Part shown: positions 1-22,588 of the stretch, piece by piece
Numbering within the stretch: position 1 is the stretch's first letter
How the letters are laid out: every line of letters begins with the position of its first letter
NCBI GenBank assembly: GCA_051652765.1
Contig: JBOFUV010000144.1
Span: forward strand, 1-22,588
From: Microcoleaceae cyanobacterium
Lineage (GTDB): Bacteria > Cyanobacteriota > Cyanobacteriia > Cyanobacteriales > Microcoleaceae
Length of the DNA stretch: 22,588 nucleotides
Reading direction: 5' to 3'
Notes under the pieces: model-generated
The model's database searches: none
What the model saw: the letters and a program-made list of their open reading frames with translations, nothing else
Told to the model about the DNA's origin: nothing
Translations under genes and position numbers: made by a program

Positions 1-696
1 GTAGTAGGTATTAACCAGGGCTACATCCCCAATTCCAGCGGCAACGGCTTGAATCTGACTGGTGTCATTGCCTTCTGGGGGTCTGGCAAAGTTCGCCACT
101 AAACCCTTAGCCCATTTTTCGACATCAGCCGCTCCCTGGGTTTCAATCATTGATGCGACTAGGGACTGATTATAAATATTGCCAGAGGAACGAGTCAGGA
201 CTTTCCCCTTCCATTTAGACGTTGCTAAATCTTCATAGGTTGAGAGTTGGGCTGGATTAACCTTTGCCTTGTTGTACACAATCACCCGCGCCCGTTTAGA
301 GAGCCCAAACCAATGGTTTCCTGAATCTCGAAGACTTGCGGGAATAGCACTGGTTAATACTGAGGAGGAAATAGGCTGAAGCACCCCAGCTTGCTGAGTT
401 CGCCAGAGGTTGCCAGCATCAACTGTGATCAGCATATCTGCTGGACTGTTTGCCCCTTCACTTTTAATCCGTTCAACGAGTTCTTCCGCTTTGCCCTCAA
501 CAACGTTAACTTTGATGCCTGTCTTTTGAGTAAAGTTCGCAAAAATCTTTTTGTCGCTGTCATAGTGGCGGGCGGAGTAAACATTGACCACTTTGGGATT
601 GGCCACACTGTGCTGGCCCCGACCTAACTCTCCTAAGGTTACTGCCGCGATCGCGCCCCCACCAATTAAAAAACTACGCCTTGTGACTTTGTACAT
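1..696 (-). CDS. futA: Fe(III) ABC transporter periplasmic binding protein (FutA/IdiA family), 3'-truncated by window edge
   Basis: Manual translation from ATG at 696: MYKVTRRSFLIGGGAIAAV (twin-arginine signal), VVNVYSARHYDSD, and PPEGNDTSQIQAVAAGIGDVALVNTYY at the window edge (YY iron ligands). Absent from the ORF track because it runs off the window. Confidence 0.93.
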   Translation of the reverse strand, partial: MYKVTRRSFLIGGGAIAAVTLGELGRGQHSVANPKVVNVYSARHYDSDKKIFANFTQKTGIKVNVVEGKAEELVERIKSEGANSPADMLITVDAGNLWRTQQAGVLQPISSSVLTSAIPASLRDSGNHWFGLSKRARVIVYNKAKVNPAQLSTYEDLATSKWKGKVLTRSSGNIYNQSLVASMIETQGAADVEKWAKGLVANFARPPEGNDTSQIQAVAAGIGDVALVNTYY

Positions 697-775
697 CGTT
701 GCTTTTCTCTCCTAATTAATAACATCCAAAAGACTCCATAAGCTGATACCTCAGGAGTATTAGCCCTACTAACTT

Positions 776-794
776 AATGAAAGTGATTCCCAAT
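776..794. promoter_or_regulatory. Putative Fur box 1 upstream of futA
   Basis: AATGAAAGTGATTCCCAAT resembles the 9-1-9 palindrome ATTGAGAATnATTCTCAAT and lies ~80 bp upstream of an iron-uptake gene. Confidence 0.55.
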
Positions 795-831
795 TGCAGA
801 TGTTAAAGATTATTGTAACATGAAGACTGCT

Positions 832-850
832 ATTAAGAATTGTTCTTATT
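832..850. promoter_or_regulatory. Putative Fur box 2 upstream of futA
   Basis: ATTAAGAATTGTTCTTATT is an imperfect 9-1-9 palindrome (TAAGAA-N3-TTCTTA core) in the divergent intergenic region. Confidence 0.6.
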
Positions 851-980
851 TACTAGAAATTGATCACAAGCGTACCCCAATCAGTAAAGAGCCGCGACCC
901 AGAATCAAAGTCATGAGGGGAAGCTTGAGGAAGACACCCGACGGCATCGCGGTCAAAAAATTTGCTACCTTTTTGCTACC

Positions 981-1026
981 TTTCCGAAAAAAGGTAGCGC
1001 CACTTCAGAAACCTCTATAGAACAAC
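981..1026 (+). promoter_or_regulatory. Conserved upstream motif, copy A
   Basis: TTTCCGAAAAAAGGTAGCGCCACTTCAGAAACCTCTATAGAACAAC aligns without gaps to the copies at 1670, 2833 and 4007. Confidence 0.65.
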
Positions 1027-1073
1027 ACTCAATGAAGGTTTGGAAACGTAAAAAGGGTTGGAGGTGGAACACA

Positions 1074-1238
1074 ATGAATATTCGGTGGAAAAAACTGCTG
1101 ATCCAAGGCGCAATTTGGTTGGTATCAGAGTTAATTTTGAATTTGGCTGGTTTAGATAACTTAGCAGACTACAGCGAAATTGTCTTTGAGCAACATCCAG
1201 CGATTATTTTTTCTCAATTTAGAGTTTGCCAAGTCTAG
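1074..1238 (+). CDS. Small (54 aa) putative membrane protein, cyanobacterial hypothetical
   Basis: GGAGG RBS at 1060-1064 before ATG 1074. Basic N-terminus, hydrophobic helix (LLIQGAIWLVSELILNLAGL), then LDNLADYSE. The ORF-track start at 1032 is probably too far upstream. Confidence 0.7.
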   Translation: MNIRWKKLLIQGAIWLVSELILNLAGLDNLADYSEIVFEQHPAIIFSQFRVCQV

Positions 1239-1355
1239 CTAGAGGAAGGCAAGTGAACTCTGTTTAAATAATCCCAGGTCTGAAGTTTTAATCTAAAGTT
1301 TTAATCTGAAGTGTTGAGAGATGAAGTTTATCAGTTAATTCATGGAGCTAGCGTA

Positions 1356-1556
1356 ATGATGAAACTTGGTCAAATATTGATTCAGAGGAACTTGATTACT
1401 TCATCGCAACTAATGGCAACAGTTGAGCTTCAGGTTTCATGCCCTATGAGAGTTGGAGAACTTCTATTAATACAGGGATTCATTCAAGAAGATGACCTAC
1501 AACAAGCTTTAAAAGAGCAATATTGGCGACGCAATGGATTCTGGGTGATTGATTAA
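1356..1556 (+). CDS. Stand-alone MshEN-like (GSPII_N-type) putative c-di-GMP-binding protein
   Basis: Two 24-aa motifs, KLGQILIQRNLITSSQLMATVELQ and RVGELLLIQGFIQEDDLQQALKEQ, separated by 5 aa, match the MshEN tandem RLGxxLxxxGxIxxxxLxxxLxxQ pattern. GGAG at 1344-1347 precedes ATG 1356/1359. Confidence 0.78.
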   Translation: MMKLGQILIQRNLITSSQLMATVELQVSCPMRVGELLLIQGFIQEDDLQQALKEQYWRRNGFWVID

Positions 1557-1593
1557 AATTAAACAATTAAACAATTAAAAGTCTTGAAATTGT

Positions 1594-1637
1594 TCAGCAG
1601 GTTGTCTTGTAACCAAGATTAACTTGCTGATTTTTTT
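1594..1637 (+). terminator. Rho-independent terminator
   Basis: TCAGCAGGTT-GTCTTG/CAAGAT-TAACTTGCTGA hairpin followed by T7, just downstream of the MshEN gene. Confidence 0.7.
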
Positions 1638-1669
1638 GTCTTCGATTGCCAGAAGAATTTTTTTGTGAT

Positions 1670-1715
1670 TTTTCGAAAAAAACTAACGTTACTCCAGAAA
1701 CCTTAGTAGAACAAC
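1670..1715 (+). promoter_or_regulatory. Conserved upstream motif, copy B
   Basis: TTTTCGAAAAAAACTAACGTTACTCCAGAAACCTTAGTAGAACAAC ends 27 bp before ATG 1743. Confidence 0.65.
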
Positions 1716-1742
1716 TCACTTGAAACTACAAGGAGAACCAAA

Positions 1743-2693
1743 ATGGCGACGATCGGCCCACCCCCACCCCCACCATCTGCAAGCGAGTTAATTACGCCTA
1801 CATCCCCTTTCCCCCGACGGACAACTCATGGCGCTGACACTGTATATGCTCATGGTGGGGATGATACGGTCAGAGGTGGCGGCGGCAACGACTTGATCGA
1901 GGGTGGCTCAGGCAATGACAGTTTGCTCGGTGAGGCTGGACGAGACACAATCTATGGCGGTACTGGCACTGACAAACTTTATGGAGGGCCAGACAACGAT
2001 CATCTTGATGGCGGTACTGTTGACAGCTTCGATACTAGCAACGACACCCTTTATGGAGAGGGAGGGAGTGATTTTCTGTGGGGGGGGAGCGGTAAGGATT
2101 ATCTCTCTGGCGGAGATAATAACGACACTGTGAGAGGTCATGATAATGATGACAAGCTATTCGGTGGATCTGGTAATGACAGTTTGCTGGGTGAGAATGG
2201 CAACGATAACCTCCAAGGTGAAGCAGGTAGTGACAGCCTGTATGGGGGTTTTGGCAATGACGTGTTCAATGGCGGTTCTGAGAATGACTTCCTGTGGGGC
2301 GGAGGAGAGAACGATTTCCTGATTGGGTACAACGGCACAGACAAGCTGTATGGAGAGGATGGTAACGATACGTTAAACGGGCAAGCAGGCAACGATACTC
2401 TCACAGGCGGTGCAGGCGCAGATCAGTTCAAGTTTGAGGCTCTTTCAAATAAGGTTGATACAATCACAGACTTTGAATTCTCTCAAAGTGATTTTGTTGT
2501 TATTGTGAAATCAGGGTTTGGGGCAACTTCGTTGACTCAATTCACATCTGTATACAATTCATCCTCTCAGATCGACAGTCTGTACTTTGATGCATCTCCA
2601 ACGGATGGGGTTGCTCCTGTATTGGTTGCTCAATTTACAAACATGCCAAACGACGATGCTTTCATTCCTTCATTGGATATTCAGCTAATTTAG
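1743..2693 (+). CDS. RTX/hemolysin-type calcium-binding repeat protein 1
   Basis: Many GGxGxDxLx nonapeptides, Pro-rich N-terminus, no Sec signal, C-terminal DTITDF motif; AGGAG RBS. Confidence 0.92.
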   Translation: MATIGPPPPPPSASELITPTSPFPRRTTHGADTVYAHGGDDTVRGGGGNDLIEGGSGNDSLLGEAGRDTIYGGTGTDKLYGGPDNDHLDGGTVDSFDTSNDTLYGEGGSDFLWGGSGKDYLSGGDNNDTVRGHDNDDKLFGGSGNDSLLGENGNDNLQGEAGSDSLYGGFGNDVFNGGSENDFLWGGGENDFLIGYNGTDKLYGEDGNDTLNGQAGNDTLTGGAGADQFKFEALSNKVDTITDFEFSQSDFVVIVKSGFGATSLTQFTSVYNSSSQIDSLYFDASPTDGVAPVLVAQFTNMPNDDAFIPSLDIQLI

Positions 2694-2751
2694 ACAATGA
2701 ATGAATTGGGCTTGGCTAACATAATCAGGTTGTAATTACAAACTTTTTCTG

Positions 2752-2798
2752 AAGCGATCGCACTAATTCCTCGAGGAAAAGTGCGATCGCTTTCTCTT
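2752..2798 (+). terminator. HIP1-containing hairpin, probable terminator
   Basis: AAGCGATCGCACT ... AGTGCGATCGCTT inverted repeat built from two HIP1 sites, followed by a T-rich tract. Confidence 0.55.
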
Positions 2799-2832
2799 AA
2801 AGTCTAAAGGCTGCTGATAAAAGTTTTTCAAT

Positions 2833-2878
2833 TTTCCGAAAAAAACTGGCGCTACTTCAGAAACCTTAGTAGAACAAC
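2833..2878 (+). promoter_or_regulatory. Conserved upstream motif, copy C
   Basis: TTTCCGAAAAAAACTGGCGCTACTTCAGAAACCTTAGTAGAACAAC ends 28 bp before ATG 2907. Confidence 0.65.
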
Positions 2879-2906
2879 TCACTTGAAACTATAAGGAAGA
2901 ACCAAA

Positions 2907-3869
2907 ATGACAGCTCCTGGATTTGGATTTGGACCACCTGGATTTGGACCACCTGGAGACGACTTAATTACACCTACCAGCCCTTTACCCTTACGTACAA
3001 CCAATAACGCTGATACAGTACAGGCCCTTGGTGGGGCTGATACAGTCAGAGGCGGCGGCGGTAACGACTGGCTCGAGGGTAACTCAGGCAATGACAGTTT
3101 GCTTGGTGAGGCTGGACTGGATAGCCTTTATGGTGGTACTGGCGCTGACAAACTTTATGGAGGGCCAGACAACGATTATCTCGATGGCGGTACTGTTGAC
3201 AGCTTCGATACTAGCAACGACACCCTTTATGGAGAGGGAGGGAGTGATTTTCTGTGGGGGGGGAGCGGTGTGGATTGGCTCAATGGCGGAGACAACAATG
3301 ACACTGTGAGAGGTCATGATAATGATGACAAGCTATTCGGTGGATCTGGTAATGACAGCTTGCTGGGTGAGAATGGCAACGACAACCTCCAAGGTGAAGG
3401 AGGTAGTGACAGCCTATATGGTGATGCTGGCAATGACGTGTTCAATGGCGGCCCTGGCAATGATTTCATCTGGGGTGGAGGAGATAACGATTTCCTGATT
3501 GGGTACAACGGCACAGATAAGCTGTATGGAGAGGATGGTAACGATACGTTAAACGGGCAAGCAGGCAACGATACACTTACAGGCGGTGCAGGCGCAGATC
3601 AGTTCAAGTTCGAGGCTCTTTCAAATAAGGTTGATACAATCACAGACTTTGAATTCTCTCAAAGTGATTTTGTTGTTATTGTGAAATCAGGGTTTGGGGC
3701 AACTTCTCTTGCTCAATTCACATCTGTATTCAATTCATCCTCTCAGATCGACAGTCTGTACTTTGATGTTTCTCCAACTGACGGAGTTGCTCCTGTATTG
3801 GTTGCTCAATTTACAAACATGCCAAACGACGATGCTTTCATTCCTTCATTGGATATTCAGCTAATTTAG
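2907..3869 (+). CDS. RTX/hemolysin-type calcium-binding repeat protein 2 (paralogue of 1743..2693)
   Basis: GGxGxD repeats; C-terminal part nearly identical to protein 1; different N-terminus (PGFGFGPPGFGPPG). Confidence 0.92.
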   Translation: MTAPGFGFGPPGFGPPGDDLITPTSPLPLRTTNNADTVQALGGADTVRGGGGNDWLEGNSGNDSLLGEAGLDSLYGGTGADKLYGGPDNDYLDGGTVDSFDTSNDTLYGEGGSDFLWGGSGVDWLNGGDNNDTVRGHDNDDKLFGGSGNDSLLGENGNDNLQGEGGSDSLYGDAGNDVFNGGPGNDFIWGGGDNDFLIGYNGTDKLYGEDGNDTLNGQAGNDTLTGGAGADQFKFEALSNKVDTITDFEFSQSDFVVIVKSGFGATSLAQFTSVFNSSSQIDSLYFDVSPTDGVAPVLVAQFTNMPNDDAFIPSLDIQLI

Positions 3870-3926
3870 ACAATGAAGGAATCAGGCTTAGCTAGCATAA
3901 CCAAGTTGTAATTACAAACTTTTTCT

Positions 3927-3970
3927 AAAGTGATCGCACTTTTCCAAAGCATAAGTGCGATCGCTTTCTC
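3927..3970 (+). terminator. HIP1-containing hairpin, second copy
   Basis: AAAGTGATCGCACTT ... AAGTGCGATCGCTTT inverted repeat downstream of RTX gene 2. Confidence 0.5.
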
Positions 3971-4006
3971 TTAAAGTCTAAAGGCTGCTGATAAAAGTTT
4001 TTCAAT

Positions 4007-4050
4007 TTTCCGAAAAAAACTGGCGCTACTTCAGAAACCTAGATAGAACA
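4007..4050 (+). promoter_or_regulatory. Conserved upstream motif, copy D
   Basis: TTTCCGAAAAAAACTGGCGCTACTTCAGAAACCTAGATAGAACA lies ~20 bp before ATG 4073. Confidence 0.65.
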
Positions 4051-4072
4051 CAGTTCAATATGGGAACAGAGC

Positions 4073-7000
4073 ATGAATACACTGAACCTTAGCCCCAACA
4101 GTCTAACTCTTGACTACTCTAGTCAGCCTTTAATTGGCGTGATTGATACAGGTTTCAATGAAGACAACCCAGATATTGATATTTCAAGAGTTCAGTTGGG
4201 AGGGGACTACGTCGATGGCGATCATCATCCTTTACTTCCAACAGGAACTGAGTCTGAACATGGCACGCAAATCCTAAATGTTATTGGAGCAACTCAGAAT
4301 AACGGCATTGGCATTGATGGTGTTAACGATGAAGCGCCTCTATGGATCAGTCGTGCTGTTGGTTCAGGTCAATGGGCCGCGTCTTTAGTCGAGTTTGTAG
4401 AAGCAGCCAAAGCCTCTGGGCAACCCAATGCCGTGGTTAACCTCAGTTTTGATCTGACTCAGGTTAATCCAGACGGTGCCATCACAACTCGATCTGAACT
4501 CACTTCTGAGGAAAAAGCGGCTCTAGACTATGCCCGTCAACACGGTGTTCTGATCGTGGCTGCTGCGGGGAATCAAGCAGGTGAGATTTCGGCTCTGGGT
4601 TCCGCCTCTCAAGAATTTGACAATATTATTACGGTCGGTACTGCCAATGGTTCAGGGCGGGCCGATTATTCAAGTTACGGCGAGGGCTTAACGTTACTGA
4701 CCCACAGTGACACCGGAACTTCAGTTGCGGCGGCTCGAGTTACAGGCATACTTTCTCAAGTCTGGGCAACGAATCCTCAACTCTCCTATCATCAGGTTGT
4801 AGAACTTCTTAAAACCACCGCTACAGATTTGAATACCCTGGGATGGGATGCTGAAACAGGTGTTGGGATGCTCAATCCAGAAGCCGCCATGAATCTAGCC
4901 GTCGCTACAATACCTGTTCTCTATGAAGTTCCAACAGGATTGGTTGCTCCCCAATTTGATTCTCAGACTTCACAAAATCTAGGAACTGAACGCCCGCTGC
5001 TCTTCGGGTTTATTGAAGATGCTATTGAAGATGCTGGTAATTTCATTGGAGATACTGTTGAAACTGCTGTTGACACGGTTGAAAGTGCCACTGAGCTTGT
5101 AGCTGAAACTGCCAGTGATTTTGTGGAAACTGCTGTTAATACTGTTGAAAGTACAACTGAATTTGTAGCTGAAACTGCTGTTAACATCGGTGAAGTTGCT
5201 GTTGACACGGTTGCAAGTACAACTGAATTTGTAGCTGGAACTGTCAGTGATTTTGTGGAAATTGCTGTTGATGTTGTCGATGGAGCCATTGACATAGCAG
5301 ATGATTTTGTTGACGAATTTGGTGGCGTTGTAGATGGGGTAACTGATGCGGCAGGGGATATTGCAGACGTGATCTTGGATGCTGCGGGAGACGTTACAGA
5401 TGGAGTATTTGGCTTTGTTGGCCTTGACTCCCTGGGCGCATCAATTAATCATGTTTTTGATCGCGTGGGTGATGGCTTAAATACGGCATTTGACTATACA
5501 GGTGATGGTTTAGAAATAGTTGCTGGGTTGGTTGGAGATACAATCCTCGGTCGTCTGGAACGGGAGATTCAATGGATTCAGGAATTTCCAGAGCGAATTG
5601 AACGGTTTGGAGAAGGGTTCTGGGATGACTTTTGGAACAATGAAGGCGGTTTCTGGACAAACTTTGGGGAGTGGCTCGGAACAAATGCAGTTAATGCGGC
5701 TGAAGTTGCTGGGATTCCTGATACTGCTGAGACTATCGCCAGTCAATTTAAACTGAATACTCGGTCATTAACGAATGAAGAAATTGAGATTGCTCGCAGT
5801 GTATTTGGAGATTCAATTAATTACAGCCTGGTGCGAATTGATGAATGGTCAATTTCAGTTCCGATTGCCCGAGTGATCGATGGAGCTGATAGAAATCGAC
5901 CCTACACAACGTTCCATACCATTAATACTTGGGGAGGGATGAGCGATGCAACCCTGATTCATGAATTAACCCATGTTTGGCAATATGAAAATGAAGGCGC
6001 AATTTATATTCCAGAGGCGATCGCCGCCCAGAACTCAGACGCAGGATATGACTATGGCGGAGTCACTGAACTGCAAAATCAGATGAATTCAGGTGAAGGT
6101 TTAATGAGCTTCAATCGGGAACAACAAGCCCACATTGTAGAAGACTATTACGATATCCGAGAAGATGACTCAAATGACGTTAACTTACCAACCTACACCC
6201 ACTTCGTTCAAGAAGTTTCTACCTTATCAATTGAGGAGCTAAATGCAGATAGTAATATCAGTTTAACAGTTCATAGTCTAGGGGTTTCTGACGAATCTCT
6301 TGATGAATCTCTTGATGAATCCTCTGAAGAAGTACTGGAAGATTTTGACACCTTCAATCTTGAAGCTGAAGCAGTTTTTGTAGAAGATATTGCTAATGGT
6401 TTCCCTGAAACTTCAAATGACATTGAACAGAGTCAGGAACAAGTTTCTAATCGCACTGAAACTCCTGAAATATCTGAACCCGAAGCGGAATCTGAAACAG
6501 TTGAAAATTCTGAAGAATTAGTTGGGGAAGAAGGTCGGGGAAGCGAAGCGGAAGCAGAGCCTGAATCTGTTGATAATAGCACTGTTGATGACTCTAATAA
6601 TGACTCTAAAAATCAACCCAATTCTCAACCTGTTGAGCCCGAAGAATTGCCAGAAGAAATAGCAGAAACTCGGGATGACCCTTCAGAAGACCCTGAAGCA
6701 GCCTTGGATCGCCTAGAAGATGGCCCTGTAGAGGACGATTCTGAGAGCCAGAATCAAGATGAAATCTTAGACGATTTAGAAGAAACAGTTGATGATGGAG
6801 AAGACCGTTCTGGCAATCCAACGAGAGAGGAACGTGATGGAGAATCGGACGAAGAAACCGAACTTGAAGATGCAGTCGGCACTCCAAAAGGTCAGGATCA
6901 AACTGAGGTTTCCAACGAACCTGGGGCTGAACCTGAACTTGATGACGATGAAGTTTTAGATGACTCAGAAGACGTTCCTGAAGGCCGCAGTGGGGATGAA

Positions 7001-7795
7001 TCCGCCAAGGAATCAGATTTGGAGGATGCCGAAGACTCCTCTGAACCAGCCTCTGAACCAAACCCTGAACCGACTCCTGAACCAGAAGTGGGCGATCGCT
7101 CTCCTGAACCTATAGATCAGGAACCTGAAGATTTGCCTGGAGAACAAGTTGGCCCGGTTCGCAGTGAACCCAGCTTAGGGACTCCCAATTTAGGGACTCC
7201 CAACTTAGGGACTGAGGAGAATGACACGTTAAGTGGAGATGAGGGAGAGGATACCTTCATGGGGCTTGCGGGGGATGATACCATCAGCGGCCTTGCTGAT
7301 AACGACTGGCTGGGGGGCAACCAGGGGAATGATTGGGTGAATGGTGGAGAAAGTCAGGATGCCCTGTACGGGGGTCGGGATGATGACACTCTCCTCGGAA
7401 ATGGTGGGGATGATGTGGTCTATGGCGATCGCGGCAATGACACCCTCTCTGGGGTAGATGTTGAGGCGGCCAATCCTGGAGCGGGGGAAGTAGATACCCT
7501 GACCGGGGGTGCAGGGAATGACAGGTTTGTGCTAGGAGATGGGGTTCAGGTGTATTACAACGGTGCAGCCGGGGAAGATTATGGGTTGGTTACGGATTTT
7601 GTCTTGGGTGAGGATGTGATTCAGTTGAGGGGGGCGGCGGCTGATTATGAATTGGTTACTAACCCTGAAGGATTGCCAACGGGGGTTGGGATTTTCTACC
7701 AAGCCGCAGGGGAGAGTGAATTGATTGGGATTGTGCAGGGAGAGTCGGGTCTAACGTTGAATAGCGAGGCGTTTAGTTTTGTCAGCTTTACATAA
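4073..7795 (+). CDS. Multidomain secreted protein: S8 (subtilase) peptidase + amphipathic repeats + HExxH zincin-like (DUF4157-like) domain + acidic linker + RTX repeats
   Basis: S8 motifs VIDTG, HGTQI, AAAGN, GTSVAA; repeated VETAVDTVES segments; RSLTNEEIEIARSVFG...LIHELTHVWQY...REQQA; long D/E/P-rich tract; C-terminal GGxGxD repeats. Confidence 0.88.
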   Translation: MNTLNLSPNSLTLDYSSQPLIGVIDTGFNEDNPDIDISRVQLGGDYVDGDHHPLLPTGTESEHGTQILNVIGATQNNGIGIDGVNDEAPLWISRAVGSGQWAASLVEFVEAAKASGQPNAVVNLSFDLTQVNPDGAITTRSELTSEEKAALDYARQHGVLIVAAAGNQAGEISALGSASQEFDNIITVGTANGSGRADYSSYGEGLTLLTHSDTGTSVAAARVTGILSQVWATNPQLSYHQVVELLKTTATDLNTLGWDAETGVGMLNPEAAMNLAVATIPVLYEVPTGLVAPQFDSQTSQNLGTERPLLFGFIEDAIEDAGNFIGDTVETAVDTVESATELVAETASDFVETAVNTVESTTEFVAETAVNIGEVAVDTVASTTEFVAGTVSDFVEIAVDVVDGAIDIADDFVDEFGGVVDGVTDAAGDIADVILDAAGDVTDGVFGFVGLDSLGASINHVFDRVGDGLNTAFDYTGDGLEIVAGLVGDTILGRLEREIQWIQEFPERIERFGEGFWDDFWNNEGGFWTNFGEWLGTNAVNAAEVAGIPDTAETIASQFKLNTRSLTNEEIEIARSVFGDSINYSLVRIDEWSISVPIARVIDGADRNRPYTTFHTINTWGGMSDATLIHELTHVWQYENEGAIYIPEAIAAQNSDAGYDYGGVTELQNQMNSGEGLMSFNREQQAHIVEDYYDIREDDSNDVNLPTYTHFVQEVSTLSIEELNADSNISLTVHSLGVSDESLDESLDESSEEVLEDFDTFNLEAEAVFVEDIANGFPETSNDIEQSQEQVSNRTETPEISEPEAESETVENSEELVGEEGRGSEAEAEPESVDNSTVDDSNNDSKNQPNSQPVEPEELPEEIAETRDDPSEDPEAALDRLEDGPVEDDSESQNQDEILDDLEETVDDGEDRSGNPTREERDGESDEETELEDAVGTPKGQDQTEVSNEPGAEPELDDDEVLDDSEDVPEGRSGDESAKESDLEDAEDSSEPASEPNPEPTPEPEVGDRSPEPIDQEPEDLPGEQVGPVRSEPSLGTPNLGTPNLGTEENDTLSGDEGEDTFMGLAGDDTISGLADNDWLGGNQGNDWVNGGESQDALYGGRDDDTLLGNGGDDVVYGDRGNDTLSGVDVEAANPGAGEVDTLTGGAGNDRFVLGDGVQVYYNGAAGEDYGLVTDFVLGEDVIQLRGAAADYELVTNPEGLPTGVGIFYQAAGESELIGIVQGESGLTLNSEAFSFVSFT

Positions 7796-8048
7796 CACCC
7801 CCTAATGTGAAGCTTTCTCTCTGGTTTTGAAAGAGTTGATAAAGGGGGTTGCTCGTTTGGGGGTTAGGCTGAATACTGTAGGAAGGAACAAACAAATTTG
7901 ATGGATGAGCGGGCCTTCTGCATAGAGTTAAGGGATGAGGAACGGGAAGGCCAATTTCAAAACTAGTGATACGAGCTTCAGGGTGAGTTGAATCGAACGA
8001 CAGGAACTCGAAGTTAACAATTTTTTTAGTTATTGGAGATTAGTGAAT

Positions 8049-8807
8049 ATGAAGGGGTTAAAGTTGGTGGCTGCTACGGTGTTAGCAGTGGGGGCTGTTA
8101 TTGGGAGTGTTGTAGAGGGGGCGGCAGGAGTTACGCAAACTGGAACTCAACCAAAAGGTAGATCGGTTAACTCAACCACATTAGATTACAGTTTTACCTT
8201 GTTTCCTACAACAGAAGATCGTGATAGTGACAACACCAGAGGCTTTTTCCCAAATGTCATCACAGACTTTACTGGAGGATTTGATGATTTTGACAATCTT
8301 TTTACTTTTGACCTGATAGAAATTGTTGAATCTGACTTTGTTGATCCTTCTAAGATTAGTGTTAAGTCAGACGGTTCACTTGAAACTTATGAGCTGATTG
8401 ATGAACCTCTAAACCTTAACTTGAGAGCTAATTTGCAGGAATCAGATGACAGAATCGAGTACATTCTGCGGGGCGATCAACTTAGACAGAGAGGCATTAA
8501 TGGGTTAGCTTTGATTATTGATGGCTTTAGTAATCCTTTCCTCGATACTTTAGAAGAGCGAGAACTGGCTGTTAACGATTTGGATTACATCATTAACTAC
8601 GGATTGCTTGGACTAGTTAATCAGATTCGAGTTACAGGGCCATCCTCAAATGGTTCAGGAAGGATTGCGCGAAGCAGCGGTGGCGCTGACAGCGATGTTG
8701 AGTTCATTACTCGAACCATTCCCGAATCCAATCCCAGCAGCAGTCTGTTGGCTTTGGGAGCGCTAGGTGTTGGTCTAGGAGTGAAGTGTCGGTTTCAGAT
8801 GAAATAG
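8049..8807 (+). CDS. PEP-CTERM-type sorting domain surface protein 1
   Basis: Signal peptide MKGLKLVAATVLAVGAVIG; C-terminal IPESNPSSSLLALGALGVGLGVKCR (PE motif, TM helix, basic tail). GGAG at 8035-8038 favours ATG 8049 (alternative GTG 8043). Confidence 0.82.
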   Translation: MKGLKLVAATVLAVGAVIGSVVEGAAGVTQTGTQPKGRSVNSTTLDYSFTLFPTTEDRDSDNTRGFFPNVITDFTGGFDDFDNLFTFDLIEIVESDFVDPSKISVKSDGSLETYELIDEPLNLNLRANLQESDDRIEYILRGDQLRQRGINGLALIIDGFSNPFLDTLEERELAVNDLDYIINYGLLGLVNQIRVTGPSSNGSGRIARSSGGADSDVEFITRTIPESNPSSSLLALGALGVGLGVKCRFQMK

Positions 8808-8874
8808 TAAATTTTTGAACAGAGAAAGTGACTCGAAGTTAACAGTTTTTTTAGTTATTGGGAGACTAGTGAAT

Positions 8875-10194
8875 ATGAAGGGGTTAAAGTTGGTGGCTGC
8901 TACGGTGTTAGCAGTGGGGGCTGTTATTGGGAGTGTTGTAGAGGGGGCGGTGGGAGTTAAGCAGACTGGAATTAATCCTATTGGAGGCAGATTTGACTCA
9001 ACCGAATTAGATTACAGTTTTACTTTGTTTCCTACGGTAGAAGACCGTGATAGTGACAACACTAAAGGCTTTTTCCAAAATGCCATCACCGACTTTACTG
9101 GAGGGTTTGAGGATTTTGGTGATCTTTTTGCTTTTGACCTGATAGAAATTGTTAGCTCCGATGTAATTGCGGATGTTGATAGAAATGATAGTGGGTATGA
9201 ATTTATCGACGAACCTCTAACCCTTAACTTGAGAGCCAATTTGCAGGAATCAGATGACAGAATCGAGTACATTCTGGAGGGCTATAAACTTACAGAGAGA
9301 GGCGTTAACGGGTTAGCTTTGATTATTAACGACCTTAGTGTTAATTCTTTCCTCGATACTTTAGAAGAGCGTGAACTGGCTGTTAACGATTTGGATTACA
9401 TCATTAATAACAGATTACTTGGACTGATCGATGACATCCAAGTTACGGGGCCATCCTCAGATGGTTCAGGGATTGTTGTGCGAAACCCTGATAATTCGAG
9501 TCTTTCTGTTATCAGTGCTGAGTCCATTTCTCGACTTATAGCCGGTAATAAAGCCACTGGAAACAGATTTGACTCAACCGAATTAGATTACAGTTTTACT
9601 TTGTTTCCTACGGTAGAAGACCGTGATGTGGACAACACCAAAGGCTTTTTCCAAAATGCCATCACCGACTTTACTGGAGGGTTTGAGGATCTTGATGATC
9701 TTTTTGCTTTTGACCTTCTAGAAATTGTCGAGTCCAGCGTAATTGAGGACAATGACATTACTGACATCGGGTATGAATTTATCGACGAACCTCTAACCCT
9801 TAACTTGAGAGCCAATTTGCAGGAATCAGATGACAGAATCGAGTACATTCTGCGGGGCGATCAACTTAGACGGAGAGGCATTAATGGGTTAGCTTTGACT
9901 ATTGATGACCTTAGTAATCATTCTTTCCTCGATACTTTGGAAGAGCGTGAACTGGCTGTTAACGATTTGGATTACATCATTGGCAAAGGCTTACTTGGAC
10001 TAGTTAATGATATTCGAGTTACGGGTCTGTCTTCAGATGGTTCAGGAAGGATTGCGCGAAGCAGCGGTTTTGATGAAGCCAATGTTGAGTTCATTGTTCG
10101 ACCCATTCCCGAATCCAATCCCAGCAGCAGTCTGTTGGCTTTAGGAGCGTTAGGTGTTGGTCTAGGAGTGAAGCGTCGGTTGCAGATGAAATAG
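8875..10194 (+). CDS. PEP-CTERM-type surface protein 2, with internally duplicated core domain
   Basis: Same signal peptide and IPESN...VKRR tail as protein 1; core RFDSTELDYSFTLFPT... occurs twice, 576 bp apart. Start placed at ATG 8875 by paralogue alignment. Confidence 0.82.
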   Translation: MKGLKLVAATVLAVGAVIGSVVEGAVGVKQTGINPIGGRFDSTELDYSFTLFPTVEDRDSDNTKGFFQNAITDFTGGFEDFGDLFAFDLIEIVSSDVIADVDRNDSGYEFIDEPLTLNLRANLQESDDRIEYILEGYKLTERGVNGLALIINDLSVNSFLDTLEERELAVNDLDYIINNRLLGLIDDIQVTGPSSDGSGIVVRNPDNSSLSVISAESISRLIAGNKATGNRFDSTELDYSFTLFPTVEDRDVDNTKGFFQNAITDFTGGFEDLDDLFAFDLLEIVESSVIEDNDITDIGYEFIDEPLTLNLRANLQESDDRIEYILRGDQLRRRGINGLALTIDDLSNHSFLDTLEERELAVNDLDYIIGKGLLGLVNDIRVTGLSSDGSGRIARSSGFDEANVEFIVRPIPESNPSSSLLALGALGVGLGVKRRLQMK

Positions 10195-10260
10195 TAAATT
10201 TTTGAACAGAGAAAGTGACTCGAAGTTAACAGTTTTTTTAGTTATTGGAGATTAGTGAAT

Positions 10261-10968
10261 ATGAAGGGGTTAAAGTTGGTGGCCGTTACGATGTTAACGG
10301 TTGGGGCCGCTTTTGGGAGTGTTGTAGAGGGGGCGGTGGGAGTTACGCAGACAGGAAGTGGAGCAAAAGGTGGATCGTTTGACGAAATTACATTAGATTA
10401 CAGCTTTAAGTTATTTCCTACAGCAACAGATGCAGATCCTAGAAATAGAAGAGGATCTTTTTCAAATGTAATTACAGACTTTACTGGAAGCTTTGAAGAA
10501 GATATAAATAACCGTTTCACCTTTAATAGCCCATTGAAAATCAGTGAGCCTTTAACTCTCAATCTCAATACAGTTTTATTTGATAGGAGAATTGAGTATA
10601 TTTTGTCCGGCGATGATTTGGAAAATAAAGGAATCACGGAGCTTGCTCTAATTATTGATGAGGAATCCAGTGATTTTCCGCCTCTATTTAGTAATATTGA
10701 TAGTTTGGATTCTTCGAGGGAACGAAGACAAGCTGTTAATTCTCTGGAATATATCATTAATGAACAGTTATTAGAACTTGTAAATACCATTCGGGTAAGT
10801 GGGCCATCATTTAGTAATCCAGATGTAATAGTTTCAGTTCCTAGCAATGCTTCTGATACAGAGGCTGAAATTATTACAATTCCCGAAGTAAATTCCAGCA
10901 ACAGTCTATTGGTTTTAGGAGCGCTAGGTGTTGGTTTGGGAGTGAAGCGTCGGTTTCAGATGAAATAG
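10261..10968 (+). CDS. PEP-CTERM-type surface protein 3 (diverged core)
   Basis: Similar signal peptide, LDYSFKLFPT core motif, IPEVNSSNSLLVLGALGVGLGVKRR tail. Confidence 0.82.
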   Translation: MKGLKLVAVTMLTVGAAFGSVVEGAVGVTQTGSGAKGGSFDEITLDYSFKLFPTATDADPRNRRGSFSNVITDFTGSFEEDINNRFTFNSPLKISEPLTLNLNTVLFDRRIEYILSGDDLENKGITELALIIDEESSDFPPLFSNIDSLDSSRERRQAVNSLEYIINEQLLELVNTIRVSGPSFSNPDVIVSVPSNASDTEAEIITIPEVNSSNSLLVLGALGVGLGVKRRFQMK

Positions 10969-10992
10969 TAAATTTTTTTGAATTGGTGGTGG
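10968..10992 (+). repeat. Left 25-bp direct repeat bounding the island
   Basis: GTAAATTTTTTTGAATTGGTGGTGG is 24/25 identical to 18936-18960. Confidence 0.75.
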
Positions 10993-10999
10993 TATGGTC

Positions 11000-11240
11000 G
11001 CCCCCCTAGCCCTCCAACCTTGGGGAGCTTCAAAGCTTCGCCCCCCTAGCCCCCCAACTTTGGGGGGGAACCGGAATCTAAGTCAAAGCCCCCAGAATTG
11101 GGGGTTTGGGGGCAATGCAGGACGGGGGGGGAACTGGAGTCAATGGGGGATTTAGGGGACTTTGAATTTTCGCCCCCCTAGCCCCCCAATTCTTGGGGGG
11201 AACCAGAGTCCAAGTCAAAGTCCCCCAGAATTGGGGGCTT
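11000..11240. repeat. Cluster of C5/G5 palindromic dispersed repeats (CCCCCAGAATTGGGGG type)
   Basis: Several CCCCC(T)AGCCCCCAA..TTGGGGG and CAAAG(T)CCCCCAGAATTGGGGG units; related copies at 11859-11930, 18812-18890, 19020-19115 and 22328-22378. Confidence 0.8.
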
Positions 11241-11802
11241 TGAATACTTCCAACTCAAACCCTGGCAATACCTCTTCTCCGCTGAGCTTGGTGGGCATTT
11301 TTAGCGTCTGAATCGGTTGATAAGAGCGATAGATTTCAACACTAGACTCTTTGCGATTGATCAGCCATCCTAGCTGAACGCCGTTGTCCATATACTCTCT
11401 CATCTTGTCCCGAACCTCTCTCAGGTCATCACTGGGGGACATCAGTTCCAGAACAAAATCAGGGGCGATGGGGGGAAAGCCCACTTGCTGTTCTGGGGAC
11501 AGTTGGTTCCAGCGCTCGGAGTGAATCCAGGAAACATCGGGCGAGCGGGTTGCCCCGTTGGGGAGTTTGAAACCTGTGGAAGAATCAAATACCTTCCCCA
11601 GATTGACACGATCATTCCAGATCCAGAGCTTAGCTGCCAGTCCAACGTTGTAGTTTCCAGTATCGCCTCCAGTAGGTGGATTCACAATCAGTTCTCCTTG
11701 AGCAGTGCGTTCAAGTCTCAGATCCGGGTTGAACTGACACAGACGATAGAACAGTTCGTCCGTCAGTTGGATGATGGGACTAAGTTTAAGGGTTGTGGTC
11801 AT
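11215..11802 (-). CDS. Uma2 family (DUF820) PD-(D/E)XK putative endonuclease
   Basis: Typical motifs LRLERTAQGELIVNPP, FDSSTGFKLPNGATRSPDVSW, APDFVLELMSPSD, KMREYMDNGVQLGWLI, LSGEEVLPGFEL. Confidence 0.93.
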   Translation of the reverse strand: MTTTLKLSPIIQLTDELFYRLCQFNPDLRLERTAQGELIVNPPTGGDTGNYNVGLAAKLWIWNDRVNLGKVFDSSTGFKLPNGATRSPDVSWIHSERWNQLSPEQQVGFPPIAPDFVLELMSPSDDLREVRDKMREYMDNGVQLGWLINRKESSVEIYRSYQPIQTLKMPTKLSGEEVLPGFELEVFKAPNSGGL

Positions 11803-11832
11803 GATTCTCTTACCCTCTGAAGAAGAAAAAGA

Positions 11833-11977
11833 GGTATTGCTGAATGGCGGGATGAATTCGCCCCCCAGCCCCCAATTCTGGGGGAGCCGGATTTCTCAAA
11901 GTCCCCCAAGCTTGGGGGATTTAGGGGGCGAGGAAACTTACAACTCAGACAGATTCATCTCTACATTTAGCAACGCC
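11833..11977. mobile_element. MITE (145 bp) with 25-bp imperfect terminal inverted repeats and 8-bp target-site duplication
   Basis: Left end GGTATTGCTGAATGGCGGGATGAAT, right end ATTCATCTCTACATTTAGCAACGCC; GAAAAAGA duplicated at 11825-11832 and 11978-11985. Confidence 0.8.
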
Positions 11978-12070
11978 GAAAAAGAGACCTATCGTTGGAG
12001 TGCATCTCTACTATTATCGTATCAGTTCAGCAACGCCATAAATCCGTGTTGGGTTGCATTTGAGTTTAGA

Positions 12071-12246
12071 TTGATTGCTCATCAAACCCCCATTGATCTC
12101 AAACTCAGATCAAGTTGATCGCAGAGCATTTGCCCGTTGATCTCACTCCAAACCCGCGTTGATCTCACACTAAACCCGCATTGATCTCACACTAAACCCG
12201 CATTGATCTCATACCAAACCCGCATTGATCTCACTCCAAACCCGCG
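12071..12246 (+). repeat. Tandem array of 8 x 22-bp units (TTGATCTCACWCYAAACCCGCR)
   Basis: Units start at 12071, 12093, 12115 (degenerate) and 12137, 12159, 12181, 12203, 12225 (conserved); no spacers. Confidence 0.9.
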
Positions 12247-12252
12247 TTAGTT

Positions 12253-12490
12253 ATGATTCCTGACAATGTCAAGCTGGGACGGCGAGTCATCATCCATCAC
12301 CCAAGTGGAACTGTCATTCATGGGAATCGCCAGATTGGGGATGACTGCATTCTTCGCTAGAGCAAAAATTTTAGGCCAGATGACAATTGGGGATGGTGCC
12401 AGTATTGGGGCAAATGCGGTTGCTTTAGTGGATGTTTCACCGGGGCAAACAGCGATTGGAATTCCAGCAAAAATCGCTGCTGCTAATTAA
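12253..12490 (+). pseudogene. Serine O-acetyltransferase-like (CysE/WcaB hexapeptide repeat) pseudogene fragment
   Basis: Frame 1 gives MIPDNVKLGRRVIIHHPSGTVIHGNRQIGDDCILR*; a second frame continues AKILGQMTIGDGASIGANAV...TAIGIPAKI. The N-terminus and the middle segment are missing. Confidence 0.75.
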
Positions 12491-12674
12491 GAGTTAGGGG
12501 CCAAGCCTGATTTATGTTGGTAGTTCAAGCCTTTTTATAATAAATGTCGAGATCGCTAGCTACTCGGAACAGAACTCAAAAGAGAGGTAATCTTCTACCC
12601 TATTTCTGAATAGAGTTTGGCACTTGCAACTAGTTGATAAGACCGTTGTGCAGACCTAATCCAGAAACGAACTA

Positions 12675-12759
12675 TGCTAATAGTGAAGTTGTGCGGCGGC
12701 AGATAACCTTTGCATCACCGCCAAGAGCTTGCGCCCGTCCGTTGAGCGCATTGTTAGCT
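12675..12759 (-). mobile_element. Degenerate integron attC site
   Basis: Minus strand: R'' AGCTAAC overlaps the TAA stop of the restriction gene. The centre (CGGACGGGCGCAAGCTCTTGGCGGTGATGCAAAGGTTATCTGCCGCC) resembles the other attC sites. R' reads ATTAGCA instead of GTT, and the L boxes pair poorly. Confidence 0.6.
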
Positions 12760-13488
12760 GTCGCCATTACGCTTGATCTCGCGCTCAATAATCTCTTTGA
12801 CAAACTCAGGCAGTCCCTTTTCTACACTGACAGCCATTTGCTTGAGCCTTTCATAAATCTCAATGTCATCACCTTCCCAAAGTAGATCTATTCTTCTGAC
12901 CTGCCGCATCGCGATATGCTCATAGCTTTCTGGATACGCCCAGTAGCAGGATAGACAAATCAACTTATCCTTAATACTGTTCCAGTTTTCGCAGTGTTCG
13001 CACGACCAGGATTTAGCCCGGTTAGCAGAGCCACAAAGCAACATGAAGTTTTCTGGATTTAGATCTGGCTCACCATCAACTTCAAAAGGAACACGATGAT
13101 CAATTTGCAACTCGCGTTCATCTACCTCTTCAAGATAAATAAAACATTTACATCCGTATCTGTTAATTAGTGCCTCTTTAATCTGCTTGGATAAACCTGT
13201 TCTTCCAGAAAGACGAGTGAATCTTGCCTTACTAATATCTCCAAACCGATATGCAGCTATTTTTCTGCCGTCACTTCCAGTAACACGAAAAGTCTCTAAC
13301 AGGATACCATTTTCTCTAACATCTCTAGCTGCTCTTGGAGGATGGTTATAACTGTAGGTTTCTTTCAATTCCTCAGTTGTGATAAATCCGTGTTGCAAGA
13401 TGTGATCAATAACCGCCTTCGGTCTTTTTGCTGTTATGGAGCGGCAAAGTTGCAAGAAGTCATCTGATAGCTGCTGCGAATTCTCCAT
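12754..13488 (-). CDS. HNH-type Type II restriction endonuclease, SphI/NspI-like
   Basis: HNH core LQIDHRVPF...LLCGSANRAKSWSCEHC with Cys pairs; HPPRAARD and DGRKIAAY motifs as I recall from R.SphI; overlaps an adenine MTase gene. Confidence 0.8.
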   Translation of the reverse strand: MENSQQLSDDFLQLCRSITAKRPKAVIDHILQHGFITTEELKETYSYNHPPRAARDVRENGILLETFRVTGSDGRKIAAYRFGDISKARFTRLSGRTGLSKQIKEALINRYGCKCFIYLEEVDERELQIDHRVPFEVDGEPDLNPENFMLLCGSANRAKSWSCEHCENWNSIKDKLICLSCYWAYPESYEHIAMRQVRRIDLLWEGDDIEIYERLKQMAVSVEKGLPEFVKEIIEREIKRNGDS

Positions 13489-14413
13489 GTTTTTCTAGAA
13501 GAGTTAGTTGCTTTGGTCTCTGGCAAATATAGCTGAAATCGCTGATTTGAGTAGTCGTTAGGCTTCTGGATAAACTTGGTGACAAGTACAATGATTCAAC
13601 CGTAGTTTCCTCCTTGCCAAGTAATGTAGACTGTGAAGATCTGCCAACTTCGATTTCGATTCTTTCAAGATTTAAGCTCTTAGGAAGAACCTTGCCAAAA
13701 GCCTTATCACCCAACTTACCATCGTAACTGATAGCAAATGCAGCTCCTTTTTGATTTAACCGTTCAAGTGCCAATACAAAATCGTCGAAATCTATCCCAG
13801 ACAGATATCTTGAATCTCTATTTCCGCATACACCTTGATACGGAGGATCCATGTAGATAAAACAATTATCCTGAATTTGCTCTAATACTTCTCGATAATC
13901 CAAGCCCGTAAACTTGCATTTGCCTTTAAGCAGACTAGATACACCTGCTATATTTTTTCTCATCGTCTCAGGTCGTGTTCCTTTGCGTCTTTTGTCTGGG
14001 CTTTGGTTGAAAAATCCCTCAGAATTGTAACGAACTGAACCTTTAACGCATCTTGCTAGTAAATAAAGGAATAATTTTGGATCATTAGTCTCATTAAATC
14101 TTGACCTAACTTCAGAATAATGAGCTACAGAATTAGTATGTTGTTCATTCCATAGTTCTAAGTAGAAATCTGCTATCTCATTCGGTTCTTCTATAGCTAA
14201 TTCTAGTAGCTCGATTAGAGGCTTATTCAGATCATTTAACCAAAAACTACTGGCAATCTGATTTGCAGATGTAGCAACACTAATTGCAGCAGTTCCAGCA
14301 AAAGGCTCTACCAGTCTTTTGATATTTTTTGGAAAAACCTGGAGAATGTGTTTTGCCAAATTTCTTTTGCTGCCTTGATATTGAATGAAATGGGGTAGAT
14401 TTGCCATCGCCAT
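13460..14413 (-). CDS. N6-adenine DNA methyltransferase, D12/Dam-like (alpha group), cognate to the adjacent REase
   Basis: Motif X YQGSKR, motif I LVEPFAG, motif IV YMDPPY. Likely start ATG 14413 or 14407; the longer ORF-track start lies in the attC site. Confidence 0.9.
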   Translation of the reverse strand: MAMANLPHFIQYQGSKRNLAKHILQVFPKNIKRLVEPFAGTAAISVATSANQIASSFWLNDLNKPLIELLELAIEEPNEIADFYLELWNEQHTNSVAHYSEVRSRFNETNDPKLFLYLLARCVKGSVRYNSEGFFNQSPDKRRKGTRPETMRKNIAGVSSLLKGKCKFTGLDYREVLEQIQDNCFIYMDPPYQGVCGNRDSRYLSGIDFDDFVLALERLNQKGAAFAISYDGKLGDKAFGKVLPKSLNLERIEIEVGRSSQSTLLGKEETTVESLYLSPSLSRSLTTTQISDFSYICQRPKQLTLLEKHGEFAAAIR

Positions 14414-14524
14414 ACAAGAACAAATAATCTTGCAGCAGTTTATCACGATAGTTTGAGCTTGTCGCTTAACTCCAGTATCTTTTCCAAGAGTGGTAGAGCA
14501 GGGAGCGGAACTAAAGCTTAAGAC

Positions 14525-14601
14525 GGCTAACATTCCCGTTCAGCGGCTCTTTGCATCCACCCAAAATCTTTCGACAGTCCGCTCCAACCGGGTTGTTGGA
14601 G
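14525..14601 (-). mobile_element. Integron attC site
   Basis: Minus strand CTCCAAC-AACCCG-GTT[G]GAGCGG[A]CT ... AGCCGCTGAAC-GGGAAT-GTTAGCC: R''/R' cores, paired arms, two extrahelical bases; 77 bp, just downstream of hicA. Confidence 0.8.
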
Positions 14602-14621
14602 CGCTTACGCCGCGCTCACCC

Positions 14622-14831
14622 TTACTCCAAATCTCCTTCTCCCAGTTCAGCGTCTTTCATGATGCTTTTCAGAGTACCTTTCGGCAAATCCCGATTACTA
14701 TGAACAGGAATAGAAAGAATGGCATCAATCCCTTCTTTAGCGTAAATGTGATGGCTACCAGTAACTCGTTTTAGCTCCCACCCATTTCGCTCTACAATCT
14801 TGCAAAGCGTTTTGCCAGAAATTGATTTCAT
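14622..14831 (-). CDS. hicA: HicA family toxin (mRNA interferase)
   Basis: GWELKRVTGSHHIY, IPVH, DLPKGTLKSIMKDA; 4-bp overlap with hicB. Confidence 0.92.
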   Translation of the reverse strand: MKSISGKTLCKIVERNGWELKRVTGSHHIYAKEGIDAILSIPVHSNRDLPKGTLKSIMKDAELGEGDLE

Positions 14832-15031
14832 AAAGATAGCTCGATCAATTGCTTTTCTGGCTCAAGTTCTTCTCGTCCACTTGCAACTTCTAACCAGCCT
14901 TCAACAGCATCTTCAATCATCTCTAATAAATGCTCATAGCTCTCTCCCCAAGTATGGCAACCGGGGAGAGCAGGTACAGAAGCGCACCATACATCATCAT
15001 CTTCTCGCCAAATAATTGCTTTAATTTTCAT
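14828..15031 (-). CDS. hicB: HicB family antitoxin (short form, no DNA-binding domain)
   Basis: ASVPALPGCHTWGESYEHLLEMIEDAVEGWL partial RNase H-fold motif. Confidence 0.92.
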   Translation of the reverse strand: MKIKAIIWREDDDVWCASVPALPGCHTWGESYEHLLEMIEDAVEGWLEVASGREELEPEKQLIELSL

Positions 15032-15089
15032 ACCTTTAAGCTATGCCGAAAGAGCTTTCAATCAAGATTTTAGCGCATCTGGCTGGGCA

Positions 15090-15183
15090 GCCTTACAAGT
15101 CAATATTTTGAGCGCGTCCATGTAGCGAAACCTGAGTTAGAGTTAGACCACGTTCGTTGCGGGGTGCATGGGCGTTGTTATGC
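15090..15183 (-). mobile_element. Degenerate/chimeric attC-like site
   Basis: The minus-strand left arm GCATAAC-AACGC-CCATGCAC is attC-like and lies ~20 bp after a stop codon. The right arm does not pair, and the best R' is GTAAGGC. Confidence 0.45.
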
Positions 15184-15201
15184 CGTTTTACACAATAAGT
15201 T

Positions 15202-15480
15202 TCAAGCACTTTGGTGAACTTCAAGGCTAGATAGACGGCCTTCAATCTCATATTCATCTTCCAGTAGCCAGAGTTGAGCTTCTTCATAATTCTGAAAAGC
15301 TTTTACAAGCCTATAGTGCTCAGCGGGGTCAAAAACATAACAACCCTCCCTTTTGTTACCTAGCAGCAGCAAGACATAGGGCGGTGATTGCATTGAATCT
15401 ACCCAAACTTCTAAGAAGTTCCAGTCATCCTTCACTAGGTCGGGTGCGAGGAATCGCGTGGTATCGGTTGTTTGCATCAA
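15202..15480 (-). CDS. Hypothetical acidic protein (possible immunity/antitoxin)
   Basis: 92-aa ORF with a protein-like, aromatic/acidic composition (EVWVDSMQSPPYVLLL, YEEAQLWLLEDEYE); overlaps the upstream gene. Confidence 0.65.
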   Translation of the reverse strand: MMQTTDTTRFLAPDLVKDDWNFLEVWVDSMQSPPYVLLLLGNKREGCYVFDPAEHYRLVKAFQNYEEAQLWLLEDEYEIEGRLSSLEVHQSA

Positions 15481-15784
15481 TTTTTACCTCACCGTAGAAC
15501 AAAGGAGTTCTTGAACTGTCTGGGCTAACCCGATAGCCGATCGCTTCAGTAAAAAATAGCCCATAGCGCTCGTAGTTTTGAACGCTGCCCGTGTATTCAC
15601 CTCCCTCTATAATAGCTTGAGCAACTTGCAGCATCGTATCTTCATCATTGAAAACATGAATTGCTCGCCCTAATGGAGTACTCGCTCTTAAGATAAGCAA
15701 CTGTTCAGTGCAATGTTTGTAAAAATCGGTATAACTAAAGAGATTTGATATTAACGGGGTTGTTGATATGAAAGAGATTGTCAT
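15425..15784 (-). CDS. Hypothetical protein (possible nuclease toxin; N-terminus may be replaced or truncated)
   Basis: The C-terminal ~80 aa (IHVFND...YERYG...IGYR...YGEVKI...YHAIPR) look like a folded domain; the first ~35 aa look atypical. Confidence 0.55.
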   Translation of the reverse strand: MTISFISTTPLISNLFSYTDFYKHCTEQLLILRASTPLGRAIHVFNDEDTMLQVAQAIIEGGEYTGSVQNYERYGLFFTEAIGYRVSPDSSRTPLFYGEVKIDANNRYHAIPRTRPSEG

Positions 15785-15808
15785 TTGCTAATCTTCACGT
15801 TCTCTCTG

Positions 15809-15850
15809 AACAGTTCTGCATCTTCTACTAATTTATGCAGGACTGTTTTA
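15809..15850. terminator. Intergenic hairpin, possible terminator
   Basis: AACAGTTCTGCAT-N13-ATGCAGGACTGTT inverted repeat directly after the stop of the 15855..16382 gene. Confidence 0.4.
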
Positions 15851-15854
15851 AACT

Positions 15855-16382
15855 TTATATGAATCTTCCAGAATGATGTTGCTTAATCAAATCAAATTTG
15901 GCTTTCTTCAGTCCCTTTCTCTCTTCCCAGAATTTGGTAGCAAACTCAAACATTGGCCAGTTCCAATGCTTCAAATATTCTTCCGGTAAGGCTGGCCAAA
16001 TGCAACGATTGGCCTCACCATGATTCATCCATTCTCCTTGGGCATAGTCTGCCAGTTTATCTTTTAGGGCAGACCATGAGTCATCCGGCAGCACAGACAG
16101 CAAGGCACGGGAATAGATAACGACTTTCAGATACTTGTGTTTCTTGAACCACTCGTGGAACACATCAAAAATCTCGCGCTCAAATACTGGGTTGTACCAG
16201 GCACATCCACCCGACTCCAGGAAAATATCAGTCAGCGTTGTGGTGTCGAGGAGGTCGTTAGGAGTTTCCTCGAAGAACCACTGCTCCTCAGAACAGGAGA
16301 TTGCTTGGTTCACTTCAAACTGATACTGCTCCAGGGTTAAACCCCGCACTCTCACTTCAGCTAGATTCTCAGAGAAGCTCAT
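15855..16382 (-). CDS. Hypothetical protein (175 aa, Trp/Phe-rich)
   Basis: Long ORF; likely ATG at 16382 overlaps the end of the upstream gene by 14 bp; no recognised motif. Confidence 0.7.
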   Translation of the reverse strand: MSFSENLAEVRVRGLTLEQYQFEVNQAISCSEEQWFFEETPNDLLDTTTLTDIFLESGGCAWYNPVFEREIFDVFHEWFKKHKYLKVVIYSRALLSVLPDDSWSALKDKLADYAQGEWMNHGEANRCIWPALPEEYLKHWNWPMFEFATKFWEERKGLKKAKFDLIKQHHSGRFI

Positions 16383-16743
16383 CGGGATCGACCTCTGCAT
16401 CATCGGTAAAAGCAAACTCTGTGTTGTCCTTTGCCCACTTCCCAGGTGATTTGCCTAAGCTTTCAAGTTCTGCGGGCGATCGCCGTCGTCCCAAAAACTC
16501 ACTGGTTTGGGTTCGCCTCAGCAACTCCCTGATCTGCTCAGCATCACCCCGATTCTTAATTTCAATCGGGCTGAACCCGGTAGTCAGCTTGATGATATTG
16601 ATCACTGCACCAATGTTTGCGCCGTATTCCTTCAGGAAATCAAAGAAGGACTTGGCATCTCTATAATAAGCAGTTGACACCTCCCAATCTTCTAACTGGT
16701 CGATGTACTGATCAATTAGCATTAGCGCTTCAGAAACGTCCAT
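16369..16743 (-). CDS. Hypothetical protein (124 aa)
   Basis: AGAGGA RBS shortly before the ATG; coupled to the downstream ORF; no recognised motif. Confidence 0.72.
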   Translation of the reverse strand: MDVSEALMLIDQYIDQLEDWEVSTAYYRDAKSFFDFLKEYGANIGAVINIIKLTTGFSPIEIKNRGDAEQIRELLRRTQTSEFLGRRRSPAELESLGKSPGKWAKDNTEFAFTDDAEVDPDELL

Positions 16744-17144
16744 GTTTTATTCCTCTACTATCCAAAATAGTACTACCATTGACTTCTTTTTCATCAAATC
16801 GTTCAGACTCTGGGCAGCTCTGAAAGAGCTGGTCAAAAGCCTTCTCCTGCTAAGCACTTCTCAAAAATCCCCTGGCAAAATCCCCAGGAGAAACCTGACA
16901 ACATAATTGATCCTCTCCAGAATTTTGTGGGTTGACAGAGAGATCTGACTTAATTCCCTGGGTAGTCAGGGAGTTAGGAAATGCAACCGGGTGGCATTTT
17001 GCCACATGGTCAGGGGGATTGGCAGGGAAATCTGAATTAACTTTTTGGGCAGTCGGAGAGTTACAGACTTCTTCAAGCTGGTTGATCTTGCCTTCCAAAT
17101 TCCTCAAATTTTCTTCAGCACACACACGGTGAGTGGGTGGGTTA

Positions 17145-17233
17145 TACCAATTCTGAACGGTTATGCACTAAATGATCGAGTGCCACCACCTCAGATACCC
17201 AACTATTCAGTGCAATCTCTGTAGAAATTGGTA
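17145..17233. mobile_element. Small MITE-like palindromic element (89 bp) with TTA duplication
   Basis: Ends TACCAATT ... AATTGGTA, inner TGCACTAAAT/ATTCAGTGCA pairing, flanked by TTA at 17142-17144 and 17234-17236. Confidence 0.62.
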
Positions 17234-17506
17234 TTACTTGATTTGTTAGCTCTGAGCAAATCAAGAAGATTGTCTGCTGTGCGAACTTGAATAGTGAGCT
17301 TTGTCATGGATTTGGATGAGGAACTACGGAAATACCGATTTGCGGCATAAGCTGAGGGTAAAAACCCATAACTTGGCTCCAATTAATGGCAGCCCGAACC
17401 TAATCCCAAAAGCCTTTAGCGGGGTTAAGCGATCAATCAGGGTCAACTATTTAGGGGGTGGGTCATCTGGATCTTCCTGCTTCCGCCATTTTTTATAGGC
17501 TGAGCG

Positions 17507-17593
17507 GTATAACGACCCAAATCAGGGGCAGCAAATAACGCTGAACTCAGCACCAGCAGCTTTCAACTGTCCGCTGCATTTGAATTGTTAGAC
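17507..17593 (-). mobile_element. Integron attC site (best conserved)
   Basis: Minus strand GTCTAAC-AATTC-AAAT[G]CAGCGG[A]CAG ... CTGCCCCTGATTT-GGGTC-GTTATAC: RYYYAAC/GTT cores, 5-bp spacers, L''/L' pairing with extrahelical G and A; 87 bp. Confidence 0.88.
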
Positions 17594-17850
17594 CTGCTCA
17601 ACCCCAACCTGCGGCGCATTTCTGCACTAGAAATTCCACCTTCAGAGCGTCGCGTTGCCCTCGATCGCTCAATCAACTCAATGAACTTTGAGTTGGTACT
17701 TAGCGAAATAGTCTCCATGTCAACATTTTCAAGTGTGACTAATGCTGCAATGGGTTGACCGTTGCTAGTTATAATAACTGGCTCCTCAGCCAGAACTGAA
17801 GCATACTTGGCTAGTGTTTCGGTTGCCTCTGAGATTTCAACAATTTTCAT
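17563..17850 (-). CDS. Phd/YefM-like antitoxin
   Basis: MKIVEISEATETLAKY...EEPVIITSNGQPIAALV Phd-type N-terminus; 4-bp overlap with the toxin gene; 3' end runs into attC. Confidence 0.85.
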   Translation of the reverse strand: MKIVEISEATETLAKYASVLAEEPVIITSNGQPIAALVTLENVDMETISLSTNSKFIELIERSRATRRSEGGISSAEMRRRLGLSRSNNSNAADS

Positions 17851-18146
17851 AGGTCGTAAACCTCTCCTGCAATGCGGACTTGACTTCGCTCCTTGATCCC
17901 GACTGCGTTGATGTACACAACTGCTTCGGGTTCCTCCTCTACATCATAGTAGACGCGCAAGTCGCCGATGCGAAGTTCCCAAGGAGCAAGCAGATTGGGA
18001 CGCATCGGTTTACGGTTTTTCGTCTCGACTGTTGGCTGATACATAAGCTGCTCATCAACAGTATCCAAAATAATCGCTTGTTGTCGGGCTGTAAGGTATC
18101 GTAAATGCACTTCTGATTCTGATGAATATTCTACACGGTAAACCAA
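17847..18146 (-). CDS. RelE/ParE family toxin
   Basis: YRVEYS...WELRIGDLRVYYDV...VYINAVG RelE-type motifs; TTG start. Confidence 0.87.
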   Translation of the reverse strand: MVYRVEYSSESEVHLRYLTARQQAIILDTVDEQLMYQPTVETKNRKPMRPNLLAPWELRIGDLRVYYDVEEEPEAVVYINAVGIKERSQVRIAGEVYDL

Positions 18147-18179
18147 GCTACTAAAACTCTCAACGTCAATGACAGAAGT

Positions 18180-18209
18180 TTACAGTGAAGCACGGTCACA
18201 CGGGTTCAT
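18180..18209 (-). pseudogene. Possible N-terminal stub of a HEPN/DUF86 (HepT) toxin gene
   Basis: MNPCDRASL* starts within the last codons of the MNT gene, where hepT normally begins, and resembles DUF86 N-termini (..RDxASL..). Confidence 0.35.
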
Positions 18210-18525
18210 AGGCTTGCGAATAGATAACTTGGGCTGTATTGAGGATTTCGTTACGACGAATCCAATTTTCACTCTTTTCAATCACGCGCTTTTCGATCAA
18301 GTCAACGTCACGCTGCACAATCTGCTGGAGTTCTTGCTGCATTATGACGAGGTCAAGTAATGTCCAAGGGGCATGAGGAAAGAAGCTGACTAACACATCT
18401 AAGTCGCTGTCTGGGCGGAAGTCGTCGCGCAACACCGAGCCAAACAAGGCAAATTCAGCAATCTGCCACTTTTGGCAAAAGGATTTGATCAGCTCTATTG
18501 ATAAGTCGATCGCACTCAGATTCAT
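18196..18525 (-). CDS. Minimal nucleotidyltransferase (MNT/MntA-like antitoxin)
   Basis: LFGSVLRDDFRPDSDLDVLV (GS..DxD) and RDVDLIE motifs. Confidence 0.92.
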   Translation of the reverse strand: MNLSAIDLSIELIKSFCQKWQIAEFALFGSVLRDDFRPDSDLDVLVSFFPHAPWTLLDLVIMQQELQQIVQRDVDLIEKRVIEKSENWIRRNEILNTAQVIYSQAYEPV

Positions 18526-18531
18526 TAGGGT

Positions 18532-18798
18532 TTACCCCACGCTAAAGACTTTCATGACTTCATCACCGAGATGATTGCTCACTTTGACCGCGATGCGTTC
18601 AGAGTTGGGTTTGTGGAACGATCGAGAGGTGTTGCCATAGAGGCTTTCCCCGGCGGTTTTGTCAATTTCGGCTTTGAGGTTGGTTTTGAGCTACTTGTAA
18701 GGATCACTCGCACCCAGAAAATAGGCGTGGCGGATGAAGAAGCTTTCTTCATTGTAGTCCGTATTAATAAACCAGCAGGCAATGCTGTCGGCTCCGCT
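18532..18798 (-). pseudogene. C-terminal fragment of an adenine DNA methyltransferase (Type III R-M Mod-like)
   Basis: Manual translation IACWFINTDYNEESFFIRHAYFLGASDPYK*LKTNLKAEID...RIAVKVSNHLGDEVMKVF; in-frame TAG at 18691-18693; 5' part replaced by repeat DNA. Confidence 0.75.
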
Positions 18799-18811
18799 CG
18801 ATTCAACGCAG

Positions 18812-18935
18812 AAGCTTTGCCCCCCTGGCCCCCCAACCTTGGGGGGAACTGGAATCAAAGCTCCCAGAATTGGGGGTTCGGGGGCAATATAGCATTACAG
18901 GGTTTGAAAGATTCATCTCTTAGTTCAGCAACGCC
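18812..18935. mobile_element. Truncated MITE of the 11833-11977 family (right end only)
   Basis: C5/G5 hairpins followed by ATTCATCTCTTAGTTCAGCAACGCC, matching the right TIR of the complete MITE. Confidence 0.65.
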
Positions 18936-18960
18936 GTAAATTTTTTTGAATTGATGGTGG
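18936..18960 (+). repeat. Right 25-bp direct repeat bounding the island
   Basis: GTAAATTTTTTTGAATTGATGGTGG is 24/25 identical to 10968-10992. Confidence 0.75.
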
Positions 18961-19160
18961 GTTGTTGACGGTTTTGGTGAGAACATCAGTTGTAGGGCTA
19001 AGTTCCTCGCGATCACCTTTGGCCCTCTAACCTTTAGGGTTTGGGAGATTTAGGGGGCAATGCAGGACTGGGGGAACTGGAATCAAAGCCCTCTAACCTT
19101 GGGGGCTCGGGGGCTTTTAATGACAGCAAACTTGACGTTCACCCACTCAACCATCAAAAC

Positions 19161-22100
19161 GTGCTAAACAATTTCATCCCATCCTCGCGCCTTTGTGTTT
19201 TACAGGGAAGTCTTCTGGGGATTCTGTTGACCTCCCTGCCTGCGGCGGCGCAAATCGTTCCAGACAATACCCTGCCGCAAAATTCCATCGTTACTCCCCA
19301 GAACAATACCCTACAAATTGATGGGGGAACTAGGTCTGGAAACGCTCTGTTTCATAGCTTTGAGCAGTTTTCTGTCCCAACGGGCAGGGCTGCTTTTTTT
19401 AATAATGCAGTTGAGGTGCAGAATATTTTCTCCCGTGTGACGGGGGGATTGGTTTCTGAGATTGACGGGGCACTGCGGGCGAATGGCACGGCGAGTTTGT
19501 TTTTGATCAATCCCAATGGGATTATTTTTGGTCAGAATGCCTCCCTGGATATTCGGGGTTCCTTCTTGGCCACCAGCGCCGACCGCGTGATTTTTGCCAA
19601 TGGCACAGAGTTTAGAGCCACCAACCCCAATGCGCCGCCGCTATTAACGATTAGTGTTCCTGCGGGTCTATGGTTTCGGGACAATTCAGGGAGAATTGTG
19701 AATCTTGCTCAAGCTGCTCTGGTTAGAAATAATGATCTGGGTGAAGAGCTGGAGACAATTGTTATTCCAGGTCTTCAAGTTGATCCTGGGCGAACCCTGG
19801 CTTTGATTGGAGGCGAGGTCAGCTTAGAAGGAGGAGTCCTGAAAACTCAAGGGGGACGAATTGAGTTAGGGAGTGTTGCAGGGAATAGCTTTGTCAGCCT
19901 TGCCCCAGAATCGAACGGGTTTGCTGTGAGTTATGACGGAGTTCAGAATTTTCAAGATATTAGTTTGTCAGCTCAAGCATTAGTGAATACCAGTGGAGAG
20001 CGGGGCGGTGCAATTCAGATTCAGGGACGGCGGGTGACTCTGACAGAAGATGCTGATGTTCTTTCCTCCACCTCCGGGTCAGAAACTGGGGGAGATGTCA
20101 TTGTTAGGGCATCTGAATCTGTAGAACTTTTCGGGGGTGAAGAACTGACTATCTTGGCAACTGAAACGACTGGTAGTGGAGATGGGGGAAATTTAACAAT
20201 CGAGACTAGCAGGCTAACCCTTCAAGAGGGAGCTTTTATCACAACACAAGCCAACAGTGAGTTTCCAGTAAAACCAGGCAATCTAGTCGTAATTGCATCA
20301 GATTCTGTCGAACTTAGGCGAACAGGGGAGCCTCGGCCTCTAATCTCTACAGATACTTCTGGTGAAGCTACAGGTGTAGGCCGAAGCCTAACTTTAACAA
20401 CGGATCAACTCATTGCTCAGGGTGGAGCACAAATAGCTGCTAATGTTTTGGGTACGGGGTCGGGGACAGATTTGAATATTAGTGCCAACGAAGTTATTCT
20501 GATTGGAGCTTTTGTTGACGTTGAGTCAGAGAGCATCGACGAACCCAGCGGAATATTTGCTAGCGTTCAAAACGGAGCAAGTGGAAACGGGGGAATATTA
20601 ACCATTAGTGCCAATAGATTGATCATCAGAGACGGTGCACAAGTATTAACTGCAACCTTTGGTGCAGGGAATTCAGGAAATTTAGTGATACAAGCCTCTT
20701 CAATAGAAATAGCAGGTGCTATTCCAGAGGCAAATTTTCCCAGTCTCATATCTGCCGGAGTTGGAGATGTTGCAACTGCTACAGGTAATGGCGGAAATCT
20801 AGTGATCAACACAAATCAATTGGTTGTCAGAGATGGAGGACAAATTGACACAACCGCCCAGAATACTGGACAAGGCGGAACGACAACGATCAACGCAAAT
20901 TCTGTGCTCCTGAGCGGAACCGTTCCAGTTCCCGAACCCGCAGAAGATCAAAGAAGTGGGATTTTTGTTTCAGCCGAACCAGCAATCAAACCTGCAATTC
21001 TGGATGAGTCCGGCAACCCGATTCTGGATGAGTCCGGCAACCCAATTCTCGGTAACCCGATTGTTACCACCGCCGACGCAGGAACATTAACTCTCAACAC
21101 CCCAGAACTCATCGTTGAAAAAGGAGCCCGCATTTCCGCCGACAACTTTGGTACAGGAGGTGGCAGCAACGTTACCCTCAACGTCGATCGATTAATCATT
21201 CGGGAAGGGGGGCAGATCGGCGCAGGTTCCCTGGTGGAAGAGAATGCTCCCAGCAATGAACGCGGCCCCGGCGGCACTATTACTGTGAATGCTGCCGACT
21301 CCATTGAGATTACGGACACAACTCTTATCGGTTCCAATATCGAAAATAGCCGCTTGTTCACCCTGTCCCAAGGCACAGGGAACGCAGGAAATCTGAACCT
21401 GTTTACCCCCAGCTTAACCGTTGCCCATCAAGGTGAAGTCAACGTTAGCGCCATTGGCACCGGGGAAGCAGGCAGCTTAATCGTTGGGGCAGATTCAATC
21501 AACCTAGACAACGGCAGGCTCCGAGCCGAAACCCGCCTCGGCGACCAAGGCAACATCACCCTCAACGCCCAAGACATTCAACTGCGGGGGGGCAGTGCCA
21601 TTACCACCAACTCCCAGGAAACCGGAACCGGAGGCAACATTGCTATTAACACTCAGTTCTTAACGGCCTTGGAAAACAGCGATATTACCGCCAATGCCCA
21701 GGCAGGGCCAGGAGGTCGGGTTACGATCAATGCCGACGCAATTTTTGGTCTCCAATTCCGTCCGCAACTCACCTCCCAAAGTGACATCACCGCCACCTCA
21801 GAACTAGGCCCCGAATTTAGTGGAACCGTCGAACTCAACACTCAATTCGACTCCACTCAAGGCTTGGTCGAACTGAATGCAGATGTCGTTGACCCGAATC
21901 TGTTGGTGGCTCAAGATCCCTGTTCCCAGGGGAGAGAGAATGAATTTGTTGTGACAGGTCGAGGTGGCTTACCTCCCAGTCCTCAGGAACATCTCCGCAG
22001 TACCGATCCTGTAGTCAATTTGATTCCATTGCCCCCAGAGGTTCAGCCAGAGGTTCAGCCTTCCACGACAAGGGCATCCACTCAAAGCAATCGAGTCCCG

Positions 22101-22283
22101 CTAGTTGTTTTACGCTCCAATACCAACTCCGACAAACAACCTGTTTCCAATTCTGAAATTGTTTCGGCGAGGGGATGGATTCAGAATCAAAAAGGCGAGG
22201 TGATTCTGGTGAGTTATGACCCAACTCGTAGAGGGGTTCAGCAGGCTAGACAGTCGGTTCAGTGCAACCCTTACAATCCTTAA
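19161..22283 (+). CDS. Filamentous haemagglutinin-like TpsA exoprotein (two-partner secretion)
   Basis: Signal peptide ending AAA|QIVPDNTL, TPS domain motifs LFHSFEQFSVP and LFLINPNGIIFG, G..G.L.I beta-helix repeats, C-terminal FVVTGRGGLPPSP. Likely start GTG 19161; the upstream extension is repeat DNA. Confidence 0.9.
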   Translation: MLNNFIPSSRLCVLQGSLLGILLTSLPAAAQIVPDNTLPQNSIVTPQNNTLQIDGGTRSGNALFHSFEQFSVPTGRAAFFNNAVEVQNIFSRVTGGLVSEIDGALRANGTASLFLINPNGIIFGQNASLDIRGSFLATSADRVIFANGTEFRATNPNAPPLLTISVPAGLWFRDNSGRIVNLAQAALVRNNDLGEELETIVIPGLQVDPGRTLALIGGEVSLEGGVLKTQGGRIELGSVAGNSFVSLAPESNGFAVSYDGVQNFQDISLSAQALVNTSGERGGAIQIQGRRVTLTEDADVLSSTSGSETGGDVIVRASESVELFGGEELTILATETTGSGDGGNLTIETSRLTLQEGAFITTQANSEFPVKPGNLVVIASDSVELRRTGEPRPLISTDTSGEATGVGRSLTLTTDQLIAQGGAQIAANVLGTGSGTDLNISANEVILIGAFVDVESESIDEPSGIFASVQNGASGNGGILTISANRLIIRDGAQVLTATFGAGNSGNLVIQASSIEIAGAIPEANFPSLISAGVGDVATATGNGGNLVINTNQLVVRDGGQIDTTAQNTGQGGTTTINANSVLLSGTVPVPEPAEDQRSGIFVSAEPAIKPAILDESGNPILDESGNPILGNPIVTTADAGTLTLNTPELIVEKGARISADNFGTGGGSNVTLNVDRLIIREGGQIGAGSLVEENAPSNERGPGGTITVNAADSIEITDTTLIGSNIENSRLFTLSQGTGNAGNLNLFTPSLTVAHQGEVNVSAIGTGEAGSLIVGADSINLDNGRLRAETRLGDQGNITLNAQDIQLRGGSAITTNSQETGTGGNIAINTQFLTALENSDITANAQAGPGGRVTINADAIFGLQFRPQLTSQSDITATSELGPEFSGTVELNTQFDSTQGLVELNADVVDPNLLVAQDPCSQGRENEFVVTGRGGLPPSPQEHLRSTDPVVNLIPLPPEVQPEVQPSTTRASTQSNRVPLVVLRSNTNSDKQPVSNSEIVSARGWIQNQKGEVILVSYDPTRRGVQQARQSVQCNPYNP

Positions 22284-22380
22284 ACTCTCCAATACCTTTA
22301 GGACTTACGCAGTTAAGCATTCTTTGGCCCCCAGCCCCCAATCCTGGGGGAGCAAGACTTCTCAAAGTCCCCCAAGGTTG

Positions 22381-22588
22381 ATACTGCTGGCGAACTTAAC
22401 ATTTGTTGAGCCAAAAATTAAATGGGAGTTAAAAATAGAATCAGTTCTCAAAAAAAGGAGTGAGTCAAATGAGCTTTAGAGTGGAGAGCCCAGAACCCAT
22501 CCCGGTGGAAACAGCACTGATTGCTCAGGCAGCTTTTCCCAAAGGGAGTACAGTCATGAGCTTGAGGGATGAATTAGGCATCGTGTAC
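22381..22588 (+). mobile_element. Left end of an IS1182-like insertion sequence; transposase ORF starts at 22469 and runs off the window
   Basis: AAGGAG RBS, then MSFRVESPEPIPVETALIAQAAFPKGSTVMSLRDELGIVY (IP.ET...A.AAFPKG...LRDELG N-terminus). The sequence switches abruptly from a C5/G5 repeat at ~22380; the exact element end is approximate. Confidence 0.75.

What the first reader, a model, noticed from the sequence alone, without database searches (positions are those of the whole stretch)
12675..18150. Integron-like cassette array (CALIN) carrying defence and toxin-antitoxin genes in a cyanobacterium
Seen: four attC-like sites on the minus strand (12675-12759, 14525-14601, 15090-15183, 17507-17593), each at the 3' end of a co-oriented two-gene module (MTase+REase, hicBA, unknown pair, relE/phd). 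Two show the full architecture of R''/R' cores, L boxes and two extrahelical bases. Three share an internal signature (CGGAC.G..G.AAG.T..TGG). The R-M module starts G|TTAGCC and ends AGCTAAC, a 6/7 complementary match expected for an excisable cassette. Known: integron arrays are rich in TA and anti-phage genes. Inference: this is an integrase-less array, served in trans or derived from a chromosomal integron elsewhere in the genome.
Basis: partly seen in the sequence, partly recalled or inferred. Interest (0 to 1): 0.85.

Follow-up and report, generated by a model that had tools for sequence, protein, structure and literature searches.

The report
Decayed integrase-less defence cassette array
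This is a real but worn-down row of integron gene cassettes carrying predicted restriction-modification and toxin-antitoxin genes, one of about 40 such clusters in a cyanobacterial assembly that shows no intact integrase gene, so it is likely frozen in place rather than still being shuffled.

Summary
Mostly real, but decayed. 15090-15183 is only a left half-site. The methyltransferase plus HNH nuclease module is a true cassette: 25 of 76 homologous loci start at the same G|TTAGCCG junction behind unrelated DNA, and 16 of 80 end in an attC. relE/phd sits in another cyanobacterium's three-attC array. Here, however, the distal attC reads ATT instead of GTT, three modules have lost their 5' ends, a non-cassette gene pair interrupts the array, and there is no attI or intI. 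The assembly has no intact intI, only 18 5' stubs, with 92 attC-like sites in 40 clusters. It meets the CALIN definition, but 'served in trans by an integron elsewhere in the genome' is not supported. This scan already reported the scattered integrase-less platforms on other contigs of this genome. The window is one more, more eroded, example.

The parts
12038..12248 (+). Tail of 21-nt tandem repeats, the same tail that follows the intI stubs of the dispersed platforms; the stub and attI themselves are absent here
   Evidence: matches at C71, C88, C61, C116, C34, C146
12249..12490 (+). Broken hexapeptide-repeat (acetyltransferase-like) gene fragment joined to the tail
   Evidence: its end also follows the tail on C61
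12526..12680 (-). Likely start of a further, truncated cassette after the distal attC
   Evidence: 83% match to C34:76652-76793, where it follows an attC right-arm remnant and begins G|TT
12675..12759 (-). attC of the R-M cassette; damaged (ATT instead of GTT, mismatched L box, mosaic arms)
   Evidence: 46.8 bits; arm comparison
12681..14530 (-). R-M gene cassette, 1850 bp, whole
   Evidence: same start junction in 25 of 76 and attC at the stop in 16 of 80 homologous loci
12754..13488 (-). HNH-type type II restriction endonuclease candidate, 244 aa; its stop codon lies in R''
   Evidence: PADLOC PDLC03566 E 6e-58; 5309 homologues
13460..14407 (-). Dam/D12-class N6-adenine methyltransferase; start placed by comparison with homologues
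   Evidence: PF02086, TIGR00571, PADLOC PDLC03341
14525..14601 (-). attC after hicA; GTT and AAC intact, 9-nt loop deletion, L-box mismatches
   Evidence: 41.9 bits
14622..15110 (-). hicB (14828-15031) and hicA (14622-14831) with leader; the cassette's 5' junction is lost
   Evidence: PF15919, PF07927; G352 homology extends to 15110
15162..15183 (-). Half attC (left arm only)
   Evidence: no model hit; <=3 mismatches over 22 nt to three full sites
15202..15671 (-). DUF6972 gene (5'-truncated, homology begins at 15671) plus a 92-aa partner (15202-15480); possible toxin-partner pair
   Evidence: PF22319; Ntox50-like by language-model features, 0.94 (a lead only); homologues carry an N-terminus missing here; attC-like end in G076 and a collapsed attC in G004
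15855..16743 (-). Non-cassette pair of unknown genes (186 aa, 124 aa) interrupting the array
   Evidence: 85% identical in congener G001 with no attC nearby; no family found
17507..17593 (-). Best-preserved attC (extrahelical T and C six bases apart on the bottom strand)
   Evidence: 70.8 bits
17563..18189 (-). relE (17847-18146) and phd (17563-17850) with leader; cassette 5' part lost
   Evidence: G183 carries it at 88% in a three-attC array with ~310 bp more 5' sequence
18196..18800 (-). Minimal nucleotidyltransferase gene (18196-18525) and an upstream broken gene end, joined directly to the relE leader; no attC or attI

Best explanation
This is a decayed, integrase-less remnant of an integron cassette array: three full-length attC sites and one half site follow modules that were likely loaded by an integron integrase no longer intact in this assembly, and the array is now likely frozen. 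Steps. (1) Shown: the sites fold as attC bottom-strand hairpins with family covariation. (2) Shown by comparison: the R-M and relE/phd modules occur as cassettes with precise junctions in other cyanobacteria. (3) Inferred: IntI inserted them by bottom-strand attC x attI recombination at one of this lineage's many attI platforms; the platform's repeat tail survives at 12038-12248. (4) Shown: the cassette 5' ends, the third attC and any attI/intI are missing, and unrelated genes lie inside. Deletion and insertion as the cause is inferred. (5) Inferred: with no Pc/attI upstream, the modules must rely on their own promoters, and the TA and R-M pairs are retained by addiction or defence value. (6) Predicted: a supplied IntI would act mainly on 17507 x 14525, removing about 3 kb that includes hicBA; the R-M cassette should excise poorly because its attC has lost the GTT crossover match.
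For: Model hits and strand bias; covariation; 25 of 76 R-M homologues share the start junction behind attC ends or attI-like sites, and L099 lies beside a truncated intI; 16 of 80 have an attC at the stop; none of the 80 loci shares the window's neighbours apart from one Uma2 hit; relE/phd in G183's array; no intact intI, 18 stubs, 12 of them broken at codon 21 with the same tail; 21 attI-core matches in the genome, none in the window; the closest intI, in congener G002, is 91-92% identical to the longest remnant and itself has a stop. The crossover lies in the conserved AAC triplet, which gives the microhomology for strand transfer (PMC5027507, passages).
Against: No empty site or syntenic locus was found in the two congeners, so the order of events is not observed. 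Arm pairing of this genome's attC set is no worse than in genomes with intact intI (7.5 vs 7.6, p=0.86), so genome-wide decay of attC is not shown. hicBA homologues mostly lack an attC (one weak hit near hicA among 21 loci). A consensus scan found no excess of promoters (6 vs 10.3 in shuffles) and none in front of the modules. relE/phd is separated from the rest by 2.3 kb of mostly non-cassette DNA and may be a separate insertion. The assembly is a 158-contig draft.
Confidence: 0.68

Rival explanations
1. The locus is a cluster of independent single-cassette insertions at secondary (attG) sites inside a defence island, not the remnant of one attI-headed array.
For: No attI in the window; 20 of 40 clusters in the genome are single sites; non-cassette DNA separates relE/phd from the rest; attG insertion and small CALINs are described (10.1101/2022.09.11.507474, passages).
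Against: hicBA-attC runs directly into the R-M cassette's conserved G|TTAGCC start; the DNA after two of the attC sites looks like further cassette starts; no interrupted target gene with both halves was found; the platform tail lies at the distal end.
Confidence: 0.15
2. The array is still active and is served in trans by an integrase elsewhere in the cell (an unassembled replicon, or one brought in transiently).
For: 61 of 72 scored sites keep both AAC and GTT; intI above the cut-off exists in 4 of 41 genomes searched, one with a stop; the assembly is a draft.
Against: No intI-like hit beyond residue 117 in G000 apart from two weak generic tyrosine recombinases; assembly 99.97% complete by markers; this array's sites and cassette ends are damaged.
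Confidence: 0.08
3. The present arrangement was built mainly by homologous recombination between similar attC sites and platform repeats, without integrase.
For: Two of the window's three sites have arms that each pair better with an arm of another site; 7 of the 15 worst-paired sites have both arms pairing well elsewhere, against 34 of 300 in simulated point decay (binomial p=0.0007); G016 has tandem units with one such mixed site.
Against: A looser version of the test did not discriminate (11 of 15 vs 192 of 300); the control is crude; poorly paired sites are as common in genomes with intact intI (6 of 20 vs 16 of 42); the precise G|TT junctions need IntI at some stage.
Confidence: 0.07
4. 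The sites are a dispersed non-integron repeat (REP- or MITE-like) that only resembles attC.
For: High copy number and dispersal over many contigs.
Against: Conserved AAC/GTT core, two extrahelical bases, covariation, overlap with stop codons, position next to intact intI in G016 and G036.
Confidence: 0.02

Closest known systems
[quoted passage not shown] 2016, PMC4889954; passages read)
   Same: At least two same-strand attC sites under 4 kb apart, no intI nearby, small array, no resistance genes; cyanobacteria are listed there among integron hosts.
   Different: One of 40 clusters in a genome with 18 intI stubs and about 20 attI cores; no description of that dispersal was found in my searches.
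SALIN / attG insertions (Loot et al., 10.1101/2022.09.11.507474; passages read)
   Same: Cassettes away from any attI or intI; offers a route to scattered small clusters.
   Different: Here two cassettes are joined through attC, and no clean attG target could be shown.
Sedentary chromosomal integrons with TA cassettes (Richard et al. 2024, PMC13108822; abstract and outline only)
   Same: TA modules as cassettes; addiction would penalise excision.
   Different: No single large array, no working integrase; the anti-phage cassette papers on Vibrio and mobile integrons are recalled, not read here.
Cyanobacterial attC class (Ghaly et al. 2021, PMC8352920; passages read)
   Same: A Cyanobacteria-specific attC model exists; my model finds the same site family in 22 of 41 genomes searched.
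   Different: The published model was not available, so membership of that exact class was not tested.
Type II restriction-modification, Dam/D12 MTase plus HNH nuclease (PADLOC PDLC03341 and PDLC03566)
   Same: Both profiles match over nearly their full length; the two genes co-occur in 78 of 80 loci.
   Different: Target site and activity unknown; no solved relative.

Membership tests
attC site | R''/R' core with AAC and GTT that pair on the bottom strand | tested here: met
   Met by 14525-14601 and 17507-17593; 12675-12759 has ATT; 15090-15183 has no R'
attC site | L box and two extrahelical bases on one arm | tested here: met
   Family structure T-N6-C with covariation, a type excised by several IntIs (PMC3053210, passages); near-complete at 17507, imperfect at 14525, broken at 12675
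attC site | Bottom strand preferred over top | tested here: met
   70.8 vs 17.3 bits at 17507; no top-strand hit for the other two. The model was built on bottom strands, so this leans that way
attC site | Match to the IntegronFinder or published cyanobacterial covariance model | not testable with these tools
   Rfam has no hit in the window; the published models are not held
attC site | Recombined by IntI | not testable with these tools
   Needs a conjugation or excision assay
CALIN | Two or more attC sites, same strand, under 4 kb apart | tested here: met
   Three sites, gaps 1.8 and 2.9 kb
CALIN | No intI nearby | tested here: met
   No tblastn hit better than E 2.4 on the 22.6-kb contig
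Complete integron | intI, attI and Pc in cis | tested here: not met
   No attI core at <=4 mismatches and no platform match in the window
Array served in trans | Intact intI elsewhere in the genome | tested here: not met
   draft assembly
Gene cassette (R-M module) | Same precise ends in unrelated contexts | tested here: met
   25 of 76 and 16 of 80 loci
Gene cassette (hicBA module) | Same precise ends in unrelated contexts | tested here: inconclusive
   One weak attC hit near hicA among 21 loci; R''-like end in G039
Type II R-M system | Site-specific cleavage and protective methylation | not testable with these tools
   Profile matches only

The most novel reading that the evidence does not exclude
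This cyanobacterial lineage keeps a dispersed cassette bank that no longer depends on a resident integrase: attI-plus-stub platforms and arrays are copied around the chromosome, and defence cassettes are reshuffled by homologous recombination between near-identical attC sites (leaving mosaic arms, as at two of this window's sites), with IntI needed only occasionally and from outside.
Probability: 0.2. Interest if true: 0.75.

Novelty: new member of a known kind. Interest (0 to 1): 0.38.

Why it matters
The window itself is an ordinary, eroded CALIN. Two things have value. It shows that a complete methyltransferase-HNH nuclease pair circulates across cyanobacteria as one 1.85-kb cassette with fixed ends, and it adds a late-stage example to a genome with far more attC sites than its relatives (74 model hits; next highest 19 of 40 others, with a model trained on this genome). 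If such scattered integrase-less arrays can be reactivated or reshuffled, cyanobacterial attC-flanked genes are a ready list of candidate defence genes, and the open question of how CALINs arise in genomes without intI becomes testable in a transformable host.

Tried and rejected
Rfam scan: no hit. A heuristic attC scanner had a high background (17 strong hits vs 8 in shuffles) and was used only to seed profiles. Unconstrained folding did not give the attC fold for 12675-12759 and did not separate the strands. The idea that intI travels inside an attC-bounded unit was considered from G016's tandem units, but the far ends of the tails vary and share no junction; not supported. An attG insertion into a gene at 17512 was tested; no intact target gene was found in 5 genomes. 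No syntenic or empty locus in the two congeners. Genome-wide attC decay without integrase: not supported (p=0.86). The count of 42 of 80 'stop overlaps CTAAC' was dropped because the stop codon biases it. The internal signature (3 of 7 genome hits in this window) was defined from these sites, so it is not used as evidence. Promoter scan: at chance level. No function for the 186-aa protein (atlas best 0.82) or the 92-aa partner (169 homologues, nearly all unnamed). No solved relative of the nuclease. Sequencing runs: none was listed.
Full report
Setting. The window is the whole of contig C144 in a 5.04-Mb, 158-contig assembly, 99.97% complete by markers. The cyanobacterial assignment rests on the named relatives of its genes.

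The sites. A heuristic scan seeded a profile with three window sites and seven from other contigs; after four rounds it found 93 hits, 87 at E<1e-3. Ninety-two fall into 40 clusters by a 4-kb rule, 20 of them single, the largest seven; 21 of the 40 lie more than 2 kb from both contig ends (read), so contig breaks explain only part of the scatter. For a test that leaves the window out of training I aligned 20 well-formed sites from other contigs (they were first found with the window-seeded profile). The attC bottom-strand structure holds: 86.6% of cells paired, 63 cells with changes on both sides against 24 in shuffles, 23-46% paired when slid. It gives 81 hits genome-wide. The family has extrahelical T and C six bases apart, a type several integrases excise (PMC3053210, passages).

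Condition of each site. 17507-17593 has one inner mismatch. 14525-14601 keeps AAC and GTT but has a 9-nt loop deletion and L-box mismatches. 12675-12759 ends ATT instead of GTT and its L box is mismatched. The crossover falls in that triplet, which supplies microhomology (PMC5027507, passages), so poor recombination is predicted. 15090-15183 matches three full sites over its first 22 nt, but its supposed R' lies in hicB leader that G352 shares to 15110 without an attC hit: it is a half site.

Are the modules cassettes? R-M: yes. Of 194 loci encoding the nuclease the best 80 were kept; 78 also encode the MTase. Twenty-five of the 76 with enough upstream DNA begin with the same G|TTAGCCG junction, preceded by unrelated DNA: attC ends (L091, L096, L103) or attI-like sites, in L099 beside a truncated intI. 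Sixteen of 80 have a model hit (E<0.01) at or just after the stop. The remaining 64 do not, so many copies have lost the site or never had it. None shares the window's neighbours, apart from one Uma2 hit. relE/phd: G183 has it at 88% identity through the attC, in a three-attC array, with about 310 bp more 5' sequence than the window; here a nucleotidyltransferase gene abuts the cut. DUF6972 pair: found in 19 of 150 other genomes of the order; one has an attC-like end (24.8 bits), G004 a collapsed site; the window copy lacks the N-terminus seen in homologues. Language-model features link DUF6972 to Ntox50, a lead only. hicBA: one weak hit near hicA among 21 loci, so cassette status rests mainly on this window. 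The pair at 15855-16743 is 85% identical in congener G001, where no attC is found; it is not a cassette.

Integrase. No match reaches the TIGR02249 cut-off in this genome (best 63.9 of 265 bits). A near-complete IntI from congener G002 finds 18 places, all within residues 1-117. Twelve of the 18 break at codon 21 and continue with the same tail of 21-nt repeats; upstream they share about 235 bp with spaced palindromes ending in an attI-like junction. An attI-core pattern matches 21 places, one probably by chance, none in the window, and the contig has no intI trace. The window does hold the tail, at 12038-12248 beyond the distal attC. Among 41 genomes searched, 4 have an intI over the cut-off, one of them (G002) with a stop. 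Model hits: 74 here, at most 19 in the 40 others, none in G001 (trained on this genome, 108 candidates scored per genome).

Mechanism. Best reading (0.68): an IntI-built array, or pieces of more than one, that lost its attI and integrase head and was then trimmed and invaded. The attC structure, the cassette junctions and the missing parts are shown; loading by IntI, the order of events, reliance on own promoters and retention by addiction are inferred, the last by analogy with PMC13108822 (abstract only). Rivals: independent attG insertions (0.15; 10.1101/2022.09.11.507474, passages), an active array served in trans (0.08), building by homologous recombination (0.07), a non-integron repeat (0.02). 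On mosaic arms, a strict test was positive (7 of 15 vs 34 of 300 simulated) and a loose one was not (11 of 15 vs 192 of 300), and pairing is no worse than in 20 sites from three genomes with intact intI. Natural transformation feeding cassettes to chromosomal integrons is described for Vibrio (PMC12614218, abstract only).

What is known. The element meets the CALIN definition of PMC4889954 (passages). A cyanobacterial attC model is published (PMC8352920, passages) but could not be run. Six literature searches listed no paper on dispersed integrase-less platforms in cyanobacteria; the library lacks most subscription papers and I opened no supplements. I found the platforms; the look-up then showed that this scan had already reported them several times on other contigs of this genome.

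Verdict. Observation partly confirmed; interpretation partly supported. A new member of a known kind, interest 0.38. The more unusual feature belongs to the genome, not to this window, and has been noted before.

Noticed in passing
G000 C21:29912-30043 and copies on C10, C22, C30, C34, C50, C67, C74, C82, C103, C116, C136: A ~130-bp cassette body with no obvious gene, 84-98% identical, recurs in about a dozen arrays, once or twice directly behind an attI core; possibly a promoter or founder cassette.
   Followed up: partly
G000 C134:29824-30156: A short cassette between two attC sites that holds only the MTase end and nuclease start of a relative of the window's R-M cassette, apparently an internal deletion.
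   Followed up: partly
L052-L054 (G016:C1 about 4478000-4501000): Tandem units, each with intI (two intact, others broken), a different cassette and an attC followed by the same sequence, in a complete genome.
   Followed up: partly
G000 C116:2175-2866, C61:33215-34047, window 12038-12759: In three places an attC of the same orientation lies beyond the platform tail, i.e. on the intI 3' side, as if platforms sit inside or between arrays.
   Followed up: partly
upstream of the intI stubs, e.g. L001:1250-1480: Five palindromic repeats spaced about 45 bp apart lead up to attI; already noted by this scan.
   Followed up: partly
window 1743-3869 and 8043-10968: Two near-duplicate RTX-repeat genes and three paralogous genes ending in a PEP-CTERM-like tail (name recalled, no profile hit); no DNA match in the two congeners.
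   Followed up: no
window about 10990-11200, 11830-12038, 18810-19120: Copies of a multi-copy short repeat with CAGCAACGCC-type ends; one abuts the platform tail where the intI stub would be.
   Followed up: no
L021 (G028) both ends of the R-M genes: Degenerate attC-like remnants on both sides, each beside a GCGATCGC motif.
   Followed up: no
G000 C22:53918-54006: One attC in inverted orientation within a five-site cluster.
   Followed up: no
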